This document shows, piece after piece, positions 1-64,000 of a DNA stretch of 64,000 bases. Positions within the stretch are counted from its first letter, which is position 1. Each line of letters opens with the position of its first letter. Source of the DNA: Candidatus Enterousia sp. (GTDB lineage Bacteria > Pseudomonadota > Alphaproteobacteria > Rs-D84); assembly GCA_045646625.1 (NCBI GenBank), contig JAZRLB010000007.1, positions 3,369 to 67,368 on the forward strand, in the 5' to 3' direction. The translations under genes were made by a program, and so were the position numbers. The notes under the pieces were generated by a model. That model was not told the DNA's origin. It did no database searches and saw nothing but the letters and a program-made list of their open reading frames with translations.

Positions 1-173
1 AATCGTCTGTTATCACACAATAAATCAAACGACTTCAGCCCATTTGCAATTCTGTCATACAGATTCCATACAACAAAATCAAACATTGATTCTGTTCCGA
101 CAAAATTTGGAATTTTTTCTGGCACAAAGGCTTTAATTATCACCAAATCTTTCAGTGTTTTCATTTCCCACAT
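1..173 (-). CDS. Hypothetical protein, runs off the window start (MWEMKTLKDLVIIKAFVPEKIPNF...)
   Basis: Hand translation: open from ATG at 173 to base 1; inside the integrative element. Confidence 0.4.
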   Translation of the reverse strand, partial: MWEMKTLKDLVIIKAFVPEKIPNFVGTESMFDFVVWNLYDRIANGLKSFDLLCDNRR

Positions 174-227
174 AACACACCGCCATTCAAAGAAACACCA
201 ACTGGCCTTACGACCAGTTGGATTATT

Positions 228-401
228 TTACTTTTCCTTCCTAACCCCCTTGAATGGCGTTCCGTCGGATTTTACATCCATAAACCGCCCTGTATCTTTT
301 TCACGCTTGATATAACAACAGTTTACTGGATTATAACATTGTGACCGTTCCCTAACAGCCCCAATTCTACGATTATCACCGTATGGTTTATTTACTGCCA
401 T
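228..401 (-). CDS. 57-aa basic hypothetical protein (MAVNKPYGDNRRIGAVRERSQCYNP...FKGVRKEK)
   Basis: ATG at 401, TAA at 228-230, GGGAG Shine-Dalgarno upstream; below the ORF-track cutoff. Confidence 0.7.
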   Translation of the reverse strand: MAVNKPYGDNRRIGAVRERSQCYNPVNCCYIKREKDTGRFMDVKSDGTPFKGVRKEK

Positions 402-781
402 AATAATTTCTCCCTATTTGGCAAGGAGAAAAAACCAGTTACATTTATCATTTTTTCGTGATACAATCACAAGTGCGTATATATGTAATCGGTTTAATCT
501 CCGATGTTCATATTTTCCCACTGGGAAAAAACCTAATTTTCTCGGTGGGGATTTTCTGTTATTTCGTATTTAAATACCATATCTAGTAATCAAACACTAC
601 TAACATATCCAATATATTGAGTTGGTCGTTTTTTATCAATATACAAAAAGCTATTTTTGTTTATTTTTCGCTTTACTTTCTACAAATAGGGTTTTCCGCC
701 ACATACAGGCTGAAAACAGAATCGGTTTTTGCAGCACTAACATATTTTTTTACTGTTTTTAGCCACTTTTCGATTCGTTTT

Positions 782-1960
782 TTACAAATTTTTGTTAACA
801 AACCCTAGCATTTTATCTGTGGCGGTTTGCATTGAATCACGAATTGGGTCAACGGTCAGACGACTGTACACCTGTGTTGCGCTAGTTGATTTATGGCCAA
901 GGGATTTTCCAATTATCGGTAAACTTGCCCCCGATATCGCCTGCCAAGAACCCATTGTTCGACGTAAATCGTGAATACGCATATCCTTAATATCCGCCGT
1001 CTGCAACAAGTCCTGCCACGGGCGTTTTGGGTCTTCAAAATGCCCACTAGCACTTTTTTTACTAGGCAACACCCAAGCGCTTTTCTTGCCTTGGCTAATT
1101 TTTAATAACAATTCACGAACCTGATTTACCATCGGTATCTGCAACGGTTGCCCCCCCTTGGAATCAGGCACATATATCAGACCAGATGCAAAATCCACGT
1201 GTTCCCAGCGCATAGTTAAAACATTATTACGCCGCATCCCTGTGAACAGCGATATCATCACATAGTTCTTGAACACATCGTTTTTCACATCACACAACGC
1301 CGCCCAGAACCGCTTTAATTCATCCCCACTCAAGAACCTATCACGACTTTTTTCTGTAAATTTACGAATTCCGCCGGCCGGATTGCCACGCCCCCCCATC
1401 AGGCCTTTCTTCACCGCAATCACATACATATGCTTAATCAGCGACAACACCCGATTGGCCGTATATGGACTGTGTGTTTTACAAGTTTCCGCATGCAGGC
1501 GTTCAATTTCGTCCGCCTTGATACTTAATAACTTGCGATTATGAAATTGATTCAACCTGTGCTTGAACACACTGTCATCATTTACAACAGAATGCTGTTT
1601 TTTATAGATTGTGGAATATTCAGGTTTATAGATATTTTCATAAAACTGGCGCACCGTCATATCATTCAGATTTTCCCGTCTTTGAACACTGGGGTCTGTG
1701 CCATTGGTCGCCATTTCTTTTAAGCTATGTGCCTGCCGACGGGCATCACACAGTTTAATCTGCCCCACACGCCCGATTTTTACACGCTTTGGTGTGCCTT
1801 CGAATTTCATATATGCATAATACGTCTTTGCCCCACCATAGGTCACAATGACACACAGACCATCATGACTGCCGGTATCATAATACACCGCCTGACCCGA
1901 TGTGGGAATACTCAGGTTTTCCAACGCCCGTTCTGTAAAATTTATACGATTAGAAGACAT
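782..1960 (-). CDS. Tyrosine recombinase/integrase with N-terminal arm-binding domain (P4-like)
   Basis: TGMRR, HDLRRT, LGH...TQVY catalytic motifs; N-terminal GLCVIVT..G.KTY arm-binding pattern. Confidence 0.95.
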   Translation of the reverse strand: MSSNRINFTERALENLSIPTSGQAVYYDTGSHDGLCVIVTYGGAKTYYAYMKFEGTPKRVKIGRVGQIKLCDARRQAHSLKEMATNGTDPSVQRRENLNDMTVRQFYENIYKPEYSTIYKKQHSVVNDDSVFKHRLNQFHNRKLLSIKADEIERLHAETCKTHSPYTANRVLSLIKHMYVIAVKKGLMGGRGNPAGGIRKFTEKSRDRFLSGDELKRFWAALCDVKNDVFKNYVMISLFTGMRRNNVLTMRWEHVDFASGLIYVPDSKGGQPLQIPMVNQVRELLLKISQGKKSAWVLPSKKSASGHFEDPKRPWQDLLQTADIKDMRIHDLRRTMGSWQAISGASLPIIGKSLGHKSTSATQVYSRLTVDPIRDSMQTATDKMLGFVNKNL

Positions 1961-2791
1961 TTATTCTTTATCCACACGCTTTAACTGTTTTGAATTTGAA
2001 CCCGACACAACCCTTTTACCAGTTTCTTGTTCCAACTGTAATCGTGCCTGACGGGCGACATTGCCACCACGCTTGGCCACCGCCATATTTTCATCCAATC
2101 CCATTGGATTTTCATTTTTTGCAATTTCGGTCACAGACAATTCCGCCAACATATTCAAAACCAGTTCGGCATTAGTCATATTATCACGCAGGGATTCTTT
2201 CTTTAGCCCCTTGTGCTGTTTATATTCTTTGGTCTTCATACCCGACCAAGAACGTGTAATTTCATCGGTCAGCAAAGCATATTCCAGCCCCTGTTTAATT
2301 CCACCCCTGTCCCATTGATTAGTCAGGTCTTTACGGATTTCAATAGAACGCAAACGCTGGGCAATCCATTCATCCGAATACCCCAACCGCTGGTAATAAT
2401 TTAACGCACGTTGAATTGCGATTTCAGGGTCAGATATTTCATCAATTCTTTCACTGCCAACACTGGCCAACCACAACTTAAACGGTTCTGCTTTCTTAGA
2501 CGGCACAGATTGAATCAAACGCAACAACTGTTCTGTATCCGCCACATCGGTCATACGCAACTTGCCATCTGGCGCAACCAATTTCAACTGGTTACAATTT
2601 GTAACCGTTTCATTTCCTTCTGCCTTCAGACGGCTTTTCAAAACCTTCCAATAATTACGTGAATGTTGATAATCCGATTCCGTTAATGCCGCAATAACAT
2701 CAACAATGGAAAAATACCATTTTTCAGCATCCGCATCCCATTGGGTTCTGATATTCGTATCTTGAAACAGTTTCAGTGTCGTATCTGTCAT
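1961..2791 (-). CDS. Bro-N (BRO family, antirepressor-like) DNA-binding protein
   Basis: IRTQWD..EKWYFSIVDV, DGKLRMTDVA, IQSVPSKKAEPFKLWLA motifs. Confidence 0.85.
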   Translation of the reverse strand: MTDTTLKLFQDTNIRTQWDADAEKWYFSIVDVIAALTESDYQHSRNYWKVLKSRLKAEGNETVTNCNQLKLVAPDGKLRMTDVADTEQLLRLIQSVPSKKAEPFKLWLASVGSERIDEISDPEIAIQRALNYYQRLGYSDEWIAQRLRSIEIRKDLTNQWDRGGIKQGLEYALLTDEITRSWSGMKTKEYKQHKGLKKESLRDNMTNAELVLNMLAELSVTEIAKNENPMGLDENMAVAKRGGNVARQARLQLEQETGKRVVSGSNSKQLKRVDKE

Positions 2792-2976
2792 TTTTTACCC
2801 CTGTAAATTTGACCCGTTATCTTTTTCGTTTTGCTACCTATTTGCTACTGATATCACAAATTTTCACATTTTGCTACCAATTTTTATTAAATTTTGTTAA
2901 ACTTATTATACGACACAATACGCAGAAAATCAAGAAAAATTAAATAATATTAAACATTATTAAACACCTGACCTAT

Positions 2977-3016
2977 TAACTGAAGGTCAATGGTTCAAAT
3001 CCATTCCCCGCAACCA
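2977..3016 (+). repeat. att site: duplicated 3' half of an initiator-type tRNA-Met
   Basis: TAACTGAAGGTCAATGGTTCAAATCCATTCCCCGCAACCA has a T-arm and the CCCCGCAACCA end typical of tRNA-fMet, but no 5' half. Confidence 0.8.
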
Positions 3017-3022
3017 AGATTT

Positions 3023-3050
3023 AAAAAAACCGCCAAACGGCGGTTTTTTT
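3023..3050. terminator. Bidirectional intrinsic terminator
   Basis: AAAAAACCGCC-AAAC-GGCGGTTTTTT. Confidence 0.8.
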
Positions 3051-3064
3051 GTTTGTAAAGAGGT

Positions 3065-4843
3065 TTATTTTTTCTGGTTTGTTATCAGATGTACTGCGAT
3101 TTTCATCAGTTCTTGGTCTGATTTATTAGCGTTAGCCGGTGTTTTACGCAATTTTTCCATCATTTTTTCAACTGCGCGATCAAACAATATTTTTTCTGCC
3201 CGCTTGTCCGCCAAGACAGCACCACTTTTTTCACCAAATTTAACGCCACGCTCCTGTAAAGTTTTGGTGGCTTTTTCCATTCTGGCCTTTTTAGTGGTTG
3301 TTTGTTTGTCCAGATTTTCTTCGATGATTTCGTAATTTTTTCGAATTTTAGAATAAAATTCTTCGTCGTTTAATTTTCTTGATAATCTGTCCATATCTTG
3401 AGTCAGATTATAACGTTGGTTGTTCAGTTTGTTTTGTTTATCATAAGCGCTGAAATTGTGATCGCCGAATGTGTTGTCACGATTCTCACGAGCGGTGTCC
3501 AAAAATTCATTTACTTGGGCAACCAAGTCCAGCAGTGCCTGATATTGTTTCTTTTCTTTGTCAAAACCAAACAATTTCCAGGGCTTTTCAGGTGTTTCCA
3601 GTTTTTGATACTGTCCGTTTTGGGTTGCGTTATTCAGTGTATCAAGTATTAGGTTGCCGTGTTTGTTAAAATATTCCGTGTTGAAAGACAGTATTCGTTT
3701 GTTTTTTTCCCGCAGGTTGTTTGCACTGTTGGATTCTGTATAAAGTGTTCGTAATTGTTCGTTGATAGGTGCCAATTCAGATTCATTTTTCTGCAATTGT
3801 GCGCGCATATCCGCCAGTTTTTGTTTTAATTCGGTGTGGGCCGATTTATTCTTGGCGATTGCGGTTCGGAATTTATCGTTGAATTGCATCCATAATTTAT
3901 AATTGTCAGATGTTGGTTTTGAGAAATACGAATTTCTGGCCAGAAATTCTGTCATTTGATTGAAGTATTGTTCGTTGTTTTCCTGGGGGGTTTTTTCAAT
4001 CATTAATTGCATTAACGAGTAAACCTGCCAGGGTTCCCATTGGGTGTTGCGATTTGTCAGGACTATGTAGATTTCACTGGGCAAAAGGGATTTAAAGTCA
4101 TTTTTTGGAATGATAAACTTGGCATCGTTTTGGGTTAATTTTCCTAGGGCAAGCATTGGATTGATGCGGCCAGAACGTATTTCGTATAAAAGTTCAGGAT
4201 CTGTGGCCCCACGAAATGCGGTTTTGGGATTAAAAGTGCGACCAAAATCCCGTTCAAATTTATCAAGCAGTTTCTTGTCGTTGCTTGATAAAAAGTTGTA
4301 ACCATTTTGTTTAGGCAGGACGGTCATTATAAATTCTTTATCTTCCAGACGTTTGGATGAAAAGTTATAGTCGTATGTGCCGTCCAGAAAACCGGATTTG
4401 TTTAATAATATCTGAATTTCTGGGTATATGGATTTATTAAATTCCCAGCCGCGACCAAATAAACCGCGTTCTGATGCAGAACGAATGATTATTTCAAATG
4501 GTGTATATTCAGCACGTTTGTGTAAGTCTGCGGCATTCCATTGGCCAGACTGATAACTATAGGCCATATCCCAGTATTCTTTTAATAATTCACCCAGGCG
4601 ATTTGCAAATGCCAGGTTTTCTTTATCTGTGTTGTTTTTTATTGTGTTTTCAACCAATTTTGAAAAAAACCACCAGGTTTGGTTAGAGTTCAGATTAATT
4701 CTGGTGTGAATGAATATATTGCTGTCCATATCTGGGGCGAAAACGATATTATCACTGTTAATTACGCTTGCTTTATCGGAATTATACAGCTGATTTAATT
4801 CAGATGCGGTTTTTATGTATATTAGATTATTTTTTTGTGTCAT
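3065..4843 (-). CDS. Orphan coiled-coil-rich hypothetical protein
   Basis: Long ORF; AAGAGG SD before ATG at 4843; heptad-rich C-terminal half. Confidence 0.75.
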   Translation of the reverse strand: MTQKNNLIYIKTASELNQLYNSDKASVINSDNIVFAPDMDSNIFIHTRINLNSNQTWWFFSKLVENTIKNNTDKENLAFANRLGELLKEYWDMAYSYQSGQWNAADLHKRAEYTPFEIIIRSASERGLFGRGWEFNKSIYPEIQILLNKSGFLDGTYDYNFSSKRLEDKEFIMTVLPKQNGYNFLSSNDKKLLDKFERDFGRTFNPKTAFRGATDPELLYEIRSGRINPMLALGKLTQNDAKFIIPKNDFKSLLPSEIYIVLTNRNTQWEPWQVYSLMQLMIEKTPQENNEQYFNQMTEFLARNSYFSKPTSDNYKLWMQFNDKFRTAIAKNKSAHTELKQKLADMRAQLQKNESELAPINEQLRTLYTESNSANNLREKNKRILSFNTEYFNKHGNLILDTLNNATQNGQYQKLETPEKPWKLFGFDKEKKQYQALLDLVAQVNEFLDTARENRDNTFGDHNFSAYDKQNKLNNQRYNLTQDMDRLSRKLNDEEFYSKIRKNYEIIEENLDKQTTTKKARMEKATKTLQERGVKFGEKSGAVLADKRAEKILFDRAVEKMMEKLRKTPANANKSDQELMKIAVHLITNQKK

Positions 4844-4939
4844 TGTGTACCTCTTTTTATTTGTCTGTAATTGTATCATAAATTAATGCAAAAATAAAGA
4901 ATCTTGCAAATTCAATATAAAACGTGTAGATTAGAAAGT

Positions 4940-5803
4940 ATGAAGGGTAAAGATTTGTTAAAAAAACGCCTGTTTTTGTTCGCAGGATATGATAAGTCCG
5001 GCGTGGTTGATGATGCATTGGTCTTTTATGTGCGCGCATTGTCTGAGTTTGGTGACGTTGTTGTTTGTATGGATTCTGATTGTGAAAAGTCCGAATTGAA
5101 AAAAATTCAAAAATATTGTGTCACAACTGTGGCGGTGCGACACGGTGAATATGATTTTGGGTCTTATAAGCGCGATTATTTGTGGGCGTGTGAAAATCTG
5201 GATTTGAAAAAATATGATTTTCTTTATTTAGTGAATGATTCTGTGTATGGACCCTTGTATGATTTAGGGGATTATTTTAATAAAATGGAATCTTTGAATG
5301 TGGATGCGTTCGGAATCGTGAAAAATCCACATCGTAATCATCCACATATTCAATCGTGGTTCGTAGGATTAAAGCCAAGTGTTTTTTGCGCAGACAGGTT
5401 TGATAAATTTATGCGGCGAATTACAAAATTAAAATCCAAAGGATTAATTACGCGTGAATATGAACAGGGGTTAACACAACTGGTGGAACAGCAGAATTTA
5501 AAATGGGAATGTCTGTATTCTGAACCAGGACGCGGTGTGTATAATAATATAAAAAGTTTGTATAACAGAAAAATGCCTTTTATGAAAAAGGTCGCGTTTA
5601 TCCGTAATCACGGTGCATTGGGGCGTGAAGTGCGCTATGTGCTGGATAATGTCGATTATAATCTAAAAAATGCAATATTGGCGTCAGCGGAACGTGTTTA
5701 TGGCGCAGAATATGTGCGTTGGTTCTTGGATGTAAATCCAGTAAAGGTAATGTGCCGAAAATTAAAACACGTAATGTATAAACTGTTTATAGAAGGAATA
5801 TAA
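4940..5803 (+). CDS. Rhamnan synthesis F (RgpF)-family protein
   Basis: RLFLFAGYD..G.VDD, HGEYDFGSYKR, NDSVYGP, HIQSWF motifs. Confidence 0.8.
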   Translation: MKGKDLLKKRLFLFAGYDKSGVVDDALVFYVRALSEFGDVVVCMDSDCEKSELKKIQKYCVTTVAVRHGEYDFGSYKRDYLWACENLDLKKYDFLYLVNDSVYGPLYDLGDYFNKMESLNVDAFGIVKNPHRNHPHIQSWFVGLKPSVFCADRFDKFMRRITKLKSKGLITREYEQGLTQLVEQQNLKWECLYSEPGRGVYNNIKSLYNRKMPFMKKVAFIRNHGALGREVRYVLDNVDYNLKNAILASAERVYGAEYVRWFLDVNPVKVMCRKLKHVMYKLFIEGI

Positions 5804-5804
5804 A

Positions 5805-6635
5805 ATGGTAAAAAAAATAGCGGCAATTACTATGGCGCGAAATGATACTTTTTTCCTGGGGCGATGGATTAAGTATTATGGCGAACAGATTGGGTATGAA
5901 AACTTATATATCTTGCTGGATGGTATGGATCAAGATGTGCCGGAAAATGCAGATAAGGTTAATGTGACAAAACTGGAACACGTTGATATGTTGCGTGCGG
6001 CAGGTGATAAATACAGAATTGGAAAATTATCCGATTTGGCAGGACAATTATTAAAAAAATATGATATTGTAATTGGCTGTGATGCAGATGAATTCTTGGT
6101 CGTAGACCCGAATTTAAATGTGGGGTTGGCACAGTATTTGTCGAACAAAAAAATAAATACAACTTTGTCAGGGTTGGGCTTGGATGTCGGACAAAATATG
6201 AAACTGGAAAAAACACTGGATACATCAGAATCTTTTCTGGACCAGCGTGGGTTTGCATTGCTATCAACGCGATATACTAAGCCTGTTGTGATTAATAAGC
6301 CTGTGCGGTGGGGCAGTGGTTTTCACAGTGTAAAAGGACATAATTTTCATATAGATAAAAATCTGGTTCTGTTCCATTTCGGGGCAGTGGATATGGATAT
6401 GTTAGTGACCAAGGCTGCAGCACGTGGCCAAGATTGGGTAAATCATTTGAAACGTCGCGGAAATGGTACAATTAATGATGTGACACGGCGGCGTGCACGT
6501 GGGGAAGGGTATATGAAAATCGCCCGTGTGTTGCAGCATATTTTACGACCGATTTATGCGCTGGATAAGCCGGGAATGTTGGGAATAAAATGGGTTGTTA
6601 AAATACCGGAAAGATTTAAAAAATCAGGAATCTAG
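5805..6635 (+). CDS. Glycosyltransferase family 2-like protein
   Basis: AAITMARND..FL..W..YY, DADEF DXD motif, GFH. Confidence 0.8.
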   Translation: MVKKIAAITMARNDTFFLGRWIKYYGEQIGYENLYILLDGMDQDVPENADKVNVTKLEHVDMLRAAGDKYRIGKLSDLAGQLLKKYDIVIGCDADEFLVVDPNLNVGLAQYLSNKKINTTLSGLGLDVGQNMKLEKTLDTSESFLDQRGFALLSTRYTKPVVINKPVRWGSGFHSVKGHNFHIDKNLVLFHFGAVDMDMLVTKAAARGQDWVNHLKRRGNGTINDVTRRRARGEGYMKIARVLQHILRPIYALDKPGMLGIKWVVKIPERFKKSGI

Positions 6636-6702
6636 ATTCCAAGGATTTTAAAGATTTATATTTTGTTTTTATAAGGCGCTGATTTGTGATATAATAAGCG
6701 AT

Positions 6703-7680
6703 ATGAGAAAAAGAAATTTATACATTTTATCGGTTTTATCGTGTCTGGCGTCTGCGCCTGCGGTCGCAGATTGGCAATATCCAGGTACCTATGTCGGGGA
6801 TGGTTGGTATTCTGATGATGGTTCGCGTCTGGTGATTTCTGGGCGTGGTGGTGCAGCATTTGGAATGGGAAAAATTAAAAATCAGGTCGGTGCTGTTTCA
6901 AACGAATATTATATCAGTCCAGATGGTGCTACAATTGTTTCGGCGACATACTATTTTTCCTGTGTGGACAAAGGTGGATGTGACGGATATCAATATGCGG
7001 GATATGGTGATTTAAACAGATTGTCGCCAACCAAAGAATTCGAAAGTTTTTCTTTTGCAATGGGATTCAGTTTGGGATTTACTATGCCTAATAAACCACA
7101 GTGGCGTTTAGAAGGCGGATGGGATCATATTTCGGAAAGTGAATATAATGCATCGCCTATGTTCGCTGGTGAATTAGAACTGATTGGCGGTGATGTGCCA
7201 GGTGTCGTGGTAGAAGTTCAAAGTTCAACGGTTAATTCTAAATTATCGACAAATGTTTTCAGTGTAATGGCGTACTATGATTTCTTTGACGGAATTCAAA
7301 AGCCAACAAATGTTATGATTCCATATGTCGGTTTTGGTATCGGTTATGCAGATACAAAGACTGTGCTGAATTTAACTGACCCGTATGGCGATTTGTCGGC
7401 CCAGGTGGAACTGCAACAGTATGGTGAACTGGATGATTATAATATCGTTCAATTCTATCGGTCTGAACGCGATTCTTCAAATGTGGCAGGTTTGTTGGCA
7501 TTGGGCTTCTCGTACGGGATTGGGGATAATATGTTTATGGACTTTGGTGTGCGCGCAATGTATTTGCCGACTGTGAAATGGGAACTTAGAAACGCAGATA
7601 AAACTAAGTACCGTGAATGGTTCAGCGCAGATGATATGGTTTATATCAATGCAATGGTTGGATTGAGATTCGAATTCTAG
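6703..7680 (+). CDS. Outer-membrane beta-barrel protein (opacity/OmpA-like)
   Basis: Signal peptide, PYVGFGIGY strand, C-terminal GLRFEF. Confidence 0.8.
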   Translation: MRKRNLYILSVLSCLASAPAVADWQYPGTYVGDGWYSDDGSRLVISGRGGAAFGMGKIKNQVGAVSNEYYISPDGATIVSATYYFSCVDKGGCDGYQYAGYGDLNRLSPTKEFESFSFAMGFSLGFTMPNKPQWRLEGGWDHISESEYNASPMFAGELELIGGDVPGVVVEVQSSTVNSKLSTNVFSVMAYYDFFDGIQKPTNVMIPYVGFGIGYADTKTVLNLTDPYGDLSAQVELQQYGELDDYNIVQFYRSERDSSNVAGLLALGFSYGIGDNMFMDFGVRAMYLPTVKWELRNADKTKYREWFSADDMVYINAMVGLRFEF

Positions 7681-7691
7681 AAATAAAAATT

Positions 7692-7717
7692 ATCCCCACA
7701 TTTGTGGGGATTTTTTT
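7692..7717 (+). terminator. Intrinsic terminator
   Basis: ATCCCCACA-TT-TGTGGGGAT followed by a T tract. Confidence 0.7.
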
Positions 7718-7731
7718 ATGTGTGTTCTTGA

Positions 7732-8289
7732 TTAAAAACTGTATGTTAATCCGGTGCCAAAAAATGCATAGGAATTGTTTTCAAGCGCAGTGTTGCCGTT
7801 CGAATAGTGTTGCATAAATATTTCCAGATTTGTACATTCACTTAGCTTGAAGCCGCCGCCCAGTTTAAAGCCAAATAGCAATTTTGAACCAATACGTTCG
7901 TTCTGTTGGGCCTGCATACCAACGCCCAGACCTGAATAAAAATACCAGTTTTTATCGTGTGCCAAAATTACATCTTCGGACAATGTGACGATTGGAATTG
8001 TGTATTTGTCCCAATGCCAACCGCGTGATTCCCTAAACCCCAGTGTTTGGGTTATGTTCAGTGAACGACGTGCCGGCAGACGAAAAAATTCAGTCGGTTG
8101 GGAATATTGGGCGTTTAACATAATAAACGGGGCCCAACGAACAGGGGCAGGTATTAAAAAACCACTGTCCACGCCCCAGCCAAAGTTAACCGCGAATTGA
8201 TTATCGTATCCATTAAAAAATGGGTTTGTGTCTGCATTTGCAGTCGCTGTTGCAGACATAATTAACAAAGAGCATAAGATTTTTTTCAT
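7732..8289 (-). CDS. PagL-like lipid A 3-O-deacylase (acyloxyacyl hydrolase family)
   Basis: Signal peptide, HYSNG catalytic His-x-Ser motif, C-terminal YSF. Confidence 0.75.
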   Translation of the reverse strand: MKKILCSLLIMSATATANADTNPFFNGYDNQFAVNFGWGVDSGFLIPAPVRWAPFIMLNAQYSQPTEFFRLPARRSLNITQTLGFRESRGWHWDKYTIPIVTLSEDVILAHDKNWYFYSGLGVGMQAQQNERIGSKLLFGFKLGGGFKLSECTNLEIFMQHYSNGNTALENNSYAFFGTGLTYSF

Positions 8290-8426
8290 AAATCGCAGTA
8301 TATCATAAAATTGACTTAGGTTCCAATGGATATTATTAAAAAATATAATTATTGTAAATATGAACAAAATCATCAGATTGTTTTTGGTTGCAATTGAAAA
8401 AATTAATGTTATAATGCGTGACGCTT

Positions 8427-8501
8427 GGCAGCGTAGCTCAGTGGTAGAGCAGAGGAATCATAATCCTTTGGTCGGGGGTCCGAATCCCTCCGCTGCTACC
8501 A
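8427..8501 (+). tRNA. tRNA-Met(CAT), probably elongator
   Basis: Cloverleaf, GGAATCATAATCC anticodon arm, encoded CCA; T-loop TCCGAAT. Confidence 0.9.
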
Positions 8502-8590
8502 GAATTCAAGCCGGGTTTATCCCGGTTTTAATTTTGTCGGACAAGGCCTCAGAATCCGATATTTTTCAATCAATAAAAGGATATAATGTT

Positions 8591-8740
8591 ATGAAAAATC
8601 AGAAAAACAAAAAACAAATTACTGTAACAGCTTTCCTGATGGCTGTGAAAAACTTTGCCACATCTGTGGTAAATGATTTCAAAGATGCACAACGTGAATT
8701 GGATGCCATTCGTGAAAGAATGAATCAGCGCAGTAAATAA
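8591..8740 (+). CDS. 49-aa orphan protein
   Basis: AAGGA upstream, followed by a hairpin; the longer listed ORF overlaps the tRNA. Confidence 0.55.
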   Translation: MKNQKNKKQITVTAFLMAVKNFATSVVNDFKDAQRELDAIRERMNQRSK

Positions 8741-8950
8741 AAAATCCGCCCGTGTGGCGGTTTTAATTTTGTGCCACTTTTCCCAATTTCGCGTAAAATT
8801 CTATGATTTAGCAGTTTATTTTACATATACTGGACATAGAAATAGACATAAGAATACCATAGTGGGGGCGGTTTTTTATTTGTTTTCCAGAGATGTTGAC
8901 TTTTTTTGCGATATTCAGAATAATACAACTGATTAAGCGAAAAAGGGGAA

Positions 8951-9454
8951 ATGTTTATGCGAAAGTTTTTAATGGCAATTTTGGCGATGTTGCCAACATC
9001 TGTTATGGCAAATCCGGCGTGCCCGGTGTGTACAATTGCTGTGGGTGCGGGGTTGGATATTGCACGTCGTTTGGGGGTGCCTGACAGTATTGTTGGGTTG
9101 TGGGCCGGGGCGTTGCTGACGTTGCTGGGGTATTGGATGCTGAAATGGATGGATAAGAAAAATTGGCATTTCCGTGGGCGTGATACGATTGTGGTTTTGG
9201 CGTCCGTTGCGATGATTGGGTTTGTTTATCTGGGGACCGTACAATATAATCCGGTTGCGATTTGTGGGGGAATAGTAATGGACCCGGTTTTGTTCGGTAC
9301 GATTTGTGGGGCGCTGATATTTATTGGTACGGGTAAATTGTATGAATGGATGAAGGCGAAAAATGGTGGGCACGCACACTTTCCATTCGAAAAGGTGGTG
9401 TTGCCAATCGTTGCATTGGCTTTGGCCAGCTGGGCTATGATGTTGTGTTTCTAA
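8951..9454 (+). CDS. Membrane protein with N-terminal CPVC motif
   Basis: Signal-like N-terminus, ANPACPVC, about 4 hydrophobic helices, HAHFPF. Confidence 0.8.
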   Translation: MFMRKFLMAILAMLPTSVMANPACPVCTIAVGAGLDIARRLGVPDSIVGLWAGALLTLLGYWMLKWMDKKNWHFRGRDTIVVLASVAMIGFVYLGTVQYNPVAICGGIVMDPVLFGTICGALIFIGTGKLYEWMKAKNGGHAHFPFEKVVLPIVALALASWAMMLCF

Positions 9455-9460
9455 AGGAGT

Positions 9461-10024
9461 GTGGTTATGAAAAAAATTGAATCTGTTCAGGAATTTGTCG
9501 AAGCGCTGGATGCAGTAAAAAAAGTAAATCCAAAAGATTTATCAAGCGACCAAGATTTGACAATCGGTATTATGAACCTGATTTCAATCGAAGAGCATTT
9601 GATGTTTTCTGGTGCCAAAACGGGTAAAACACAATTCTATGATTTGATTAATGAAGTGCGTGAAATGCGTAAAAATGCGATGCTGAAAATTATTCCATCG
9701 TACGAGGGCGAGGTTTGGTGCATTTCTAAGCATTTGTTGGCGGCATCTATGCGCGTGTTCGAAGTTGGAACCAAAGCTTTGGCCGCAGGGGATAAGGAAA
9801 CGGCGTATTCTTTGTTTGACCAATCGTATGAACTGTATTGTATGTTCTGGGGATTGAATATGGGTATGTTGACCGGGGAAAAAAAGGATGTAAAGTCCGC
9901 AAAAAAAGCTGCGCCGGTCAAGGCAGAATCAGCACCAGCTGTAAAGGAAGAAAAAGCACCCAAGGGTGGTATGAGCAAGTTAAAAAGCTGGGTTAAGAAC
10001 GCCGTTAACTGCTGTATCGAGTAA
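9461..10024 (+). CDS. Helical hypothetical protein ending in CCIE
   Basis: AAGGAG SD, 6 nt after the previous gene; SIEEH, WCISKH motifs. Confidence 0.8.
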   Translation: MVMKKIESVQEFVEALDAVKKVNPKDLSSDQDLTIGIMNLISIEEHLMFSGAKTGKTQFYDLINEVREMRKNAMLKIIPSYEGEVWCISKHLLAASMRVFEVGTKALAAGDKETAYSLFDQSYELYCMFWGLNMGMLTGEKKDVKSAKKAAPVKAESAPAVKEEKAPKGGMSKLKSWVKNAVNCCIE

Positions 10025-10344
10025 AATTAAATATAATAATCAATCTGTGGGCGGTTCTGATAACTCGTGTACCCCGTGTACACTTCGTTATCCGAACCGT
10101 TCCACATCTTAATCATTCTATTTAATTTTATTATAATTAATCTGTGGGCGGTTCTGACAACTCGTGTACCCGTGTACACTTCGTTATCCGAACCGTTCCA
10201 CATCTTAATCATTCTATTTAATTTTATTATAATCAATCTGTGGTCGGTTCTGACAACTCGTGTACCCCGTGTACACTTCGTTATCCGAACCGTTCCACAT
10301 CTTAATCATTCTATTTAATTTTGTAATAATCAATCTGTGGGCGG
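10022..10344. repeat. Tandem array of three ~97-bp palindromic units plus a partial fourth (ERIC/RPE-like)
   Basis: AATCTGTGG recurs at 10042, 10139, 10235, 10332; core CTCGTGTACCC(C)GTGTACACTTCG. Confidence 0.9.
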
Positions 10345-10441
10345 GGCGACATATTGTGTATTACGATGTCGAACCTATCTTGTATATATGCTTGTAATGT
10401 ATATCAAAAAAATGTAAAATATAATAAAACAGGATTTATAT

Positions 10442-10984
10442 ATGTTAAAGTGTATTTTTATTTCTTTGATTGTCGTTTTTATGTCTATTGCGGCCAATGC
10501 GGCAACTTTTACTTCGTGTGGGCCGGGCTATGTCTTGGTTGAATCGCGCAAGAAGATTGATGGTATCCCCAGTGCAGAATGTCAAAAACTGTGGTGTCGT
10601 GATTTGGAAACAGGTAAGACAATGGGTGATGGTGACAGGGCAAATGGTGGATATAAAGCAACAAGTTTTCCATCCGAATTATGTGATGCAGAAAAAAACT
10701 GTGTCGAATGTTGGGGTGAGCGCAAGTGGTGCGGAGGTGAAGTTGTAGGGGAATGGAATCCAAAGTATGGCGCATATACCCGTGGTGGTGATAATGCAAC
10801 ATATCAATCCTATCAAAAAGGTACCTGTTTCGCGTGGCGTTTGGAGAAGCCAGACTGTGATGATGGAATGTCCGCAATTCTGCAAAATGGCAATTGGATT
10901 TGTGTAAAGGAATCAAATAAAGGTGAGGCCGCACGTGCATCAACAATGCGCAGAACCGGTACCATTAAAAGAATAGGGCGCTAG
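10442..10984 (+). CDS. Secreted cysteine-rich hypothetical protein
   Basis: Signal peptide (ANA-A), about 10 Cys in the mature part. Confidence 0.75.
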   Translation: MLKCIFISLIVVFMSIAANAATFTSCGPGYVLVESRKKIDGIPSAECQKLWCRDLETGKTMGDGDRANGGYKATSFPSELCDAEKNCVECWGERKWCGGEVVGEWNPKYGAYTRGGDNATYQSYQKGTCFAWRLEKPDCDDGMSAILQNGNWICVKESNKGEAARASTMRRTGTIKRIGR

Positions 10985-11099
10985 GTTTTTATCCCGGATT
11001 TAATCTGGGATTTTTTTTGGACAAAAGTTTGTTTTTCGACTTTTTTTATGATATAATAGCCAGGACAGAGAGAATGGCAACCGTAAAAAGGTATCCATA

Positions 11100-11660
11100 A
11101 TGCCAAGTAAAAAGTTAGATTTTAAAACAGGACAGTATGTTGTTTATCCAACCCAGGGGGTTGGTAAGTTGCTGCGTATCGAAGAGCAAACAATCGCAGG
11201 TCAGAAGATAAAAATGATGGTGATTGACTTTGAACGTAACCATATGACATTGCGTGTGCCACTGGAACGTGCGGAAATTTCAGGTTTGCGTCCACTGACT
11301 ACTGCTAAGAAAATGGACGAAGCAATTGCGTCGGCCAAGGGTAAGGCCGGTGCAAAACGTATGATTTGGGCGCGTCGTGCTGCGCAATATGAAGAAAATA
11401 TTAATTCCGGTGATCCAATGAAACTGGCCGAGGTAGTACGTGACCTGCAACGGCGTAGTGCGGCAGATACTATGACATTTTCTGCCCGTCAACTGTATTT
11501 GCGTGCGCTGGAACGTATGGCTCAGGAATTTGCGGTTCTGCATAAAATTGATTTAGACACCGCATCCGATAAGATTGAAGATATTTTAGGTGTTCCCAAG
11601 GAAATTGACCTGAATGCGGTTGAAGCGGATGATGAAGATGAGATAGAGGAAGATTCCTGA
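11100..11660 (+). CDS. carD: CarD/CdnL transcription regulator
   Basis: F..G..VVYP..GVG, LRVP, GLRPL, W.RR...YE..INSGD motifs. Confidence 0.93.
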   Translation: MPSKKLDFKTGQYVVYPTQGVGKLLRIEEQTIAGQKIKMMVIDFERNHMTLRVPLERAEISGLRPLTTAKKMDEAIASAKGKAGAKRMIWARRAAQYEENINSGDPMKLAEVVRDLQRRSAADTMTFSARQLYLRALERMAQEFAVLHKIDLDTASDKIEDILGVPKEIDLNAVEADDEDEIEEDS

Positions 11661-11743
11661 TTTGATATACCCCCCACCATTCAGGTGGGGTGTTTTTATG
11701 CTTGATTTTTTATGTTCTGTACGTATAATTGGCAGGAGGTTTG

Positions 11744-11817
11744 GCCCTAATAGTCTAGTGGTAAAACACGTCCTTGGTAAGGACGAGTCGCAAGTCCGAT
11801 TCTTGCTTAGGGCACCA
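11744..11817 (+). tRNA. tRNA-Thr(GGT)
   Basis: Cloverleaf GCCCTAA/TTAGGGC, loop TTGGTAA, CCA; T-loop TCCGATT. Confidence 0.92.
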
Positions 11818-11906
11818 GAAATTCCCCTTCGGGGGATTTTTTTTTAGGTGATTGTATAAAATCACAATCTGTTGAATTTTTGTTTTTTGTGGGTTATAAT
11901 ATATAT

Positions 11907-12066
11907 GCGCTGGGGTATTCCCAGTGTGGGGTGTAGAAACCTTTTCTAGAACGTCCAGATGACGAAAAAATCTCCAATCCAGGTGGTTGGAGGGCTGTGA
12001 TATATATGAATAAACAGCACTATCTTTCTAGAATAGTTTCTAACCTCCGACCGCTTTTGTTTTTTT
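11907..12066 (+). promoter_or_regulatory. Structured leader with mutually exclusive helices (attenuator-like)
   Basis: TTGAAT/TATAAT promoter at 11873-11900; 11928-11951 pairs with 12026-12048; alternatively 11983-11993 pairs with 12044-12054 followed by a T tract. Confidence 0.55.
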
Positions 12067-12107
12067 CAATTGCGGTTTTGTTTTGTAAAAACAAAAGAGG
12101 GTGCGTA

Positions 12108-12290
12108 ATGTCGTCTGGGAAAAGGATAGAAGAAATCAGGCAAGAATTAAAAATACCCGTTTATATAATGTGCAATATGTTAAATATTGATTCTGAAATC
12201 GAATATGACCGAATAATACACGGGCATACTAAGTTAACAAACTATCAGAAAATTATGGTTGTGTCGGAAACGCGCAAGATGTTAGAATAA
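12108..12290 (+). CDS. Small XRE/HTH-like protein
   Basis: GAGG SD; GKRIEEIRQELKI....MCNMLNI....Y.RI..G pattern. Confidence 0.55.
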   Translation: MSSGKRIEEIRQELKIPVYIMCNMLNIDSEIEYDRIIHGHTKLTNYQKIMVVSETRKMLE

Positions 12291-12317
12291 AAATCCCGCG
12301 ATTGCGGGACTTTTAAT

Positions 12318-12710
12318 TTACAACTTTTCAACATAGTCTATGTCGATTTCAGTGCTGAACAGGCCACGGTCAACTTCGCCGTACAGTTTTACTGTGTCAG
12401 TTGGTGAAACCGTTTGGCCGCGCCAATCGTCATCGTCGATTTCAATGGTGATTGAACCGGTGCCATCTTCGAACAGGTATTTTTCGTCGCCCATACGTTG
12501 GATGATTTTGCCGCGGATGATAACAGGTACATCGTCGCGCATTTCATTAACCTGTTTTACAGTGACAATTGTTTCAGCGCCACTGACAAAGCCGCCGCGT
12601 TCGGCAGGGGCGGTCGCAGTTGCAGCCGGTGCATCTGGACCCGAAAATTCAGCAGATGCCGCACCAACAGTCAGGATACCCAACAGGGCAAAAAATGGAA
12701 TTTTTTTCAT
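12318..12710 (-). CDS. YgiW/YdeI-family bacterial OB-fold stress protein
   Basis: Signal peptide, GGF.., DDVPVIIRGKI, YLFEDGTGSITIEIDDD.W. Confidence 0.9.
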   Translation of the reverse strand: MKKIPFFALLGILTVGAASAEFSGPDAPAATATAPAERGGFVSGAETIVTVKQVNEMRDDVPVIIRGKIIQRMGDEKYLFEDGTGSITIEIDDDDWRGQTVSPTDTVKLYGEVDRGLFSTEIDIDYVEKL

Positions 12711-12854
12711 ATCTGGTTCCTTTGGTTTTGTTTATGATGAAATTATAGCATATGTGGTCCAGAAATTGTCTAGGATTTTTTATGTTGTGTTTTTTATATT
12801 AAATGCTTGATTTTTATTTCATATATTATATAATCCGTTGGCTTTGAATTTGTT

Positions 12855-12929
12855 GCGGGCATAGTACAAAGGCTAGTATGCAAGCCTTCCAAGCTTGAAA
12901 TGCGGGTTCGATTCCCGCTGCCCGCACCA
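12855..12929 (+). tRNA. tRNA-Gly(TCC)
   Basis: GCGGGCA/TGCCCGC stem, CTTCCAA loop, CCA; discriminator A. Confidence 0.92.
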
Positions 12930-12959
12930 AAAAACAAGTTTTTGTTTTTTGGACGGATT

Positions 12960-13046
12960 GGGCGTGCGCCGGAGTTGGAGAGCCGGGGCAGACTGTAAAT
13001 CTGTTGGCTTAAGCCTGAGCTGGTTCGAATCCAGCCACTCCCACCA
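12960..13046 (+). tRNA. tRNA-Tyr(GTA)
   Basis: CTGTAAA loop, long variable arm, TTCGAAT, CCA. Confidence 0.9.
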
Positions 13047-13207
13047 TAAAAACAACCGACCGTTGGGTCGGTTTTTTTTATGGTTTGGGCAGGCTGAGAT
13101 GAGAACCAGCGGAAAAGTCGCGAAGCGACGACTGGTTCGAGCCGTAGGCGAAAGGGGCCCATAGAGCGAAAGCGAATATGGGAATTACAATCCAGCCACT
13201 CCCACCA
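13028..13207 (+). repeat. 19-bp tRNA-Tyr 3'-end direct repeat flanking a structured ~140-bp insert
   Basis: AATCCAGCCACTCCCACCA at 13028-13046 and 13189-13207. Confidence 0.85.
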
Positions 13208-13333
13208 GAAATAAAAATACCCCCGAATGGGGGTGTTTTTATTTTGGTATGGTAGGGTGTCTGGATGCGCCAGAGCGTCAGCCACCACGCCAGTGTTTGC
13301 CACAAAAAAACCGACCATTTGGTCGGTTGGGCA

Positions 13334-13663
13334 TTATCGTGTCATTTCGTCCAGTGTGCGAAGCATTGAATCAATTGCATCGGTGGTGGATTTGATTCCT
13401 TCTTGGACGGATTGATTCATCGTTCCTGTCATCAACATTAAGTTGCGCTGTTGTTCCAATGCTGTTCTGGGTGTGTCAAATACAACAGTGTCCAGTAATT
13501 TTGATTGACCTTCTATCATTTGGGATACGATGTTTACACCCTCGTTAAATCCAGGACCCAGTTTTTTTGTTTTTGATTTCGCAACAATGCGTTTTAATTC
13601 ACTGGCGCGTTTTGCTAGTTCGGCCTGTGCGGTGTTAACCCGGTCGTTCACAATATCTGTCAT
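13334..13663 (-). CDS. Orphan helical hypothetical protein
   Basis: AAGGA SD, 109-aa ORF. Confidence 0.65.
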   Translation of the reverse strand: MTDIVNDRVNTAQAELAKRASELKRIVAKSKTKKLGPGFNEGVNIVSQMIEGQSKLLDTVVFDTPRTALEQQRNLMLMTGTMNQSVQEGIKSTTDAIDSMLRTLDEMTR

Positions 13664-13716
13664 AGTAAATCCTTTTGTTTGGTTGTTTTAGATTATATCA
13701 CGATTTTGAAGAAACA

Positions 13717-15330
13717 TCAATCTTCGTACACTTCGTATTCGTCAATATAACTGCGTGAGACTGATTCTAGTTTTATTGGGGTAAAGTTCTGGGGCTGAAT
13801 TGTATCCCCGTCGTCTTCGGGTAAAATCGCAACAATTTGGCTTTTTTGAATCATTGGGGCAACGCTGATGTTGGTGCCGATTGTTTTGCTGCGATATTTG
13901 GATGCTAGACGTTCGGGCAGACGGATATAGTCGTCTGGGTCGATGCCCGGTGTTTCCAGGTCCATAGGTGCCGCAGGTGTGATATGACGCTGTTCAATAT
14001 TATATAAAGGTGACATAAAGTTTGTAGGGGCAGATTTTATTTCGCGTGGTGTGCCCGTGCCATCCAGTTCAACAATGCGCAATGCGCGTTCAGATGCCCC
14101 TGTTGGTTGCATACGGAACAGGCCGTCTGTGCCCATATAACCACTGGGGTCCAACAAATATGCGGCTGTGGATTTGTCAGAATACATCATTCCGATTGCC
14201 ATATTGGTGGCGTCAAATCCAAATGTCGCCAGACGGTTCGGGGTCGTGCCTGAAATCATTTCGTATTGGGCGGAAAATTCAGGATTTGTGTCAGGCATTG
14301 TTGCAAATTTTGCACCGGTCATTGTCAAGTCAGATGCAATATCAGACCCGTCCCACATTGTTGTGCCATAGAAACGTGCGTCGCGTGCGGGAACATCAAA
14401 ATAGCGCAAATATGATGCCAGTGATTTGGTGTCGTCGCCACCGCCAAGGAACAATACTGCGTCATAAGGAATGCGACCGATTGTGTCAACCTTTTCCAGT
14501 TTTTCCAACTGGGTGTTCAGATTAGATTTTTCAACCACAGTCAGGCGTTCATTTGTCAGGACGTCGGATATAACCTGGCGGGCGCGCGTGTGGGCCGCAG
14601 TCCGAGAATTATACATGGATGCAGTGCCAGCTGCACTTTTTATTGAATCTGGATTGCCTGGTTCATAATAGAATATGCCCGTCAGGGGTAATTCGTAAAT
14701 CTGGGCCGCGTTTTTGGCTGTGCCTGCCATCAGGGTGCCTGATTTTGTGTCTGGGGCCAGAATAATAAACTGTTTCACGTCGTCCGATTTCATTTCGCGG
14801 ACAATTGTTTCAACACCGTTTGTTGGCATTAAATTCATTGTCATTAAACCGTCACCCAGGGCGTCTGCGTCAGATGTAAACGATAAAACAGGCAGGTGTT
14901 CAGGTTTGGTGTCACGTAATGCCTTGGCATCGTTTGAAAATACAGGGCCAACAATGATTTCTGGGTTTGCAGACAGAGCGTTCTGAATCGTTTCTGTCAG
15001 ATTTTTATTTGTATCATAGAATGATACGGTCAGACCATTCGGCGCGTTTTTAAGAACCGCCATTTCGACCGAAGTACGTATTGTTTTGCCAATTGGTGCA
15101 TGGTCCCCAGATAGTGGTAATAATACAGCCATTTTATGTGTGTCTGAGGATGCGTCGTGTGTGCCATAACCGTCAGACATTGTGCCATACATTTGTGATG
15201 GGGTGCCAGTTGGCTGCATAGTTTCGTATTCGTCAAACCAATTTATGTCAGATGTAGGGCCGTCTGTGGTTGCACAACCTGCTAAGATTAAAACTGCGAT
15301 AAAATATCCAAAAATTTTGTTTATATACAT
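13717..15330 (-). CDS. LpoA/LppC-like penicillin-binding protein activator lipoprotein
   Basis: LAGC lipobox, AVLLPLSG, IIVGP, G.DGLFR; divergent from rsmI, the usual context. Confidence 0.85.
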   Translation of the reverse strand: MYINKIFGYFIAVLILAGCATTDGPTSDINWFDEYETMQPTGTPSQMYGTMSDGYGTHDASSDTHKMAVLLPLSGDHAPIGKTIRTSVEMAVLKNAPNGLTVSFYDTNKNLTETIQNALSANPEIIVGPVFSNDAKALRDTKPEHLPVLSFTSDADALGDGLMTMNLMPTNGVETIVREMKSDDVKQFIILAPDTKSGTLMAGTAKNAAQIYELPLTGIFYYEPGNPDSIKSAAGTASMYNSRTAAHTRARQVISDVLTNERLTVVEKSNLNTQLEKLEKVDTIGRIPYDAVLFLGGGDDTKSLASYLRYFDVPARDARFYGTTMWDGSDIASDLTMTGAKFATMPDTNPEFSAQYEMISGTTPNRLATFGFDATNMAIGMMYSDKSTAAYLLDPSGYMGTDGLFRMQPTGASERALRIVELDGTGTPREIKSAPTNFMSPLYNIEQRHITPAAPMDLETPGIDPDDYIRLPERLASKYRSKTIGTNISVAPMIQKSQIVAILPEDDGDTIQPQNFTPIKLESVSRSYIDEYEVYED

Positions 15331-15378
15331 TGAAAAATCCATTTTATTTTGTATCATTTTACTATAAAAGGAATTCGA

Positions 15379-16179
15379 ATGCAATCAGGGCTTTATATTG
15401 TTGGTACACCAATAGGAAATTTATCGGATATGTCGCCACGTGCGATTGAGACTTTGCAGAATGTTGACTTGATTGCGGCCGAAGATACACGCGTATTTGG
15501 CAAGTTGGCGGCACACTTTGATATAAAAACCAAGCGTGTGTCGTGTCACGAACATAATGAACGTGATGTGGTGGCCGATTTAATAGAAAAAATTCAAAAT
15601 GGTATGGCGGTTGCCTGTGTGTCAGATGCAGGTATGCCGGGGATTTCGGACCCGGGTTTCAGATTGGTGCGGGCGGCGCGCGCATCGGGTGTGCCTGTGT
15701 TTGTTGTGCCGGGGCCGGTGGCGTGTGTGTCTGCGTTGGTGTTGTCAGGATTTCCAACAGACAGATTTACGTTCTGTGGGTTTTTTGATGAAAAAAAGTT
15801 GCGTGATGATAACAAGATTCCTCATACCATTATTTATTACGAAAGCCCAAATCGTGTTATGGAAACAGTCGCCGCAATGGCGCGTGTTATGCCGGAACGA
15901 CAAATTGCAATTGTGCGCGAAATTACAAAAATTCACGAAGAAGCGATTATAGGGTATCCTGCAGAATTGGTGAATATTACACCGCCACGTGGTGAAATTG
16001 TTATCGTTGTTGCACCACGGCCTGAAATTAAAATGTCGGATGCACAGATTTCAGAAATCGTAAATGATATTGCAGCAACGTCTATGAAATCAGCAGCGGC
16101 TGATTTGGCGGCGCGTACGGGAATTTCAAAAAAAGAAGCGTATAAACGGTTGCTGAACAAAGGTGATGGAAATGATTAA
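15379..16179 (+). CDS. rsmI: 16S rRNA C1402 2'-O-methyltransferase
   Basis: LYIVGTPIGNL.D, AEDTR, SDAGMPGISDPG, REITKIHEE. Confidence 0.95.
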   Translation: MQSGLYIVGTPIGNLSDMSPRAIETLQNVDLIAAEDTRVFGKLAAHFDIKTKRVSCHEHNERDVVADLIEKIQNGMAVACVSDAGMPGISDPGFRLVRAARASGVPVFVVPGPVACVSALVLSGFPTDRFTFCGFFDEKKLRDDNKIPHTIIYYESPNRVMETVAAMARVMPERQIAIVREITKIHEEAIIGYPAELVNITPPRGEIVIVVAPRPEIKMSDAQISEIVNDIAATSMKSAAADLAARTGISKKEAYKRLLNKGDGND

Positions 16180-16726
16180 ATTTGTAGGCAGTTTTGAAAC
16201 TGTAAAATCCCTGCCGAATACTCATTTTGCAGAATATGCTTTTATTGGGCGCAGTAATGTGGGAAAATCTTCGCTGATTAACGCGGTTGTGGGGGCGCCA
16301 ATTGCGCGTACGTCTAATACGCCTGGGCGCACACAAAGTCTGAATTTGTTTAATCTGGATGACCGGGTGATGATTGTTGATTTGCCGGGATATGGTTATG
16401 CAAAAGTTTCAAAAACAGATGCCTTGCGTTGGCTGAACAGGTTGGAAGAGTATTTGATAACGCGTCGTCAATTAAAGCGCTTGTTTGTTCTGATTGATTC
16501 GCGCATTGGACCAAAGGACGCAGATTTAGATTTAATGGATTTTTGTGATGTAAATGCAATTCCATATCAAATCGTATATACCAAGAAAGATAAAAAAGTG
16601 CGTGAAGCAAAACAATTGGAAATCAAGCATACAGACCACGGTGCAATGGTGTCTGAAATATTACAGACATCGGCGGAAAAGAAAACGGGGTTGGATGAAA
16701 TAAGGGGAACTCTTGGCATTAAATAA
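16172..16726 (+). CDS. engB: Ribosome biogenesis GTPase YihA/YsxC
   Basis: GRSNVGKSSLIN, TPGRTQ, DLPGYGYA, TK.DK. Confidence 0.95.
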   Translation: MIKFVGSFETVKSLPNTHFAEYAFIGRSNVGKSSLINAVVGAPIARTSNTPGRTQSLNLFNLDDRVMIVDLPGYGYAKVSKTDALRWLNRLEEYLITRRQLKRLFVLIDSRIGPKDADLDLMDFCDVNAIPYQIVYTKKDKKVREAKQLEIKHTDHGAMVSEILQTSAEKKTGLDEIRGTLGIK

Positions 16727-19214
16727 TAATATATTTTGTGCGACAAATCCGGCGCGGATGGCAGATGCGCTGTGGGCTGTTATGGATCAGTCTGGTGTGA
16801 ATGTGTCGGATATGTTGATTTTTCTGCCCAGTCGTCGTGCGGTTCGTACGGTTGAAAAAATGATTGCAGAAAAATCTGGTGGGGTGGCAATTTTGCCAAC
16901 CTTGGTTGCACTGGGCGAAGGGGTGGACGAAGAAACAGATGATGACGTGGCGCCAGATATTATTTCAAATGCAGAACGTGTGGCAATTTTAACAAGACTG
17001 TTGGCGGCAGATGCAAGTGTTGGAAATTTATCAAATGCATTAACTGTGGCGCACGATTTGGTGCGTATGCAGGACTATATGGAAAATGAAGGGGTGGATG
17101 CATGTGATATTGATTGGGCGGCGTTGGTTGATGATAAATATGCCGCACATTTTCAAAGTAAGGCAAAAATATTAAATGTTCTGTCAAATTTTATGGATAC
17201 ATATGCCAATGGGCGCGTGACCGCAACCGCAGCGCGAAATCGTGATATTCGTGCGTGGTGTGGAAAACTGGATAAATATAAATTGGTGATTGTGTGTGCG
17301 TCCACGGCCAGTGTGCCTGCCACAGCAGACCTGATGGAAGCGATTGCAAAATGTTCGCACGGGCGGATTATTTTGTCAGGAAAAATTGATGGGCGGGTAG
17401 TCGACTTTGAACTGGATACCAATCCTTATAATTCAGAATACAGGTTTTTGTCGCGGTTGGGGGTGGCGCTGGATGATGTGCAAACAATTGATGTTGGTGC
17501 ATCTAAAATGGACTTTATGAACTATGCTTTTGGGAATGACTGTACGCCACGTAAGATAGACAGAAATCTGTCAAACTGTCATTTGATTACTGTGCCACGA
17601 GAAGCAGTCGAGGCGGATGTGGTTGCAGAACTTGCTGGGCGTGCAATGTCTGATAATAAAAGCGTTTTGGTTATTACACCGGATGCGGCCGGAAATCAAC
17701 GTATTGCAGCTGCATTGCGCGCGCGTGGTGTGGTGGCTGATTTTTCAGGTGGGGTGCCCGCGACAATGACGGCCCCAGGGCGTGCAATTCTGAATTTGCT
17801 GGATTCGTGGATTGAACAAAAATCGGGCGTGTTTGATAAGATTTATACGGAAAATAATTGTGATTTATTTAATACGATTGCAACGATTATAGATTTATAT
17901 TTACCACAGTTTCAGCCACTGTTTGTTATAGATGATGCGGCATATGTTCCAATTTGGGTTGCGTTGCGTGATATGTCAAATGCAATAAATATTGCGGGAA
18001 TTAAATTGACGTTGGCCGATGCGCGTGTGTTTGTTGCGGATGTTTTGTCGGGTGTGTCTATGCGTGGGGTAATGAATGAATCTGCGCGTGTTGTCGTATT
18101 GGGTACAATAGAGTCGCGTATGCAGACGGCTGATGTTGTAATTTTAACCGGATTGAATGAAGGTATGTTTCCGTCGCGTGGATATGAAAACGCGTGGTTG
18201 CCACGGGTGACTGCGGAAAAAATTGGATTGCCATCGCCAAATCGCAAGGTGTCTTTGCAGGCATTAGATTTTATGAATCTGTCGTGTGGAAAATGCGTGT
18301 ATTGGTTGCGGTCAGGGGTCGCCGGTGGGGTTCAGACAACTGAATCAAGGTTTATTTCGCGTGTGATTGCGCGTGGTGGAAAATTTAATGATGACAAAGA
18401 AATCTTGGAAACAGTTTTGACGTGTGATGATGTGCCGTTGAAGCCACTGGATTATTCTGCGCCAACACCGCCTGCGGATTGGTCTGATGTTTATGTGACG
18501 GAACTAGAACATTTGATTCATAATCCTTATTCTTTTTATGCCAAGCATATTTTGCGATTGCCCGTGTTGGATGATTATTGGGTTGGGGTGGATGCACGTG
18601 ATTTTGGTAATCTGGTGCACGATGTGATTGAACATGCACAGGATTTAAGACCCGATGTCTTGGTTGCAGAAATGGATCGGCGTGCGTTGGAAAAGTTGGG
18701 CGCAAATAATGTGATTTTTCATTTCTGGCATAAAAGATTTCTGGAAATTGCGCCAATTATTGCGAATGTGTTGGGAACACAAGAAGAAGCGTATGCGGAA
18801 ATTGCTGGTGTGGTGAAAATCGCAGGACGTAATGTGCGTGCACGTGCCGACCGAATTTGGGATGGTGGGGTGTTGGATATTAAAACGGGGGCTGCGCCAA
18901 GTAAAAATCAACTGGAACAGGGTAATATGCCACAATTACCGTTAGAAGCATATATGCTGCAATCAGGTGGATTTCCGATTAAAACAAGTGCGCTGTCGCG
19001 TGCACCAATTATGCGTTTCTTGCAACTGAAAAATAATGATGTGCGCGTTATAGAATATGATGTGGAAAAAACTGCACAGATGATGCAGGCTGCGGTTGAT
19101 AAAACAACTCAATTATTTAATATGTATTCAGCAGGTGCAGCACCATATGAATATTATGAAACAAATGACAGAAAGTACAAAGCGTATGATGATTTGGCCA
19201 GAATAAAAGACTGA
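16713..19214 (+). CDS. addB: AddB-like double-strand break repair protein with PD-(D/E)XK nuclease
   Basis: FLPSRRA, LGTIESRMQ, GLNEG.FP, NPY.FYA, ARADRI...DIKTG...PQL.LEA. Confidence 0.85.
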   Translation: MALNNNIFCATNPARMADALWAVMDQSGVNVSDMLIFLPSRRAVRTVEKMIAEKSGGVAILPTLVALGEGVDEETDDDVAPDIISNAERVAILTRLLAADASVGNLSNALTVAHDLVRMQDYMENEGVDACDIDWAALVDDKYAAHFQSKAKILNVLSNFMDTYANGRVTATAARNRDIRAWCGKLDKYKLVIVCASTASVPATADLMEAIAKCSHGRIILSGKIDGRVVDFELDTNPYNSEYRFLSRLGVALDDVQTIDVGASKMDFMNYAFGNDCTPRKIDRNLSNCHLITVPREAVEADVVAELAGRAMSDNKSVLVITPDAAGNQRIAAALRARGVVADFSGGVPATMTAPGRAILNLLDSWIEQKSGVFDKIYTENNCDLFNTIATIIDLYLPQFQPLFVIDDAAYVPIWVALRDMSNAINIAGIKLTLADARVFVADVLSGVSMRGVMNESARVVVLGTIESRMQTADVVILTGLNEGMFPSRGYENAWLPRVTAEKIGLPSPNRKVSLQALDFMNLSCGKCVYWLRSGVAGGVQTTESRFISRVIARGGKFNDDKEILETVLTCDDVPLKPLDYSAPTPPADWSDVYVTELEHLIHNPYSFYAKHILRLPVLDDYWVGVDARDFGNLVHDVIEHAQDLRPDVLVAEMDRRALEKLGANNVIFHFWHKRFLEIAPIIANVLGTQEEAYAEIAGVVKIAGRNVRARADRIWDGGVLDIKTGAAPSKNQLEQGNMPQLPLEAYMLQSGGFPIKTSALSRAPIMRFLQLKNNDVRVIEYDVEKTAQMMQAAVDKTTQLFNMYSAGAAPYEYYETNDRKYKAYDDLARIKD

Positions 19215-19301
19215 GGTCGATTTGTGTGCGGATTTTATACCTGTTGGAATTTAGATATTTTTACTTAATAATTTTGTGCAAAGAATTAAGCGAGAGATTT
19301 T

Positions 19302-19646
19302 ATGCACAACAATATTAATATTCTGTGTGATTTGATGAGATTGAATCAATATCAAAGCGGTAAATTAAAACTGAATTATGAAAGATATGATTTTGCGCGT
19401 TTAGAACAGCGGGGTGGGGTTTTATATGCACCATATGCAGCACGTGGCTTAAAGGAAAAAATCGAAAGTTTTTTGTTTGGAAAGCGTGTCGATTTAATAG
19501 GAAAAAATTCTGTACTGTTGCGCGCCAGACGGGGGGTGCAGTTTTGTGCAAATGGATATCACTGTGTGCGGGCAGGGCGATATACTTACTATGCAGATGC
19601 TAGTGGGCGTGTGATTTCACGTCGTGAATTTATGGCCAATAAATAA
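19302..19646 (+). CDS. Hypothetical protein
   Basis: 114-aa ORF filling the intergenic space. Confidence 0.6.
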   Translation: MHNNINILCDLMRLNQYQSGKLKLNYERYDFARLEQRGGVLYAPYAARGLKEKIESFLFGKRVDLIGKNSVLLRARRGVQFCANGYHCVRAGRYTYYADASGRVISRREFMANK

Positions 19647-19648
19647 TT

Positions 19649-22123
19649 TTAAAACCTGTCGTGTGTTTTTACAAATGCACGCATAAAACCAACGTCTATT
19701 TGGCGCATTATATCTGACAGTGAATAGTTGCGACCGCCGTCAGGCATAATACTTAGTTGTATGGTGGCCGGGGTAGGGGCTGTGCCGCGTAATGTTAAAT
19801 CAAATTCGGCTGTCATATATCCATCTGTTATCGCAAAGCCGCCAATGCCGTCTGTGTGGCGCATAGATATTTTTAACGGTTTTGTCGTTATGAAATTGCC
19901 GCGTTCGTAATCACCAATTAATAACATCTGTTTCAATGCGGTTTCGCCCCCTGATAGTGCGCGTGATAATGCGTATTCTGCATTCAGTGATGTGATGTTT
20001 TCTGCAGATGCATAAAATTCGTCAAACCCAAAACCACTGATAAAGCCACCATCAAATGTCAAATCTAAGGTGCCGCGCAGGTTATAGTAAATGTCGTGGG
20101 CAATCTGGCCGTTGGTGGTCAAAGATATCTGACCTGTTATGGTTGTGTCGCGAATGTTTACAGGTATTTGACTGTTTAACAGCCAGCCATTGATTACAAA
20201 TCGATTTAACTGGGCGAATATATCATAGTTTGTTTTGTCGCGCTCGATCGTGGCCAGCATATTGCCGCGAGACGTGTCCATAATGGAAAAGGTTTGTGCA
20301 TTTGGCTTTAATGAATAGACAAAGTTTTTATATTCGTTGCCATTGTATATCATTCTTTCCGCAGACAGTGCAATGCTGACCGGTAAATTGAACAATGCTA
20401 GCAGTGGTTCATTTGTTCGAAATTCTAATTCTGCATAGTTGTCAATAAAGGCGCGGTTGGTAAAGGCGTCAATCGTCAATACAGGTGTGTGCAGCGTAAT
20501 AGATGTGTTTGATACAGAACCTGTGAATTCGTGGTCGTTCGTTTTTATCGTCAAATTTGATATTTTGCCGTCTTGGTAAAATCCAGATATTGTATAGTCT
20601 GAATCGTTTATAAAGCGCAGGTCTGTGTCTGGCAGCCAAGACTTGAAACTGGTGCCGGTAAGGTGAAAATAGTTGTCGTATGTTGATAGACGCCATTTGC
20701 CACTGTACGGGGTGAATGTCAACATTCCGCCACGCCACGCAAAATCACCGCGGTCCGATTTCATAAAATCTGGCAGAAATGGAATGTTTACGCCTGTGAA
20801 TTCCAGTGTCTTGTTTTTTGCAAAATTGTAGTTTGCACTTATTTTGTCGCCATCAATGTCGTATGTGCCGCCGATGTCAGAAAACTGGAATGTAATATGG
20901 CCACGCGTGCCTAATTTTTTTACGTCGTCTATAAATTTTTTGAATTTTGGCATAGGGGTGTCTGATAAAACAGATATGTCAAATTTGTCGCCGTCAACAG
21001 ATATCTGGCCGGATATGTCACCGTAGGTGAACATCGTACAATCCCATTTTTGCGGAGTGCCAGAAAACAGACACATTGAATTTATACCGTCAATTGGCAT
21101 TGTTATCATCAGGTTGTCAGCGCCTGAGGATGTGATTGTGCCACCAGTTATGGCAATGTCGTCTGCAACAATATTGGCAATTTGTAGTTTGTCAGAGGTG
21201 CCAACAGCCTGGATGCGTATATGATCGAATTTGTGGTTGTCAAATTTTAAATTGCCATAGAAGTCTATGTTCAGATTTGTTTTGTTTATCAATTTGCCAG
21301 GTGTTAGCAAAAATGTGAAATCGTAATCTATGTCTTGGGATACTAATTGAATGTTTCGTTCCCCGTTTGGTAGTACTTCGATATTGCCGGATACGTGTTC
21401 GGTGTTTATGTTTGTTAGTTTGTATCCATTGCCGCCATCCCATTCAAAATTTGTTGTTAATTTTACCAGGCGGTCAGTTTCAGGCGCATCAAACCCAAAC
21501 CAAGAATTAATGTTGTTTGTTTCAATGGAAAAATGTCCGCGGACTGTGCCGTCAGAATATATCTGACCGGTTATGTCCAGATTGTTATTCTTGTTTGTTA
21601 TATGGAATGTGTCGCCGATAAATTCAACGTCGTATTTATGGTTCTTGGTGCGAATGGTGCCGTGAAATTCCCCATTCGAAAATTCTGCCCTGACAATGTG
21701 AAATTTTTTGCCGTTAAAATCGATGTTGCTGTTGTATATTTCGATTGCGTGGTTGAAATTAACGGGTGACAGTTTGTCAATTTTAATGTCTGCATCATAG
21801 ACAATAACCGCATTTTTAAGTTTTGCGTGTTCCAGGTCAAAGAAACTGTGAAACGGTATAGATAATAAAACAGAACCAATGCGTGCCGTCGGTACAGTCA
21901 CGTCGTGGGCAACAATTGTGGCGCCCCCAATTAAACTGAAATGTATGTCACCATTCAGTTTTGCCGGTACAGACATTTGGTCGTAAATAGACTTTTCAAT
22001 TACAGGGCGAAATTTGTTCAGGGTTATCATAGGCGGAACAATTATAATCGCCAATGCAATCGCACCGATGGTGCATATCAGTGACCAGAATATTCTGCGC
22101 TTGTGTTTGGGTTTTAATGCCAT
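19649..22123 (-). CDS. AsmA-like envelope protein
   Basis: N-terminal TM anchor followed by a long beta-rich region; GGAG SD. Confidence 0.7.
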   Translation of the reverse strand: MALKPKHKRRIFWSLICTIGAIALAIIIVPPMITLNKFRPVIEKSIYDQMSVPAKLNGDIHFSLIGGATIVAHDVTVPTARIGSVLLSIPFHSFFDLEHAKLKNAVIVYDADIKIDKLSPVNFNHAIEIYNSNIDFNGKKFHIVRAEFSNGEFHGTIRTKNHKYDVEFIGDTFHITNKNNNLDITGQIYSDGTVRGHFSIETNNINSWFGFDAPETDRLVKLTTNFEWDGGNGYKLTNINTEHVSGNIEVLPNGERNIQLVSQDIDYDFTFLLTPGKLINKTNLNIDFYGNLKFDNHKFDHIRIQAVGTSDKLQIANIVADDIAITGGTITSSGADNLMITMPIDGINSMCLFSGTPQKWDCTMFTYGDISGQISVDGDKFDISVLSDTPMPKFKKFIDDVKKLGTRGHITFQFSDIGGTYDIDGDKISANYNFAKNKTLEFTGVNIPFLPDFMKSDRGDFAWRGGMLTFTPYSGKWRLSTYDNYFHLTGTSFKSWLPDTDLRFINDSDYTISGFYQDGKISNLTIKTNDHEFTGSVSNTSITLHTPVLTIDAFTNRAFIDNYAELEFRTNEPLLALFNLPVSIALSAERMIYNGNEYKNFVYSLKPNAQTFSIMDTSRGNMLATIERDKTNYDIFAQLNRFVINGWLLNSQIPVNIRDTTITGQISLTTNGQIAHDIYYNLRGTLDLTFDGGFISGFGFDEFYASAENITSLNAEYALSRALSGGETALKQMLLIGDYERGNFITTKPLKISMRHTDGIGGFAITDGYMTAEFDLTLRGTAPTPATIQLSIMPDGGRNYSLSDIMRQIDVGFMRAFVKTHDRF

Positions 22124-22179
22124 TCTCCGTTCCCTTGTATTTTTATTATAATGGATTATACTGTATTGTGAATAAAAAA

Positions 22180-24171
22180 ATGAAACGTGCAGAATTTTAT
22201 CTTGAAAGTGATTACAAACCCATGGGGGACCAACCGATGGCAATTGCTGAATTGGTCAATGGGGTAAATGATGGCAAGCAATCCCAGGTGTTGTTGGGGG
22301 TGACTGGGTCGGGTAAGACGTTCACAATGGCAAATGTTATTGCAGAATTGGGACGGCCTGCGCTGATTATGGCGCCAAATAAAATTCTGGCGGCACAGTT
22401 ATATACGGAAATGAAGACGTTCTTTCCACGAAATCACGTTGAATATTTTGTGTCGTACTATGATTATTATCAGCCCGAAGCGTATATGCCCACAACTGAT
22501 ACGTATATCGATAAAGATGCATCCATAAACGAACAATTGGATCGTATGCGTCACAGTGCAACACGCGCAATGTTGGAAGAACGTGATGTGGTCGTGGTGT
22601 CAAGTGTGTCGTCAATCTATGGTATGGGGGCGCCCGAACAATACGCAGGGATGAAGGTAGTATTAAAGGCGGGTGATATGATGTCTATGCGTGATGTTAT
22701 GCGTGCGCTGGTTGATATTCAATATAAACGCAATGATACAGCTTTTGAACGTGGTGCTTTTCGTGTGCGTGGCGATACGATGGATATATTCCCGTCACAT
22801 GCAATGGACAGGGGGTGGAAGTTATCGTTCTGGGGGGACGAGATTGAAGAAATCTGGGAATTCGATACGTTGACAGGGGCAAAATTACAAAAGTTAGAAC
22901 GTGTGGCTGTTTATCCAAATACGCACTATGCAACACCAATGCCTAGCGTGTTGCAAGCGATATCTCAGATACGCGCCGACTTGAAGGAACGTTTGGCATA
23001 TTTTCACGAAAATATGAAATATATAGAAGAACAACGTTTGCGGGAACGCGTGAGCTTTGATATAGAAATGATGGAAAGTACGGGGACCTGTCGTGGGGTG
23101 GAGAATTATTCGCGATATTTATCTGGACGTGCGCCGGGACAGCCACCACCAACCTTGTTTGAATATTTGCCAAATGATGCAGTTTTATTTATTGATGAAA
23201 GTCATGTGACGGTTCCACAGATTGGTGCGATGAGTCGCGGTGACCGTGCGCGCAAAGAAACATTATCACAGTATGGATTCAGATTGCCGGCCTGTGTTGA
23301 TAATCGACCGTTGACGTTTGATGAGTGGGATAACTTGCGACCCCAAACAATCTTTGTTTCTGCGACGCCCGCAGAATGGGAATTGGTTCAATCAGGTGGC
23401 GTTGTGTCCGAACAGGTTATAAGACCTACGGGATTGTTAGACCCAATATGTGAAGTGCGTCCAACAGAACATCAGGTGGATGATTTGTTGGAACAGATTA
23501 AAAAAACGTCGGGGCGTGTGTTGGTGACTACACTGACCAAGAAAATGGCAGAACAGTTGACCGATTATCTGAATGAAAATAATGTTCGGGCGCGATATCT
23601 GCACAGTGATATTGAAACGCTGGAACGTATTGAATTGCTGCGTGAACTGCGTATGGGAAAATTTGATGTTCTGGTTGGAATCAATTTACTGCGTGAAGGA
23701 TTGGATGTGCCAGAATGCGAATTGGTTGCGATTATGGATGCGGACAAAGAAGGTTTTCTGCGTTCGACACGTTCGTTAATTCAGACAATTGGGCGCGCTG
23801 CACGTAATGCAAATGGACGGGTGATTTTGTATGCAGACAAGATTACTGATTCTATGCGGACGGCACTGGATGAAACCGCACGGCGTCGTGAAAAACAGAT
23901 GGCGTATAACGCAGAACACAGTATTACGCCGACAACTGTATCTAAGGCAATTTTTGCCGAGGTTGGTGAGAAACAAGAAAAGACTGACAAAGCACGCAGG
24001 TTTGTGTATGATAAATCAGGTGGTGTGTTGGATGCGGATTCTATCCGACAGGAAATTAAAAAGTTAACCCAACAGATGCACAAGGCGGCCGAGGATTTGG
24101 AATTTGAACGCGCGGCGGAAATTCGTGATACTATTCACAAACTGGAAGATGATTTGTTATTGGTGGAGTAG
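22180..24171 (+). CDS. uvrB: Excinuclease ABC subunit B
   Basis: GDQP.AI, LGVTGSGKTF, YYDYYQPEAY, DESH, INLLREGLD, C-terminal UVR domain. Confidence 0.98.
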   Translation: MKRAEFYLESDYKPMGDQPMAIAELVNGVNDGKQSQVLLGVTGSGKTFTMANVIAELGRPALIMAPNKILAAQLYTEMKTFFPRNHVEYFVSYYDYYQPEAYMPTTDTYIDKDASINEQLDRMRHSATRAMLEERDVVVVSSVSSIYGMGAPEQYAGMKVVLKAGDMMSMRDVMRALVDIQYKRNDTAFERGAFRVRGDTMDIFPSHAMDRGWKLSFWGDEIEEIWEFDTLTGAKLQKLERVAVYPNTHYATPMPSVLQAISQIRADLKERLAYFHENMKYIEEQRLRERVSFDIEMMESTGTCRGVENYSRYLSGRAPGQPPPTLFEYLPNDAVLFIDESHVTVPQIGAMSRGDRARKETLSQYGFRLPACVDNRPLTFDEWDNLRPQTIFVSATPAEWELVQSGGVVSEQVIRPTGLLDPICEVRPTEHQVDDLLEQIKKTSGRVLVTTLTKKMAEQLTDYLNENNVRARYLHSDIETLERIELLRELRMGKFDVLVGINLLREGLDVPECELVAIMDADKEGFLRSTRSLIQTIGRAARNANGRVILYADKITDSMRTALDETARRREKQMAYNAEHSITPTTVSKAIFAEVGEKQEKTDKARRFVYDKSGGVLDADSIRQEIKKLTQQMHKAAEDLEFERAAEIRDTIHKLEDDLLLVE

Positions 24172-24175
24172 GTAA

Positions 24176-24418
24176 ATGATTAATGTAGATGAAATAGTTG
24201 GAGTAAATGGTATATATATTTCACAGTTATATAAAGACTGGTATGCGGTGGAAGTCATAGCAAAACGGGGAAATACTTTTTTCAGAATAAGGTATCCGTA
24301 TGCAACAGTTGGGGTCGCACAAACAGTATTGAAACAGATAAAGAATAAATCTGAAAATATACAAAAACCTGATTATAGGCCTGTTGTTCATATTATGAAT
24401 CAAGGAAAAGTAAGATGA
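24176..24418 (+). CDS. Small orphan protein between uvrB and tsaE
   Basis: 80-aa ORF coupled to both neighbours. Confidence 0.55.
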   Translation: MINVDEIVGVNGIYISQLYKDWYAVEVIAKRGNTFFRIRYPYATVGVAQTVLKQIKNKSENIQKPDYRPVVHIMNQGKVR

Positions 24419-24816
24419 AAGAATATATCTTAGAAAATGTTGAACAAATGCGTGCGTGGGCACGGGATTTTGCAGGTATGTTGACTGCGCCCTGTGTGGT
24501 GGCGTTGCACGGTGATTTGGGTATGGGAAAATCTGAAATCGCACGCAGTGTTATTCAGACCCTGCGTGGGGCAGATACAGTTGTGCCCAGTCCGACATTT
24601 ACCATTGTGCAATCGTATGATGGAATTTCTCATTTTGATTTATATCGTGTTGAAGATGCGGATGAATTAACGGAAATTGGTTTGGCGCACGCCATAGAAA
24701 ATGATATTACTTTAATTGAGTGGCCTGAAATTGCAAAAGATGTTTTGCCAGAAAATACAATTCATATCAGTATTAGTCAGTATGCTGATGGACGACGGGT
24801 TGTGGTTCAGAATTAA
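24415..24816 (+). CDS. tsaE: t6A biosynthesis ATPase TsaE
   Basis: L.GDLG.GKS, VPSPTFTIVQ.Y, HFDLYR, IEWP. Confidence 0.95.
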   Translation: MKEYILENVEQMRAWARDFAGMLTAPCVVALHGDLGMGKSEIARSVIQTLRGADTVVPSPTFTIVQSYDGISHFDLYRVEDADELTEIGLAHAIENDITLIEWPEIAKDVLPENTIHISISQYADGRRVVVQN

Positions 24817-24840
24817 ATATACCGCCCAAATGGGCGGTGT

Positions 24841-25611
24841 TTATTTTATTTCCAGCATTAATCCACAGTGGTCGGTTGGTTTTTGTGCCAGGCGTGGTTC
24901 GATATCAATTTCACAATTTTTTAGCATTTTTGCCGCTGTTTGATTGCATAAAAAGTAATCCAGGCGCAGTCCTTGTTTGTTGCCAACTGTATCGCGGCCA
25001 CGGTATCCGTACCAAGTGTAATCTATTTCATCTGGGTGCAGGGTGCGCCATGCGTCAACCCAGCCAGCATTCAGCCACTCATTCATAATGGCGCGTGCGG
25101 CGGGGGCAGAAATTGCAATACCTTCGTAATTCTTGGGTTTCCAGATGTCGCGGTCTTCGATGGCGACGTTAAAGTCACCGCCGATGATGACGGGTTCTGG
25201 GCTGTTCAGATATTGTGAAATATAGTCTGTGAATGCGCGCATCCATTCCAATTTATATGGAAATTTTGGTGAATTAACCGTGTCGCCATTTGGCATATAC
25301 GTGTTAATCAGGCGTACGCGACCATCAACCACACATTCTAAAAAACGGGCGTTGGGGTCTGCGTAATTTGGCATGCCAAGTATTGTGTCTTCGATAGAAA
25401 ATTTAGAAAATGTTGCAACGCCATTCCAAGATTTTTGGCCGAAAACCTTGATATTATATCCAAATTCATCAAAAATCATATGTGGAAAGTTTGCGGTTTC
25501 AACCTTTAATTCTTGGACCATAATTGTGTCATATTCGCCACTACGCAGGATTTCAATAAAACTTTCAATATGGGCGCGGATTGAGTTTATGTTCAGGGTC
25601 AAAATTTTCAT
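24841..25611 (-). CDS. xth: Exodeoxyribonuclease III
   Basis: NINSIR, QELK, Y.PNG, GDFNV, LRLDY, TDH. Confidence 0.93.
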   Translation of the reverse strand: MKILTLNINSIRAHIESFIEILRSGEYDTIMVQELKVETANFPHMIFDEFGYNIKVFGQKSWNGVATFSKFSIEDTILGMPNYADPNARFLECVVDGRVRLINTYMPNGDTVNSPKFPYKLEWMRAFTDYISQYLNSPEPVIIGGDFNVAIEDRDIWKPKNYEGIAISAPAARAIMNEWLNAGWVDAWRTLHPDEIDYTWYGYRGRDTVGNKQGLRLDYFLCNQTAAKMLKNCEIDIEPRLAQKPTDHCGLMLEIK

Positions 25612-25681
25612 AATTGCTTTCCTTTTTTTCATGAGTATAATATCCGTGTCCAATATAAAAAACAACAAGGAATTTTATAAC

Positions 25682-27262
25682 ATGAATATGTATCAGTTAT
25701 TAGAACGTACCGCGCAAACATACCCAGATAATTTGTACCTGGTGCGCGAAGGCGTTGCGTATAAAGATTTTATAAATTTGGTTAAGGCACGTGCAGCGTC
25801 CCTGGACAAAGCGGGTGTTAAAAAGGGTGATGTTGTTGGTATCTTGTCCCACAATATTCCGGAATTTCCAATTACGCTGTTTGCATTGTGGTATTTGGGT
25901 GGCACGGTATTGTTGCTGGATACAAATCTGACTCCGTTTGAATATGACAATATGGCGGAAATCGCGAACTGCAAAATGGTTTGTGCAGAAAAGTCTTTTG
26001 TATACAAGACGGATAAATTTACGTTCTATGACATTACTAAAAAAGATGGCAAGGTTAATCCGGATTTAAAGCCGGCGGCGGTGGAATCTTTGGATATTGC
26101 AACAATGTCGTTCACGTCTGGGTCAACAGGTGTGCCAAAGGTTGTGCCATTAACACACTTTAACATCGTTGAGTGCACAAATTCATTGGAATCTATGGCC
26201 GAATGGATTAAGCCTGGTGATTATTTGTATGGGTTTTTGCCTATGTATCACGTGTTTGGGTTTGCGGTTGAAATCTTGGCAACATTGCACTTTGGGGCGG
26301 GGGTACTGCTGCAGCCGACAGTTAATCCAAAAGAAATTATGGCCGACTTTAAGAAATTCCGTCCCCAGATTATCCCAGCGGTGCCAAGACTGTGGGAAGT
26401 GTTCCGTAACAAGATTATCGATAATGTCAAAGCGCAAAAGAAATGGGGATTGGTATCTTTCGTTTTGAAATATGGCAAGACGTTGCAGAAAATTGGTTTG
26501 GGTGCATTGGTGCGCAAAGTGCAAAAACCAATCTTGGATGTGTTCGGTGGACGTGCACGCCTGTTAATCGCAGGTGGCGCCGCGACCAAACCCGAAGTTG
26601 AAACATTTTATGAACGTTTGGGGCTGACATTTATACAGGGGTATGGTTTGACAGAAACGGTTGGACCAATCTGTATTTCCAAGCCAACCAAGAAACGTTT
26701 GCCGTTTGCATTCGGTGGACCAACATTGAATAACGAATGTGAAATTCGTGATAAAAATGAAGATGGTGTTGGCGTTCTGTGGCTGCGCGGGCATCAGGTG
26801 TTTGGCGGCTATCTGAATAACGAAGAAGCCAACAAAGAAATCTTTGATGAACGTGGTTTCTTTAATACTGGTGACTTGGTATCTATGGATAAAAATGGTG
26901 AATTGCATTTTGCAGGTCGTAAAAAGCAGGTTATCGTTTTGGACAGCGGTAAAAACGTATATCCAGACGAACTGGAAGGTATGTTTATCACAATCCCAGG
27001 TGTTAAAAATGTTGCGGTATTTGAACACCGTGTCAAAGATAAGACTGTGACATACGGTGTGTTCAGCGTCGAACCAGAAATGACAATGGAAAAACTGGGG
27101 GCGGAAATCGCCGCTGCAAATAAAAAGGTTGCCAGTTATAAATGGGTGACTCACTTTGCCATGACAACGGAAGATTTGCCGTTGACCAGTACGCAAAAGG
27201 TTAAACACCATGTGGTGCGCAAGAACTTGATAGAGGGCAAGTATCCAAACCGCCACGAATAA
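25682..27262 (+). CDS. AMP-binding long-chain fatty acid-CoA ligase family protein
   Basis: FTSGSTGVPK, QGYGLTE, F.TGDL, GRKK..IV..SGKNVYP. Confidence 0.9.
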   Translation: MNMYQLLERTAQTYPDNLYLVREGVAYKDFINLVKARAASLDKAGVKKGDVVGILSHNIPEFPITLFALWYLGGTVLLLDTNLTPFEYDNMAEIANCKMVCAEKSFVYKTDKFTFYDITKKDGKVNPDLKPAAVESLDIATMSFTSGSTGVPKVVPLTHFNIVECTNSLESMAEWIKPGDYLYGFLPMYHVFGFAVEILATLHFGAGVLLQPTVNPKEIMADFKKFRPQIIPAVPRLWEVFRNKIIDNVKAQKKWGLVSFVLKYGKTLQKIGLGALVRKVQKPILDVFGGRARLLIAGGAATKPEVETFYERLGLTFIQGYGLTETVGPICISKPTKKRLPFAFGGPTLNNECEIRDKNEDGVGVLWLRGHQVFGGYLNNEEANKEIFDERGFFNTGDLVSMDKNGELHFAGRKKQVIVLDSGKNVYPDELEGMFITIPGVKNVAVFEHRVKDKTVTYGVFSVEPEMTMEKLGAEIAAANKKVASYKWVTHFAMTTEDLPLTSTQKVKHHVVRKNLIEGKYPNRHE

Positions 27263-27264
27263 AA

Positions 27265-27566
27265 ATAAATTAAATATAATAATTTATCTAAAAACCAATC
27301 GGGAATCTTATGTAGCGATTGTACACTACGATTCCCGATTGTCTTTTATCTAAATCATTCTATTTAATTTATCAAATCTAAAACCGTTTACGGGAATCTT
27401 ATGTGGCGATTGTACACTGCGCCATTTCCAACCCGTTTATCTATACCATTATCTTTTATTTTATTAAAATTTGATACATATCTAAATCGGGTTGGCAATG
27501 GCTTATGTAGCGATTGTACACTACAATTCCCGATTGTCTTTTATCTAAATTATTCTATTTAATTTT
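27265..27566. repeat. Composite of three ERIC/RPE-like palindromic units
   Basis: Cores CTTATGT(A/G)GCGATTGTACACT at 27307, 27398, 27502. Confidence 0.9.
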
Positions 27567-27601
27567 AGCAAATCGAGTTTTTTTATGATATAATCTATTT
27601 T

Positions 27602-28282
27602 ATGAAGCGTTCAATCTGGTTTTGGGTCTGTTTTGTTCTGTCCGTTGTTTTTGCGGTCTATTTCGCGTCGCGTGTTATTATGGTTGGAATGGGGTATGGC
27701 AATATGGCGCGTGTGCGTAATATTTCTGTTTCGGCGGATAAAAAAGATAAAGATTTATCAGCAATTGCAGTGGCGGCTTCGGTTGCGCCGGGAACGCGTG
27801 CTTATTCTGTGGATTTGAATCAGATGAATGCAAAAATTGCAGCTGTGCCGGGGGTCAAAGACAGTGCAGTGCGCAGATTGTCAAATGGTAATCTTGTGGT
27901 GCGGGTGACGCTGCATACGGCGGTGGCGCTGTGGACGGATGGCGAACATTATTTTCCTTTGTCGGCCGATGGTACAATTGTAAATAAGCCAACTGATGTG
28001 CGTGATGATACACATGTTGTTTTTCGTGGCGTGGTGCCAAATGATATTGCAGAAATTACCAAGGCGGCACATAACTTTGTCGGTCGATTGGATTATCTGG
28101 AATGGATAGAAGGAAGACGTTGGAATTTGTATACGATGAATGGGATTGTTGTAATGTTGCCAGAACGTGACCCACTGGGGGCGATTGCTTCGTTGGTGAC
28201 ATTGAATAATAATCACAAAATCTTGGACCGTGATATCAGTGTTCTTGATATGCGGGACGAAGCACGAATTTTAGTTAAATAA
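27602..28282 (+). CDS. ftsQ: Cell division protein FtsQ/DivIB
   Basis: N-terminal TM, POTRA (V..VRR....L.V.V), RRWNL, LDMR. Confidence 0.85.
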   Translation: MKRSIWFWVCFVLSVVFAVYFASRVIMVGMGYGNMARVRNISVSADKKDKDLSAIAVAASVAPGTRAYSVDLNQMNAKIAAVPGVKDSAVRRLSNGNLVVRVTLHTAVALWTDGEHYFPLSADGTIVNKPTDVRDDTHVVFRGVVPNDIAEITKAAHNFVGRLDYLEWIEGRRWNLYTMNGIVVMLPERDPLGAIASLVTLNNNHKILDRDISVLDMRDEARILVK

Positions 28283-28285
28283 GAT

Positions 28286-30064
28286 ATGAATTTATTTGAT
28301 TCTGCTTTTCTGTGTTTGGATATTGGCACATATGGTGTGCGCGGTATTGCGCATCGTGTGCGCAGCGCACGTATTGATCAGTCTGCATACTTTGCAGTTG
28401 ATAGTTCTGATACTGTGTTCGCAATAAAAAAAGTTGTAGATGAACTGGAAAAACAGCTGTCTGTGCGTTTTGGTTCGGCATATGTGACGGGGAATTTTGG
28501 GGAATCAAAATATGAAATGTCGGCTAAAAGTACGGTTTGGAACGGTGAACATAAAATCACAGCCGCTGATGTGCGAAATCAAATTACCCAGATTGTGCCG
28601 CCTGATGGTTTCTTTCCTATGCATATTGTGCCGTTGAGATATTATTCGAACCAGGCACGTGATATGAAGACACCTGTTGGTCATGTGGACAGACAATTAG
28701 TGTCCGTGTTTGGAAATATATTTTATTCGCGTGCTGGTGTTGATGCGGTTTTTGAAAAACTGCGTGGGGCGCATATTCAGGCAGATGCAATGTTTGATCC
28801 GCAATTTATTCAAAGTGAAATGTGTCGTGCGGAAAATCAGACAACTATGTTTATAGATTTTGGTGCCGAATATACGTCGGCTTCAATCTGGACCAATCGT
28901 GGACCAGTATGGCATACCAAAATTAATATGGGGGGGGCACATATTACAAATGCAATATGTGAAAAACTGAAAATCAATACGGATGATGCCGACAGAATCA
29001 AGCGCGTGGTGGCGTCATTAATACCAAAAGAAATGGATAGGTTTGCGCCCGCGGATAGGGAATATGATTTTACGCGTGGTGATGTAAACGATATTGTGTT
29101 GCCTGTGTTGATTGATATTATTGGGCAATTGAAAAATCAATGTGCGGCATCGTTTGCAAAGCACAGGCCAAGTAAAATTATTCTGATGGGGGGTGGGGCA
29201 GAAACAGAAGGTTTGCGTGATTTTATAGAAAATGCCTTTGCAATAGTGACAGAAGTGTTGCCGATTGATGCGACGGTGCGGGCATTGGCGGATTGGATTT
29301 GGCAATCAGAAGAAGCGCACAGAAAAAGTTATGTTGCACGTCGCGAACGCTGGGGGCAACGTACAAAATGGATGTCCAAGTTGTTCAGAAAAAAGGCAAA
29401 AAAGGTTAAAAAATTTATCCCAATATTGCCCAGCAGTCTGTGTTTTGATATGCGACGACCTGATACATATACGTTGTTTAAGTCGGGTGGAATATCAATG
29501 ATTCATGTTGATATTATGGATGGTTTTTATGTGGATAGGGTGTCAGGTAGTATAGATGAATTAAAGACAATTCGTGCGCGGACAAATGCGTTTTTGCATG
29601 TGCATTTGATGACGGAAAGTCCTGTTGTTTGGGCTGATGATGCGATTGCGGCGGGTGCAGATACAGTGATTTTATCAACGAATACTTCGGGGTTAAAGAC
29701 GGCGATACATAATGTTCGTGCAGCAGGACGTCGTGTTGGTGTGGCGTTGAATCCGAATTCATCGGTGACCTTGTTGACACCGATTTTGCGCGAGATAGAT
29801 GAGGTTATGGTTATGGCGGTTGCGCCAGGGGCAGCGGGGCAACCGTTTGATCCAGATGTGTTGCGCAAGATTTCTATTTTGGCCGGGACGCGAAAAAAAT
29901 ATGGATTAAAGTTTATTATTTCTGTTGATGGTGGAATTAATGAAACGACGGCGCGCTTATGTTGGGACGCGGGGGCCGATTGGCTGGTGTCTGGGTCGTA
30001 TCTGGCGTGTGCACCAGATTTTCCGTTGGCGGTGCAAAGTTTGATGAAAAAGAATGCTGAATAA
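28286..30064 (+). CDS. ftsA: Fusion of FtsA-like actin ATPase and ribulose-phosphate 3-epimerase
   Basis: LDIGT, IDFGAEYT, MGG.HIT, LMGGGA; then HVDIMDG, HLM, ALNP, SVDGGIN, VSGS (Rpe). Confidence 0.85.
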   Translation: MNLFDSAFLCLDIGTYGVRGIAHRVRSARIDQSAYFAVDSSDTVFAIKKVVDELEKQLSVRFGSAYVTGNFGESKYEMSAKSTVWNGEHKITAADVRNQITQIVPPDGFFPMHIVPLRYYSNQARDMKTPVGHVDRQLVSVFGNIFYSRAGVDAVFEKLRGAHIQADAMFDPQFIQSEMCRAENQTTMFIDFGAEYTSASIWTNRGPVWHTKINMGGAHITNAICEKLKINTDDADRIKRVVASLIPKEMDRFAPADREYDFTRGDVNDIVLPVLIDIIGQLKNQCAASFAKHRPSKIILMGGGAETEGLRDFIENAFAIVTEVLPIDATVRALADWIWQSEEAHRKSYVARRERWGQRTKWMSKLFRKKAKKVKKFIPILPSSLCFDMRRPDTYTLFKSGGISMIHVDIMDGFYVDRVSGSIDELKTIRARTNAFLHVHLMTESPVVWADDAIAAGADTVILSTNTSGLKTAIHNVRAAGRRVGVALNPNSSVTLLTPILREIDEVMVMAVAPGAAGQPFDPDVLRKISILAGTRKKYGLKFIISVDGGINETTARLCWDAGADWLVSGSYLACAPDFPLAVQSLMKKNAE

Positions 30065-30108
30065 ATCAGGCCCCGTTTTGGGGCCGTTGATTTTTTATTG
30101 TTGGATAT

Positions 30109-30678
30109 TTATACCATAAACGGCAGGTTTTCCAATGTTCCTTCGGCAACACGGACGTTTACGTCAATCATCATAAAGACAGAATCTGGTGTGCGCAGGG
30201 CGTGGTCTGCAAATATGTTAGAGTCCAGAAGATGGCTGGTATTGACGGACAATTTTGTAATCAAATGATCGTCGTCAAGAAGTGTGTAAATAGGACCAAT
30301 GTCACGTGGTGTGTTTGCGCCAATTTCGTGTTCGTTTTGTGGACAACGCAGTCCGTCCATAATAGTCTTTACGCGGTTGTCGATATCAGAACGCGGAACA
30401 CCAACGATTTCAGGGTGCAGCATTTGGATGTCCAGTTCTGCAATTAATTTCAGGTTTGGGGTGATAATTGGATTCCAATCAATGCCGCCAACGTGACGTG
30501 TGGTGATGGGGCTTTTGGTTGGGTTTGGTACCATATATTTTGTTAGGTTGTTCCAAGGGCTGTGTTCAACCAGTTTCTTTAACTGGGGGTGAAATTGCAT
30601 ACGGATGTCCGCAATGTGTTGGGCGCGTTTTTTTGGGTTAATTAAAATGTCGCCAAAATAAAGTAGTTTGAATTTCAT
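30109..30678 (-). CDS. Hypothetical protein with RusA-like acidic motifs
   Basis: DIDNRVKTIMDGL and LLDDDHLI resemble the RusA D-x-D-N-x-x-K...DD motifs. Confidence 0.6.
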   Translation of the reverse strand: MKFKLLYFGDILINPKKRAQHIADIRMQFHPQLKKLVEHSPWNNLTKYMVPNPTKSPITTRHVGGIDWNPIITPNLKLIAELDIQMLHPEIVGVPRSDIDNRVKTIMDGLRCPQNEHEIGANTPRDIGPIYTLLDDDHLITKLSVNTSHLLDSNIFADHALRTPDSVFMMIDVNVRVAEGTLENLPFMV

Positions 30679-30679
30679 A

Positions 30680-30925
30680 TTAGTCCCTTTGGTTGGAATC
30701 TTGGGTTATCATATCCAGTATCAATTTTTCCGCGCGTGGGTGGATATAGTCCGAACCTGAATTGTGAGATTTGCGGTTGCGGATAATGTACGGCGTCAAT
30801 GTACCCGGCATATTAACACCGCGCAGTCGGCGTATCATTTGTTCCACTTTTTCTTTGCCGACATTATACTTTTTTGCGTATTTGTGCGCAGTTAAAAAGT
30901 CGGATTTAGTAAATGGTTCTGTCAT
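30680..30925 (-). CDS. Small basic hypothetical protein, possibly HTH
   Basis: 81 aa, 1 nt from the RusA-like gene. Confidence 0.6.
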   Translation of the reverse strand: MTEPFTKSDFLTAHKYAKKYNVGKEKVEQMIRRLRGVNMPGTLTPYIIRNRKSHNSGSDYIHPRAEKLILDMITQDSNQRD

Positions 30926-31001
30926 ATTTTTTATCCCTTTTTTCTTGCTAATTATAGCATAAATTGCTATGTTTTACATAGAAAAAAGAAAGGAATGTTA
31001 A

Positions 31002-33401
<2,400 letters not shown>

Positions 33402-33450
33402 TGTTGTGGCGCGGATTTCCGCGCCATAAAATTACAAAAAGGTTATATTT

Positions 33451-33744
33451 ATGGCAGATGGAATTGTAAATCGGGGCAAGTCTAGAAAAGATATACTAAC
33501 CGAAGAAATGCATAAATTAGAGACCGAAATAGAATCCTATGGTTCGGCCGTGTCAGATGCGCAAATTTGGCATAAAAAAGCCAGAATTGAACAGATAAAA
33601 AAAGAACTGGCCCAGTTGGAATCGCCTGTAAATAAATTTAATATGGGGGCTGAGAAACTGCAGGAAATGATGGCTGCAAAAGAACAAGCGGGAATGCAAT
33701 TGACGCCCGAACAAATGGCCGCAATGGCGGGTGGGCGCGGGTAA
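33451..33744 (+). CDS. Orphan coiled-coil protein
   Basis: 97 aa, stop overlaps the next start (TAATG). Confidence 0.6.
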   Translation: MADGIVNRGKSRKDILTEEMHKLETEIESYGSAVSDAQIWHKKARIEQIKKELAQLESPVNKFNMGAEKLQEMMAAKEQAGMQLTPEQMAAMAGGRG

Positions 33745-34415
33745 TGGATTTTTCCAAGGAATGGTTTTTTGCGTTGGATGCAAAATTGCGTGCGCGTGGG
33801 GCGGACAGTGATGCACAGTCTTTTGACGAGATTTTGGAAAACATGCGCGCGCGAAAAATTTATGATGCAGATACATTTGCGTCGCATTGTGCCTATGTTA
33901 TTTTGGCGGGTGGTTTTTCACAACAAACTGCGAAAAAAATTCATGAAAAAATTATGAATTATGTGCGCGCGTCGGGTGCAGATTTTGATGTATTAATTCA
34001 AATGTTTAATAACAAAAATAAAATAAATGCGATTTGTAAAATTTGGAAAAATCGCAATTGTTTGCGTGATGGGTACTATGAATTAAAATCTTTGGATGAT
34101 AAATTAAAGTTTTTGCAAAAACTGCCGCATATTGGGAAAATTACCGCAAATCATTTGGCACGAAATCTGGGTGAAGATGTCGTAAAATATGATGTATGGA
34201 TTCAGCGGTTGGGGTGTGCGTTTGTTGGTAAAAAATTGCCAATTGATAATGGAAATTTATGTTCAGAAATAAAATCTGCCTGTGATGAAATGTTTGCGCA
34301 TTTGGTGCGTGAAACGGGTTTGCCACGTGGGTATATAGATGTTGTGTTATGGAAATCTTGTCAGGTAAAATTAATTTCTATGGACGATTACTTGCATAAA
34401 CCGCCGGTCATGTAG
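33744..34415 (+). CDS. HhH-GPD superfamily DNA glycosylase-like protein
   Basis: LQKLPHIGKITANHLARNLG...KYDVWIQR (HhH followed by an Asp); adjacent to ung. Confidence 0.6.
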   Translation: MDFSKEWFFALDAKLRARGADSDAQSFDEILENMRARKIYDADTFASHCAYVILAGGFSQQTAKKIHEKIMNYVRASGADFDVLIQMFNNKNKINAICKIWKNRNCLRDGYYELKSLDDKLKFLQKLPHIGKITANHLARNLGEDVVKYDVWIQRLGCAFVGKKLPIDNGNLCSEIKSACDEMFAHLVRETGLPRGYIDVVLWKSCQVKLISMDDYLHKPPVM

Positions 34416-34472
34416 CGAGTAGTACACTTCCTTTGGTTTGTGCGGCGTACTCGTCTCATATAAATTAATTTT
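34367..34472. repeat. ERIC/RPE-like palindromic unit overlapping a gene end
   Basis: AAAATTAATTT...AAATTAATTTT ends; core GTCATGTAGCGAGTAGTACACTTCC at 34407. Confidence 0.7.
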
Positions 34473-34497
34473 GAAGTTGGTTGAGGTTGATAAAGTT

Positions 34498-35160
34498 ATG
34501 AATGTGAAAATCGAACAATCTTGGAAGGATGCTTTGGGGGCGGAATTTGATAAAGAGTATTTTATCAAATTAACGGATTTTGTGCGCGCGGAATATTTGT
34601 CGGGGCGGGCGGTTTATCCTGCGCCACAGAATATTTTTAATGCGTTCAACCTGTGTCCGATTGATAAGGTCAAGGTTGTAATTATTGGTCAAGACCCATA
34701 TCACGAACCCGGTCAGGCGCACGGTCTTTGTTTTTCTGTTTTGCCACCAACACCTGTGCCACCATCATTAGTAAATATTTACAAGGAAATTGAATCTGAT
34801 TTAGGCAGAAAATCAATTACAAATGGTGATTTAACACATTGGGCAAACCAGGGTGTGTTGTTATTGAATTCAACATTAACTGTTAAGGCGCATCGGGCGG
34901 CATCCCATGCAGGACACGGTTGGGAAGAATTTACAGATGCGGTAATTAGGACCGTGTCAATGCGCGATAATATTGTTTATATGCTGTGGGGCAGTTATGC
35001 CCAGAAAAAGGCTGCGTTTGTAAGTCCTGATAATAACCTGGTTCTGAAAAGTGTGCATCCGTCGCCATTGTCGGCGTATCGTGGGTTCTTTGGGTGCAGG
35101 CATTTTAGTCGCGCAAACGAGTATTTGGAAAAAAATGGTAAATCACCAATTGAATGGTAA
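34498..35160 (+). CDS. ung: Uracil-DNA glycosylase family 1
   Basis: GQDPYH, QAHGL.FSV, PPSL.NI, GVLLLN, HPSPLS. Confidence 0.97.
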   Translation: MNVKIEQSWKDALGAEFDKEYFIKLTDFVRAEYLSGRAVYPAPQNIFNAFNLCPIDKVKVVIIGQDPYHEPGQAHGLCFSVLPPTPVPPSLVNIYKEIESDLGRKSITNGDLTHWANQGVLLLNSTLTVKAHRAASHAGHGWEEFTDAVIRTVSMRDNIVYMLWGSYAQKKAAFVSPDNNLVLKSVHPSPLSAYRGFFGCRHFSRANEYLEKNGKSPIEW

Positions 35161-35163
35161 ATA

Positions 35164-35188
35164 AAAATCCCGGTAAAATCGGGATTTT
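35164..35188. terminator. Bidirectional terminator
   Basis: AAAATCCCG-GTAAAAT-CGGGATTTT. Confidence 0.7.
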
Positions 35189-35341
35189 GTTTTGCAAACA
35201 TTGCATTTAGGGATGTGGGTTCGGGAACTGTTAAGAAAGTCCGCCGTTGTTTAGTGCAGTGTCCGCATTGTGCGCTTTTTGGTTTGCGCATATATATTAT
35301 GTAATATTTTTTTAGGATTTCCATGGGTAGGATTTCCCATT

Positions 35342-35728
35342 TTACATTGCGCGAAGCAGATATCCACGACGGAACATACATTTACGATACGCGCCAACCG
35401 ATTTTGATGTTGTGTTGCGTGGAACAGACATCAGACTGCGTTGACCAACGTCGCGATATTCGTTTGACTGAAATGTCACCCATAGGCCATCCCAGTCGGG
35501 CATTACGGCAGATTGATTTGGGGCAATCAATTTAGCAATACGGGATCGTGGCTGGTACGATGGTTTGTTTATGCCCAGGCACGCCTTGTGGTCGCGGACG
35601 AATTGTTCAGTGGTGACCGCTTCGTTTTCCCAGTTTAAAACCGTCGCATCATCAATACTGCCGCGGTTAACCGATGCGCAGGACGCTAGAAAAAGTGATA
35701 AAAAAATGGTCGGAAAATTTATTCTCAT
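35342..35728 (-). CDS. Hypothetical lipoprotein
   Basis: LASC lipobox; D...C and CM..RGY motifs. Confidence 0.7.
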   Translation of the reverse strand: MRINFPTIFLSLFLASCASVNRGSIDDATVLNWENEAVTTEQFVRDHKACLGINKPSYQPRSRIAKLIAPNQSAVMPDWDGLWVTFQSNEYRDVGQRSLMSVPRNTTSKSVGAYRKCMFRRGYLLRAM

Positions 35729-35805
35729 ACTTTATATTATAATTTAATTGCCTTTTGGTGGCAATAGTTTTTATAATGTGAAAAAAGAGAGAAGGAACAA
35801 CGTCT

Positions 35806-36129
35806 ATGGCAATTAGTGTGCAACAATTTATTAAGTTGGCAAATTATTATAATCAGACTGCAATGCTGATGTCTGCGATTTGTGTGCAAAAGGGCGGAAT
35901 TGCAATGGAAAACTATGTCGGACGTTTCTATATGGCCGATGTTTTGGAATATGTGGTGGAGTATGGACGACGTTTGCAGGCGCATAATGGGGTTGTGGCG
36001 CCGGAAATCACAGCGCTGATTAATCGGTTTTCTGCCCAATTTGAAAGGGTGCGCGATTTGGTGACGCCTACGCAGAAACCAATTCATGAAATGACGTTGG
36101 AGGAATTTGAAAGGTTGATGAATATCTGA
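35806..36129 (+). CDS. Hypothetical protein
   Basis: AAGGA upstream, 107 aa. Confidence 0.6.
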   Translation: MAISVQQFIKLANYYNQTAMLMSAICVQKGGIAMENYVGRFYMADVLEYVVEYGRRLQAHNGVVAPEITALINRFSAQFERVRDLVTPTQKPIHEMTLEEFERLMNI

Positions 36130-36140
36130 ATGCAAAGGAT

Positions 36141-37472
36141 GTGGAGATGAAGTATTTTAAATTTTTGTTTTATGTAATTTGTGTTGGGGGTGTTGTTGGT
36201 TGTGCGCAAACGCAGCAGTCACAAGATGTGCCGATGTATGATAATATCACGGTTGTAGATGAATTGGTGATTGATGAAAATTCTGTGCCAATTTTTCCAA
36301 AAAAGGCGGCATTGACCACGGATACTGCGCGTCGTTTTTCGGTTGAGTTGCCGATGCGTTGTGAAGTGGATTGGAATAATCAAAGCGTTGTCTCGGTGGT
36401 GCCAGCGGAAACAATCGAAATGGTGCGTCTGGGGGTTGGGGATGCGTTGCCGGATTTGCAGGTGTCGGATTATGAGTTCAAAGATTTAACGGTAAAAAAC
36501 GCACTGGAAAAATTATTGGATGGTACAGATATTTCTGTGATTGAAAAAGGGGCGTTGTATGAAAAAATTACGGGGACTATTTCTTCGGGGACGTTGGTAG
36601 ACGCGGTTGATTTGATGACTAAAATGGGGCGTGTGTATTATTCTTATGATGCGCAAAATGGCGAGTTGAATTTATCACATCGTGGAAAATGGTTGATAAA
36701 AATGCCGCAAGATCAGACTATTATTATGGCGTTGCTGGATGCAATGCATGGGGCAGATATGCGAAATCTGTTAGTGGATTGGGCGGATAAAACGGTTGTG
36801 TTCGAAGGAAATTATCAGACAGAACGTGAGGTTGCCAGGATAATTGCGGATATATCGGGTAAAAAATATATGTTGGCCTGGGATATTGATGTATATCGTG
36901 TGTATCCGCGTACAGATAACCCAATTGTGTGGATGAACTTGTTGCCTGCGTTCGGTGAAAAGAATATTAAAATGTCAATACCGGGTGTGGTTGGGCGCGC
37001 GCTGGTGGTAGGGCCAGAAATTAATACAAAAACATTGCAAGAATTTTTGGGGCAGCAGTCAAATGTTGTTCTGATTTCCCAGGGTACATTCGCGATTCCA
37101 AATGGATGGCAGTCGCGTTTCGATATTGGGCAATGTGGGCGAGAGGAAAGACTGGAAACTGATTTGATTGTTGGGGCAACGGGAACCTATGGTGATTTCG
37201 GTGGCAGGGATAAAATTGATGCCAGGATTGTTCTGCGCACCAGTCAGGGAGAATTGAGTTCGTTTAATATTCCATCAAGTGTTGGTGATAACTATGTAAT
37301 TATTGGTATTCCTACACATTCTTTTGTGACCACGCCAGAGACATTGGTGTCGCCATTTGCAGAATTGGTGGTGTTTATGTCGCCGCGTGTGATTTCAATC
37401 GCAGATAATGCCGGGGTTGCACAGTCAAATGAACTGATTGGTGATGCGCTGCGCGATTATTTACAGGAATAG
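36141..37472 (+). CDS. Lipoprotein with a possible divergent secretin (PilN/BfpB-like) architecture
   Basis: VVGC lipobox; STN-like VKNALEKLLDGTDI; C-terminal ELVVFMSPRVI. Confidence 0.5.
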   Translation: MEMKYFKFLFYVICVGGVVGCAQTQQSQDVPMYDNITVVDELVIDENSVPIFPKKAALTTDTARRFSVELPMRCEVDWNNQSVVSVVPAETIEMVRLGVGDALPDLQVSDYEFKDLTVKNALEKLLDGTDISVIEKGALYEKITGTISSGTLVDAVDLMTKMGRVYYSYDAQNGELNLSHRGKWLIKMPQDQTIIMALLDAMHGADMRNLLVDWADKTVVFEGNYQTEREVARIIADISGKKYMLAWDIDVYRVYPRTDNPIVWMNLLPAFGEKNIKMSIPGVVGRALVVGPEINTKTLQEFLGQQSNVVLISQGTFAIPNGWQSRFDIGQCGREERLETDLIVGATGTYGDFGGRDKIDARIVLRTSQGELSSFNIPSSVGDNYVIIGIPTHSFVTTPETLVSPFAELVVFMSPRVISIADNAGVAQSNELIGDALRDYLQE

Positions 37473-37484
37473 GGAAAGTGAAGT

Positions 37485-38738
37485 ATGTTTTCAAAATTAG
37501 AACGTAAGATTGCATTTAGATATCTGGGGGCCAAAAAACGTGGGTTTGGTTCTGTGATTTCGTGGGTGTCGTTGATTGGTATTATGCTGGGGGTGGCGAC
37601 GCTGATTGTGGTGATGTCGGTTATGGGTGGTTTTCACGATACTTTGTTGGGGCGTATTGTGGGTATGAATGGACACGTTGTTGTGTATCATCAAGATGGG
37701 GCGATTTCTGATTTTGACTTTTTGATTGATAAAATGAAACAGAACAAGGTTGTTGTGCAGCGTGTTAATTCAATCGTGCCAATTGCCGAAGGTCAGGTGA
37801 TGGCCACTGCCAATGGGAATAATACTGGGGCAATGGTGCGCGGAATTCGTATGTCTGATTTGTCGGCAAAAACCCAGAACGGTACGCGTATTTATGGCAA
37901 GGATTTGTCGGCGATAACAGATGGTGAATTGGTTGCAGGGGCGTCGTTGACGCGGGCATTGCGTGTTGGTATGGGGGACAGTATTTCGTTGGTGTCCGCA
38001 AATAATGCGACGCCCACGCCGTTTGGGTCTATGCCACGTATTATGTCGTATCCGGTGAAAAGTTCGTTCTTTATGGGGATGTATGAATATGATTCAGGAT
38101 ATATTTTTATGCCGCTGGAAACCGCGCAAAAGTATTTGAATATTGGTAATTCGGTGACGCATATTGATTTGTTCTTGGATAATCCAGAAGACACGACTGT
38201 GGTTGTTGAATCTTTGGCGCGATTGTTGCCAGATGGGTTCGTGGTGCGTGATTGGCGCGATTTAAATCGTGGATTCGTTGGCGCGTTGCAGGTTGAATCA
38301 AATGTTATGTTTTTAATCTTGTTGCTGATTGTTATTGTTGCGGCATTTAATATTGTGTCGTCGTTGGTGATGCTGGTAAAAGATAAAAATAAAGATATCG
38401 CAGTATTGCGTACGTTCGGAGTGTCACGTAAATCTATGATGAAAATATTTGTTTTGTCGGGTACGTCTATTGGTGTGATTGGGGCGTTCTTTGGTACGAT
38501 AATTGGGGTACTGGTGGCGATTTATGTAGAACCAATTCGCCAGTTTTTCCAATGGATAACTGGGCGTGATTTATTTCCGGCAGAACTGTATTATTTGTCT
38601 GAATTGCCGTCAAAACTGGTCTGGATGGATGTTTTGGGAATTGCGCTGATTGCAATATTGTTGGCTTTCTTGGCAACGTTGTACCCAGCGTGGAAGGCGG
38701 CAAATACAGACCCGGTAGAGGTATTAAGAAATGAATAA
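37485..38738 (+). CDS. lolC: Lipoprotein-releasing ABC permease LolC/E
   Basis: IAFRYL, GVATLIVVMSVMGGF, VAAFNIVSSLVMLVKDK, LATLYPAWKAA..DP. Confidence 0.93.
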   Translation: MFSKLERKIAFRYLGAKKRGFGSVISWVSLIGIMLGVATLIVVMSVMGGFHDTLLGRIVGMNGHVVVYHQDGAISDFDFLIDKMKQNKVVVQRVNSIVPIAEGQVMATANGNNTGAMVRGIRMSDLSAKTQNGTRIYGKDLSAITDGELVAGASLTRALRVGMGDSISLVSANNATPTPFGSMPRIMSYPVKSSFFMGMYEYDSGYIFMPLETAQKYLNIGNSVTHIDLFLDNPEDTTVVVESLARLLPDGFVVRDWRDLNRGFVGALQVESNVMFLILLLIVIVAAFNIVSSLVMLVKDKNKDIAVLRTFGVSRKSMMKIFVLSGTSIGVIGAFFGTIIGVLVAIYVEPIRQFFQWITGRDLFPAELYYLSELPSKLVWMDVLGIALIAILLAFLATLYPAWKAANTDPVEVLRNE

Positions 38739-38750
38739 AGAGAGTATGAC

Positions 38751-39461
38751 GTGGCGAATATTTTGAATTCTTTATCAAAAGTGCAAGTCGGTGATGTGGT
38801 GATGTCGGTGCGTGATATTAAACGGACCTTTGTCGAAGGTGGCCAGCCTTTGCATATTCTGCGTGGGGGTGGATTTGATCTGCATCGTGGTGAAATTATT
38901 GCACTGGTCGGGGCATCGGGGTCGGGTAAGTCGACGTTGTTGCAATGTGTGGGTTTGCTGGACAAGCCAAGTGGTGGCAGTATTTTAATTAATGAAATGC
39001 CAGTGCAAAAGATGGATGAAGATATGCGTACCCAAATCCGACGCAAGAAAATTGGATTTGTGTATCAAAAGCATAATTTGTTGGCAGATTTTACGGCGCT
39101 GGAAAATGTTATGTTGCCAATGTTGGCAAATGGGGTGGATGAAAATGTGGCGCTGGGGCGGGCGATGAAGCTGTTAAGGGCCGCAAATGTCGCGCACAGG
39201 GCGTCGCATGTTCCCGGGGAAATGAGTGGTGGCGAACAACAACGCACCGCCGTTGCACGCGCGTTGGCAAATGGGCCAGATATTTTATTGGCAGATGAAC
39301 CAACGGGCAGTCTGGACCCAATGCATGCAGGTGCAGTGTTTGATTTACTGATGGATTTGGTGCGAAAAAATAAAATGGCAATGCTGTTTGTGACGCATGA
39401 TATGAATCTGGCGTCGCGTGCCGACAGAACAATTACCATTGACAATGGGATTGTGGTATAA
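38751..39461 (+). CDS. lolD: Lipoprotein-releasing ABC ATPase
   Basis: GASGSGKST, IGFVYQ.HNLL.DFTALENV, SGGEQQR, ADEPTG. Confidence 0.93.
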   Translation: MANILNSLSKVQVGDVVMSVRDIKRTFVEGGQPLHILRGGGFDLHRGEIIALVGASGSGKSTLLQCVGLLDKPSGGSILINEMPVQKMDEDMRTQIRRKKIGFVYQKHNLLADFTALENVMLPMLANGVDENVALGRAMKLLRAANVAHRASHVPGEMSGGEQQRTAVARALANGPDILLADEPTGSLDPMHAGAVFDLLMDLVRKNKMAMLFVTHDMNLASRADRTITIDNGIVV

Positions 39462-39484
39462 TGAAAAAATAAAAGGAGAGAGAG

Positions 39485-39859
39485 ATGAAAGTAGGGGCGT
39501 TTTTGTTTGTGCCTGTTGTGTTTTCTGGATTGTTTTTTATGTCTGTGGCGTCGGCGGAAATACAGCCAAAGATGGCGTCTGGTTTGCCGATTACGCAACA
39601 AGATTTTGCTGGGAATATTACGCAACAAGCCTTTGCTGGGCATAGAATTGAGGAGGATGAGAACTTTGAACATCAAATTTGGTGCCAGCGCGCAGAAAAG
39701 CTTTTGTTGCCAGAAATTATTGAAAACCCAAAGTCTGAGTCTGAGTTTAAAAGGAATATAGAGTTGTATCATAGGTTGGGAAAATGTTCGGATGAGTATA
39801 AGATTAGGGCAGGGGTTGAATCAGATATGTTGAACATTATTAGAAATTTAAAATATTAA
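39485..39859 (+). CDS. Exported hypothetical protein
   Basis: AAGGAG SD, ASA signal cleavage site. Confidence 0.65.
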   Translation: MKVGAFLFVPVVFSGLFFMSVASAEIQPKMASGLPITQQDFAGNITQQAFAGHRIEEDENFEHQIWCQRAEKLLLPEIIENPKSESEFKRNIELYHRLGKCSDEYKIRAGVESDMLNIIRNLKY

Positions 39860-39869
39860 GGAGAGGGAG

Positions 39870-40607
39870 ATGAAAGTAAATAAAAAAGTTCAAGTTATTC
39901 ATACGAGGCGTCAAAAGTTTTTTGGCTGGTTGGCCCTGGCGGCTTTGTTTGGTTGTGGAATTATGGTGGGAATGGGAATTAATGGGCGTCCTGTCACAGT
40001 TGTGTCGACAGAGCAGGTTGCGGCCCAAACGCAAAATATAAATTCGGAACCAAAGGAAACGTGTCAAATTGTTGAAGATTTATTGTTGGCACGGTTGGTC
40101 CCCATAGAAAGCCAGGATGTGCGCGATCACGAATATAATATCAGTGTTTATGAAAAACTGATTATGAATGGTTGTTCAGAAAATCAGCAAAAGTATCATA
40201 ACCTGGCCCAGCGTGAACGTGAAATTATGGCGGCACTGTCTGAGTCGGGACCTGTCGTTGAAGAAACGTGCGAACAGATTGAAGCACTGTTGTTGGAGCA
40301 AATGCCATCGGCCAATGGGAATTCTTTTGCGCGTATAGATCGGGCGAAAATCTATGCAAATTTGTCGGAACGTGGGTGTGCGGAAAACAGCGCAAAGTAT
40401 GTTGATTTGGCAAAACAAGAATTGGAAATTGCACGTGCATTGGAAGATGACGAGTTTGGTGATCGTGAAACAATCGAAATTGTTGAAACATATAAACGTC
40501 TGAATATGCAGGCGGCAGCAGAAGAGATTTTCGAAACAGCTAAGAAGTTAACAAATCCTGCAATTGACTTTATATTGGAAGTTGAAAAAATCATTAACGA
40601 ACAATAG
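39870..40607 (+). CDS. Membrane-anchored protein with two Cys-pair helical repeats
   Basis: ETC..(V/I)E.LLL...Y..L...GC.EN..KY..LA..E.EI..AL occurs twice. Confidence 0.75.
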   Translation: MKVNKKVQVIHTRRQKFFGWLALAALFGCGIMVGMGINGRPVTVVSTEQVAAQTQNINSEPKETCQIVEDLLLARLVPIESQDVRDHEYNISVYEKLIMNGCSENQQKYHNLAQREREIMAALSESGPVVEETCEQIEALLLEQMPSANGNSFARIDRAKIYANLSERGCAENSAKYVDLAKQELEIARALEDDEFGDRETIEIVETYKRLNMQAAAEEIFETAKKLTNPAIDFILEVEKIINEQ

Positions 40608-40616
40608 GTTAAAGTT

Positions 40617-41135
40617 ATGAAATTACTTTTTGCTTTAATGCTAACTTGTTTTGCGACGGGGGTCTTTGCGGATGAAGAGCAGGTGGTCGTTGAACGCGTG
40701 ACGTGCGCAGATATGTCTGCAAATATTTCTGAGTTAGCAGCAATTGAGGCGCCGACTGAAGACGAAACTGCAGAGTTGGCCGACTTAAAGGCTGAATATC
40801 GCAGAAAGTGTGTTCTGTCGGCGCGTGGGCGTCGTGCATCATCTGGGCAGTTGGTTGTGCCTCAGGATACAGATGCAGAAGCGTTTGCGGCCGAGGAAGA
40901 AAGTCAATCGGTAGAGGCAGAAGTGGCAGAGGCGGTAGAATCTGAAACAGAAGTTACTGTGGTCACAATCAGCCCAGAACAGGAATTGGCTAATTTGGAG
41001 GCCGGGCTGTGCGCAGATGGCAGTGCGCCAAATAGATTTGGTTGCTGTGGGGATGAGGTCTTTAAAGACCTGGGGGATACAGTGTTTGCGTGTTGTCCAA
41101 AGGGTGGGCAAGGTGACTGTTTTCCCCCGTTATAA
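40617..41135 (+). CDS. Exported protein with a C-terminal 6-Cys domain
   Basis: Signal peptide; C.DG.AP...GCC..EV..D....F.CCP...GDCFPP. Confidence 0.75.
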   Translation: MKLLFALMLTCFATGVFADEEQVVVERVTCADMSANISELAAIEAPTEDETAELADLKAEYRRKCVLSARGRRASSGQLVVPQDTDAEAFAAEEESQSVEAEVAEAVESETEVTVVTISPEQELANLEAGLCADGSAPNRFGCCGDEVFKDLGDTVFACCPKGGQGDCFPPL

Positions 41136-41161
41136 TTTATTTTTTATTAAAGGAATAAAAG

Positions 41162-41404
41162 ATGAAAAAGTGTATGAATTCTTGTTTGGGAATAGTTGTG
41201 GCGTTTTTGGTTGGGTTTGTCTTGGGGATGTGGGCGAACGCAAATCGTGATACCTGGGCCCCTAGTGATGTGTCAATGTGTGATGGGGGTGGGGCGCCTG
41301 ATAAAAATGGCTGTTGTCCAGGTGAGGTTTATACAGATATGAATGATTTGGGCTTTAATTGTTGTCCAGAATCGGGTGGTGATTGTTTTCCGCCAATGCG
41401 ATAA
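41162..41404 (+). CDS. Small membrane-anchored protein with the same 6-Cys domain
   Basis: CDGGGAPDKNGCCPGEVYTD....FNCCPESGGDCFPP. Confidence 0.75.
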   Translation: MKKCMNSCLGIVVAFLVGFVLGMWANANRDTWAPSDVSMCDGGGAPDKNGCCPGEVYTDMNDLGFNCCPESGGDCFPPMR

Positions 41405-41427
41405 AAAATCCCCCAAACGGGGGATTC

Positions 41428-43260
41428 CTATTCTTCAACGTGTTTTTTAAGTTTTTTACGTGTGTTGCTGTCCAGTTCGCGTTTGCGCAGGCGGATGGTG
41501 GCGGGGGTGACTTCGACCAGCTCGTCATCCAGGATATAGGACAGCGCTTCTTCTAATGAAATGCGGCGCGGTGGGGCCAGGAACAGTTTCTCGTCCGCTG
41601 TCACCGAGCGCATATTGGTTAATTCTTTTCCTTTGACCGGGTTTACTTCCAGGTCGTTTTCTTTGCTGTGTTCGCCGATAATCATACCTGAATATACTTC
41701 GGTCTGTGGGTCGATGAACAGTGTGCCACGTGGCTGTAGATTGAACAGTGCGTATGTTGCCGCGTTGCCTTTTTCCATAGATACCAGTACGCCTGGACGA
41801 TATTGTTGAATCGCACCACGATACAGGTCGTATTTATCAAATACACGGTTCATAATGCCTGTGCCGCGTGTGTCGGTGCGGAATTCAGATAGATAACCAA
41901 TCAGACCACGTGATGGAGCGGAAAATACAATGCGTGTTTTGCCGGCGCCAGATGCCTTCATTTCGGTGATGGTTGCTTTGCGTTTGGTCATTTTTTCAAT
42001 TACAACACCTGAAAATTCATCGTCAACGTCAATTACAACGTCTTCGATTGGTTCAAGGCGGTTGCCGTTTTCGTCTGTGTGCATTACAACGCGTGGACGG
42101 GAAACAGATAATTCAAAGCCTTCGCGGCGCATTGTTTCAATCAAAATACCCAACTGTAATTCGCCGCGGCCGGATACTTCGAACGCTTCGTTGTTTTCGC
42201 TTTGTTCAACACGCAGGGCAATGTTTGTTTCGGCTTCTTTGAACAATCTTTCGCCAATCATACGCGATGTTAATTTTTTGCCTGATTTGCCCGCTAAAGG
42301 TGATGTGTTCACAAAGAATGTCATTGTCAGGGTTGGTGGGTCAATTGGCATTGCAGGGATTGGTTCGGTGACGCTTGGGTCACATAGGGTGTCCGCCACG
42401 GTTGCACGTGTGAAGCCTGCAACAACAACGATGTCGCCCGCGGATGCGGTGTCGCGTGAAATCTTTTCAACGCCACGGTGTTCAATGATTTTAGTGATTT
42501 TTGCATTTTCAATGAATTCGCCATTGCGATTGATGGCCTTGACCGACTGGCCAACGCGAACGGTGCCAGATTCAATTTTTCCCGTTAGAATGCGGCCAAC
42601 ATATGGGTCGGCCTCTAACGTAGTGGCCAACATAGTAAATGGTGCGTCCAGTTGACAGCGGCTGCCGTTGCAATCGGGGGCGGGGACGTGATCAACAATT
42701 AATTGGAATAATGGGGTCAGATCTTTGCGTTCGTCATTCAAATCGCGTACAGCCCATCCGTCGCGGCCAACAGAATACAGGTATGGAAAATCTAACTGAG
42801 AATCTGTGGCGCCCAGTTTGTCAAACAAGTCAAATGTCTCAGATAAAACTTCGTCTGGACGGGCGTCGGCACGGTCAACTTTGTTGATACAAACAATCGG
42901 GCGCAGTCCCAGTTTTAATGCCTTGGATAATACAAATTTGGTCTGGGGCAGGGGACCTTCGGCGCTGTCCACCAATAATACCACGCCGTCAACCATAGAT
43001 AAAATACGTTCAACTTCGCCACCAAAGTCCGCGTGTCCAGGTGTGTCAACAATGTTAATTTTGTATTCGCCCCACTGGATAGATGTTGGTTTGGCCGAAA
43101 TTGTAATGCCGCGTTCGCGTTCAATGTCACCACTGTCCATTACGCGTTCGTCAACGCGTTCGTTTTCGCGGAATGTTCCCGCCTGCTTTAACATATTGTC
43201 AACCAATGTCGTTTTCCCGTGGTCAACGTGTGCAATAATTGCAATGTTGCGAATCTTCAT
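41428..43260 (-). CDS. typA: Translational GTPase TypA/BipA
   Basis: IAIIAHVDHGKTTLVD, ERERGITI, GRGELQL, ELVEVTP..IRLRK. Confidence 0.98.
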   Translation of the reverse strand: MKIRNIAIIAHVDHGKTTLVDNMLKQAGTFRENERVDERVMDSGDIERERGITISAKPTSIQWGEYKINIVDTPGHADFGGEVERILSMVDGVVLLVDSAEGPLPQTKFVLSKALKLGLRPIVCINKVDRADARPDEVLSETFDLFDKLGATDSQLDFPYLYSVGRDGWAVRDLNDERKDLTPLFQLIVDHVPAPDCNGSRCQLDAPFTMLATTLEADPYVGRILTGKIESGTVRVGQSVKAINRNGEFIENAKITKIIEHRGVEKISRDTASAGDIVVVAGFTRATVADTLCDPSVTEPIPAMPIDPPTLTMTFFVNTSPLAGKSGKKLTSRMIGERLFKEAETNIALRVEQSENNEAFEVSGRGELQLGILIETMRREGFELSVSRPRVVMHTDENGNRLEPIEDVVIDVDDEFSGVVIEKMTKRKATITEMKASGAGKTRIVFSAPSRGLIGYLSEFRTDTRGTGIMNRVFDKYDLYRGAIQQYRPGVLVSMEKGNAATYALFNLQPRGTLFIDPQTEVYSGMIIGEHSKENDLEVNPVKGKELTNMRSVTADEKLFLAPPRRISLEEALSYILDDELVEVTPATIRLRKRELDSNTRKKLKKHVEE

Positions 43261-43407
43261 ATGTTTGCCCCATAATTTTCTGTTTAATCGCGCAAAGGTT
43301 ACACCTTTTTATATTAATTTTCAACTTTTTTTATGTACAAATATTGACATTTGTGTAATTTTGTCTATAATTATTGGTGTAAGTTGAATAACAAAAAGGA
43401 TTTTGTA

Positions 43408-43734
43408 ATGTTGAAGTATGAATTTAGCAAGGATGGTGTGCGACTGGCCGCGCGCGATTTGGTGAATATGTTAAATGGTAATGCAAGATTAATTCGTGAA
43501 TATGAAAGGATTTTGCAGGTGCTTATCTTGGCGTCGCAACAGACGAAAAGTCGTGTAAAGAAAAAGAAATATAAAAGCGCGCACGACAGATTGTCTGAAC
43601 AAAAGATGAAAAAGGTCGGTGAAAATCGATATTTGTTTACTTGGTATTTGCCAAATGATGCAACGGTTGCACAAAATCGTGTCAAGGTTATGCGGGGACG
43701 TGCAATGTTAAAGCAGTTAGGATTGAGTAAATAA
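43408..43734 (+). CDS. Basic orphan protein
   Basis: AAGGA SD before ATG at 43408. Confidence 0.6.
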   Translation: MLKYEFSKDGVRLAARDLVNMLNGNARLIREYERILQVLILASQQTKSRVKKKKYKSAHDRLSEQKMKKVGENRYLFTWYLPNDATVAQNRVKVMRGRAMLKQLGLSK

Positions 43735-43809
43735 TACACATCGCAAAATGGTTTGTTTTTGTGACAGGTTTATGGTATTATTATATGAAGATACAAAAAG
43801 GTGTAGTGA

Positions 43810-44247
43810 ATGATTGATTATGGTGCGACGTTGCAAAAGTTTTTTGATGAAACAATTGTGTATTTACAAAAGCGATTAGACGCAGCAAAGGATGAAATTG
43901 AACAATCTCGTGTTTCTCAGGCAATGGCCCAGGTGAGTGCAGTTGCAGAAAATCCACGAAAATATGCAGATTATAATATGCGTGTAAAAGATAATTTGGT
44001 TGCAGACCCCAGACCTTTTATGCCAACAGAACATGACAATAGTGTGTTTATGATTTATCAAAAGGTTCTGTGGAAAATGGCTGATTTATATAGTCCGTAT
44101 GATCATCAAAGACAAGAGGCGCAAAAATTATTGCTGAATGCGTTAAAGCAAATGAAATACAAAAATGCAAAGAATGTGCTGAAAGATTTGTATTTTCCAT
44201 TCGTCAGTCCGGAAAAATATGCGGTCAAGACAAATAAAGCTCGGTAA
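43810..44247 (+). CDS. Orphan hypothetical protein
   Basis: 145 aa followed by a terminator. Confidence 0.65.
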   Translation: MIDYGATLQKFFDETIVYLQKRLDAAKDEIEQSRVSQAMAQVSAVAENPRKYADYNMRVKDNLVADPRPFMPTEHDNSVFMIYQKVLWKMADLYSPYDHQRQEAQKLLLNALKQMKYKNAKNVLKDLYFPFVSPEKYAVKTNKAR

Positions 44248-44323
44248 AAAATCCCCATATTGGGGATTTTTTTTGTGGGTGATGTTTGTGTTTGCGCTTG
44301 TTTTATGATAGAATATAGGTGCT

Positions 44324-46600
44324 ATGGCAGGAAAGAATTCAAGTAAGTTTTTACCAGACAGTATATCTGGGATGTTGAAAAAATTGTTGGCGCGCTTGTT
44401 TGGGGCGCTGGTGCTGATTTGTGGGGTATGGGCCGTGTGGGCTATGCTGTTCTATAATCCTTATTTGTCGGGGTTTGGTGTGGCGGGTAGTTATGGAACG
44501 CAGTCCGTTATGGGGTATATAGTTGGTTTCGTGCGATATGCGATTGGGGCGCTGCCGGGGTTGTTTGTATTTATGTGTGTTGTGCGCTGGGGCTTTATGC
44601 GGATGATTGCGCTGGTGGGCGAGGGGATGCCCGAATATAACCTTTTGCGTGGTTTTATTGCGACGTGTGTTGGGGCTGCGGCCTTTGGGTTGATTGTGCC
44701 TTCGGCTACATTTGGTGGGATGTTTGGCGCAATTGTTGCAAGTGATCTGGGGGCGATGGTTGGGCGTGGGATGTCTGTTGCGATTGGTTTGGGATGTTTG
44801 CTGGTGTTTTTCTGGATGGCGGGTGCATTGTTGCATATAAAGTGGTCGCATGTGCGTGGGGCGCTGCAAATTGCGTGGCGTACAGTTCGTGCGGTTGGGG
44901 TGGCATTCCATTTGACGGGGGCGCGCGCTGCTGTGGCAGATACGACAGAAACGCCAATCAAAGATGAAGAGCCTGTTGTGGCCAAGGAAGAACCTAAGAA
45001 GCAGCGACGTGGATTGTTAACACGGCGTGCGCCCAAAAAGGCGGTGTCGATGGCGCCTGTTGCGGTGGCTGCGACGCCAACGCGTGTGCGGGCTGAGTCT
45101 CAATATCAATTGCCAGATCCGAAATTATTAGAACGTTCTAATTTTAGCAAGTGTTCAGTGACGCCTGAGTTGAAACAAAATGCGCGGAATATGGAAACAC
45201 ACTTTGCGGAATATGGTGTGTACGGCAAAGTTGTGGGGATTAAACCGGGGCCAATTGTGACACTGTATGAATTTGAGCCCGATACAGGTATGCGAATTGC
45301 AGATATTACAAAGACTGTCAAAGATATGACGCGCGCAATGGCAACTGAAAATATTCGTATTGCCCATATCCCCAGCACCAGTTATATCGGTGTCGAAATG
45401 GTTAATGTCACACGACAGATGGTTCGGTATCGTGGCCTGATGGAGGCAGATACATTTGTCGATACGAAATACAAAATTCCTTTGGCGTTGGGGGTGAATA
45501 TCGGTGGAAATCCAATGTATTTCGATTTGGCAAAGATGCCGCATATGCTGATTGCAGGACGCACAGGTTCAGGTAAATCTGTGTTCGTGCAGTCTATTAT
45601 TACGTCGATTGTTTATCACTTTACGCCGGATAAGTGCAAGTTGATGATTATTGACCCAAAAGGTGTGGACTTTGGTTTCTGGGATGATATCCCGCATCTG
45701 ATTACGCCAATTGTAAAATTAGATCCCGCGGCGGCTGTAAACGCACTGAAATGGGCAGTGCGCGAGATGGAAGAACGGTATAAGCAACTGCAGGTGTTAA
45801 ATGCGCGTAATATTGAAAGTTATAATGAAATCGCGGCTGAAAAACGCGCGGCCGGCGAAAAAATGACCAAGCAAGTGGCGGTTGGTACAGACCCTGAAAC
45901 GGGTGAGTTGTTGTTCGAAACCCAAGAAATCGATTTGTCTGATATTCCATATATCGTTATCATTATTGACGAGGTGGCTGATTTGATGAGTTTGGCGCGT
46001 AAAGAAGTGGAAGCCTGTGTTCAGCGTATCGCACAAAAGGCACGCGCAGCGGGGATTCATTTAGTTATGGCAACGCAAAGACCAGACGCAACAACCATTA
46101 CAGGTGTTATCAAAGCGAATTTTCCAACACGTGTTTCCTTCCAGGCGCGTAGCCGTATTGACAGTGTGACCTGTCTGGGTGAAGGTGGGGCGGAACAATT
46201 GTTGGCCTGTGGTGATATGCTGTTCAGCGAGGCGGGACGTGTGCCTGTGCGAATACACGGTGCGTTTATACACGATGATGAATTAACACGTGTTGGTGAT
46301 TTCTTGCGTTCTCAGGGGACGCCTGAATATGTCGAGGGTGTGACAGATGCCGAAGGTGATGGGGCAGGGGGTGATATGGCCGGATTGCCGGGTGCGATAC
46401 CAGGGGGGGGCGCTGATAAAGAAGGCGACCTGTATGAACGTGCCAAAGAATGTGTCATTCGTGATAAAAAGCCTACGATTTCATATATTCAACGCCGTTT
46501 GGGAATTGGGTATAACAAAGCGGCTGGATTTATGGAACGTATGGAACAGGACGGAATTGTGTCCGCGCCAGATGCGAATAATAAAAGGCATATATTGTAA
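44324..46600 (+). CDS. ftsK: DNA translocase FtsK
   Basis: N-terminal TMs, PHMLIAG.TGSGKS, IDE.ADLM, ATQRP, gamma domain QRRL.IGYN.AA. Confidence 0.97.
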   Translation: MAGKNSSKFLPDSISGMLKKLLARLFGALVLICGVWAVWAMLFYNPYLSGFGVAGSYGTQSVMGYIVGFVRYAIGALPGLFVFMCVVRWGFMRMIALVGEGMPEYNLLRGFIATCVGAAAFGLIVPSATFGGMFGAIVASDLGAMVGRGMSVAIGLGCLLVFFWMAGALLHIKWSHVRGALQIAWRTVRAVGVAFHLTGARAAVADTTETPIKDEEPVVAKEEPKKQRRGLLTRRAPKKAVSMAPVAVAATPTRVRAESQYQLPDPKLLERSNFSKCSVTPELKQNARNMETHFAEYGVYGKVVGIKPGPIVTLYEFEPDTGMRIADITKTVKDMTRAMATENIRIAHIPSTSYIGVEMVNVTRQMVRYRGLMEADTFVDTKYKIPLALGVNIGGNPMYFDLAKMPHMLIAGRTGSGKSVFVQSIITSIVYHFTPDKCKLMIIDPKGVDFGFWDDIPHLITPIVKLDPAAAVNALKWAVREMEERYKQLQVLNARNIESYNEIAAEKRAAGEKMTKQVAVGTDPETGELLFETQEIDLSDIPYIVIIIDEVADLMSLARKEVEACVQRIAQKARAAGIHLVMATQRPDATTITGVIKANFPTRVSFQARSRIDSVTCLGEGGAEQLLACGDMLFSEAGRVPVRIHGAFIHDDELTRVGDFLRSQGTPEYVEGVTDAEGDGAGGDMAGLPGAIPGGGADKEGDLYERAKECVIRDKKPTISYIQRRLGIGYNKAAGFMERMEQDGIVSAPDANNKRHIL

Positions 46601-46627
46601 AAAAAAACGCCCGGTTGGGCGTTTTTT
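46601..46627. terminator. Bidirectional terminator between ftsK and mnmE
   Basis: AAAAAACGCCC-GGTT-GGGCGTTTTTT. Confidence 0.8.
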
Positions 46628-46634
46628 GTTTTGT

Positions 46635-47933
46635 TTATTTTCCTAGGCACAGTTGGCCGAATGTTTTGTCCAGAACCTCGGTCGCGGTGATGGTGCCTAA
46701 TATTTTACCAATTGCGTCGGCGGCACGGCGCGTGTGTTCGGCAAAAATGTCATAGTTGTCATCAGCACGCAGGGACGCAGCCAATTCGTCGCGGGCGGAT
46801 GTCAGTAATTCATATGTGCGTGCATTTATGGTTAATGTGTTTTCGGTGCCATCCATAATTTTGTGGATTTTGTTGCGCAGGGCGTTCAATAACGTGTCCA
46901 TTCCGCTGCCTGATTTTACAGATGTGTAAATGGCGTTTTTGTGTGGTTGTGTTGTTGTAGTGTCTGATTTGTTAATTACAACAATTTCATTGTTTGCAAA
47001 ATCGTTGTGTTCGACGGAATCCGGCGTATAGACGTGGATTATAATGTCTGCATTTTCGATTTCTGATTTAGTGCGTTCGATGCCAATTGATTCAATTGTG
47101 TCATCTGTTTCGCGCAGGCCCGCCGTGTCAGACAGGTTGACTAAAAATCCGTCCAGGTCCAGATTGATTGATATAACATCGCGTGTTGTGCCAGCAATGT
47201 CGGACACGATTGCGCGGTCGGAACCTGCCAGAAAATTAAAGATTGATGATTTGCCGACGTTTGTTTCGCCCACCAATGCAATATTTATTCCGCCACGAAT
47301 TGCGCGTGATGCGCGGTAATTGTTCAGGGCGGTGTTTATTTCGTTGTATAATTTTGTTGTGCGTTCTGTAATCGTGTCGCCGATGTTTGCGGGCAGGTCG
47401 TCTGGGCTGTAATCCAGGATTGCCGCCGCATAGGCCGATATTTCAACCATTGAATTGCGCCAAGTGTTGTAGATTTCGCTGTCGCGACCCAGCATAGAAC
47501 GCAGGGCGTGTTTGCGTTGCTGTTCGGTTTGAGCGTCCAATAATGCCGCCAGGCCATCAACGTCCGCCAAATCCATTTTATTGTTATAAAATGCACGACG
47601 TGAAAATTCCCCTGGGGTTGCCATACGCATGCCCAGGGTTTTTAAGAATTCAAATACCGCGTTAATTGTGGCCGGTGCGCCGTGTGTGTGCAGTTCAATA
47701 ATATCTGTGCCGGTAAAACTGTTCGGGGCGGAAAAATATATAGCCAGACATTGGTCCAGTAGATTGCCATTGTTGTCCGTCAGATTGCAAAAATACGCGT
47801 GGCGGGGCCGAAAATCTGTTTTTTTTGTAAAGCTGGAAAAAATATCGTGCAGATTGTCGCCCGATATGCGAATTACCGCAACGCCCGATTTTCCATGCCC
47901 AGATGATAATGCAAAAATTGTATCGTTATTCAT
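46635..47933 (-). CDS. mnmE: tRNA modification GTPase MnmE
   Basis: DTIFALSSG, SFTG.D..E.H.HG, G..NVGKSS, GTTRD, DTAGLR, C-terminal CLGK. Confidence 0.96.
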   Translation of the reverse strand: MNNDTIFALSSGHGKSGVAVIRISGDNLHDIFSSFTKKTDFRPRHAYFCNLTDNNGNLLDQCLAIYFSAPNSFTGTDIIELHTHGAPATINAVFEFLKTLGMRMATPGEFSRRAFYNNKMDLADVDGLAALLDAQTEQQRKHALRSMLGRDSEIYNTWRNSMVEISAYAAAILDYSPDDLPANIGDTITERTTKLYNEINTALNNYRASRAIRGGINIALVGETNVGKSSIFNFLAGSDRAIVSDIAGTTRDVISINLDLDGFLVNLSDTAGLRETDDTIESIGIERTKSEIENADIIIHVYTPDSVEHNDFANNEIVVINKSDTTTTQPHKNAIYTSVKSGSGMDTLLNALRNKIHKIMDGTENTLTINARTYELLTSARDELAASLRADDNYDIFAEHTRRAADAIGKILGTITATEVLDKTFGQLCLGK

Positions 47934-49146
47934 GTTGTGATGCCTGATGTTTTATTAAATCCATTTCCATTGTGCGGGCGATTTGGGATACCCGTTCAAC
48001 AATGCCGGTGGGGTTGATGATTTTTCCGCCCATGGGATGTTCAGATGCGGTTTGCTTCATAATTTCAATTAATTCATCCTGCCAATTGGGACGTGTACAA
48101 AAGATTGTGTTTCCCTGCAGGGCGCACGCAAATACACCGGCAAGGTAAGGTGCGGCAGAAGAATCACCTCCGTTTGGGTCAAATCGTAAGTCTTGGTGGT
48201 GGTCGATGTGCGACATGTTGCGTGTTGGAATGCTGATTAAGTCGGGCGTGTTTATAAAACGTCCGAATGGGGTTTGGTTTTGATTGCGATTGCTGAATTC
48301 CTCGTCGTGCCAATGAATTGTTTGATAACCACGTTTGTTTAGTATTTGTTCGACTTGGGTGCGTTGGTCAATGTCGCTTTGTTCGGTTGGGGTGGGTGAA
48401 CAATGTATTATTTGAATTCCAAGATTATGCAATTCTTGTATAAGTTCGTATACTCTTGTGATTTGTTCGGTGGTGGCGCGTTGGCCGCTGGAATTGGCGC
48501 GCAAGCCAAAACTGCATGATAAAATATGGATGTGTTCGGATGCTGGGGCGTTTTTTTGATGCTCTAGAACGCGTTCAAATGCTTCAATGTTTGAGTCAAA
48601 AAAATCTGTTTCGCGATTTTTTGAGACATTAAAATAATATAAATTGGCATCAGGGGCTGTGCCTGTATTTTTTCCGACCGCGCGACATGCCACCAATGGG
48701 CCGTGGTGTTCTGGGTTGGTGTTTGATGTATGTATTTTTGTGCTGTTAGAAATTAATTTTATTTGGTTTCGGTATTCGGGGTTTGTTGGGTCTATTTGAC
48801 CGTCTATGATTGCAATATTAATGCCGTGTCCAGTTTTTCCAGATTTGTGTAAATCTTCAACCAGTCGCGGTTTCATAGAGGTTTCAAGTAGTTGTTGTGG
48901 GTTAAAGCCGGCGGGCATTTTGTCTGGCGCGGGCCATATGACATTGTTTGTCCAGGGATGGGTTTTGTTTCCATTATAGTCGTAAAATAAATTGCCGTGT
49001 TCACGTAAATCAAGTGCAGATAAATCGTGATAGTTCAATGCATAAATTTTATTCAGTTCATCAATGGTTTTGATTTTAGTATACGGGTTTATTCGATATT
49101 TTATCGTGCGAATTGCGTCGTTAATTTTCTTGATAAAATCGACCAT
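47926..49146 (-). CDS. S8 subtilisin-like serine peptidase without a signal peptide
   Basis: G.G.NIAIID (Asp), EHHG (His), GGDSSAAPYLAG (Ser). Confidence 0.8.
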   Translation of the reverse strand: MVDFIKKINDAIRTIKYRINPYTKIKTIDELNKIYALNYHDLSALDLREHGNLFYDYNGNKTHPWTNNVIWPAPDKMPAGFNPQQLLETSMKPRLVEDLHKSGKTGHGINIAIIDGQIDPTNPEYRNQIKLISNSTKIHTSNTNPEHHGPLVACRAVGKNTGTAPDANLYYFNVSKNRETDFFDSNIEAFERVLEHQKNAPASEHIHILSCSFGLRANSSGQRATTEQITRVYELIQELHNLGIQIIHCSPTPTEQSDIDQRTQVEQILNKRGYQTIHWHDEEFSNRNQNQTPFGRFINTPDLISIPTRNMSHIDHHQDLRFDPNGGDSSAAPYLAGVFACALQGNTIFCTRPNWQDELIEIMKQTASEHPMGGKIINPTGIVERVSQIARTMEMDLIKHQASQHE

Positions 49147-49149
49147 ATA

Positions 49150-49743
49150 TTATTTTCCTTTGCTGATTTCTTTTAATGCCATGGGGACCAGTTTGGATAC
49201 GTCCGCGGTTGGGTTCTGGTTGACCAGGTTTTGTGCCATTTCAATAATATCCAGTCTGCGATAGCCCAAGGATTCCAATGCCATCAATAAATCGGGCAGG
49301 GCAGATGATGCGCCCGATGCAATGTTTGTGTCTGGGGCAAACAGGGTTGCAGATATACCGCCGACTTTGTTTTTTAATTCAACAATAATCTTTTCTGCCA
49401 TTTTTTTGCCAACACCCGGGGCGGTCGCAATCGTTTTGGCGTCGTTTGTGGCAATCGCAGACATTAATGTGTCCGAATTTATTGTGCCAAGTATGGCCAA
49501 TGCAACCTTAGGACCCACACCAGACACGGCCGTTAACATGTTAAACAGGTTTTGTCCGTTCAGGGTCGTAAAGCCGAATAAGCGTATGGAATCTTCGCGA
49601 ACAACCGTTTCAATCCACAGTGCAACCGTTGATTTGTGGGTTAGGTATTCGGCGGTATAAACCTTGTATCCGACACCATTCACCAATAAAATAACAAAAC
49701 CGTCGCCGATATAGTCAACTATGCCTTGCAATTTGCCAATCAT
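49150..49743 (-). CDS. ruvA: Holliday junction branch migration protein RuvA
   Basis: MIGKL.G, GVGY, VRED..LFGF, V.GVGPK.AL, PGVGKK.A..I..ELK, AL.SLGY. Confidence 0.96.
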   Translation of the reverse strand: MIGKLQGIVDYIGDGFVILLVNGVGYKVYTAEYLTHKSTVALWIETVVREDSIRLFGFTTLNGQNLFNMLTAVSGVGPKVALAILGTINSDTLMSAIATNDAKTIATAPGVGKKMAEKIIVELKNKVGGISATLFAPDTNIASGASSALPDLLMALESLGYRRLDIIEMAQNLVNQNPTADVSKLVPMALKEISKGK

Positions 49744-49793
49744 TTGTTATCCTTTTGGGGTAATTTTAATCTAAATAAATAAAAAGGTCAAAT

Positions 49794-50510
49794 ATGAGTG
49801 GACACAGTAAATGGCATAACATCCAACATAAAAAAGGCGCAGCCGACGCAGCACGCAGTGGGTTGTTCACAAAATTGGCGCGTGAAATTACTATGGCGGC
49901 AAAATTGGGCGATAAAAATCCGGATAATAATCCTCGTTTGCGCTTGGCGATTTTAACCGCACGCAAGAATTCTATGCCAAATGATAATATCAAACGCGCA
50001 ATTGACAAGGCGTCAGGTGCAAATACGGAAAATTATGAAGCAGTGCGCTATGAAGGTTATGGTCCAGGTGCGGTGCCTGTTATTGTAGAGGCGTTGACCG
50101 ATAATCCACGTCGTACTGTGCCAGAAATTCGCAATATCTTTGGTAAAAATGGCGGAAATATGGGCGAAGAAGGCAGTGTTGTGTTTATGTTTACACGCGC
50201 GGGTCAGATTATGTATCCGGCATCCATCGGTAAAACCGAAGATGAAATGATGGAAATTATTATGGAAGCAAATGCGGATAATCTGGAAACATCCGAAGAA
50301 GGCTTTATCATCACAACAAAACCAGAAGATTTTATCACAGCCCAGAAATATCTGGCCGATAAATTGGGTGAGCCAGAACAGGCAGAGCTGACCTGGATTC
50401 CAAATATGCCAATGGATTTAGATGACGAGGCGTATGCCAAGTTGGAAAAGTTGGTTGATGCGCTGGATGCCAACGACGATGTGCAGAAGGTGTTTACCGC
50501 CGCAGCATAG
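49794..50510 (+). CDS. yebC: YebC/PmpR family protein
   Basis: MSGHSKW.NI.H.K, NPRLR, YEGYGP, TDN..RT, DDVQ.V. Confidence 0.97.
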   Translation: MSGHSKWHNIQHKKGAADAARSGLFTKLAREITMAAKLGDKNPDNNPRLRLAILTARKNSMPNDNIKRAIDKASGANTENYEAVRYEGYGPGAVPVIVEALTDNPRRTVPEIRNIFGKNGGNMGEEGSVVFMFTRAGQIMYPASIGKTEDEMMEIIMEANADNLETSEEGFIITTKPEDFITAQKYLADKLGEPEQAELTWIPNMPMDLDDEAYAKLEKLVDALDANDDVQKVFTAAA

Positions 50511-50695
50511 GCAAATATAATTCATCTAAAAAACAAAACCGATGACTCATGTAACGTCTGTACACTACGTCATCGGCTTTGTTTTTGTCTAAATCATATT
50601 TGCCTATGCTGTTTCAAGTGCTAGGGGATATGTAGCGTCTGTACACTATGGGGACGGCACTGTCTATATCTATACCATTATCTTTTATTTTTAGT
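50503..50695. repeat. Two ERIC/RPE-like units downstream of yebC
   Basis: Cores at 50546 and 50628; terminal IR CAGCATAGGCAAATAT/ATATTTGCCTATGCTG includes the yebC stop. Confidence 0.85.
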
Positions 50696-50745
50696 CTAAA
50701 AAAGATATCTTGATTTTTTTTGTGGTTGGTAATAATATTAGATTC

Positions 50746-50802
50746 ATGAAAATGTTTGGTTCTTTCTTTACTACAACAACTACAACCCCTTTGGGGGTGT
50801 AA
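50746..50802 (+). promoter_or_regulatory. thrS leader peptide MKMFGSFFTTTTTTPLGV*
   Basis: Six consecutive Thr codons upstream of thrS; TTGATT-17-TAATAT promoter immediately upstream. Confidence 0.85.
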
Positions 50803-50887
50803 TTTCTATTTGCGATAAATCGCACAATTTTTTAAAATTAAACAGTTAATCAGATATAAAAAAGTAAAATATAAAAAGGTTAGAATT

Positions 50888-52621
50888 ATGGCATATGATA
50901 TTGAATTAATGCGTCATTCATTAGCGCACGTTATGGCGGCGGCGGTAAAAAAACTGCACCCGGATGTTAAATTTGCGGGTGGGCCCGCAATTGAAAATGG
51001 GTTTTATTATGACTTTGATACAGAATATCGTTTTTCCGAAAATGATTTTGAAAAAATCGAAAAGGAAATGCGTGATTTGATTAAGTCTAATGGGCGTTTT
51101 GAACAGCGTAATGTGTCCCTGGATGAAGCAAAAGAAATCTTTGCAGATCAGCCATACAAAATGGAATGGTTGAATGAATATGATGCGGCTGGTGAAGCGC
51201 TGTCTGTCTATGCTTTCCGTGATTTTGTTGACCTGTGTCGTGGTCCACACGTTGAAAGTTCTAAGGATTTGCCGCGAGACAGTTTCAAAATTCGCAGTGT
51301 TGCAGGCGCATACTGGAAAGGGGATTCGAAAAATAAAATGTTGCAGCGTATCTATGTGGATGCGTTCGCAACTAAAGAAGAATTAGAACAGTTCTTGAAA
51401 ATGCAGGAAGAGGCTGCCGCACGAGATAATCGCAAATTGGGTAAAGATATGGATTTGTTCCATTTTGAACCAGAATATGCGCCGGGGTCTGTGTTCTGGC
51501 ACGACAAGGGATACAGAATGTATCGCAAGCTGATTGAATATGTGCGTCTGCGTCAGGAAATGGCGGGCTATCAGGAAATTTCAACACCTGCTGTTATGGA
51601 CAGGTGTTTGTGGGAAAGATCTGGTCACTGGGCAAAGTATGGCGAACATAACTATTCAGGTAAAACCCAGGATGGCAAAGTGTTCTGTATTAAGCCTATG
51701 TCGTGCCCAGGTGGGATGTTGGTGTTTGGGCACGGTCTGCGTTCTTATAAGGATTTGCCATTGTATATGGCTGAATTTGGTAAGGTTCATCGCTATGAAG
51801 CGGCCGGTGGTTTGTCTGGACTGATGCGTGTGCGTGAATTTACCCAGGACGATGCGCATATCTTTTGCACGGAAGAACAGTTGGAAGAAGAAGTTGTTAA
51901 GATTTTGCGTTTTATCAAAGATATTTATGGAAAATTCGGCTTTGATAAAATTACTATGAAATTGGCAACGCGTAAAGAATCAGAATTCCGTATTGGGTCT
52001 GACGAAATTTGGGACAAAGCCGAAGGCGCATTAAAGCACGCGCTGGATGCGAATGGTATTGAATACGAAATTGCCGAAGGTGATGCCGCGTTCTATGGTC
52101 CAAAGATTGATAACTATCTGCGTGATTCTATGGGACGCGTATGGCAATGCGGTACGGTGCAATTGGATATGAATTTGCCAGAACGTTTTGATTTGTCTTA
52201 TGTTGGCGAAGATGGTGAAAAGCATCGCCCGATTATGTTGCATCGCGCGATGTTGGGTTCGATTGAACGCTTTATGGGCGTATTGTTGGAATCAACAGGT
52301 GGTAATTTGCCGTTGTGGTTGAGTCCAGAACCGGTTGTTGTTGCGCCAATTTCACAAAAATACGCAGAATATGCGAATGAAATTGTGGCGGCTTTGCGAG
52401 CGTCGGGTATAAATGCACGGGCAGATTTGCGTGATGAAAAAGTAAACTATAAAATCCGCGAATTGTCTTTGGCAAAAACACCGATTATCGCGATTGTTGG
52501 AGAAAAAGAAATGGCAGAAAAAATGGTGACTCTGCGTCGTTTGGGTGTTGAAAAGCAGGAATCAATGCCAATGGCGGAATTTGTCGAAATGATGAAAGAT
52601 AGTGTCAAAATGCCGTTGTGA
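50888..52621 (+). CDS. thrS: Threonine--tRNA ligase lacking the N-terminal TGS domain
   Basis: RHSLAH, DLCRGPH, GAYW.G, KPM.CP, RVREFTQDD.H, AFYGPK, HRA..GS.ERF. Confidence 0.98.
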   Translation: MAYDIELMRHSLAHVMAAAVKKLHPDVKFAGGPAIENGFYYDFDTEYRFSENDFEKIEKEMRDLIKSNGRFEQRNVSLDEAKEIFADQPYKMEWLNEYDAAGEALSVYAFRDFVDLCRGPHVESSKDLPRDSFKIRSVAGAYWKGDSKNKMLQRIYVDAFATKEELEQFLKMQEEAAARDNRKLGKDMDLFHFEPEYAPGSVFWHDKGYRMYRKLIEYVRLRQEMAGYQEISTPAVMDRCLWERSGHWAKYGEHNYSGKTQDGKVFCIKPMSCPGGMLVFGHGLRSYKDLPLYMAEFGKVHRYEAAGGLSGLMRVREFTQDDAHIFCTEEQLEEEVVKILRFIKDIYGKFGFDKITMKLATRKESEFRIGSDEIWDKAEGALKHALDANGIEYEIAEGDAAFYGPKIDNYLRDSMGRVWQCGTVQLDMNLPERFDLSYVGEDGEKHRPIMLHRAMLGSIERFMGVLLESTGGNLPLWLSPEPVVVAPISQKYAEYANEIVAALRASGINARADLRDEKVNYKIRELSLAKTPIIAIVGEKEMAEKMVTLRRLGVEKQESMPMAEFVEMMKDSVKMPL

Positions 52622-52672
52622 TTTTGTTGGGGTGTGAAATTGCGCCCCAATAACAATTAAGGAGATGATAGA

Positions 52673-52816
52673 ATGAAAAAAAAATTGATGGTTATTGCGT
52701 TGCTGGTTGTGCCAGTTCTGGTGACGGGATGTGCAAAAAAGTGCGAGGTTGAACCAATTGTCGAACAAAATCATAAATTGATTGTGCCGCCAAATTTTGG
52801 AAATATGCCAAAGTAA
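52673..52816 (+). CDS. 47-aa small lipoprotein (MKKKLMVIALLVVPVLVTGCAKKCEVEPIVEQNHKLIVPPNFGNMPK)
   Basis: AAGGAG upstream, VTGC lipobox, LIVPP.F motif reminiscent of DUF3035. Confidence 0.7.
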   Translation: MKKKLMVIALLVVPVLVTGCAKKCEVEPIVEQNHKLIVPPNFGNMPK

Positions 52817-52893
52817 AAATTTATGCCAAAGCATTTTGTCTTTGGCTTTTTTTGTGATATAATGTTCACAATGAATAAGAGGGAGTTTTTATC

Positions 52894-53688
52894 ATGAACG
52901 ATGATAACAATTTGGATTTACTGGATTTAGATGACAACGGTGCAATGGACACTTTGCCAGAAGCGACGTCGTTCGCAGCACCAAGACCAAAAAAACCTTG
53001 GTTGTTGCTGAGTGTGGGATTGTTGGTAATCGTGTTGGCGACATATGTTATTATTCGTGCAATTGGTGATGATTCTGCGTCTTCGATAGAAGTGGATTTA
53101 GATGCACCGGTTGTTGTTGATGCAGGGGCAGGGCAACCAGTGCCAGTTGATATGAATGTTATGCCACCGGCACAACCTGCGCAGATTCAGCCGCAGCCAG
53201 TAGCACAGCCAGCGGCGCAACCGCAAGTTGTCGCACAGCCGGCGACACAGCCGCAAGTTGTCGCGCAGCCTGTGACGCAAACGGCGGGTGTGCCAGTGCG
53301 TGTTGTCGAAGAACGTCAAGAAGTAAAATTTAATCCTGCGGTGGAAGCAAAGCCTGCGGAAAAACCAAAAACTGTAACCGCAAAACCTGCAGCGAAAAAA
53401 ACGCCAACAAAGACAGCAAGTCAAACTGTGTCTAAGCCTGTGGTAGGTGCCTGGTATGTTCAGTTCGGTTCATACAGTACACGTGCGTTGGCGGAAAGCG
53501 CCCAGCGTCAGATTCAAAACGCACATAAGAGCTTGTTTGATGGACATCAGTTTGTTATTCTGGCAGCCCAGTTAAAGGATGGCAAGACGACATATCGTTT
53601 GCGTGTCGCGTTCAAGACGGCTGCAGATGCAAATGGTTTCTGTCGCAATGCTAAATCCGATGGGTTGGATTGCTATGTGGCGAAATAA
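52894..53688 (+). CDS. SPOR-domain (FtsN-like) membrane protein
   Basis: One TM, Q/P-rich repeats, WYVQFGSY....A, YRLRV.F.....A..FC. Confidence 0.88.
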   Translation: MNDDNNLDLLDLDDNGAMDTLPEATSFAAPRPKKPWLLLSVGLLVIVLATYVIIRAIGDDSASSIEVDLDAPVVVDAGAGQPVPVDMNVMPPAQPAQIQPQPVAQPAAQPQVVAQPATQPQVVAQPVTQTAGVPVRVVEERQEVKFNPAVEAKPAEKPKTVTAKPAAKKTPTKTASQTVSKPVVGAWYVQFGSYSTRALAESAQRQIQNAHKSLFDGHQFVILAAQLKDGKTTYRLRVAFKTAADANGFCRNAKSDGLDCYVAK

Positions 53689-53704
53689 TAAAAGGAGAAT
53701 CTGA

Positions 53705-53917
53705 ATGTTTGGACGTTTTGGATGGGCGGAAATACTGGTTATTGTCATTTTGTTGGTTATCTTGTTCGGGTCTAATAAGATTCCAGGAATGATGAAGAAT
53801 TTGGCAGATGGTTTGAATGTTTTTAAAAAAGAAGTTAAGAAAAGCACGCCAAAACAGGTGGAAAAAAAGCCTGTTAAAAAACAGGTGAAAAAAAAGATGC
53901 CAGTAAAAAAGAAATAA
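53705..53917 (+). CDS. tatA: Twin-arginine translocase TatA/E
   Basis: G..EIL.I....LFG..KIP....L..G...FKK. Confidence 0.92.
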   Translation: MFGRFGWAEILVIVILLVILFGSNKIPGMMKNLADGLNVFKKEVKKSTPKQVEKKPVKKQVKKKMPVKKK

Positions 53918-53942
53918 AAAAATCCCCAATCTTGGGGATTTT

Positions 53943-54304
53943 TTATCTGGCTTTTTTCTGATCCATTAAAAAACGAACTTGTTGCAGGCGGTTGCTTAAT
54001 TCGTCGGAATATACGATGATAGAGTTCAGAAAATTCATGGGTTCTGTGTCCAGCTGGACCATATCTGTTGCCGTAATTTTTAACGCAGGGTATGGATACA
54101 TACTGCTTTTAAAAACTTCGGGTTTTATGCCGTGTTGTTCAAAAATAAATTTGCAAATCTTAACGTATTTTTGGGGTTGTGGAATATGGTATCTGCATAG
54201 GATGCCGTTGTGGTCTTTGATGAAAGGGGGGCTTTGATGAGTTTTTTTAATAATTCGGCATCAGTCTTGGTTTATGAATTATACGAGTTTGTTTTGTATG
54301 GCAT
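53943..54304 (-). pseudogene. Disrupted orphan gene
   Basis: AAGGA plus ATG at 54304 hits TAA after 10 codons; a ~105-codon frame ending ...DQKKAR* lacks an N-terminal start. Confidence 0.45.
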
Positions 54305-54419
54305 CGAAAATCCTTTTTGGTAATTTGGGTTCCAAATACAGTACAAAAGAATAGGCTGTCAATGTTGAAATTAGCAGTTTTATGTTGAAAGTTTCTTTTT
54401 TTTGTACTAGAATTCACGC

Positions 54420-54600
54420 GTTGTGTTTAATTGTGTTGACGTGATTGACGACCACCGAGCAGGCGAACACAGATAAAGTTATAAATCAGGGTGGCACCGC
54501 GCGGCCAAATTGACCTGCGCCCCTGAAAACTAACAATTAAGAAAGGGTGCCGAAATTCCAATTTATGTTTTTCGTGCCCGAATTTGAAAAAAAAGGGACC
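54420..54600 (+). promoter_or_regulatory. T-box-like leader of aspS
   Basis: TCAGGG-TGGCACC-GCGC...GCGC-CCCTGA antiterminator at 54486-54526; promoter TTGAAA-17-TAGAAT at 54385-54413. Confidence 0.8.
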
Positions 54601-54603
54601 AAA

Positions 54604-56373
54604 ATGTTATCTTTGAAATCAAAGTACAGAACCCATACTTGTGGTGAATTAAATACATCAAATGTGGGCAACCGTGTTGTTTTGTCGGGGTGGGTGCATC
54701 GTAAACGTGACCATGGCTCGTTGATGTTTGTAGACCTGCGTGATAATTATGGTATTACCCAGGTGGTTTTTGATGGTGGAAATGAAGCACTGGAAAAAGT
54801 GCGCCCAGAATCCGTTATTAAAGTTGTTGGCAATGTTGTCGCACGTGATGCGAATGCTGTTAATGATAAAATTCCAACTGGTGGTATCGAAATTCAGGCG
54901 GAATCTTTTGAAGTTTTAACAAATGCAGATGTGCTGCCTTTCCAGGTGTTCGGCGATGATGATTCTGTGGCCGAGGATTTGCGTTTGAAATATCGCTATA
55001 TTGATTTGAGACGCGAAAGTCTGCACAAGAATATTTTGTTCCGTAATCGCGTTATGAAATTTCTGCGCGATAAAATGTGGGATATGGGATTTTCAGAATT
55101 CCAGACACCAATTTTGACTGCGTCATCACCAGAAGGTGCGCGTGACTTTATCGTGCCAAGTCGTAATCATCACGGTATGTTCTATGCCTTGCCACAGGCG
55201 CCACAGCAGTTTAAGCAGTTTATTCAGATTTCTGGGTTTGATAGATATTTCCAGATTGCGCCTTGTTTCCGTGACGAAGATTTGCGTGCGGACAGATTGT
55301 TAGAATTCTATCAGTTGGATTTGGAAATGTCGTTTGTGGACCTGCCAGATATTCAGGCGGTGGGTAATAAATTAATGCCAGAAATGATTCGCGAATTTGT
55401 GCCAGGTGCAAAAATATGCGAAGAAATTCCACATATTCCATTCGATGAAGCAATGCTGAAATATGGTTCGGATAAACCAGATTTGCGTAATCCGATTATC
55501 ATTTCTGATGTGACTGAAATTTTCCGTGGGTCTGATTTTGGTATCTTTGCGAATGCGGTTGAAAATGGCAGCGTCGTTCGCGCAATTCCGGCACCAAATT
55601 CGGCGGATAAACCACGTTCTTGGTTTGATAAACTGGGGGAATTTGCAGTCAAAGAATTAGGACTGGGTGGTTTGGGATACATCGTGTTTGCAGATGAGGC
55701 CAAAGGACCTGTTGCAAAAAAATTGGATTCGGAACATATCGCAAAGTTGCGTGAAATCGCAGGTGATAATTCATCATTGTTCTTTGTTTGTGACGAAGTA
55801 AATGCCGCCGCCAAGGCAGCTGGTAAATTGCGTAACAAGTTGGGTGATGATTTAGGGTTGATTGATCCAAAGGAATTCCGTTTCTGTTGGATAGAAGAAT
55901 TTCCGTTCTTTGAAGCGGACGAAGAATCACCAACAGGTATCGCGTTTACGCATAATCCGTTCTCGTTCCCGATGGCAACGTTGGAAGAACTGAATACTAA
56001 AAATCCATTGGAAATCAAAGCGGCGCAGTTCGATATGGTGTTGAATGGCGCAGAAATCTGCAGTGGTGGTTTGCGCAACTTTAACCCAGAAGTTATGTTG
56101 AAATGCTTTGATATCACCGGGTACAGTGAAGAAGTTGTAAAAGAAAAATTTGGTGGTATGTATACTGCATTCCAATATGGTGCGCCACCACACGGTGGTT
56201 GTGCGTTTGGGTTGGATCGACTGGTTCAGATTATGTTGGATGAACCAAACCTGCGCCAGGTTGTGATATTCCCAACGAATCAGCGTGGTCAGGACTTGAT
56301 GATGGGGGCGCCGACAACTGTGACTGAAAAACAGTTGCGCGAAGTACACATTCAGGTGCGCAAGAAAAACTAA
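54604..56373 (+). CDS. aspS: Aspartate--tRNA ligase, probably non-discriminating
   Basis: YRTHTCGEL, RDHG (His of ND-AspRS), PEGARDF, LPQAPQQFKQ, GAPPHGG.A.GLDR. Confidence 0.98.
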   Translation: MLSLKSKYRTHTCGELNTSNVGNRVVLSGWVHRKRDHGSLMFVDLRDNYGITQVVFDGGNEALEKVRPESVIKVVGNVVARDANAVNDKIPTGGIEIQAESFEVLTNADVLPFQVFGDDDSVAEDLRLKYRYIDLRRESLHKNILFRNRVMKFLRDKMWDMGFSEFQTPILTASSPEGARDFIVPSRNHHGMFYALPQAPQQFKQFIQISGFDRYFQIAPCFRDEDLRADRLLEFYQLDLEMSFVDLPDIQAVGNKLMPEMIREFVPGAKICEEIPHIPFDEAMLKYGSDKPDLRNPIIISDVTEIFRGSDFGIFANAVENGSVVRAIPAPNSADKPRSWFDKLGEFAVKELGLGGLGYIVFADEAKGPVAKKLDSEHIAKLREIAGDNSSLFFVCDEVNAAAKAAGKLRNKLGDDLGLIDPKEFRFCWIEEFPFFEADEESPTGIAFTHNPFSFPMATLEELNTKNPLEIKAAQFDMVLNGAEICSGGLRNFNPEVMLKCFDITGYSEEVVKEKFGGMYTAFQYGAPPHGGCAFGLDRLVQIMLDEPNLRQVVIFPTNQRGQDLMMGAPTTVTEKQLREVHIQVRKKN

Positions 56374-56469
56374 ACAAAGTTCCCGCTGAAAGGCGGGATT
56401 TTTTATGATACGATATGAATAAAATTGTTATTGCAAAAAATTGTTAGAGGGTTATAATTGGCGGTGCAT

Positions 56470-56543
56470 TGGGGTGTCGTCTAATGGTAGGACAAGAGAT
56501 TTTGGTTCTCTTTATCATGGTTCGAATCCGTGCGCCCCAACCA
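56470..56543 (+). tRNA. tRNA-Gln(TTG)
   Basis: U1-A72 stem, TTTTGGT loop, TTCGAAT, CCA. Confidence 0.92.
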
Positions 56544-56930
56544 AATTCAAAAACACCCCAGATGGGGTGTTTTTTAATTTGCTATACGTCACGGATTGTG
56601 CAAACTGTTTAATTTCGTTTGCACGGCAAAACATTATCAATGTTTTGTACGTGTTTCGGCAAATCACAGATTTCCCAAAACACTAGTGGGGGGCATCCCC
56701 ACACCCCTGTGTGCGCCCCAACCAATATTCAAACGCCCCGTTTGGGGCGTTTTAACATTGGTATATGTACGGATTGCACAAATATTTTCATATATTTGTG
56801 CAGCAAAACATTATCAATGTTTTGTACGTGTTTCGGCAAATCACAGATTTCCAAAACACTAGTGGGGGCATCCCCACACCCCTGTGTGCGCGACCGACCA
56901 ATATTCAAACGCCCCATTTGGGGCGTTTGA
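56530..56930 (+). repeat. ~180-bp tandem repeats each ending in a tRNA-Gln 3'-end copy plus a terminator
   Basis: GTGCGCCCCAACCAA at 56530 and 56711, degenerate at 56886; internal blocks nearly identical. Confidence 0.88.
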
Positions 56931-56944
56931 TTGTTTTTACAGAT

Positions 56945-59900
56945 TTAAAATTCATATCTGAATTTTATGCGGCCTGTTTGGGATGTGTAATCTGTGCGGG
57001 ATTCGATGTCATAGTTTAATGACATATTGAATGCCCCGTACATCATACCAATTTCAAGACCAACTTCGTTCGCAATGCGTGATAAGTGTTCGCCGTCCAG
57101 GGTGTATGCGCTGATGCCGGGCATTGAGACCGTTATATGATTGTCATCTGATATCAGGTCGTACTTTAATGCATAGTGTATTCCGGGACGAACAACCCAG
57201 CCGTTATTCAATAACAGGTCAAATCCATAGCGTGTGCTAAGGGATGCTGTCATGTAATCTGTGCCGTCAATTTTGCTGCGTATGCCTAATGAATTGGTGT
57301 AGTCTGCAGAACCTATGTGCAGATATTGCACGGATAATTCAGGACTGATTCCGCCAAGAAACTCATAGCCGATTGTGGCGGCCGCACCAAATGAATTCAG
57401 GTCATAATCCCCGGATACATAAATGCCTAAGGCGTCGCCTTTTTCTGTATAGTCGGACATTGTGTAATTTACAATGGCGTTCATATACCAGTTATTGGGT
57501 TTGTATTGCCCATAGACAAAGAGCGAGTGTGAGTCAATATCGGTATTACGGGCAATGGCACCAATATCTGAATGAGCGTACATATATCCCATACCCAATG
57601 TCCAAGTGTCGTTTACTGTGCCATCAAAACCAACCGATATGCCACGGGTATAGCCGTTAAAACTGTCGTTCAGTTTTGATTTGTTGTATAGGCCTTGGGT
57701 CCAGAAGCCGCCAAGGTCAATTGTTTCGTCGCCGCCGTTGCGCCCTATGTCAAATCCATTCAGACGGTTGTATGCCAATAACTGCATGGTGTTTTGGGTG
57801 CTGGCGCTGATGGAATGATTAACTGGCGATAATTCTGGATTGATTGCGCGGGTGGCGTGTTCAACCGCTTCGCGACCAGTCTGGGTGCTGTCGGACAGAC
57901 TTTCCTGCATTAATAATGACAGGTCATTTAGGCGCGTGGATGATGCCATGGATACGTTTGAAACTGTGCGTGCAGCATCGTTTGATATGTTATTTTGTGT
58001 GGCAATATCTTCGACAGATTTCAGACTTGCAGTGACGTCCCCACTGTTCCAAGTTAGGTCATAGACAGAACTGGTGATGTCGGTGTTGGTGAATATTTGA
58101 TTGCCGAAAACTTTATATGTGCCCGCCGAATCAAATGACAGTTTTATTGTGCCGTCGCCTGTAAAGCCGTCTGTGTTTTCTACGTTAATTTGGGCGGTGT
58201 TGCCGGTGCGCAGTACAGCAAGCAGGGTGCCGTCCAATTTTACTGCACCTTGGGAAATTGTGGCGGTACCAATGTTCAATGTGCTGCCAGATGCAATGTT
58301 TAATGTTCCAGTGCCTGTGACGCCGCCGGTCATCGTTGTGTCGCCATTCAGATTTACTGTACCATCGTTATGGATGTCGTTTGCAAGGCCGTTTGCGGTG
58401 TTGCCAGAAAATGTTGCGTTGCCATTAAACGTGATTGTATCATTGTTATAGATTGCGCCACCTTGGCCACTTGCGTGGTTGTTTGCAAATGTTGTGTTGC
58501 CGTTAAACGTTATGTCGGACGTGCCGCCATCGCCAGATGTGGCATTCCAAATTGCGCCACCGTCCAAAGTTGCGGTGTTGTTGCGGAATGCGCTGGTGCC
58601 ATTGATTGTGACGGATGAGTCTTGATCTGCGCCGTCAAATGCACGCGACACGATTGCACCGCCGTATGCGCTGGATGTGTTGTTTGCAAATGTGTTTGTG
58701 CTGGCGGATGTGCCAATTGTCAGTGTCGTAGTATTGGTGTTGCCACGATTGTGAATTGCGCCGCCGCCACTTTTGGTTGTGCCTGTATCGGATGCGGTAT
58801 TGCCGGTAAATGTATTTGTTTGGGATGTGATATTCAGATCGCCTGCATTAAAGATTGCACCGCCATAGCCCGCGCTGGATTTGTTGTTTGTAAATGATAC
58901 GGATGATGCCGTCATTGTGATTTCGCCGCCGTTATCTAATGCGCCAGCCGTACTGGTGGTTTGATTGTTATCAAATAAAACGCGACCATATGTTGCAATT
59001 GATACAGCACCTGCGTTTTTAAGTCCGCCGCCATTGCTGCCTGTGTTATTTGTAAAAATAAAGTCGCCGCCAGTGCCATTAATTGTGCCTGAGTTTACCA
59101 ATGCGCCGTTTAGTGGGTTTGTGTTTTTGTCAAATGTGACGCCGTTTGCAAATGAAACAGTGCCGGTTGTGTCGTTGTTTAACAATGTGCCTGTGCCTGT
59201 GTTTTCTGAAAAGACTGCGCTGTCCATAAATGTCAGGTTGCTGGTCGGTTTATCAATGAATATGGCTGCGCCAGAGCCTGCGGCATTGTTTGTGAATGTT
59301 GCGGATTTTGTAAAACTGACATCGCCGCCCAGGATTGACATTGCGCCGCCACTTGTTGTGGCACTGTTGCCAGTAAAGGTTGTGTTGTCGTTAAATGTTA
59401 TGTCGTCTGCCGCCAGTATTGCGCCACCACGATGCGAAGATGAATTGTTGGTAAAGTTTGCTGTACTATCAAATACGATTGTGCCACCGCGATGATTTAT
59501 TGCACCGCCGCCGGAAAATACGCTGTTGTTTGATGTGCCATTAGCTGTGTTGTTTGCAAATGTTGTTGCGCCAATGAATTGAATGTCTGGGGATGAATAT
59601 GTGCCATTTCCATAATTAAATATAGCGCCACCGCCGTTTGGATTGTTTGTGCCGTTGGATGTAAATATTGCGTCGCCATTAAATACTGTTTTGCCACCAA
59701 CTGTAAAGTCGTCGCCAGTCACAGATGATAGCCAGCCATTTCCAATAACGCCACCCATACCACCGTTATTCAGGCTGTTGCTATTGAAAGTGCTGGTGCC
59801 GTCAAATGTTAGGGTTGTGTTCGGAACGTTTTCCATATAAAAAACACCACCATTATTTGCGGTTGTTGATGTGATGTTGGATGCTGTCAGGTCTGTGTAA

Positions 59901-60007
59901 ATTGTGTTTTCTGTGATAACTTGGCGTGTGGTGATGGTGTCTGCAAGTGCAGGCATAATCAACAGGGCAGGTAATACAGATATGCCCATCAGGATATTAT
60001 GTTTCAT
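56945..60007 (-). CDS. Autotransporter with Pmp-like GGA(I)/FxxN repeat passenger
   Basis: Signal peptide, many F..N.....GGAI repeats, C-terminal beta-barrel ending FRYEF. Confidence 0.9.
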   Translation of the reverse strand: MKHNILMGISVLPALLIMPALADTITTRQVITENTIYTDLTASNITSTTANNGGVFYMENVPNTTLTFDGTSTFNSNSLNNGGMGGVIGNGWLSSVTGDDFTVGGKTVFNGDAIFTSNGTNNPNGGGAIFNYGNGTYSSPDIQFIGATTFANNTANGTSNNSVFSGGGAINHRGGTIVFDSTANFTNNSSSHRGGAILAADDITFNDNTTFTGNSATTSGGAMSILGGDVSFTKSATFTNNAAGSGAAIFIDKPTSNLTFMDSAVFSENTGTGTLLNNDTTGTVSFANGVTFDKNTNPLNGALVNSGTINGTGGDFIFTNNTGSNGGGLKNAGAVSIATYGRVLFDNNQTTSTAGALDNGGEITMTASSVSFTNNKSSAGYGGAIFNAGDLNITSQTNTFTGNTASDTGTTKSGGGAIHNRGNTNTTTLTIGTSASTNTFANNTSSAYGGAIVSRAFDGADQDSSVTINGTSAFRNNTATLDGGAIWNATSGDGGTSDITFNGNTTFANNHASGQGGAIYNNDTITFNGNATFSGNTANGLANDIHNDGTVNLNGDTTMTGGVTGTGTLNIASGSTLNIGTATISQGAVKLDGTLLAVLRTGNTAQINVENTDGFTGDGTIKLSFDSAGTYKVFGNQIFTNTDITSSVYDLTWNSGDVTASLKSVEDIATQNNISNDAARTVSNVSMASSTRLNDLSLLMQESLSDSTQTGREAVEHATRAINPELSPVNHSISASTQNTMQLLAYNRLNGFDIGRNGGDETIDLGGFWTQGLYNKSKLNDSFNGYTRGISVGFDGTVNDTWTLGMGYMYAHSDIGAIARNTDIDSHSLFVYGQYKPNNWYMNAIVNYTMSDYTEKGDALGIYVSGDYDLNSFGAAATIGYEFLGGISPELSVQYLHIGSADYTNSLGIRSKIDGTDYMTASLSTRYGFDLLLNNGWVVRPGIHYALKYDLISDDNHITVSMPGISAYTLDGEHLSRIANEVGLEIGMMYGAFNMSLNYDIESRTDYTSQTGRIKFRYEF

Positions 60008-60105
60008 TTGTTTTCCTTTTTTGGTTTGCTGTATAAAAAGGTATACAATGAAAATAATTAAAAATAACTAGGTGTGTTTTCTTGGGAAAAAACGCCAATT
60101 GTGGT

Positions 60106-60849
60106 TTACTTTGTTGCGTAATATAGTTTGGAATATTCGTATAATACGTCGGTCATCAGGCCGCGGTATCCGTTTTTGTTCCAAAAGCGTTCGGCCATAT
60201 ACATAGATGGTTTGAAATCGCAAAAATCAACCGCGTCCCAATCTATGAATCCGATAATGTTAAGGTCGTTGTCCATTAAAAAATTTTGGCCAATGTCATT
60301 GTGAAACCAGCCGTATAAGTAGTCAGGTTTAGCGTTTTTGGTTTTTTTGAATTCACGTATTGCCGTTGGGTCAACACGTCCGATTTCAAACATAAATTGT
60401 GCCAACTGGGATGCCAATTTTTTGCGGTGTGACATAATAAAGCCAGGGGGAAAATCACATAATAATTTGCCTGATATAAATTCATATCGACGAATAGTCG
60501 TGCCGTTCCAATTTATAATTTCCATTTCTGGAATTTTGAAAGATGTATGTTTGCGCAACGTGTTGCATATACTTAATTCGCGTCGATAGTCGCCCGAGTT
60601 AGTTGTCAAAGAAAATTTGAATACGTGCGCGTTGTTTAATATTACAATCAGGTTTTGACAGCCTATGCCAAAATTAATAGATATTTTTTTTGCACCACCA
60701 CAGTTTGTATCAGCCCAGTTTTGGACAAACTTGATATATTTTCGTGCACAGGGATTGTTTAACATTACGCGGACACTGCGACGGGCTTTGTCCCCGGGGA
60801 TAAAGCCGCATACAATGTTTGCTAAAAATTTGCGAAGCGCACCAGCCAT
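60106..60849 (-). CDS. Aminoglycoside phosphotransferase/choline kinase-fold protein
   Basis: VFKF, HNDI..NFL, GFIDWD kinase motifs. Confidence 0.75.
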   Translation of the reverse strand: MAGALRKFLANIVCGFIPGDKARRSVRVMLNNPCARKYIKFVQNWADTNCGGAKKISINFGIGCQNLIVILNNAHVFKFSLTTNSGDYRRELSICNTLRKHTSFKIPEMEIINWNGTTIRRYEFISGKLLCDFPPGFIMSHRKKLASQLAQFMFEIGRVDPTAIREFKKTKNAKPDYLYGWFHNDIGQNFLMDNDLNIIGFIDWDAVDFCDFKPSMYMAERFWNKNGYRGLMTDVLYEYSKLYYATK

Positions 60850-60951
60850 TACGAAGATTATCCTAGGAAATAAAAAAAGTGGGCGCAAGAGAAAACTTTC
60901 ATTTGAAATATATTGACTTTGTGTATATGATATATGGCACAGATATGTTTT

Positions 60952-61026
60952 GCCCCCATCGTCTAGCGGTTAGGACATCAGATTCTCATTCTGGCAACAC
61001 GGGTTCGATTCCCGTTGGGGGTGCCA
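60952..61026 (+). tRNA. tRNA-Glu(CTC)
   Basis: GCCCCCA/TGGGGGT stem, TTCTCAT loop, TTCGATT, CCA. Confidence 0.92.
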
Positions 61027-61081
61027 AGTTTATGTTAAAGTATAAAATAAAAATCCTGCTGAAAAGCAGGATTTTTGTTTG

Positions 61082-62359
61082 TTAGTGTTTCCCGCCGATT
61101 TTTGTTCGATTGCCCATTAATGGCTGTAATTTCTTTGGAATATTTACCGAGCCGTCTGGGTTTTGGTGGTTTTCAATTACAGGCACAATTGCGCGGGGCA
61201 GGGCAATACCTGTGTTATTTAATGTTGCACAGAACTGTAATGTGCCGTCTGTGGCGCGGTAACGGGTGTTCGTACGACGTGCTTGGAATTGACCAATCGA
61301 TGAACAAGACCCCAGTTCGCGATATGTGCCTTCGCTTGGGAACCAGGCTTCGACATCGTGCATTTTTACTTTGTTAAAACCCATGTCGCCCGTGCAGGCT
61401 GCAATGACACGGTATGGTAATTCTAAATCTTCCATAATTTCGCACAGGTTGTTCAATAAATGTTCGTGCATTTCGTCCGACTGTTCAGGTGTGCAATAGA
61501 TGTATTGTTCAACCTTGTTAAATTGATGTATACGCACGATTCCGCGGGTGTCACGCCCTGCCGCCCCAGCTTCTTTGCGGAAACAAGGTGAATAGCCTGC
61601 GTATTTAATTGGCAAATCTTTTTCATTCAAAACTTCATCAGAATGTAAAGAATTCAAAACGATTTCTGCTGTCCCTGCCAAACATCTATCTGTATCAGTC
61701 AACATGAACACATCATTGTTCATGACCGACAAATCCGACCCCATAAAGTGCCCCGCATTAAAGATTGTTTGTGGTTTTGTAATTGCTGGACAGTTCACAA
61801 ATGTAAAGCCCTTGCTGATTAATTTCTGTAACACATATGTCTGAATTGCCAATTCTAATTCGGCAGCTTCACCAAACAAAGCGTATGTACGCGCACCACA
61901 AATTGATGCAATTTTATCATTCTTCCACCAACCATTCATTTCCAACAATTCCCATTGTGGACGTGGTGTAAAGTCAAATTCACGTGGTGTGCCAACGCGC
62001 CGCACCTCTACATTTTCTGTATCATCCTTGCCAACTGGTGCATCTGCAGATGGCACCTGCGGTACACGCAACAGCAAATCATGCAACAAATCTTCCTTTT
62101 CGGCCAACTCTGCCAATTCCGCAGCAATTTCAGCTGCAATTTCTTTACTGCGCGCAATCAATGGCGCTTTGTCTGTTGCAGTTGGTATTTCCCGTGTGAT
62201 TTTATTTTTCTCAGCGGTCTTGGATTGTGTAACCGTTTTCAATTCACGCACACGCACATCCAAAGACAGAATTTCATCAACCTTGTCTTCATAGCCCTTT
62301 AATTCACATGCCTTTTTAACAGCATCTGGATTTTCACGAATAAATTTCATATCCAACAT
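61082..62359 (-). CDS. serS: Serine--tRNA ligase
   Basis: MLD.K.IR, LAGTAE, CFRKEAG.AGRDTRG..R.HQF.KVE, E..SCS, TLN.T. Confidence 0.97.
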   Translation of the reverse strand: MLDMKFIRENPDAVKKACELKGYEDKVDEILSLDVRVRELKTVTQSKTAEKNKITREIPTATDKAPLIARSKEIAAEIAAELAELAEKEDLLHDLLLRVPQVPSADAPVGKDDTENVEVRRVGTPREFDFTPRPQWELLEMNGWWKNDKIASICGARTYALFGEAAELELAIQTYVLQKLISKGFTFVNCPAITKPQTIFNAGHFMGSDLSVMNNDVFMLTDTDRCLAGTAEIVLNSLHSDEVLNEKDLPIKYAGYSPCFRKEAGAAGRDTRGIVRIHQFNKVEQYIYCTPEQSDEMHEHLLNNLCEIMEDLELPYRVIAACTGDMGFNKVKMHDVEAWFPSEGTYRELGSCSSIGQFQARRTNTRYRATDGTLQFCATLNNTGIALPRAIVPVIENHQNPDGSVNIPKKLQPLMGNRTKIGGKH

Positions 62360-62439
62360 AGTATTCTACCTTTTTGATTTATTTGGATTATATCTTAGAA
62401 CAGTTTATATTTCTTGTAAAGAAAATGAATACGCAAAAA

Positions 62440-62493
62440 CTATACCCCCAACGGGGATGAAGAACGACTAAAAAACACAAATTTCATATTCAT
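62440..62493 (-). promoter_or_regulatory. serS leader peptide MNMKFVFFSRSSSPLGV*
   Basis: Ser codons AGT, TCT, TCA, TCC clustered upstream of serS; TTGAAT-17-TATAAT promoter 9 nt before the ATG. Confidence 0.8.
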
Positions 62494-62610
62494 AACACCC
62501 CAATTATAAAACATTTTTCAAACACATTCAAGATATTCCGATTTTATTTGCATAATATTCTTATGTTGTGTATGCTATGCCCGAATAATAAAGGGAAAGG
62601 TATTACTGTT

Positions 62611-63513
62611 ATGTACGATATTATTATCTTGGGTTCTGGGCCTGCAGGATTAACAGCGGCATTATACGCGGCGCGCGCAAACAAAAAAACATTGGTTTTA
62701 GGTGGCGATCGTTTGGGCGGTCAAATGGCAGGTATTGCTACATTAGAAAACTATCCTGGATGGGCGGGCAGCGGTTACGAACTGGCTGAATTTATGAAAA
62801 AACAATGTGAAACATTTGGCGCAATTGTTGAATTTGCATCTGCGAAAAACATCTCTGGCGATGCTGACAACGGCTTTACTATCACATGCGATAACAACAA
62901 AGAATATGTTGGCAAGGTTATAATAATTGCCACAGGCGCATCACCACGCAAACTAGAAATCACGGGCGCACGCGAATTCATGGGTCGTGGCGTATCATAT
63001 TGCGCAACATGCGACGGATTTTTCTATACTGGCAAAACAGTTATTGTTATGGGCGGTGGCAACAGCGCATTGAACGATGCACTATATCTGGCCGACTTGG
63101 CAAAAACAGTAAAGATTGTTTACCGCAAATCAGAATTTTTCCGCGCGGAAAGTGTTTTACGCGAACGCGTAGCTGCACGCGATAATATTGAATGTCTGTT
63201 CAATACAGACCTGGCAAAAATCGCCGCAAAACCAGATTCCGAAGACGGTGAATTAATTGTAACAACAACAAACGGCGATGAAATTATTGTTGACGGGGTA
63301 TTTGTTGCAATTGGACACGAAGCCAACACAGACTATCTGACAGAAAACATCAAACGCGATGGCATGGGTCGTTTGGCACCAGACGCATTACCCGCTGGCA
63401 TGTTTGTTGCCGGCGATGTCCACAGCGACATAAAAATGCAAATTGCCACAGCTGTCGGCACAGGATGTACAGCAGGAATGGATGCGATTGCATTTCTTAA
63501 TTCACGCGCTTAA
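62611..63513 (+). CDS. trxB: Thioredoxin-disulfide reductase
   Basis: GSGPAGLTAA, ENYPG, GVSYCATCDG, GGGNSA, GD. Confidence 0.95.
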   Translation: MYDIIILGSGPAGLTAALYAARANKKTLVLGGDRLGGQMAGIATLENYPGWAGSGYELAEFMKKQCETFGAIVEFASAKNISGDADNGFTITCDNNKEYVGKVIIIATGASPRKLEITGAREFMGRGVSYCATCDGFFYTGKTVIVMGGGNSALNDALYLADLAKTVKIVYRKSEFFRAESVLRERVAARDNIECLFNTDLAKIAAKPDSEDGELIVTTTNGDEIIVDGVFVAIGHEANTDYLTENIKRDGMGRLAPDALPAGMFVAGDVHSDIKMQIATAVGTGCTAGMDAIAFLNSRA

Positions 63514-63516
63514 AAG

Positions 63517-63541
63517 AATCCGCCACACGGCGGATTTTTTT
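63517..63541. terminator. Bidirectional terminator
   Basis: AATCCGCC-ACAC-GGCGGATT plus a T tract. Confidence 0.75.
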
Positions 63542-63542
63542 A

Positions 63543-64000
63543 TTATTTAACCAAACTTCTAAGATTCTTTTTAATCCATGCTTGGAATGCATTTGGCTCT
63601 TCAGTTTTACGAAATGCTGCATATCTTTTTGATGCATGAACAATATCTTCTGCAACCCGCTTTGCGGCAAAGAATTCTTTATCTTCTGCAGATGTGCGTT
63701 TATATTCCCAATCCTGCACCATACTGCAAAATCTATAAAACATTTTGGCAATATCTGCATTATATATCCATGCTGCACCAGCTTTTTCTGCAACAATTTC
63801 TTTTGGCCCCTGAACAATATAATACGCATGATGCATATTCGCAGGCACAATATTATGTGATTCTGCAAAATCATGTGCACGTTTTACCCATGCCGCCCCA
63901 GTATTCGCGCGCGAAAAATATTTTGCAGGATTTGTTGACAGTTCTTTCATAAAGACCAAACTGCGCCCCGCCTGCGCACGTTCAACCGGCGTCAAAGATT
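63543..64000 (-). CDS. Hypothetical protein, probably truncated by the window end
   Basis: Open frame up to the window edge. Confidence 0.6.
   Translation of the reverse strand, partial: SLTPVERAQAGRSLVFMKELSTNPAKYFSRANTGAAWVKRAHDFAESHNIVPANMHHAYYIVQGPKEIVAEKAGAAWIYNADIAKMFYRFCSMVQDWEYKRTSAEDKEFFAAKRVAEDIVHASKRYAAFRKTEEPNAFQAWIKKNLRSLVK

What the first reader, a model, noticed from the sequence alone, without database searches (positions are those of the whole stretch)
28286..30064. FtsA fused to ribulose-phosphate 3-epimerase
Seen: one 592-aa ORF after ftsQ. It has a divergent FtsA, an amphipathic segment (WGQRTKWMSKLFRKK) where FtsA normally ends in its membrane-targeting helix, then from ~29410 a full Rpe with its metal ligands (HVD, HLM, VDGG). 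There is no internal stop, no Met at the junction, and no ftsZ downstream. Established: metabolic enzymes such as UgtP and OpgH couple nutrient status to division. I know of no FtsA-Rpe fusion. Inference: pentose-phosphate metabolism tethered to the divisome, or a streamlining fusion.
Basis: partly seen in the sequence, partly recalled or inferred. Interest (0 to 1): 0.75.

Follow-up and report, generated by a model that had tools for sequence, protein, structure and literature searches.

The report
FtsA–Rpe fusion in FtsZ-less bacteria
A family of tiny-genome gut bacteria makes its cell-division protein FtsA and a sugar-metabolism enzyme as one conserved protein, and the same family appears to have lost FtsZ, the protein nearly all bacteria use to divide.

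Summary
Window 28286-30064 (+) is one 592-aa ORF directly after ftsQ. It has an FtsA-fold module, a basic amphipathic helical linker where FtsA's membrane tail normally ends, and a complete Rpe barrel.

The fusion is not an artefact. It is found in 129 of 130 sampled genomes of the window's family (18 of 18 genera, 30-100% identity), with dN/dS 0.04-0.14. Contigs from three other runs bridge the junction without indels.

In sister families of the same order, ftsA and rpe are separate genes. Where they are adjacent, the stop and start overlap (TAATG), so one small indel would fuse them.

This scan met the same fusion at least 12 times on other DNA. Three points are new here:
1. The fusion is limited to one family, not the whole order.
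2. That family has no detectable FtsZ (0 of 131 genomes; sister families 26 of 29), yet keeps FtsQ, FtsK, ZapA, MreB and two SEDS-PBP pairs.
3. One sub-lineage has lost the Rpe catalytic residues, the FtsA nucleotide motifs and transketolase, but keeps the whole protein under constraint. This hints at a structural role for the Rpe module.

The function is inferred, not shown.

The parts
27565..27594 (+). Promoter-like site just upstream of ftsQ. It is a consensus match only.
   Evidence: TTAGCA, 18-nt spacer, TATAAT; 10 of 12 matches with TG before the -10. The region gave 10 such sites against 8.1 expected from shuffles, so this is weak evidence.
27602..28282 (+). ftsQ (226 aa), first gene of the two-gene operon.
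   Evidence: FtsQ_DivIB_C E 2e-9; POTRA_1 E 7e-4, which is below its cut-off; an FtsQ homologue ends within -34..+3 nt of the fusion start in 38 of 42 family loci.
28286..30064 (+). ftsA::rpe fusion ORF, 592 aa plus stop.
   Evidence: AF2 model with mean pLDDT 91.8.
28286..29311 (+). FtsA module (residues 1 to about 342). It has an actin-type fold with a 1C-type insertion. The nucleotide motifs are present: LDIGT, IDFGAEYT and GGG.
   Evidence: best Foldseek hits are FtsA structures (1e4g E 4e-24; 7q6f TM to target 0.72), ahead of PilM at 0.52-0.57; it aligns end to end with stand-alone FtsA of sister families; motif table.
29312..29419 (+). Linker (residues 343-378). It is a long helix ending in the basic amphipathic stretch that corresponds to FtsA's C-terminal membrane-targeting tail, followed by a short disordered Lys-rich stretch.
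   Evidence: helix 343-367, and pLDDT below 50 at 368-373; it aligns with the C-terminal tails of outgroup FtsAs; net charge +12 here and +8 or more in 33 of 43 family genes; linker dN/dS 0.11-0.33.
29389..29413 (+). Three A6 runs encoding the Lys-rich stretch. One extra A in either of the first two runs would bring a TAA into frame.
   Evidence: read directly from the sequence. No indel appears in contigs of other runs. No function is claimed for these runs.
29420..30061 (+). Rpe module (residues 379-592). It is a complete (beta/alpha)8 barrel with H407, D409, H440 and D548.
   Evidence: 2fli TM to target 0.93, rmsd 1.6. H407, D409 and H440 align with H34, D36 and H67 of 2FLI; it is the only Rpe-family match in the genome.
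30069..30095 (+). Terminator-like hairpin with a T-run, directly after the stop codon.
   Evidence: stem GGCCCCG/TGGGGCC with 7 pairs (6 GC), followed by GTTGATTTTT.

Best explanation
The gene encodes one two-module protein, transcribed with ftsQ.

Origin. The fusion arose once, at the base of one family of roughly 0.9-Mb gut Alphaproteobacteria. A small indel removed the stop between translationally coupled ftsA and rpe genes and joined their frames. It has been kept under purifying selection since.

How it most likely works:
1. The FtsA module and the basic amphipathic linker (the former FtsA membrane tail) sit on the inner face of the membrane. There they work with FtsQ, FtsK and the FtsW/FtsI-type synthase in a septation process that runs without FtsZ.
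2. The Rpe module is the cell's only ribulose-phosphate 3-epimerase and feeds transketolase and RpiB.
3. Rpe enzymes are obligate oligomers (recalled knowledge). The Rpe module probably also multimerises the FtsA modules. That structural role would explain why it is kept where catalysis has decayed.

Shown: one ORF, both folds, intact catalytic residues, sole Rpe copy, orthology and synteny of the FtsA module, origin from overlapping genes, purifying selection, and absence of FtsZ.

Inferred: membrane binding, a role in division, Rpe activity, and the oligomerising role.

My confidence is about 0.9 for the shown core and about 0.35-0.45 for step 3.
For: The fusion is real and fixed.
- All 120 listed hits are 584-598 aa, carry both domains and are 68-91% identical.
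- The fusion is in 129 of 130 family genomes, 18 of 18 genera and 113 of 113 high-quality genomes.
- The 13 'internal TAA' flags were terminal stops.
- Contigs of runs X2, X3 and X5 bridge 29380-29430 with 0 gaps.

Selection. dN/dS in the 3 unsaturated pairs of 903 is 0.04-0.14 for the whole gene, 0.035-0.16 for FtsA, 0.11-0.33 for the linker and 0.05-0.09 for Rpe.

Folds. pLDDT is 91.8. FtsA structures are the top hits, and Rpe matches at TM 0.85-0.93.

Origin.
- In 11 of 16 sister-family genomes with matches, the FtsA part (398-443 aa frames) and the Rpe part (199-259 aa frames) lie in separate frames.
- The junctions are TAATG overlaps, with AAGGAG inside the tail codons, in G032, G029 and G028. 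G025 has a 17-nt spacer.
- f3 has an ABC-transporter gene between the two.

Rpe is needed. There is a single Rpe match, and transketolase and RpiB are present. The Rpe ligands are intact in 42 of 45 family sequences.

No separate Rpe product is likely. The codon before the Pro-Ser motif varies: ATG 15, TTG 7, TTA 4, CTG 4, others 13.

Division context.
- FtsZ is in 0 of 91 family genomes and 0 of 131, against 26 of 29 in sister families.
- In the window's own genome, tblastn with 10 sister FtsZ proteins gives best E 0.17 and an unfiltered HMM search gives 0.22. There are no N stretches and no Tubulin_2 match.
- MreB, two SEDS proteins and four transpeptidases are present. FtsK is in 41 of 41 genomes and ZapA in 41 of 41 family genomes.

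Structural role of Rpe.
- The lineage L042, P0121 and P0122 has Rpe H407Y, D409T/S and D548C, has lost the PGxxGQ and SGS loops, and has degenerate FtsA motifs.
- G100 has no second rpe and no transketolase, which its congeners have. It keeps ftsQ upstream and both SEDS proteins.
- The proteins remain 589-590 aa. Module identity between L042 and P0122 is 73/64/82%, close to 76/52/83% in an intact pair.
- Under neutrality 9.7 nonsense changes are expected over the whole gene, giving P(0) of 6e-5.
Against: - There is no experimental or expression evidence.
- The FtsA module scores far below the FtsA model cut-off. By sequence alone, PDB's PilM (2ych, 2.8e-7) outranks FtsA (7q6g, 0.006).
- pTM 0.61 and a low-confidence linker fit two freely tethered modules.
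- A fused gene whose downstream module lacks its own start cannot easily split again. Its persistence alone therefore does not show functional coupling.
- The 'dead' lineage is a single lineage with three sequences. I could not get DNA for a second member, so there is no dN/dS for it.
- For its Rpe-like part alone, the intact frame is weak evidence: 2.3 nonsense changes expected, P(0) = 0.1.
- Its fold model leans on intact homologues in the alignment.
- FtsA nucleotide-motif Asp residues are replaced in 7 to 8 of 45 family sequences, so the FtsA module may not work like canonical FtsA.
- Keeping ZapA without FtsZ is unexplained. It could mean an undetected FtsZ substitute exists.
Confidence: 0.55

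Rival explanations
1. Neutral 'ratchet' fusion. An indel joined two overlapping genes. Each module does its old job independently, and the fusion persists only because Rpe no longer has its own start codon. The coincidence with FtsZ loss is chance on one long branch.
For: - Overlapping or closely spaced ftsA and rpe in sister families.
- No conserved internal start codon.
- A flexible, low-confidence linker and pTM 0.61.
- Fusion and FtsZ loss each map to a single branch, so there is only one event of each.
Against: - The lineage with dead Rpe residues and no transketolase still keeps a full-length Rpe-like module. That module is as conserved as in intact lineages: 82% against 83%.
- The linker itself is under purifying selection, with dN/dS 0.11-0.33.
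Confidence: 0.3
2. Metabolic sensor. Substrate binding by the Rpe module tunes FtsA activity, so that pentose-phosphate flux controls the timing of division, in the manner of UgtP or OpgH.
For: - Physical linkage of an intact enzyme to a division protein.
- The short distance between the membrane-tail segment and Rpe strand 1.
Against: - UgtP and OpgH act by binding FtsZ (recalled knowledge), and FtsZ is absent here.
- The protein is retained in a lineage where substrate-binding and catalytic residues are gone.
Confidence: 0.05
3. The FtsA module no longer works in division. With FtsZ gone, it survives only as a membrane anchor or expression vehicle for Rpe. This matches the NCBI name 'ribulose-phosphate 3-epimerase'.
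For: - The weak FtsA model score.
- Short deletions in subdomains 1A and 2B relative to sister FtsAs.
- Nucleotide-motif Asp residues replaced in 7 to 8 of 45 sequences.
- The NCBI names seen.
Against: - The module keeps the full FtsA fold and has dN/dS 0.035-0.16.
- It stays tightly coupled to ftsQ in 38 of 42 loci.
- It is retained, 73% identical between members, in the lineage where Rpe catalysis is lost. It therefore cannot exist only to serve Rpe activity.
Confidence: 0.1
4. Assembly or sequencing artefact: a frameshift or missed stop in an A-rich stretch.
For: - Three A6 runs lie at the junction.
- The contigs of run X1 break at 29413/29421.
Against: - The same uninterrupted frame occurs in 129 of 130 family genomes from many assemblies and in 120 of 120 listed protein clusters.
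- Three other runs bridge the junction with no gaps.
- The linker amino-acid sequence is under purifying selection.
Confidence: 0.01

Closest known systems
Canonical FtsA (TIGR01174; solved structures 1e4g, 4a2a, 3wqt, 7q6d, 7q6f)
   Same: - Same fold, including the 1C-type insertion.
- Same position directly after ftsQ.
- Nucleotide motifs are present in the window's copy.
- A basic amphipathic segment sits where the C-terminal membrane tail lies.
   Different: - 60 bits against a 176-bit cut-off.
- Short deletions in subdomains 1A and 2B.
- The tail is internal and runs into another domain.
- The usual partner FtsZ is missing from the genome and the family.
Stand-alone ribulose-phosphate 3-epimerase (PF00834; for example 2FLI, 1TQJ, 1RPX)
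   Same: - Complete barrel, 35% identical to 2FLI with TM 0.93.
- Metal and catalytic positions are conserved.
- It is the only copy in a genome that has transketolase and RpiB.
   Different: - It has no start codon of its own and is made only as the C-terminal module of FtsA.
- It scores below the TIGR01163 equivalog cut-off (142 against 212.6).
- In one sub-lineage it is a catalytically degenerate pseudo-enzyme.
FtsZ-less division in Chlamydia and Wolbachia supergroup J (review PMC10591338; passages and Table 2 read)
   Same: No FtsZ. MreB, RodA/PBP2-type and other divisome genes are retained, and the genome is reduced.
   Different: - Table 2 of that review lists ftsA as 0% in both of those lineages.
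- Here FtsA is kept (as the fusion), together with FtsQ, FtsK and even ZapA.
- The organisms here are gut MAGs and are not known to be intracellular.
UgtP (B. subtilis) and OpgH (E. coli), metabolic enzymes that regulate division (recalled knowledge)
   Same: A carbohydrate-metabolism enzyme is physically associated with the division apparatus.
   Different: - Those are separate proteins that inhibit FtsZ assembly in response to UDP-glucose.
- Here the link is covalent, the partner is FtsA, and there is no FtsZ.

Membership tests
FtsA | Actin/ASKHA fold with the 1C (SHS2) subdomain in place of 1B | tested here: met
   the top Foldseek hits are FtsA structures (TM to target 0.67-0.72), ahead of PilM (0.52-0.57). 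Pfam SHS2_FTSA itself does not hit the window protein at E <= 0.01, though it hits the sister FtsAs.
FtsA | Score over the curated equivalog cut-off (TIGR01174) | tested here: not met
   60.2 bits against a cut-off of 175.85. The Pfam FtsA domain PF14450 is over its own cut-off (40.1 against 31.8).
FtsA | Gene directly downstream of ftsQ, orthologous by synteny | tested here: met
   The order ftsQ-ftsA(-rpe) holds in sister families, and an FtsQ homologue abuts the fusion in 38 of 42 family loci.
FtsA | C-terminal amphipathic membrane-targeting helix | tested here: inconclusive
   A basic amphipathic segment is at the homologous position. It is internal rather than terminal, and membrane binding was not tested.
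FtsA | Binds the FtsZ C-terminal peptide through subdomain 2B | not testable with these tools
   No FtsZ is present in the genome or family. The contact-residue mapping was not done because the source paper is not held.
Ribulose-phosphate 3-epimerase | Pfam or NCBIfam model over its cut-off | tested here: met
   PF00834 scores 134.6 bits (cut-off 21.1). NF004076 scores 169.2 (cut-off 165). The TIGR01163 equivalog is not reached, at 142.1 against 212.6.
Ribulose-phosphate 3-epimerase | (beta/alpha)8 barrel with the His-Asp-His-Asp metal site | tested here: met
   2fli TM 0.93. H407, D409 and H440 align with H34, D36 and H67 of 2FLI. That these residues, plus the VDGG Asp, are the ligands is recalled and not read in a paper here.
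Ribulose-phosphate 3-epimerase | Epimerase activity | not testable with these tools
   Activity is inferred only, from intact residues, sole copy status and the presence of transketolase and RpiB.
UgtP/OpgH-type metabolic division regulators | Acts by binding FtsZ | tested here: not met
   There is no FtsZ to act on.
Rosetta-stone gene fusion | Fused in some genomes and encoded as separate, linked genes in relatives | tested here: met

The most novel reading that the evidence does not exclude
In this FtsZ-less family, the FtsA-Rpe chimera is itself the cytokinetic scaffold. Oligomeric Rpe barrels cross-link membrane-bound FtsA polymers, and the retained ZapA may act as an accessory. The resulting assembly recruits FtsQ, FtsK and FtsW/FtsI and stands in for the Z-ring. 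On this reading a metabolic enzyme fold has been co-opted as a structural module of the cytoskeleton, and it is kept even after its catalysis is lost.
Probability: 0.12. Interest if true: 0.9.

Novelty: new variant of a known kind. Interest (0 to 1): 0.78.

Why it matters
FtsZ is close to universal in bacteria. In the FtsZ-less groups tabulated in the review I read (Chlamydia and Wolbachia supergroup J), FtsA is gone as well.

Here a whole family of widespread animal-gut Alphaproteobacteria appears to have dropped FtsZ alone. It keeps FtsA, FtsQ, FtsK, ZapA, MreB and both SEDS-PBP pairs, and FtsA exists only as a fusion to a pentose-phosphate enzyme.

This gives a natural system for two questions: what FtsA does without FtsZ, and how a walled bacterium divides without a Z-ring. 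The sub-lineage with dead catalytic sites in both modules is a ready-made separation-of-function mutant.

On the practical side, databases name this protein only 'ribulose-phosphate 3-epimerase', so automated surveys will score these genomes as lacking FtsA.

Tried and rejected
1. 'Internal TAA' flags in 13 family genomes. Fetching and translating them showed that these are the genes' own terminal stops. No genome has a stop at the junction.
2. My idea that ftsZ once lay between ftsA and rpe and was deleted. This is rejected. In sister families ftsZ lies elsewhere, and the gene between ftsA and rpe in f3 is an ABC transporter.
3. A conserved internal start codon for a separate Rpe. None was found.
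4. Docking of the two modules (complex prediction). The result was no verdict, score 0.00, which counts neither for nor against.
5. Expression. No RNA holder was listed.
6. DNA of a second member of the degenerate lineage, for dN/dS. The genome-contig scan returned only G100 itself, and two metagenome scans found nothing.
7. Mapping of FtsZ-contact residues on subdomain 2B. The Szwedziak 2012 paper is not held, so this was not done.
8. Supplements of PMC12306168 could not be read. They may hold gene-presence tables that bear on ftsZ or ftsA.
9. Independent FtsA-Rpe fusions elsewhere. None appeared among the best 150 of 10,672 hits. Nineteen representatives of 542-623 aa match across both modules, all of the family type, and the rest are stand-alone Rpe proteins or fragments.
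10. A PilM identity for the N-terminal module. PilM ranks first by phmmer against PDB, but fold ranking and synteny favour FtsA.
11. An FtsE census. Family hits of 250-264 bits lie just under the 264.85 cut-off, which is inconclusive.
Full report
THE OBSERVATION

One search lists a single ORF at 28286..30064 (+), 592 aa. It starts 4 nt after the stop of a 226-aa ORF (27602..28282) that matches FtsQ_DivIB_C and, below its cut-off, POTRA_1.

- Pfam finds FtsA (PF14450, residues 189-319, E 5.5e-10) and Ribul_P_3_epim (PF00834, residues 396-573, E 3.7e-39) in the one protein.
- NCBIfam puts the C-terminal part over the rpe subfamily cut-off (NF004076, 169.2 against 165).
- The N-terminal part is far below the FtsA equivalog cut-off (60.2 against 175.85).
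- The junction DNA has no stop and no ATG, GTG or TTG. The Val there is GTT. The Lys-rich stretch is encoded by three A6 runs (29389-29413).

IS IT REAL?

- All 120 listed hits of a protein search are 584-598 aa, carry both Pfam domains and are 68-91% identical. They come from many independent assemblies. NCBI names them 'ribulose-phosphate 3-epimerase [Alphaproteobacteria bacterium]'.
- Across the window's GTDB family (coded f1), the full-length protein is found in 129 of 130 genomes besides the window's own. That covers 18 of 18 genera and 113 of 113 high-quality genomes, at 30-100% identity.
- The two exceptions are a 72%-complete genome with no match and one genome where the gene is split by a contig break.
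- Thirteen genomes were flagged '1 TAA inside'. I fetched them and found that the TAA is each gene's own terminal stop.
- Contigs from three other sequencing runs bridge the junction with no gaps, and no indel is listed anywhere in the gene.
- In the three gene pairs (of 903) with unsaturated dS, dN/dS is 0.04-0.14 overall: 0.035-0.16 for the FtsA module, 0.11-0.33 for the linker and 0.05-0.09 for the Rpe module.

This is a fixed, selected gene and not an artefact.

ANATOMY

An AlphaFold2 model built on 31 family sequences has mean pLDDT 91.8 and pTM 0.61. It shows two confident domains, a long helix at 343-367, a disordered stretch at 368-373, and Rpe strand 1 at 380-383.

- By Foldseek against the PDB, the N-terminal domain matches solved FtsA structures best (1e4g E 4e-24; 7q6f TM to target 0.72). 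PilM is lower (0.52-0.57).
- The C-terminal domain matches Rpe structures (2fli TM 0.93, rmsd 1.6).
- By sequence alone, PilM (2ych) outranks FtsA in the PDB. The FtsA call therefore rests on fold and synteny.
- H407, D409 and H440 align with H34, D36 and H67 of 2FLI. That these residues, with the VDGG Asp, form the metal and catalytic site is my recollection and was not read here.

The window's genome has one Rpe-family match, which is this gene. It also has transketolase and RpiB. The Rpe module is therefore most likely the housekeeping enzyme. No conserved start codon precedes it across 43 family genes.

ORIGIN

In the sister families of the same order, the two halves are separate genes.

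- In 11 of 16 sister genomes that gave matches, the Rpe part lies in frames of 199-259 aa and the FtsA part in frames of 398-443 aa.
- The fetched loci show ftsQ-ftsA-rpe in f2, f5 and f6. In f3 an ABC-transporter gene lies between ftsA and rpe.
- These stand-alone FtsAs hit Pfam FtsA and SHS2_FTSA, and they end in typical amphipathic tails.
- In G032, G029 and G028 the ftsA stop and the rpe start overlap as TAATG. The Lys-Glu codons of the tail spell AAGGAG 8-9 nt upstream. G025 has a 17-nt spacer with GGAGG.

The genes were therefore already translationally coupled. rpe lies in another frame, so a small indel would both remove the stop and join the frames (inference).

Alignment A2 shows that the family's FtsA module aligns end to end with the sister FtsAs. 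It has short deletions in 1A and 2B. The segment ...TKWMSKLFRKK... falls where the sister proteins have their C-terminal tail. The linker is basic in all 43 family genes: net charge +1 to +14, and +8 or more in 33 of 43.

THE CONTEXT THAT CHANGES THE PICTURE: NO FtsZ

- The window's genome (956 kb, 97.4% complete, no N) gives no candidate for TIGR00065 or PF00091.
- It gives nothing better than E 0.17 by tblastn with ten FtsZ proteins from sister families, and nothing better than E 0.22 with an unfiltered HMM built from them.
- It gives no Tubulin_2 match.
- Across the order, FtsZ is found in 0 of 91 family genomes and in 26 of 29 sister-family genomes, 24 of them over the cut-off.
- A second draw covering all 18 sampled genera gives 0 of 131, and 0 of 113 among high-quality genomes. 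That draw includes single-contig genomes.

The family keeps:
- MreB, with one exception: G088, which has only DnaK-level hits.
- Two SEDS proteins and four transpeptidases, in the window's genome.
- FtsK, in 41 of 41 genomes.
- FtsQ.
- ZapA, in 41 of 41 family genomes, which was unexpected.

FtsE-like hits fall just under the cut-off.

In the review PMC10591338 (passages and Table 2 read), the FtsZ-less lineages tabulated, Chlamydia and Wolbachia supergroup J, also have no ftsA. Retention of FtsA, and of ZapA, without FtsZ is therefore unusual.

The fusion and the FtsZ loss both map to the stem of the family. That is one event each, so the co-occurrence proves nothing causal.

A NATURAL SEPARATION-OF-FUNCTION VARIANT

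One family genome, G100 (98% complete, gene GC 20%), carries a copy only 30% identical to the window's.

- In the Rpe module, H407 is Tyr, D409 is Thr and D548 is Cys, and the PGxxGQ and SGS loops are gone.
- In the FtsA module, the motifs read SIGE, NLEN and G--S in place of DIGT, DFGA and GGG.
- Two further protein clusters share these changes: P0121 at 97% and P0122 at 76% identity, at 589-590 aa.

G100 has no other Rpe match and no transketolase match, although two congeners and two other family genomes do. It still has ftsQ directly upstream and both SEDS proteins.

Between L042 and P0122 the modules are 73% (FtsA-like), 64% (linker) and 82% (Rpe-like) identical. An equally diverged intact pair gives 76, 52 and 83%.

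Under neutrality about 9.7 nonsense changes would be expected over the whole gene, giving P(0) of 6e-5. For the Rpe-like part alone the figure is 2.3, giving P(0) of 0.1.

A model of this variant still folds into both domains (pLDDT 87.7), but the alignment contains intact homologues.

My reading is that, in this lineage, the protein is kept for something that needs neither epimerase chemistry nor the canonical nucleotide site. The Rpe-like barrel is part of that function. This is one lineage with no DNA-level test, so I treat it as a strong hint and not a proof.

Separately, the four g15 sequences have Tyr for the phosphate-1 Asp while their Rpe is intact.

HOW IT MOST LIKELY WORKS

The operon is bounded by a promoter-like site at 27565-27594 and a strong hairpin terminator at 30069-30095 (consensus matches only).

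I commit to the following account:
1. The protein is a membrane-associated FtsA that carries the cell's only Rpe.
2. The FtsA module, with the basic amphipathic linker, acts with FtsQ, FtsK and FtsW/FtsI in FtsZ-independent septation.
3. The Rpe module is catalytically active in most lineages.
4. As an oligomeric barrel, it also multimerises FtsA. The oligomeric state is recalled knowledge. The 6 to 12 chains per single entry for 2fli, 1tqj and 7b1w are merely consistent with it.

The main rival is a neutral, irreversible fusion.

COMPARISON AND NOVELTY

Both modules belong to known families, but the architecture is not described in anything I could search.

- FtsA + 'ribulose-phosphate 3-epimerase' + fusion gave 0 papers.
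- no paper pairs FtsZ with Rs-D84 or Enterousia.
- PMC12306168, the paper on the reduced-genome order Rs-D84, has 0 mentions of FtsZ or FtsA in its main text. Its supplements were not readable.

That the window belongs to Rs-D84 / Ca. Enterousia is taken from earlier notes of this scan and fits that paper's description. I did not verify it.

This scan has reported the same fusion at least 12 times on other genomes. Several of those notes say 'whole order'. My searches show that it is confined to one family. None of the shown summaries reports the genome-wide FtsZ loss, the ZapA retention or the degenerate lineage.

An exhaustive representative search found 19 representatives of 542-623 aa that match across both modules, all of the family type. 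No independent FtsA-Rpe fusion appears among the best 150 hits.

Noticed in passing
Whole genome G000 and family f1. The ZapA gene is at G000:C17:30196-30456, outside the window.: ZapA, a canonical FtsZ-binding protein, is kept in 41 of 41 sampled family genomes although FtsZ is found in none. What it binds there is unexplained.
   Followed up: partly
L042 / L079 (G100:C1), with protein clusters P0121 and P0122: A sub-lineage whose FtsA-Rpe protein has lost the Rpe catalytic and metal residues and the FtsA nucleotide motifs, in a genome without a transketolase match. The protein stays full length and conserved.
   Followed up: yes
L043, L044, L045, L059 (genus g15); genome G088: The g15 fusions have Tyr in place of the FtsA phosphate-1 Asp and Asn or His in phosphate-2, while Rpe is intact. 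The one g15 genome in the MreB census (G088, 96% complete) has only a DnaK-level hit.
   Followed up: no
G027 (family f4, 93% complete): This genome has only a 31-bit FtsZ-like hit in a 422-aa frame. It has no FtsA beyond MreB- and DnaK-level hits and no match to the fusion. It may be a second, different route away from the Z-ring in this order.
   Followed up: no
L051, L052, L053, L056 (family f3): A 589-601-aa gene sits between ftsA and rpe; the one copy scanned (L051) matches ABC_membrane + ABC_tran. The printed C-termini of these genes are basic (…NRALFRRIFRK…-type).
   Followed up: no
window 29389-29413: Three A6 runs encode the Lys-rich linker. One extra A in either of the first two runs would bring a TAA into frame, which would give a stand-alone FtsA-sized product. 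The contigs of run X1 break here (29413/29421), but three other runs read through. Transcriptional slippage was not tested.
   Followed up: partly
G113:C4:61524-62081, G119:C3:77921-78439, G173:C1:30740-31264, G042:C2:30093-30617: Some same-genus genomes carry a second, stand-alone Rpe-family ORF of 225 aa that is about 30% identical to the fusion's Rpe module. The window's genome has none.
   Followed up: no
window 30109-30678 (-): The 189-aa ORF converging on the fusion's terminator has no Pfam family at E <= 0.01.
   Followed up: no
window about 45452-46084 (G000:C7:48820-49452): An FtsK_SpoIIIE-domain match (205 bits) lies within a 762-aa frame about 15 kb downstream of the fusion, on the same strand.
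   Followed up: no
G000:C19:17658-18293 and family-wide: The best FtsE-like ABC ATPase hits in the family score 250-264 bits, just under the 264.85 cut-off that 14 sister-family genomes pass. Whether FtsEX is retained is open.
   Followed up: no

Follow-up and report, generated by a model that had tools for sequence, protein, structure and literature searches.

A conserved, near-leaderless threonine-codon leader upstream of thrS in Candidatus Enterousia, a probable sensor of charged tRNA-Thr

Classical sensing of tRNA-Thr by thrS genes makes use of the translational, tRNA-mimic operator in Escherichia coli and of T-boxes in Firmicutes. In E. coli pheST, the pheM leader combines a cognate-rich leader peptide, ribosome stalling and competing terminator and antiterminator hairpins in a Shine-Dalgarno-led leader. 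In E. coli pyrBI, a single terminator hairpin is blocked directly by the translating ribosome, with no antiterminator; the signal is the speed of the polymerase, which reflects the UTP level, rather than that of decoding, and only a tightly coupled ribosome allows read-through. In the tna operon, a leader peptide is known to gate Rho. Furthermore, the accessible text of an RNA-seq-based reannotation of Streptomyces lividans describes thrL, a leaderless short ORF upstream of thrS in which Thr is followed by Pro-Gly (MKRVRPFLETTPGFVPAR), with a single hairpin that lacks a clear U-tract and a mode of termination that the authors call unclear, and reports sister leaders at alaS, leuS and trpS (PMC8079986). 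In mycobacteria, leaderless polycysteine sORFs present at several loci and coordinated by ribosome pausing have been described as a "ribulon" (bioRxiv 10.1101/834739, accessible part).

A cognate-codon leader at a synthetase gene is an already known type (E. coli pheST, S. lividans thrL), and the variant that precedes thrS in Enterousia is new. Like pheST, it places a cognate-rich leader peptide before a synthetase, but it differs from pheST in having no conserved alternative pairing, a near-leaderless start and a putative second promoter downstream. The thrL leader of the E. coli thr operon (Rfam RF00506) resembles it in its short leader ORF with a Thr-codon run, which in E. coli precedes a terminator and here a terminator-like hairpin; however, E. 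coli thrL controls threonine biosynthesis genes and not thrS, is Thr/Ile-rich and has classical alternative hairpins. The likeness to S. lividans thrL is one of description, not of compared homology: thrL has two Thr codons against the 4 to 8 of the Enterousia leaders and belongs to a different phylum, and neither an internal second promoter nor a covarying second hairpin, both features of the Enterousia leader, is described in the accessible text. With the mycobacterial sORFs it shares runs of one codon type at several loci and, as far as the accessible source goes, the lack of a classical terminator/antiterminator pair, whereas they act by sequestering the ribosome-binding site, a mode for which our folding tests give no support at thrS, and their targets lie in cysteine metabolism. 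Different from the E. coli operator and the T-boxes, the hairpin loops of the Enterousia leader vary freely, with no conserved anticodon-like sequence, and a cmscan search of positions 49500-53500 against Rfam (E up to 10) gave no match on 50700-50890, Thr_leader RF00506 and T-box RF00230 included, and five chance-level matches elsewhere in that interval. A literature search, to which subscription papers were out of reach, found no description of this leader element in Enterousia or in Alphaproteobacteria.

The window, that is, the whole stretch of 64,000 nucleotides that we analyzed, derives from a Candidatus Enterousia-like reduced alphaproteobacterium of the gut (order Rs-D84). Its thrS product scores 686 bits on TIGR00418, against a cutoff of 383.65, and shows the editing (tRNA_SAD), catalytic and anticodon-binding domains, while the N-terminal TGS domain is missing. 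The features of the leader, which ends 85 nt before thrS as far as its upstream ORF (uORF) is concerned, are collected in Table 1. The preliminary description of this sequence had reported a near-leaderless uORF with six Thr codons, two hairpins and a T run, and all of them are present in the window where it had placed them.

Table 1. Features of the thrS leader region (positions in the window)
Feature	Position	Strand	Basis
Predicted promoter P1: -35 TTGATT (50710-50715), 17-nt spacer, -10 TAATAT (50733-50738)	50710..50738	+	sigma-70-like match
Near-leaderless uORF, 18 codons plus TAA (50800-50802), predicted product MKMFGSFFTTTTTTPLGV	50746..50802	+	sequence reading, homologues
Run of six Thr codons, ACT ACA ACA ACT ACA ACC, proposed sensing codons	50770..50787	+	sequence reading
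Hairpin 1, ACCCC-TTTG-GGGGT, 5' arm opening with the last Thr codon	50785..50798	+	folding, alignment
T-rich linker GTAATTTCTATT, sub-canonical U-tract of hairpin 1, running into the P2 -35	50799..50810	+	leader counts
Promoter-like P2: -35 TTGCGA, 17-nt spacer, -10 TAAAAT	50810..50838	+	sequence reading, conservation
Hairpin 2, TGCGA-TAAA-TCGCA (TGCGATAAATCGCA), within the P2 -35 element and spacer	50811..50824	+	folding, covariation
A-rich 5' UTR of thrS, Shine-Dalgarno AAGG at 50876-50879	50839..50887	+	sequence reading, alignment
thrS, threonine--tRNA ligase, 577 aa	50888..52621	+	profile score, domain reading

The Thr run exceeds what chance would give, since (ACN)6 occurs a single time on both strands of the organism's own 956,149-base genome, namely, in the uORF, against a naive expectation of 0.065, and its conservation in relatives confirms this. 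In particular, a Thr-run uORF followed by a CCCC..GGGG hairpin lies 94 to 126 nt upstream of thrS in 26 of the 29 relatives' loci with upstream sequence, and a Thr-rich uORF with hairpin precedes thrS in 52 of 53 Enterousia-like loci; conservation of the Thr run upstream of thrS in relatives, the check that the preliminary description had proposed, was thereby borne out. Two genomes from a further family, in which ThrRS retains the TGS domain, have the leader as well, and so do two more genomes labelled only "same class," again upstream of thrS. Hairpin 1 and the uORF, with its Thr run and its near-leaderless start, are kept across the genus, in other families of the order and in these two "same class" genomes. 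Conversely, thrS comes without the leader in one Enterousia-like genome (L084) and in several other families of the order, and it is missing from all 23 loci examined in more distant Alphaproteobacteria, whose ThrRS is about 50% identical. A class-wide scan with a strict pattern matched 13 of 401 genomes, but 7 of these matches are chance ones, inside long GC-rich frames or away from thrS, and a reversed-pattern control matched at about the same rate; the scan served solely to pick out the thrS-linked leaders of the two "same class" genomes.

Among 75 distinct leaders, all keep the ATG, the frame and a stop codon in or shortly past hairpin 1, and all homologous uORFs comprise 15 to 26 codons with 4 to 8 Thr; the distance from the ATG to an invariant ACC is 39 to 48 nt in 72 of them. 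In the aligned Thr codons, positions 1 and 2 hardly change while position 3 varies, which indicates that the frame of the uORF is under coding constraint. Over the seven codons up to the fixed ACC, the entropy at positions 1 and 2 ranges from 0 to 0.87 across the last six codons and is higher at the seventh (mostly Phe), and at position 3 it ranges from 0 to 1.74, the fixed ACC having 0. The Thr codons in the runs are ACA (58.5%), ACU (29.7%), ACG (6.7%) and ACC (5.0%), compared with 44.9, 13.7, 20.5 and 21.0%, respectively, in the genome.

In the window, the ATG of the uORF (50746) lies 7 nt downstream of the P1 -10 box, and no Shine-Dalgarno sequence precedes it. A P1-like element (sigma-70-like match of at least 8 of 12) occupies the equivalent place in 66 of the 75 leaders examined, 62 of them with a 17-nt spacer, and in 65 of these 66 the -10-like hexamer ends 6 to 10 nt before the ATG (7 nt in 31 leaders, 9 nt in 17, 10 nt in 10 and 6 nt in 6). 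Judging from sequence, P1 and P2 probably act as promoters, and the uORF is probably translated by leaderless initiation; as in classical attenuators, a cognate-rich short leader ORF is present, with its translation predicted. Public reads comprise 23 listed runs, one of them RNA and stored as contigs. A single metatranscriptome contig of 293 nt, from a relative with 23 differences and possibly representing DNA, covers 50710-50988, that is, the leader and the start of thrS; it begins upstream of the P1 -35 element and, as an assembled contig, is uninformative about transcript ends. The lack of reported RNA cover upstream of 50705 in this one RNA library carries no weight.

Hairpin 1 has a predicted energy of -7.9 kcal/mol in the window and a mean of -8.0 kcal/mol over the 75 leaders. 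Its stem is invariant, with the ACAACCCC and GGGG columns unchanged across leaders and the invariant last Thr codon ACC forming part of it, and its loop is variable. The stop codon of the uORF starts 1 nt past the hairpin, and in some distant relatives it falls inside the loop. The stem is of the same type as those of the genome's many intrinsic terminators, but the U-tract is consistently weaker: in all 75 leaders, the 8 nt past the G-run contain 2 to 5 T and in no case 6 or more, whereas 221 of the 852 genes of the organism's own genome have a GC hairpin with 6 T or more in the following 8 nt. Hairpin 1 may be a pause signal or a poor terminator.

The preliminary description had also noted that hairpin 2 precedes a T run. 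This T6 run, at 50828-50833, is limited to the window and its close relatives, and what is conserved at this place, in 73 of 73 leaders, is the sigma-70-type P2 (TTGNNN, 16 to 18 nt, TATAAT-like hexamer). The distance from TTGNNN to the -10-like hexamer is 17 nt in 61 leaders, 16 nt in 10 and 18 nt in 2, and this spacing holds although the loop of the enclosed hairpin 2 varies from 4 to 9 nt. Since P2 lies between the leader and thrS, much of thrS transcription may skip the leader entirely. Hairpin 2 (-4.3 kcal/mol in the window) has a stem of at least 4 bp starting from the G of TTG in 65 of 73 leaders, and its stems covary (GCGG/CCGC in 28, GCGC/GCGC in 12, GCAC/GTGC in 8, GCGA/TCGC in 6, GTGC/GCAC and GCGT/ACGC in 2 each, plus others). 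The model that we favor gives no explanation for this covarying hairpin.

Taken over its full 145 nt, the leader has no unusual fold energy (z = -1.0); the signal of the leader sits in the two local hairpins and the codons and not in the fold as a whole. A scan of 73 aligned leaders for a conserved alternative (antiterminator) helix returned hairpin 1 and weak G-U or A-U pairings only. Predicted formation of hairpin 2 averaged 0.69 with a ribosome on the Thr run and 0.61 with a ribosome at the stop codon, where the mask partly overlaps the hairpin (n = 71); relative to the stop-codon mask, the Thr-run mask lowered it in 14 leaders and raised it in 25, by more than 0.2 in each case. Over these 71 leaders, predicted formation of hairpin 2 does not follow ribosome position consistently.

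The same design recurs in the organism's own genome, where uORFs with the cognate codons precede thrS, serS (two copies), hisS, cysS, trpS and ileS, a multilocus arrangement with shared logic at six synthetase genes such as defines the "ribulon." A profile search confirmed the identities of the synthetase genes behind the sister uORFs, in which the cognate codons abut a hairpin. Sister uORFs are conserved in relatives at serS, hisS, cysS and trpS: reading of the upstream sequences identified a Ser run with the identical CCCC/GGGG hairpin at 10 of 29 serS loci, and within the genus the cognate-codon uORF occurs at 12 of 12 hisS, 10 of 11 cysS and 4 of 12 trpS loci, that of ileS being confined to the organism's own genome. 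The match between codons and synthetases makes a sensor of charged tRNA by far the best reading of these leaders.

Thus, the anatomy of the thrS leader is conserved, its Thr codons are under coding constraint, and the same design exists elsewhere with other cognate codons. We conclude that the uORF very probably is a cognate-tRNA sensor controlling thrS. Ribosome-stalling attenuation sensing tRNA-Thr, as initially suggested, is upheld in part: its sensing side is supported by the conserved uORF, the codon pattern and the sister leaders; no classical antiterminator is conserved among the aligned leaders. The best overall explanation, in which we have about equal measures of confidence and doubt, would be a cis-acting, ribosome-based sensor of charged tRNA-Thr that gates read-through from P1 into thrS.

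According to this model, the P1 RNA would start at the AUG of the 18-codon frame or within 3 nt of it, and the ribosome on the frame would decode six Thr codons in succession, the last of which is also the first triplet of hairpin 1, a stem of the genome's terminator type paired with what would be a deliberately weak U-tract. When Thr-tRNA is scarce, the ribosome would linger on the last four Thr codons, its mRNA channel occupied by the 5' arm of hairpin 1; being held in this way, the hairpin would not act on RNA polymerase, and P1 transcripts would pass through the P2 region into thrS, adding to basal transcription from P2. When Thr-tRNA is plentiful, the frame would be vacated, hairpin 1 would form, and P1 transcripts would stop before P2. 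We infer termination or pausing at hairpin 1 and also the sign of the response; that the output is regulated termination at this hairpin, in the form proposed here, is plausible but somewhat doubtful.

One doubt about the output concerns the sign of control. With the polymerase at the U-tract (about nt 61), the P site of the ribosome would be limited to about nt 35, a steric argument rather than a computed value. A tightly coupled ribosome would also mask hairpin 1, so direct masking alone would give more read-through under fast translation, as in pyrBI; a stalled ribosome masking hairpin 1 directly may not lead to the sign that feedback would call for. It is possible to hypothesize a pyrBI-type coupling sensor, opposite in sign to the model above, in which hairpin 1 terminates unless a ribosome trails the polymerase closely, so that fast decoding of Thr would lead to read-through and slow decoding to formation of hairpin 1, as a feed-forward control or with relief of interference on P2. 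By geometry, a polymerase at the U-tract would put the A site of a collided ribosome on Thr codons 4 and 5; no antiterminator is conserved among the aligned leaders; a ribosome that trails the polymerase is reported to keep it from pausing and terminating (PMC10135430, accessible part); and the terminator-type hairpin 1 abuts the P2 -35 element, as expected if P1 and P2 interact. However, blocking in the pyrBI style would give thrS an unexpected sign, namely, positive feedback on enzyme shortage, which is hard to rationalize, cognate-specific codons at six or more synthetase genes indicate specific feedback, and the read-through transcripts still include thrS, and we consider this alternative unlikely.

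The sign expected of a feedback sensor would be obtained in the absence of an antiterminator if the output were Rho-dependent attenuation, where Rho would load on the vacated, G-poor and pyrimidine-rich leader and halt a polymerase perhaps paused past hairpin 2, which would thereby gain a role as pause signal, and a ribosome stalled on the Thr run would cover the loading site and let transcription continue. The genome encodes Rho, the uORF from nt 10 to the hairpin has 23.6% C and 6.9% G, and the tna operon provides a precedent. Nevertheless, the candidate loading site is short (about 30 to 40 nt), ACC codons are depleted in the run and not enriched, the hisS, trpS and cysS leaders are not C-rich, and the invariant hairpin 1 is left without a role; all considered, an output through Rho is improbable.

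A post-transcriptional output would require that the stalled ribosome either free the ribosome-binding site of thrS from pairing with the U-rich part of the leader, which would act in cis on P1 transcripts or in trans via a terminated leader RNA, or shield the 5' end and so stabilize the mRNA. Precedents exist in the accessible parts of reports on the mycobacterial polycysteine leaderless sORFs (bioRxiv 10.1101/834739) and on Sinorhizobium rnTrpL, which acts in trans (PMC6614838). In the window, minimum free energy (MFE) folds pair the U-rich codons 4 to 8 with the Shine-Dalgarno region of thrS, similar pairing is seen in the organism's own hisS and trpS, and masking of the run raises the predicted Shine-Dalgarno accessibility from 0.44 to 0.65 for thrS and from 0.07 to 0.34 for hisS. 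Over 74 leaders, however, the partition function gave nearly the same accessibility unmasked (0.52) and masked (0.54), both above that with a shuffled leader (0.40), the native leader being below the shuffled one in just 18 of 74, which lends no support to sequestration of the Shine-Dalgarno sequence in cis; in the serS leaders too, masking leaves accessibility unchanged. Duplexes between a leader and its cognate start region are no stronger than noncognate ones (mean of -8.47 versus -8.40 kcal/mol; better in 38 of 75), and the organism's own leader ranks at the 25th percentile with its own thrS start region among 855 start regions, so that, over 75 leaders, pairing of leader and start region is rejected both in trans and in cis. 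The sequestration typical of the "ribulon" is therefore not seen here, there being no excess of pairing over shuffled or noncognate controls. Moreover, transcripts from P2 do not contain the leader. We regard a post-transcriptional output as quite improbable.

That the uORF is an independent mini-gene for a small hydrophobic peptide or a small RNA, a nonregulatory neighbor of thrS, would agree with its own promoter-like P1 and terminator-like hairpin and with the promoter-like P2 of thrS, but it is very improbable, given that the linkage to thrS is kept across families, that Ser, His, Cys, Trp and Ile cassettes stand at the matching synthetase genes, and that the hairpin dictates the peptide downstream of the run, which is shortened where the stop falls in the loop.

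Returning to the ribosome-based sensor of charged tRNA-Thr, a joint reading of the thrS and sister leaders leads us to a speculative proposal, namely, that they are a portable, recodable stall-sensor cassette, retargeted between synthetase genes, which would operate with no antiterminator and in a way not described so far. Such a cassette would begin leaderless, with some eight codons rich in U, and continue with the cognate run, the final triplet of which forms the start of a GC hairpin; after the stop codon and a weak U-tract, it would end in the promoter of the gene itself, whose spacer carries the covarying hairpin. It would have been retargeted to Thr and Ser and, in a looser form, to His and Trp. 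A ribosome on the mini-gene would gate the polymerase at the edge of the downstream promoter, and possible outputs are termination, a pause of the polymerase on the -35 element, transfer to P2 or admission of Rho.

If the proposed control is real, it would be a third, leader-peptide form of thrS regulation besides the tRNA-mimic operator and the T-boxes. The antiterminator-free design, together with the second promoter and the covarying hairpin, would lend itself to a clean test of how transcription is controlled by a stalled ribosome in the absence of competing folds. Such mini-genes escape gene callers, and their presence may be used as a mark of regulated synthetase genes in metagenome-assembled genomes. 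Members of the order Rs-D84 are reported, in the accessible text of PMC12306168, to have no amino acid biosynthesis pathways, so that synthetase genes are what remains to regulate. The leader is conserved across this order of uncultured gut Alphaproteobacteria, with reduced genomes and unable to make amino acids, and the sequences suggest that Enterousia and its kin may tune their tRNA charging capacity mainly through ribosome pausing.

The preliminary description had placed a promoter, a short frame with a run of Thr codons and two hairpins upstream of thrS; all these elements are present in the window as described, and the observation of a Thr-codon leader before thrS is confirmed. In particular, the upstream open reading frame (uORF) starts 7 bases past the -10 hexamer of its predicted promoter (P1), without a Shine-Dalgarno sequence, and the sixth Thr codon, ACC, is the opening triplet of hairpin 1, the stem closing the Thr run. 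A T-rich linker lies between hairpin 1 and hairpin 2, and the T6 run 3' of the latter is followed by an A-rich stretch with AAGG and by the thrS ATG. The sequence (ACN)6 occurs a single time in the 956,149-base genome, at this leader, against a naive expectation of 0.065, and a scan of the leader against Rfam, up to E = 10, matched no family.

Coordinates of the thrS leader and of similar frames at other synthetase genes (positions in the window, or by contig, C, of its own genome, G000)
Feature	Position	Basis or remark
Predicted P1, sigma-70-like, -35 TTGATT	50710-50715	Sequence reading
Predicted P1, -10 TAATAT, after 17-nt spacer	50733-50738	Sequence reading
thrS uORF, 18 codons, MKMFGSFFTTTTTTPLGV	ATG 50746; TAA 50800-50802	Sequence reading
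Six Thr codons of uORF	50770-50787	Sequence reading
Hairpin 1, ACCCC-TTTG-GGGGT	50785-50798	-7.9 kcal/mol
Hairpin 2, TGCGA-TAAA-TCGCA	50811-50824	-4.3 kcal/mol
T6 run, 3' of hairpin 2	50828-50833	Sequence reading
thrS, threonine--tRNA ligase, 577 aa	50888-52621	TIGR00418, 686 bits (cut-off 383.65)
serS uORF, window copy	62440-62493, minus	
serS, window copy	61082-62359, minus	
serS, second copy, at contig end; uORF MKKAFVFFSSSSSPLGE (stop)	G000 C19:109455-110393	87% identical over 306 residues
ileS uORF, near-leaderless, MKQTTIIIIK	G000 C8:9930-9962, approximate	Then strong terminator
hisS uORF, near-leaderless, ...VFHHARAGEY	G000 C2:63643-63702, approximate	
trpS uORF, near-leaderless, ...SCWRIAA	G000 C15:46581-46590 region, approximate	Trp codon in hairpin arm
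cysS uORF, near-leaderless, MTIRFINFYCCR	G000 C15:52003-52042, approximate	Then terminator
Possible metG uORF, MRMQKKS	G000 C13 upstream of 31598, approximate	Then strong terminator

Farther upstream, directly 3' of a YebC/TACO1-family gene (49794-50510), lies an imperfect long palindrome (50503-50611; outer arms 30 nt, 83% complementary; inner arms 18 nt, 94%; flanked by A/T runs), probably a bidirectional terminator and the source of weak microRNA-like Rfam matches. Between this terminator and P1, we could also notice a 49-nt direct repeat, 73% identical (50549-50597 and 50630-50678), with a nearly exact core, TGTA(A/G)CGTCTGTACACTA.

The Thr run upstream of thrS proved to be conserved in relatives. 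In a first set (30 thrS loci, 41 related genomes; 29 loci with upstream sequence, one without), an ATG-started Thr-run frame with a CCCC-N(3-6)-GGGG hairpin, 83 to 126 nt before thrS, was found at 26 of the 29 loci, namely all 23 of the genus Enterousia and three of six from other families. A second set comprised 80 named loci, four with too little upstream sequence; the leader was recognized in 52 of its 53 Enterousia-like loci, 51 through the pattern and one (L045, MLLKKIFFTTLTCTTPAGV) on visual inspection, the last (L084) featuring a plain promoter and no leader, and in none of 23 loci with an approximately 50% identical ThrRS (Pelagibacteraceae and others). Both sets pooled gave 77 leader sequences, 75 of them distinct. 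Of ten further upstream sequences, taken from other families within order Rs-D84, two bear leaders (MLIRKILFTTFTTTTPLGY and MLILDKILFTSTTTPMGL), from a family whose ThrRS retains the TGS domain, seven have none, and one ends at a contig edge. Furthermore, among 401 genomes of the class, 13 matched a strict pattern, five of them directly upstream of thrS as judged by tblastn: the genome of the window itself, two genomes from the genus, and a pair labelled just "same class" (G374 and G118), with ThrRS about 61% identical. Another match, in a genome of the order (G029), is the same kind of Thr-run frame at a contig end, a candidate thrS leader; the other seven are chance hits, a reversed-pattern control matching about as often. 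By these counts across loci, families and class, the leader is ancient and common in this section of the Alphaproteobacteria; some lines have lost it or never had it.

In the aligned leaders, entropy was taken over seven codons, the last being the fixed ACC: at positions 1 and 2 it is 0 to 0.87 in the last six and higher in the seventh codon back, mostly Phe, and at position 3 it goes from 0, in the fixed ACC, up to 1.74. All four Thr codons are used, and the occasional substitutes (I, N, V, L, A, F) preserve the frame; the run is apparently read as codons. Apart from the final fixed ACC, ACA (58.5%) and ACU (29.7%) are favoured and ACG and ACC disfavoured relative to genome usage; the genome's tRNA-Thr genes have anticodons GGU, CGU and UGU. 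The peptides encoded by the 75 leaders have 15 to 26 residues (18 in 34 of them), 4 to 8 being Thr, and the residues 3' of the run (PLGV, PAGV, PFGVR and so on) are dictated by the stem sequences CCCC and GGGG. More distant relatives have their stop codon in the hairpin 1 loop, so that the peptide ends in ...TTTP, and there hairpin 1 is the conserved part, not the peptide tail. In 66 of the 75 leaders a P1-type promoter (8 or more of 12 bases matching) lies ahead of the ATG; 62 of these have a 17-nt spacer, and in 65 of the 66 the -10 ends 6 to 10 nt from the ATG. The nine without a match are mostly due to the choice of an upstream in-frame ATG as start; the ATG-to-ACC distance is 39 to 48 nt in 72 of 75.

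Searching the own genome for short frames with amino-acid runs ahead of genes identified sister leaders at other synthetase genes, whose identities NCBIfam confirms. The uORF of the window's serS copy, M(NM)KFVFFSRSSSPLGV (run-scan form MKFVFFSRSSSPLGV), has a predicted promoter 9 nt upstream, and its Ser codons enter a TCCCC-GTTG-GGGG hairpin, with the stop codon immediately after and then TTTTTGCG. Both serS leaders match that of thrS in U-rich start, (T/A)CCCC..GGGG hairpin and frame. By reading sequences, we found the Ser-run frame and hairpin before serS in 10 of 29 loci, three from other families; at many of the remaining loci serS lies immediately 3' of another gene. In hisS, the His codons adjoin a CGCCC..GGGCG hairpin. 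Among genus loci, the frame is kept in 12 of 12 for hisS, 10 of 11 for cysS and 4 of 12 for trpS; no such frame is evident upstream of the other eleven synthetase genes found in the own genome. The constant match between run and downstream enzyme is the strongest argument for a cognate-tRNA sensor. As a separate observation, a possible GTG-started frame with two Asp codons, MIDDHRAGEHR, occurs about 100 nt upstream of position 54547 in the window, followed by a GC-rich structured stretch and an AspRS-like (tRNA-synt_2) ORF (54547-56373).

The preliminary description had also pointed to a T run after the second hairpin; both are in the window, but the T run is limited to its close relatives. 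The stem of hairpin 1 is of the same type as the genome's intrinsic terminators (221 of 852 genes have a GC hairpin, then at least 6 T in 8 nt), with a weaker U-tract, 2 to 5 T in the next 8 nt, in 75 of 75 leaders. Around hairpin 2, a TTGNNN and a TATAAT-like hexamer are conserved in 73 of 73 leaders, spaced by 17 nt (61 leaders), 16 (10) or 18 (2), a constancy kept despite an enclosed loop of 4 to 9 nt, and some weaker -10-like hexamers bear a TG extension; this element appears to be the signature of a second promoter, P2. Hairpin 2 begins at the G of the P2 TTG in 65 of 73 leaders, and its stems covary (GCGG/CCGC 28, GCGC/GCGC 12, GCAC/GTGC 8, GCGA/TCGC 6, GTGC/GCAC 2, and others); since half-sites and spacing are variable, an RNA hairpin is favoured over a protein operator. 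In 68 of 71 leaders, 7 to 11 nt separate the base of hairpin 2 from the preceding stop codon, which would place it roughly at the front edge of a terminating ribosome. No alternative pairing to hairpin 1 is conserved among the aligned leaders.

The earlier proposal of attenuation holds in one part: the comparative evidence gives good support to a leader peptide that senses Thr-tRNA, and the presumed terminator arrangement is not supported. In the simplest model, the 5' arm of hairpin 1 would be held by a ribosome delayed at the last four Thr codons, and P1 transcripts would then read through into thrS, adding to transcription from P2; with the leader vacated, hairpin 1 would stop them. Considering a steric caveat and the weaknesses of the alternatives, we regard the uORF as very probably a sensor of cognate tRNA that acts on thrS; that its output is termination regulated at hairpin 1, in the direction expected, is a tentative, somewhat doubtful proposal. 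A 293-nt contig of a relative in one metatranscriptome run spans 50710-50988, covering the P1 -35, the leader and the beginning of thrS. This would fit read-through but is no proof of it, as starts and ends are not visible in such contigs and the library may contain DNA. Among alternatives, all with weaknesses, a stalled ribosome could gate the access of Rho (Rho is encoded in the genome, and the leader is G-poor), or the leader could interplay with P2 or control mRNA stability. The caveat is that, once polymerase has reached the U-tract (about nt 61), the ribosome P site could be no nearer than about nt 35; a ribosome that decodes fast and stays coupled would then likewise occupy the Thr run and cover hairpin 1, unable to get to the stop codon and dissociate before polymerase has advanced. 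Therefore, direct masking alone predicts more read-through with fast decoding, as in pyrBI; prevention of termination by a trailing ribosome has indeed been reported (PMC10135430). For cognate-specific leaders, this sign would be hard to understand biologically. Single folds of the own thrS, hisS and trpS leaders suggest a sequestered ribosome-binding site, which folding and pairing tests across leaders do not support.

The window's ThrRS has tRNA_SAD editing, catalytic and anticodon-binding domains and no N-terminal TGS domain, as in the genus as a whole; the TGS extension is present in other families of the order and in more distant Alphaproteobacteria, and leaders accompany both forms. A second, shorter ThrRS-like frame (G007:C2:423-1652 and G012:C37:3309-4535; about 435 aa, with 40% identity over residues 174-574) occurs in two members of the genus and amounts to a catalytic core without the editing domain. 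Enterousia is assigned to GTDB order Rs-D84 in a 2025 paper, which describes these bacteria as having genomes under about 1 Mb and no amino-acid synthesis pathways (PMC12306168), and to Alphaproteobacteria incertae sedis in the NCBI taxonomy. The present assembly has 0.96 Mb, 20 contigs and 43% G+C; thrS loci 75 to 98% identical come from animal-gut MAGs named Candidatus Enterousia, Alphaproteobacteria or "Rickettsiales," and DNA runs containing the window stretch are labelled bovine or gut metagenomes.

Leader-peptide control of a synthetase gene is established for E. coli pheST. Furthermore, His leaders have been predicted for the hisS paralogues of bacilli (PMC2965389), Streptomyces lividans is reported to have leaderless leaders at thrS, alaS, leuS and trpS (PMC8079986), and leaderless polycysteine sORFs are described as working as a coordinated set in mycobacteria (bioRxiv 10.1101/834739). 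Our literature search, of incomplete coverage, found no such leaders in Enterousia, Rs-D84 or other Alphaproteobacteria. The interest of the system lies in an output mechanism unaccounted for by the textbook model, in the spread of leaders over several synthetase genes in a reduced genome, and in their apparent modular retargeting between Thr and Ser.

Follow-up and report, generated by a model that had tools for sequence, protein, structure and literature searches.

The window analysed here, a 64,000-nt stretch of contig JAZRLB010000007.1, belongs to a 956-kb Candidatus Enterousia MAG (G000) of the Alphaproteobacteria; the host is a tiny gut bacterium. Using NCBIfam equivalogs, we named thrS (threonine–tRNA ligase, 577 aa; 50888..52621, + strand; TIGR00418, 686 bits vs. 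a cut-off of 384), whose product has no N-terminal TGS domain, aspS (aspartate–tRNA ligase; 54604..56373, +; NF001750, 745 bits), whose translation probably begins with the ATG at 54604, as judged from N-terminal alignment with relatives, and serS (serine–tRNA ligase, 425 aa; 61082..62359, –; TIGR00414, 413.5 bits vs. a cut-off of 302). Because Rs-D84/Enterousia genomes are described as missing amino-acid biosynthesis pathways (PMC12306168), aminoacyl-tRNA synthetase (aaRS) genes would be natural targets for leader-peptide control.

Upstream of thrS, and at the position given in an earlier note on this DNA, the sequence contains a leader ORF running from ATG to TAA and encoding MKMFGSFFTTTTTTPLGV* (50746-50802, +). 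This ORF has no Shine-Dalgarno sequence and is presumably leaderless. Its promoter (P1; TTGATT, 17-nt spacer, TAATAT; 50710..50738, +), also read from the sequence, leaves only 7 nt between the end of the –10 box and the ATG, and among 25 thrS leaders the –10 box likewise ends 7 nt 5′ of the ATG in 13, with a 17-nt spacer in 23. Within the ORF, the six Thr control codons ACT ACA ACA ACT ACA ACC (50770..50787, +; relatives have 4–8 Thr residues per leader) run into a hairpin (H1; ACCCC-TTT-GGGGGT; 50785..50798, +), the final ACC being part of its 5′ arm. H1 is translated as 'PLG', has a fold energy of –10.5 kcal/mol and was called terminator-like by the terminator scan. It is followed by the stop codon TAA (50800-50802) and a U-rich tail GTAATTTCTATT (together 50799..50810, +), and across the 25 leaders the 14 nt 3′ of the hairpin have a mean T fraction of 0.56 vs. 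0.286 for the genome.

A second promoter (P2; TTGCGA-17-TAAAAT; 50810..50838, +) was found by the promoter scan right after the thrS leader and is kept in relatives as TTGCNN-N16/17-TATAAT. The –35/spacer region of P2 also holds a second scanned hairpin (H2; TGCGA-TAAA-TCGCA; 50811-50824, +), which forms in 20 of 22 sequences with compensatory pair types (G-C/A-U and C-G/G-C/A-U). This conserved and covarying H2 has no role in the masking model described below. RNAalifold of 22 thrS leaders predicted H1 alone, with invariant arms and a variable loop, and yielded no 2:3/3:4 helix set, in agreement with the earlier note that no classical attenuator is evident. The leader was kept 5′ of thrS in 25 of 30 related loci, among them every one of the 22 genus loci that have DNA upstream, the other three loci coming from two other families.

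The serS leader ORF encodes MNMKFVFFSRSSSPLGV* (62493-62440, –) and was likewise present where it had been placed before. Its P1 promoter (TTGAAT-17-TATAAT; 62503..62531, –; 10/12 matches in the scan) leaves 9 nt between the –10 box and the ATG, and in 35 of 36 serS leaders this box ends 9–10 nt 5′ of the ATG. The Ser control codons AGT (CGT) TCT TCA TCC (62455..62469, –), of which the TCA TCC pair is invariant among the serS leaders of relatives, enter an H1 hairpin (ATCCCC-GTT-GGGGGT; 62444..62458, –; fold energy –7.7 kcal/mol) that is followed by ATAGTTTTTG and that the scan again called terminator-like. A P2-like promoter (TTTACA-17-TAAGAT; 62392..62420, –; 9/12 matches) lies 3′ of this leader, and by eye a P2 of the TTTACA or TTGCGA type occurs at the equivalent spot in relatives. 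A leader of this type was found 5′ of serS in 36 of 80 loci.

In the wider scan that the earlier note had proposed, a strict motif gave 104 matches in 76 of the 121 genomes of the order, while the reversed-pattern control gave none. Of 30 matches that were fetched, 28 sit 74–286 nt 5′ of a synthetase gene fitting the codon type, the other two being a match at the end of a contig and an ordinary terminator that closes a gene; in all 28 matches with a downstream synthetase gene, ACA-ACC stands before thrS and TCA-TCC before serS. A reusable, near-leaderless cassette whose codons track the identity of the synthetase was thus upheld, whereas the M-x-M start ascribed to it is not kept in the peptide lists of relatives. 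Over 129 leaders of six genes, the sigma-70-like –10 box mostly ends 6–10 nt before the ATG, and a second conserved promoter right after the leader was found at thrS, serS and hisS. At hisS, the leader stop codon TAG even falls within the –35 element TTAGCA of a promoter with a TG-extended –10 box.

The source genome contains 134 H1-type hairpins (C4–6/N3–5/G4–6), and the 12 nt that follow contain six or more T in 113 of them, while 61 are found no more than 80 nt past an ORF end. Judged by these counts, the C4–5/loop/G4–5 hairpin is the standard predicted intrinsic terminator of this genome. The tails following H1 (GTGTAATTTCTATTT or ATAGTTTTTG) are degenerate U-tracts, while other terminators of the genome have ATTTTT, so that termination at H1 may be weak. 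The hairpin loops seen were TTT, GTT, CGC, TGC, TCT, TGT, CAA, TTAA and GTAA. As the loop varies between invariant arms, the encoded residues differ, and the constraint appears to lie on the RNA and not on the peptide. This bears on the PLGV motif, which had been proposed as a conserved element that might arrest the ribosome at the leader end. Although P-L-G is common in the closest relatives, these residues follow from the hairpin and give way to PAGV, PVGVR, PKGVR, PCGG, PLGE, PFGE, PVGE or PYGD elsewhere, and at two loci (L025 and L026) the stop codon falls inside the loop so that the ORF ends after P. Moreover, the hisS and trpS leaders have different hairpins and peptides. These comparisons contradict nascent-peptide arrest at PLGV/PLG, which we regard as extremely improbable.

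The claim that all aaRS genes carry such leaders proved too broad. In the source genome, the CCCC.TTGGGG leader occurs at three loci only (thrS, serS and a second serS on contig C19). When its aaRS genes were scanned for cognate codon runs, a cognate-codon leader ORF was present at nine of 19 loci (thrS, two serS, ileS, hisS, cysS, trpS, lysS and metG) and not at the remaining ones. These nine ORFs together contain 28 cognate residues, a number equalled in none of 100,000 trials in which leaders were shuffled among genes. In the hisS leader, CAT CAC precedes GCCCG..CGGGC, for which GCCAC/GTGGC and GCTG/CAGC occur as compensatory variants, the trpS leader has TGG-CGC..GCC, and the ileS leader of a sister family (f6, L172) reads ATC-CCC-GTT-TGG-GGA. 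The design of cognate codons, an abutting G/C hairpin and a stop codon is thus repeated at hisS, trpS and the ileS of this sister family, so that codons and hairpin adjoin in families independent of each other. The ileS, lysS and metG leaders contain alternative helices, unlike those of thrS and serS.

At aspS, the 17-codon Asp-rich upstream ORF that had been reported was rejected, as it overlaps a divergent T-box-like leader (54342..54527, +; Rfam RF00230, 22.9 bits, E 0.0038), and its GAC GAC sits in what we read as the specifier loop. The core GGGTGGCACCGCG of this leader was found in 25 of 25 genus loci, and the aspS leaders of sister families scored 41–46 bits against RF00230 (E 3e-7 to 5e-6). 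Like a T-box riboswitch, the aspS leader has the core AGGGUGGCACCGCG with a UGGC bulge, a full-length Rfam match and a specifier loop of GAC or AAC; unlike a typical one, it scores 22.9–45.8 bits, far under the Rfam gathering score of 93, and members of the genus have a reduced Stem I. Its host is alphaproteobacterial, and a text search gave no publication that, judging by its title, deals with a T-box riboswitch in Alphaproteobacteria.

Considering the anatomy, the conservation, the codon/synthetase match, the terminator type of the hairpin and the promoter geometry observed above, we find it reasonably probable that the leaders are cis-acting leader-peptide attenuators that make thrS and serS expression depend on how much charged tRNA-Thr and tRNA-Ser is available. 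The most likely reading is ribosome-mediated attenuation with a single terminator inside the ORF. P1 transcription would then begin at the ATG or within ~3 nt of it and yield a leaderless, translated ORF of 16–20 codons, in which U-rich hydrophobic codons are followed by 2–7 cognate codons, the last (ACC/TCC) lying in the 5′ arm of the C4–5/G4–5 hairpin, and in which the stop codon and U-rich tail lie within 2–5 nt 3′ of that hairpin. By default, the hairpin would terminate P1 transcripts just 5′ of P2, the latter serving as a constitutive promoter for a basal synthetase level. With cognate charged tRNA scarce, a ribosome would linger on the control codons and hold the 5′ arm in its mRNA channel, so that the terminator would stay unfolded and P1 transcription would reach the synthetase gene; with ample charged tRNA, the ribosome would reach the stop codon past the hairpin and depart, allowing the terminator to fold. 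Because P2 is conserved 3′ of the leader, such regulation would act on no more than a fraction of synthetase transcription.

That a stalled ribosome directly occludes the hairpin, as the earlier note suggested, is retained as the best reading, but it is one that we infer, and a steric and timing difficulty seems to weigh against masking in its simple form. In the expressome, ~31–34 nt separate the A/P site of the ribosome from the active site of the polymerase. By our own reasoning from this spacing, with the polymerase in the H1 release zone the A site could have advanced no further than the second Thr codon at thrS or the first Ser codon at serS, and the control codons of hisS and trpS could not occupy the A site in that state. 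Simple masking would therefore need polymerase pausing, and a ribosome that merely lagged would, on the same reasoning, raise termination and thus give the opposite response.

Such an opposite response is what a coupling-dependent read-through would entail, in which only a ribosome right behind the polymerase blocks H1 and hungry codons raise termination. Its model is pyrBI/pyrE of E. coli, where one terminator hairpin is overlapped or closely followed by the leader ORF and the ribosome acts as antiterminator, with UTP, not an amino acid, sensed via polymerase pausing and with read-through requiring tight coupling. Masking differs from pyrBI/pyrE in that, under this tight-coupling logic, hungry codons would act in the opposite direction. 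Homeostasis might still follow from the tandem promoters, if P1 polymerases ended 5–15 nt before P2 relieved the occlusion of P2 ('terminate-to-activate'). The spacing fits, as the A site of a collided ribosome trails the RNA 3′ end by ~31 nt and the control codons lie 0–18 nt upstream of H1; P2 is kept immediately 3′ of the leader at thrS, serS and hisS; and the ileS leader geometry points in the same direction, since only a ribosome at the Lys or stop codon would cover region 1. However, P1 read-through RNA would still bear the synthetase gene with its Shine-Dalgarno sequence, so that interference would have to exceed that contribution. In addition, all characterised amino-acid attenuators and T-boxes, the aspS one included, are induced by starvation, and the most conserved control codons adjoin the hairpin, which fits masking better than lagging. 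We consider this read-through unlikely.

A tnaC-like, Rho-dependent attenuation would be free of the steric and timing conflict. Here, vacated leader RNA would load Rho, which would terminate a polymerase pausing at H1 or H2 or in the U-rich tail, whereas stalling on the control codons would keep a ribosome over the loading site and prevent termination. The genome encodes rho (TIGR00767, 653 bits vs. a cut-off of 509), the footprint of the stalled ribosome is C-rich and G-free (~30 nt with 11 C and 0 G at thrS), and H1 and H2 would both be given a function as pause hairpins. Nevertheless, this C-rich tract is far shorter than typical rut sites, and the RNA downstream is rich in A/U and has little C. 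Since H1 is also indistinguishable from the 134 intrinsic-terminator hairpins mentioned above, and clear intrinsic terminators close the ileS, cysS, lysS and metG leaders in these genomes, we deem the involvement of Rho quite unlikely.

Control might also be exerted post-transcriptionally, with a ribosome that stalls close to the 5′ end of P1 RNA stabilising the mRNA or freeing the synthetase ribosome-binding site, as in the mycobacterial polycysteine sORFs discussed below. In the MFE fold of the whole thrS leader, the U-rich FF tract is indeed base-paired to the Shine-Dalgarno region of thrS. However, this fold does not rise above shuffles (z –0.9; 34 of 200 equally good), and no such pairing was seen in the fold of the serS leader. 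Given the 74–92 nt between leader and synthetase start, the absence of the leader from P2 transcripts, and a terminator-type hairpin that would be left unaccounted for, this possibility appears very unlikely.

Ribosome-mediated attenuation at thrS and serS would thus represent a known kind of control in unusually compact form. The leaders resemble the trp, his, thr and pheST/pheM attenuators of E. coli in having a short upstream ORF rich in cognate codons and an intrinsic terminator between ORF and gene, with the ribosome as sensor. They differ from these classical attenuators in the lack of 1:2/2:3/3:4 helices, the sole conserved helix up to the stop codon being the terminator-type hairpin inside the ORF, and in a leaderless leader ORF that is followed by a second promoter. 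Synthetase genes are described as attenuation targets for pheST and for trpS/leuS of Streptomyces (PMC1262725). Leader peptides of aaRS genes, some of them leaderless, have already been published (PMC8079986, PMC4117421, PMC1262725), so that the leaders do not constitute the new system that had been announced.

The account of Streptomyces lividans TK24 lists the leaderless leader peptides thrL, trpL2, leuL2 and alaL before thrS, trpS, leuS and alaS (PMC8079986), which equally are short cognate-codon ORFs directly 5′ of synthetase genes. Compared at the peptide level, they resemble the present leaders (..ETTPGF.. of thrL vs. ..TTPLG.. here; ..LWRAA* of trpL2 vs. ..CWRIAA*), and phylum and base composition differ. 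According to the same account, those elements came from RNA-seq; as far as it extends, it reports neither a cassette common to several genes nor a downstream second promoter. In Alphaproteobacteria, Caulobacter crescentus is described as having small translated leader CDSs before trpS and ileS, with pausing at ilvBN blocking a terminator hairpin (PMC4117421), and trpL of Sinorhizobium meliloti as a leaderless sORF in an attenuator (PMC10117765). These elements, likened here by description, come from the same class of bacteria as the present leaders, although S. meliloti trpL, unlike the thrS and serS leaders, is described with classical alternative helices and a biosynthetic gene as target. 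In the mycobacterial polycysteine sORFs ('ribulon'), leaderless as well, stalled ribosomes are described to block an RNA structure directly, several loci of one design giving a collective response (10.1101/834739). The Enterousia leaders would resemble this ribulon, as so described, in forming a set of leaderless sensory sORFs of common design on which stalled ribosomes act directly on an RNA structure. In the ribulon, the blocked structure is reported to hide a ribosome-binding site, making control translational, and all loci to sense one amino acid, whereas in Enterousia the amino acid sensed would depend on the leader, and the structure concerned is a hairpin of terminator type.

Both short leader ORFs that an earlier note had proposed upstream of thrS and serS were found exactly as written there. 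The thrS gene (50888-52621, forward strand) and the serS gene (61082-62359, reverse strand) were identified as NCBIfam equivalogs, and each is preceded on its own strand by a leader ORF with its own promoter in the expected place. The thrS leader ORF, MKMFGSFFTTTTTTPLGV* (asterisks mark stop codons), extends on the forward strand from the ATG at 50746 to the TAA at 50800-50802 and contains six Thr codons, and the serS leader ORF, MNMKFVFFSRSSSPLGV*, extends on the reverse strand from 62493 to 62440 and contains four Ser codons (referred to as control codons). The 15 nt preceding the control codons are U-rich (0.59-0.63 T), and the codons themselves extend into the 5′ arm of a hairpin of the terminator type inside the ORF (C4-5/loop/G4-5, referred to as H1). 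A second, incomplete serS copy, cut by the contig end, is located at 109312-110397 of contig C19 of the same genome. It carries the leader MKKAFVFFSSSSSPLGE*, has the same divergent trxB-like neighbour, and shares 87% protein identity over 305 aa with the serS of the window; the copy stems either from a paralogous duplication or from another strain whose DNA was binned into the MAG.

The window corresponds to positions 3369-67368 of contig C7. The source genome measures 956 kb in 20 contigs (97% complete) and belongs to an uncultured host, in a genus placed by NCBI in Alphaproteobacteria incertae sedis. Close relatives of the window serS are found in public MAGs from the gut of ruminants, horses and humans, under the titles Candidatus Enterousia or Alphaproteobacteria bacterium. 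A published study (PMC12306168) places the genus in the GTDB order Rs-D84 and reports genomes below 1 Mb without biosynthesis of amino acids, nucleotides or lipids.

In most of 129 leaders, a sigma-70-like –10 box ends only 6-10 nt upstream of the leader ATG (promoter P1). The gap measures 7 nt in 13 of 25 thrS leaders and 9-10 nt in 35 of 36 serS leaders, and the P1 spacer is 17 nt in 58 of the 61 leaders of both genes; the geometry is alike at the hisS, ileS, cysS and trpS leaders described below. P1 thus takes up the position of a Shine-Dalgarno sequence and leaves no space for one, so that the leader ORFs should be leaderless or nearly so.

The conservation of these leaders was examined in relatives. 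From 40 relatives for which thrS was fetched, 30 loci were kept (among them the genus loci L008, which begins within the gene, and L024, a split gene), and a Thr-rich leader ending in CCCC-loop-GGGG(G) was present upstream of thrS in 25 of them, comprising all 22 genus loci with upstream DNA and three loci (L025-L027) from two other families. The Thr leader was missing from all three thrS loci of family f3, which has a long-form ThrRS (640-660 aa). The ThrRS of the window, 577 aa in length, starts with the editing domain; the N-terminal TGS domain is absent from the genus and from some sister families. For serS, the leader form ..FFS.SSSP.G.* was present in 36 of 80 loci; many of the others have a same-orientation trxB upstream, or another arrangement. 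The M-x-M start to which the earlier note had drawn attention was not conserved among the leader peptides of relatives.

Within the source genome, CCCC.TTGGGG occurs five times, corresponding to three leaders (thrS and both serS copies) and two ordinary gene-end terminators. When the strict pattern WCAWCCCC-N3-4-GGGG-N1-3-TAR was searched in 121 genomes of the order, 104 matches were obtained in 76 genomes (at most three per genome), and the reversed pattern yielded no match in the same set. Counted from the match table, 75 matches were of type ACAACCCC, 28 of type TCATCCCC and one of type TCAACCCC. The pattern was found in 72 of 91 genomes of family f1, 1 of 2 of f5 and 2 of 3 of f6, and in none of f2 (0/4), f3 (0/19) or f4 (0/1); the source genome alone has three matches. 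Of 30 matches that were fetched, 28 were located 74-286 nt upstream of a ThrRS gene (ACA ACC) or a SerRS gene (TCA TCC), one lies 44 nt from a contig end, and one is a plain terminator that directly follows another gene. As the type agreed in all 28 matches with a downstream synthetase gene, codon identity tracks the synthetase wherever this can be judged, which bears out the expectation that the codon runs would match each gene.

Across the 22 genus thrS leaders, the arms ACCCC/GGGGU of H1 are invariant and the loop changes freely (TTT, GTT, CGC, TGC, TCT, TGT, CAA), so that the peptide tail varies (PLGV, PAGV, PVGVR, PKGVR, PCGG among thrS leaders; PLGE, PFGE, PVGE, PYGD and PFGVRI among serS leaders). 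At L025 and L026, the stop codon even falls within the loop (CCCC-TTAA-GGGG and CCCC-GTAA-GGGG). The suggestion that PLGV acts as an arrest motif was therefore abandoned; judging from these alignments, PLGV is a feature of the RNA and not of the peptide.

RNAalifold predicted H1 as the sole helix in the 22 thrS leaders, with five pairs, none of them covarying, and no antiterminator helix, in line with the earlier remark that a classical 2:3/3:4 attenuator is not evident. Three candidate pairings were set aside. A 9-bp helix between the 5′ AUG region of the window serS leader and the sequence after H1 is attributable to chance (mean duplex energy –3.8 versus –3.6 kcal/mol for shuffled 5′ ends over 36 serS leaders); in thrS, the FF tract can form a helix with the Thr codons, but this does not generalise, since it has no complementarity to Ser codons; and for pairing of the H1 3′ arm with a downstream C-rich segment as an antiterminator, no complement emerged by eye or from RNAalifold. 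At the leaders, no Rfam family reached its gathering score, the best permissive match (E 0.75) being to an unrelated sRNA.

H1 resembles the terminators of its own genome. We counted 134 hairpins of the form C4-6/N3-5/G4-6 on both strands, of which 113 have at least six T within the next 12 nt (typically GGGGG-ATTTTT) and 61 lie no more than 80 nt beyond an ORF that encodes at least 100 aa; by these features, this hairpin is the standard intrinsic terminator of the genome. Its form is highly standardised (CCCCC-N4-GGGGG-ATTTTT, for example at C7:47621 and C7:44791), and many copies read as terminators both ways. H1 of the thrS and serS leaders has the same hairpin form and was flagged by a consensus terminator scan; fold energies at the H1 position are –10.5 (thrS), –7.7 (serS), –8.4 (second serS) and –9.4 kcal/mol (hisS). 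In the leaders, the U-run is separated from the stem by the stop codon (GGGGGT-GTAA-TTTCTATTT and GGGGGT-ATAG-TTTTTG), and this interruption makes the leader U-tract weaker than that of real terminators. The tail after the hairpin nonetheless contains 0.44-0.56 T over 14 nt, versus 0.286 for the genome.

Upstream regions were subsequently read for the 19 aminoacyl-tRNA synthetase (aaRS) loci of the source genome, located by nine Pfam searches, and relatives were then checked. Cognate-codon leader ORFs were found at nine of these loci (thrS, both serS, ileS, hisS, cysS, trpS, lysS and metG); a regulon-like set is thus real, but the claim that all aaRS genes carry such leaders was overstated. 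When the nine leader ORFs were shuffled among genes, the observed 28 cognate residues were not reached in any of 100,000 trials. By eye, no cognate-codon leader ORF was seen upstream of valS, leuS, glyS, tyrS, alaS, proS, gltX, argS or pheS, and a scan of the genome for further leaderless short ORFs with a stop hairpin gave only noise-like matches beyond thrS, both serS and trpS. An ORF inside the rplT-pheS terminator (MTAFFKF*) is probably a by-product of the T-run. Upstream of tyrS (contig C9), a three-codon ORF, ATG AAA CAT TAG (MKH*), begins 8 nt past a –10 box, and its stop overlaps the tyrS Shine-Dalgarno sequence (TAGGGG); having no Tyr codon, it may be a general leaderless mini-ORF instead of an amino-acid sensor.

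The remaining leaders differ in their RNA elements. The ileS leader (MKQTTIIIIK*; ATG start in 23 of 24 genus loci and GTG in the 24th) has a hairpin CACUGC/GCGGUG, an antiterminator GCGCUUUGGC/GCUGGGGCGC and a terminator GGGCGC/GCGCCC-U5; antiterminator and terminator are mutually exclusive, and homologues fold into either form. One ileS locus of family f6 (L172) follows the H1 design, with ..EIIFRIPVWGN* encoded over ATC-CCC-GTT-TGG-GGA. In the hisS leader (..FHHA.AGEY*; 19 of 30 loci, all in the genus), CAT CAC abuts GCCCG/CGGGC, for which compensatory variants exist; the cysS leader (MTIRFINFYCC[RC]*; 19 of 21 genus loci) is followed by GCAAAC/GTTTGC, and in the trpS leader (..CWR[IV]AA*; about 10 of 23 genus loci) the hairpin overlaps the Trp codon. 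All 22 readable lysS loci have, by eye, a leader ..K[RK][FS][FL].* followed by a conserved helix and terminator. Between this ORF and the terminator, the lysS loci (L116, L298-L319) conserve GUGCGACCA ... CGG(G/A)CGCAC, in which GUGCG can pair with the CGCAC that overlaps the terminator 5′ arm; this pairing looks like an antiterminator. The metG leader is a 5-7-codon ORF starting MRM, followed by AACGGG/CCCGUU and a terminator, in 11 of 24 loci. This mini-ORF (ATG CGA ATG .., MRMxx*; L115, L321-L343) has a single internal Met codon, and the AACGGG that follows is the complement of CCCGUU, the loop sequence of the terminator GACGCC/GGCGUC. Several genomes have this element directly behind a tRNA gene instead of behind a promoter.

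The leader of aspS (an NCBIfam equivalog on the forward strand, frame 54547-56373, real start probably at 54604) proved to be of another kind. The Asp-rich upstream ORF claimed for it is not a leader peptide: it overlaps a full-length though weak match to the T-box model RF00230 at 54342-54527 on the forward strand (22.9 bits, E 0.0038, against a gathering score of 93). The aspS leaders of sister families matched at 41.1-45.8 bits (E 3e-7 to 5e-6), likewise below the gathering score. All 25 genus loci and two from sister families (L265, L266) share, upstream of aspS, a T-box core, GGGTGGCACCGCG, which aligns to the T-box and antiterminator of RF00230, including the bulge UGGN feature. Read by eye, the presumed specifier loop contains GAC GAC in the window; the majority of loci have GAC (Asp) there, and five (L239, L248, L262, L263 and L265) have AAC (Asn). 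No asnS was found in the source genome with PF00152, which matched only aspS and a lysS-like gene; the GAC/AAC specifiers together with this result would suit a non-discriminating AspRS. On sequence grounds, the aspS leader is a divergent T-box in an alphaproteobacterial order. Beyond the antiterminator, conserved GGGTGCCGAAA and GCGCCC segments (L238-L266) suggest a relay towards the aspS ribosome-binding site. Between aspS and serS, the reverse strand (56945-60007) encodes a protein of 1020 aa that combines an autotransporter beta-barrel domain with a polymorphic-outer-membrane-protein repeat.

The anatomy of the thrS and serS leaders (P1 abutting the ATG, a U-rich tract, cognate codons running into the H1 5′ arm, a stop and a U-rich tail) points to ribosome-mediated attenuation, and, taken as a whole, we consider them to be probably leader-peptide attenuators of this type. 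In the independent thrS, serS, hisS, trpS and family f6 ileS leaders, the control codons lie 0-9 nt from the hairpin, so that a stall there would put the hairpin 5′ arm in the ribosomal mRNA channel. A ribosome stalled on the control codons would then hold the H1 5′ arm and keep the terminator from folding (referred to as masking). This is the best reading of the arrangement, held less firmly than attenuation as such. In the expressome, about 31 nt is the shortest distance between the ribosomal A site and the RNA 3′ end. When the polymerase occupies the H1 release zone, 7-10 nt beyond the stem, the A site would reach at most the second Thr codon in thrS and the first Ser codon in serS, and the same spacing keeps it from the His and Trp codons of hisS and trpS. 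Masking would thus need polymerase pauses, and a ribosome that merely lags would, on this model, raise termination at H1. Applied to the ileS leader, the same geometry likewise gives the "wrong" direction of response, suggesting that the geometry may be too rigid. Free of this steric and timing conflict would be Rho-dependent termination, in which the stalled ribosome covers a C-rich, G-free loading tract; a rho gene is present in the genome, and we regard this explanation as very unlikely all the same.

Just after H1, a second promoter (P2) was indicated by promoter scan at thrS (TTGCGA-17-TAAAAT, 50810-50838, forward strand) and serS (TTTACA-17-TAAGAT, 62420-62392, reverse strand). In the thrS P2 of relatives, the spacing TTGCNN-N16/17-TATAAT is kept while the inter-box sequence changes, and at hisS, by eye, the leader stop TAG forms part of TTAGCA, the –35 box belonging to a TG-extended TATAAT. 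A further hairpin (H2, 50811-50824, forward strand) lies within the –35/spacer of the thrS P2 and folds in 20 of 22 sequences with compensatory pair types (G-C in 17 versus A-U in 3; at the next position C-G in 9, G-C in 8 and A-U in 4). Its arms vary as GCGA/UCGC, GCGG/CCGC, GCGC/GCGC, GCAC/GUGC and GUGC/GCAC (L001-L023), and in most relatives no U-run follows. H1 lies 5-15 nt upstream of the conserved P2 –35, and a ribosome stalled beside the hairpin would be sterically unable to act on a polymerase still at H1. Both points would fit a scheme in which hungry codons uncouple the ribosome, termination at H1 rises, P1 polymerases are removed and P2 is freed from occlusion; such a coupling-dependent terminator also escapes the steric and timing conflict. 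We nevertheless consider this scheme unlikely. If true, P2 would be the real synthetase promoter, and sensing would proceed through promoter occlusion and not read-through. A role in mRNA stability or in unmasking of the ribosome-binding site, for which mycobacteria offer a precedent (10.1101/834739), is less likely, since P2 transcripts would not carry the leader.

With attenuation as the favoured reading, about half of the synthetase loci (nine leader ORFs and one T-box) appear to be under charged-tRNA sensing in a genome below 1 Mb without amino-acid biosynthesis. The parts are very economical: a promoter immediately before the ATG, a few cognate codons and a stock terminator hairpin. The set would form a natural "ribulon" in which each amino acid sensed has a sensor of its own. 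The thrS/serS form, some 60 nt with one helix, is about the smallest amino-acid attenuator conceivable; given the known ribosome-polymerase spacing, it offers a clean test case for ribosome control of a single in-ORF terminator. The leaders, which lie outside Rfam and would be missed by gene callers, may also supply compact, swappable amino-acid sensors.

The literature searched held no description of these Enterousia leaders, and Rfam no matching model. The label of a new system is nevertheless too broad, as leader-peptide attenuation of aaRS genes is already established or predicted for pheST of gamma-proteobacteria and trpS and leuS of Streptomyces (PMC1262725). New here are the lineage, how many loci a single small genome controls in this way, the placing of its stock terminator inside an ORF as a cassette common to Thr and Ser, and a design without antiterminator helix and with a conserved promoter immediately downstream. 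Among alphaproteobacteria, Caulobacter carries translated leader CDSs ahead of its trpS and ileS genes, and its ilvBN attenuator is described in the masking terms proposed here (PMC4117421); the trpL of S. meliloti is leaderless (PMC10117765). The closest likeness comes from Streptomyces lividans, where leaderless thrL, trpL2, leuL2 and alaL precede their respective synthetases, thrL having one hairpin and no U-run according to the authors (PMC8079986). At the level of the peptides, which alone were compared, its thrL (..ETTPGF..) and trpL2 (..LWRAA*) are alike to ..TTPLG.. and ..CWRIAA* of Enterousia, which hints that a design running codons into the hairpin is either old or convergent.
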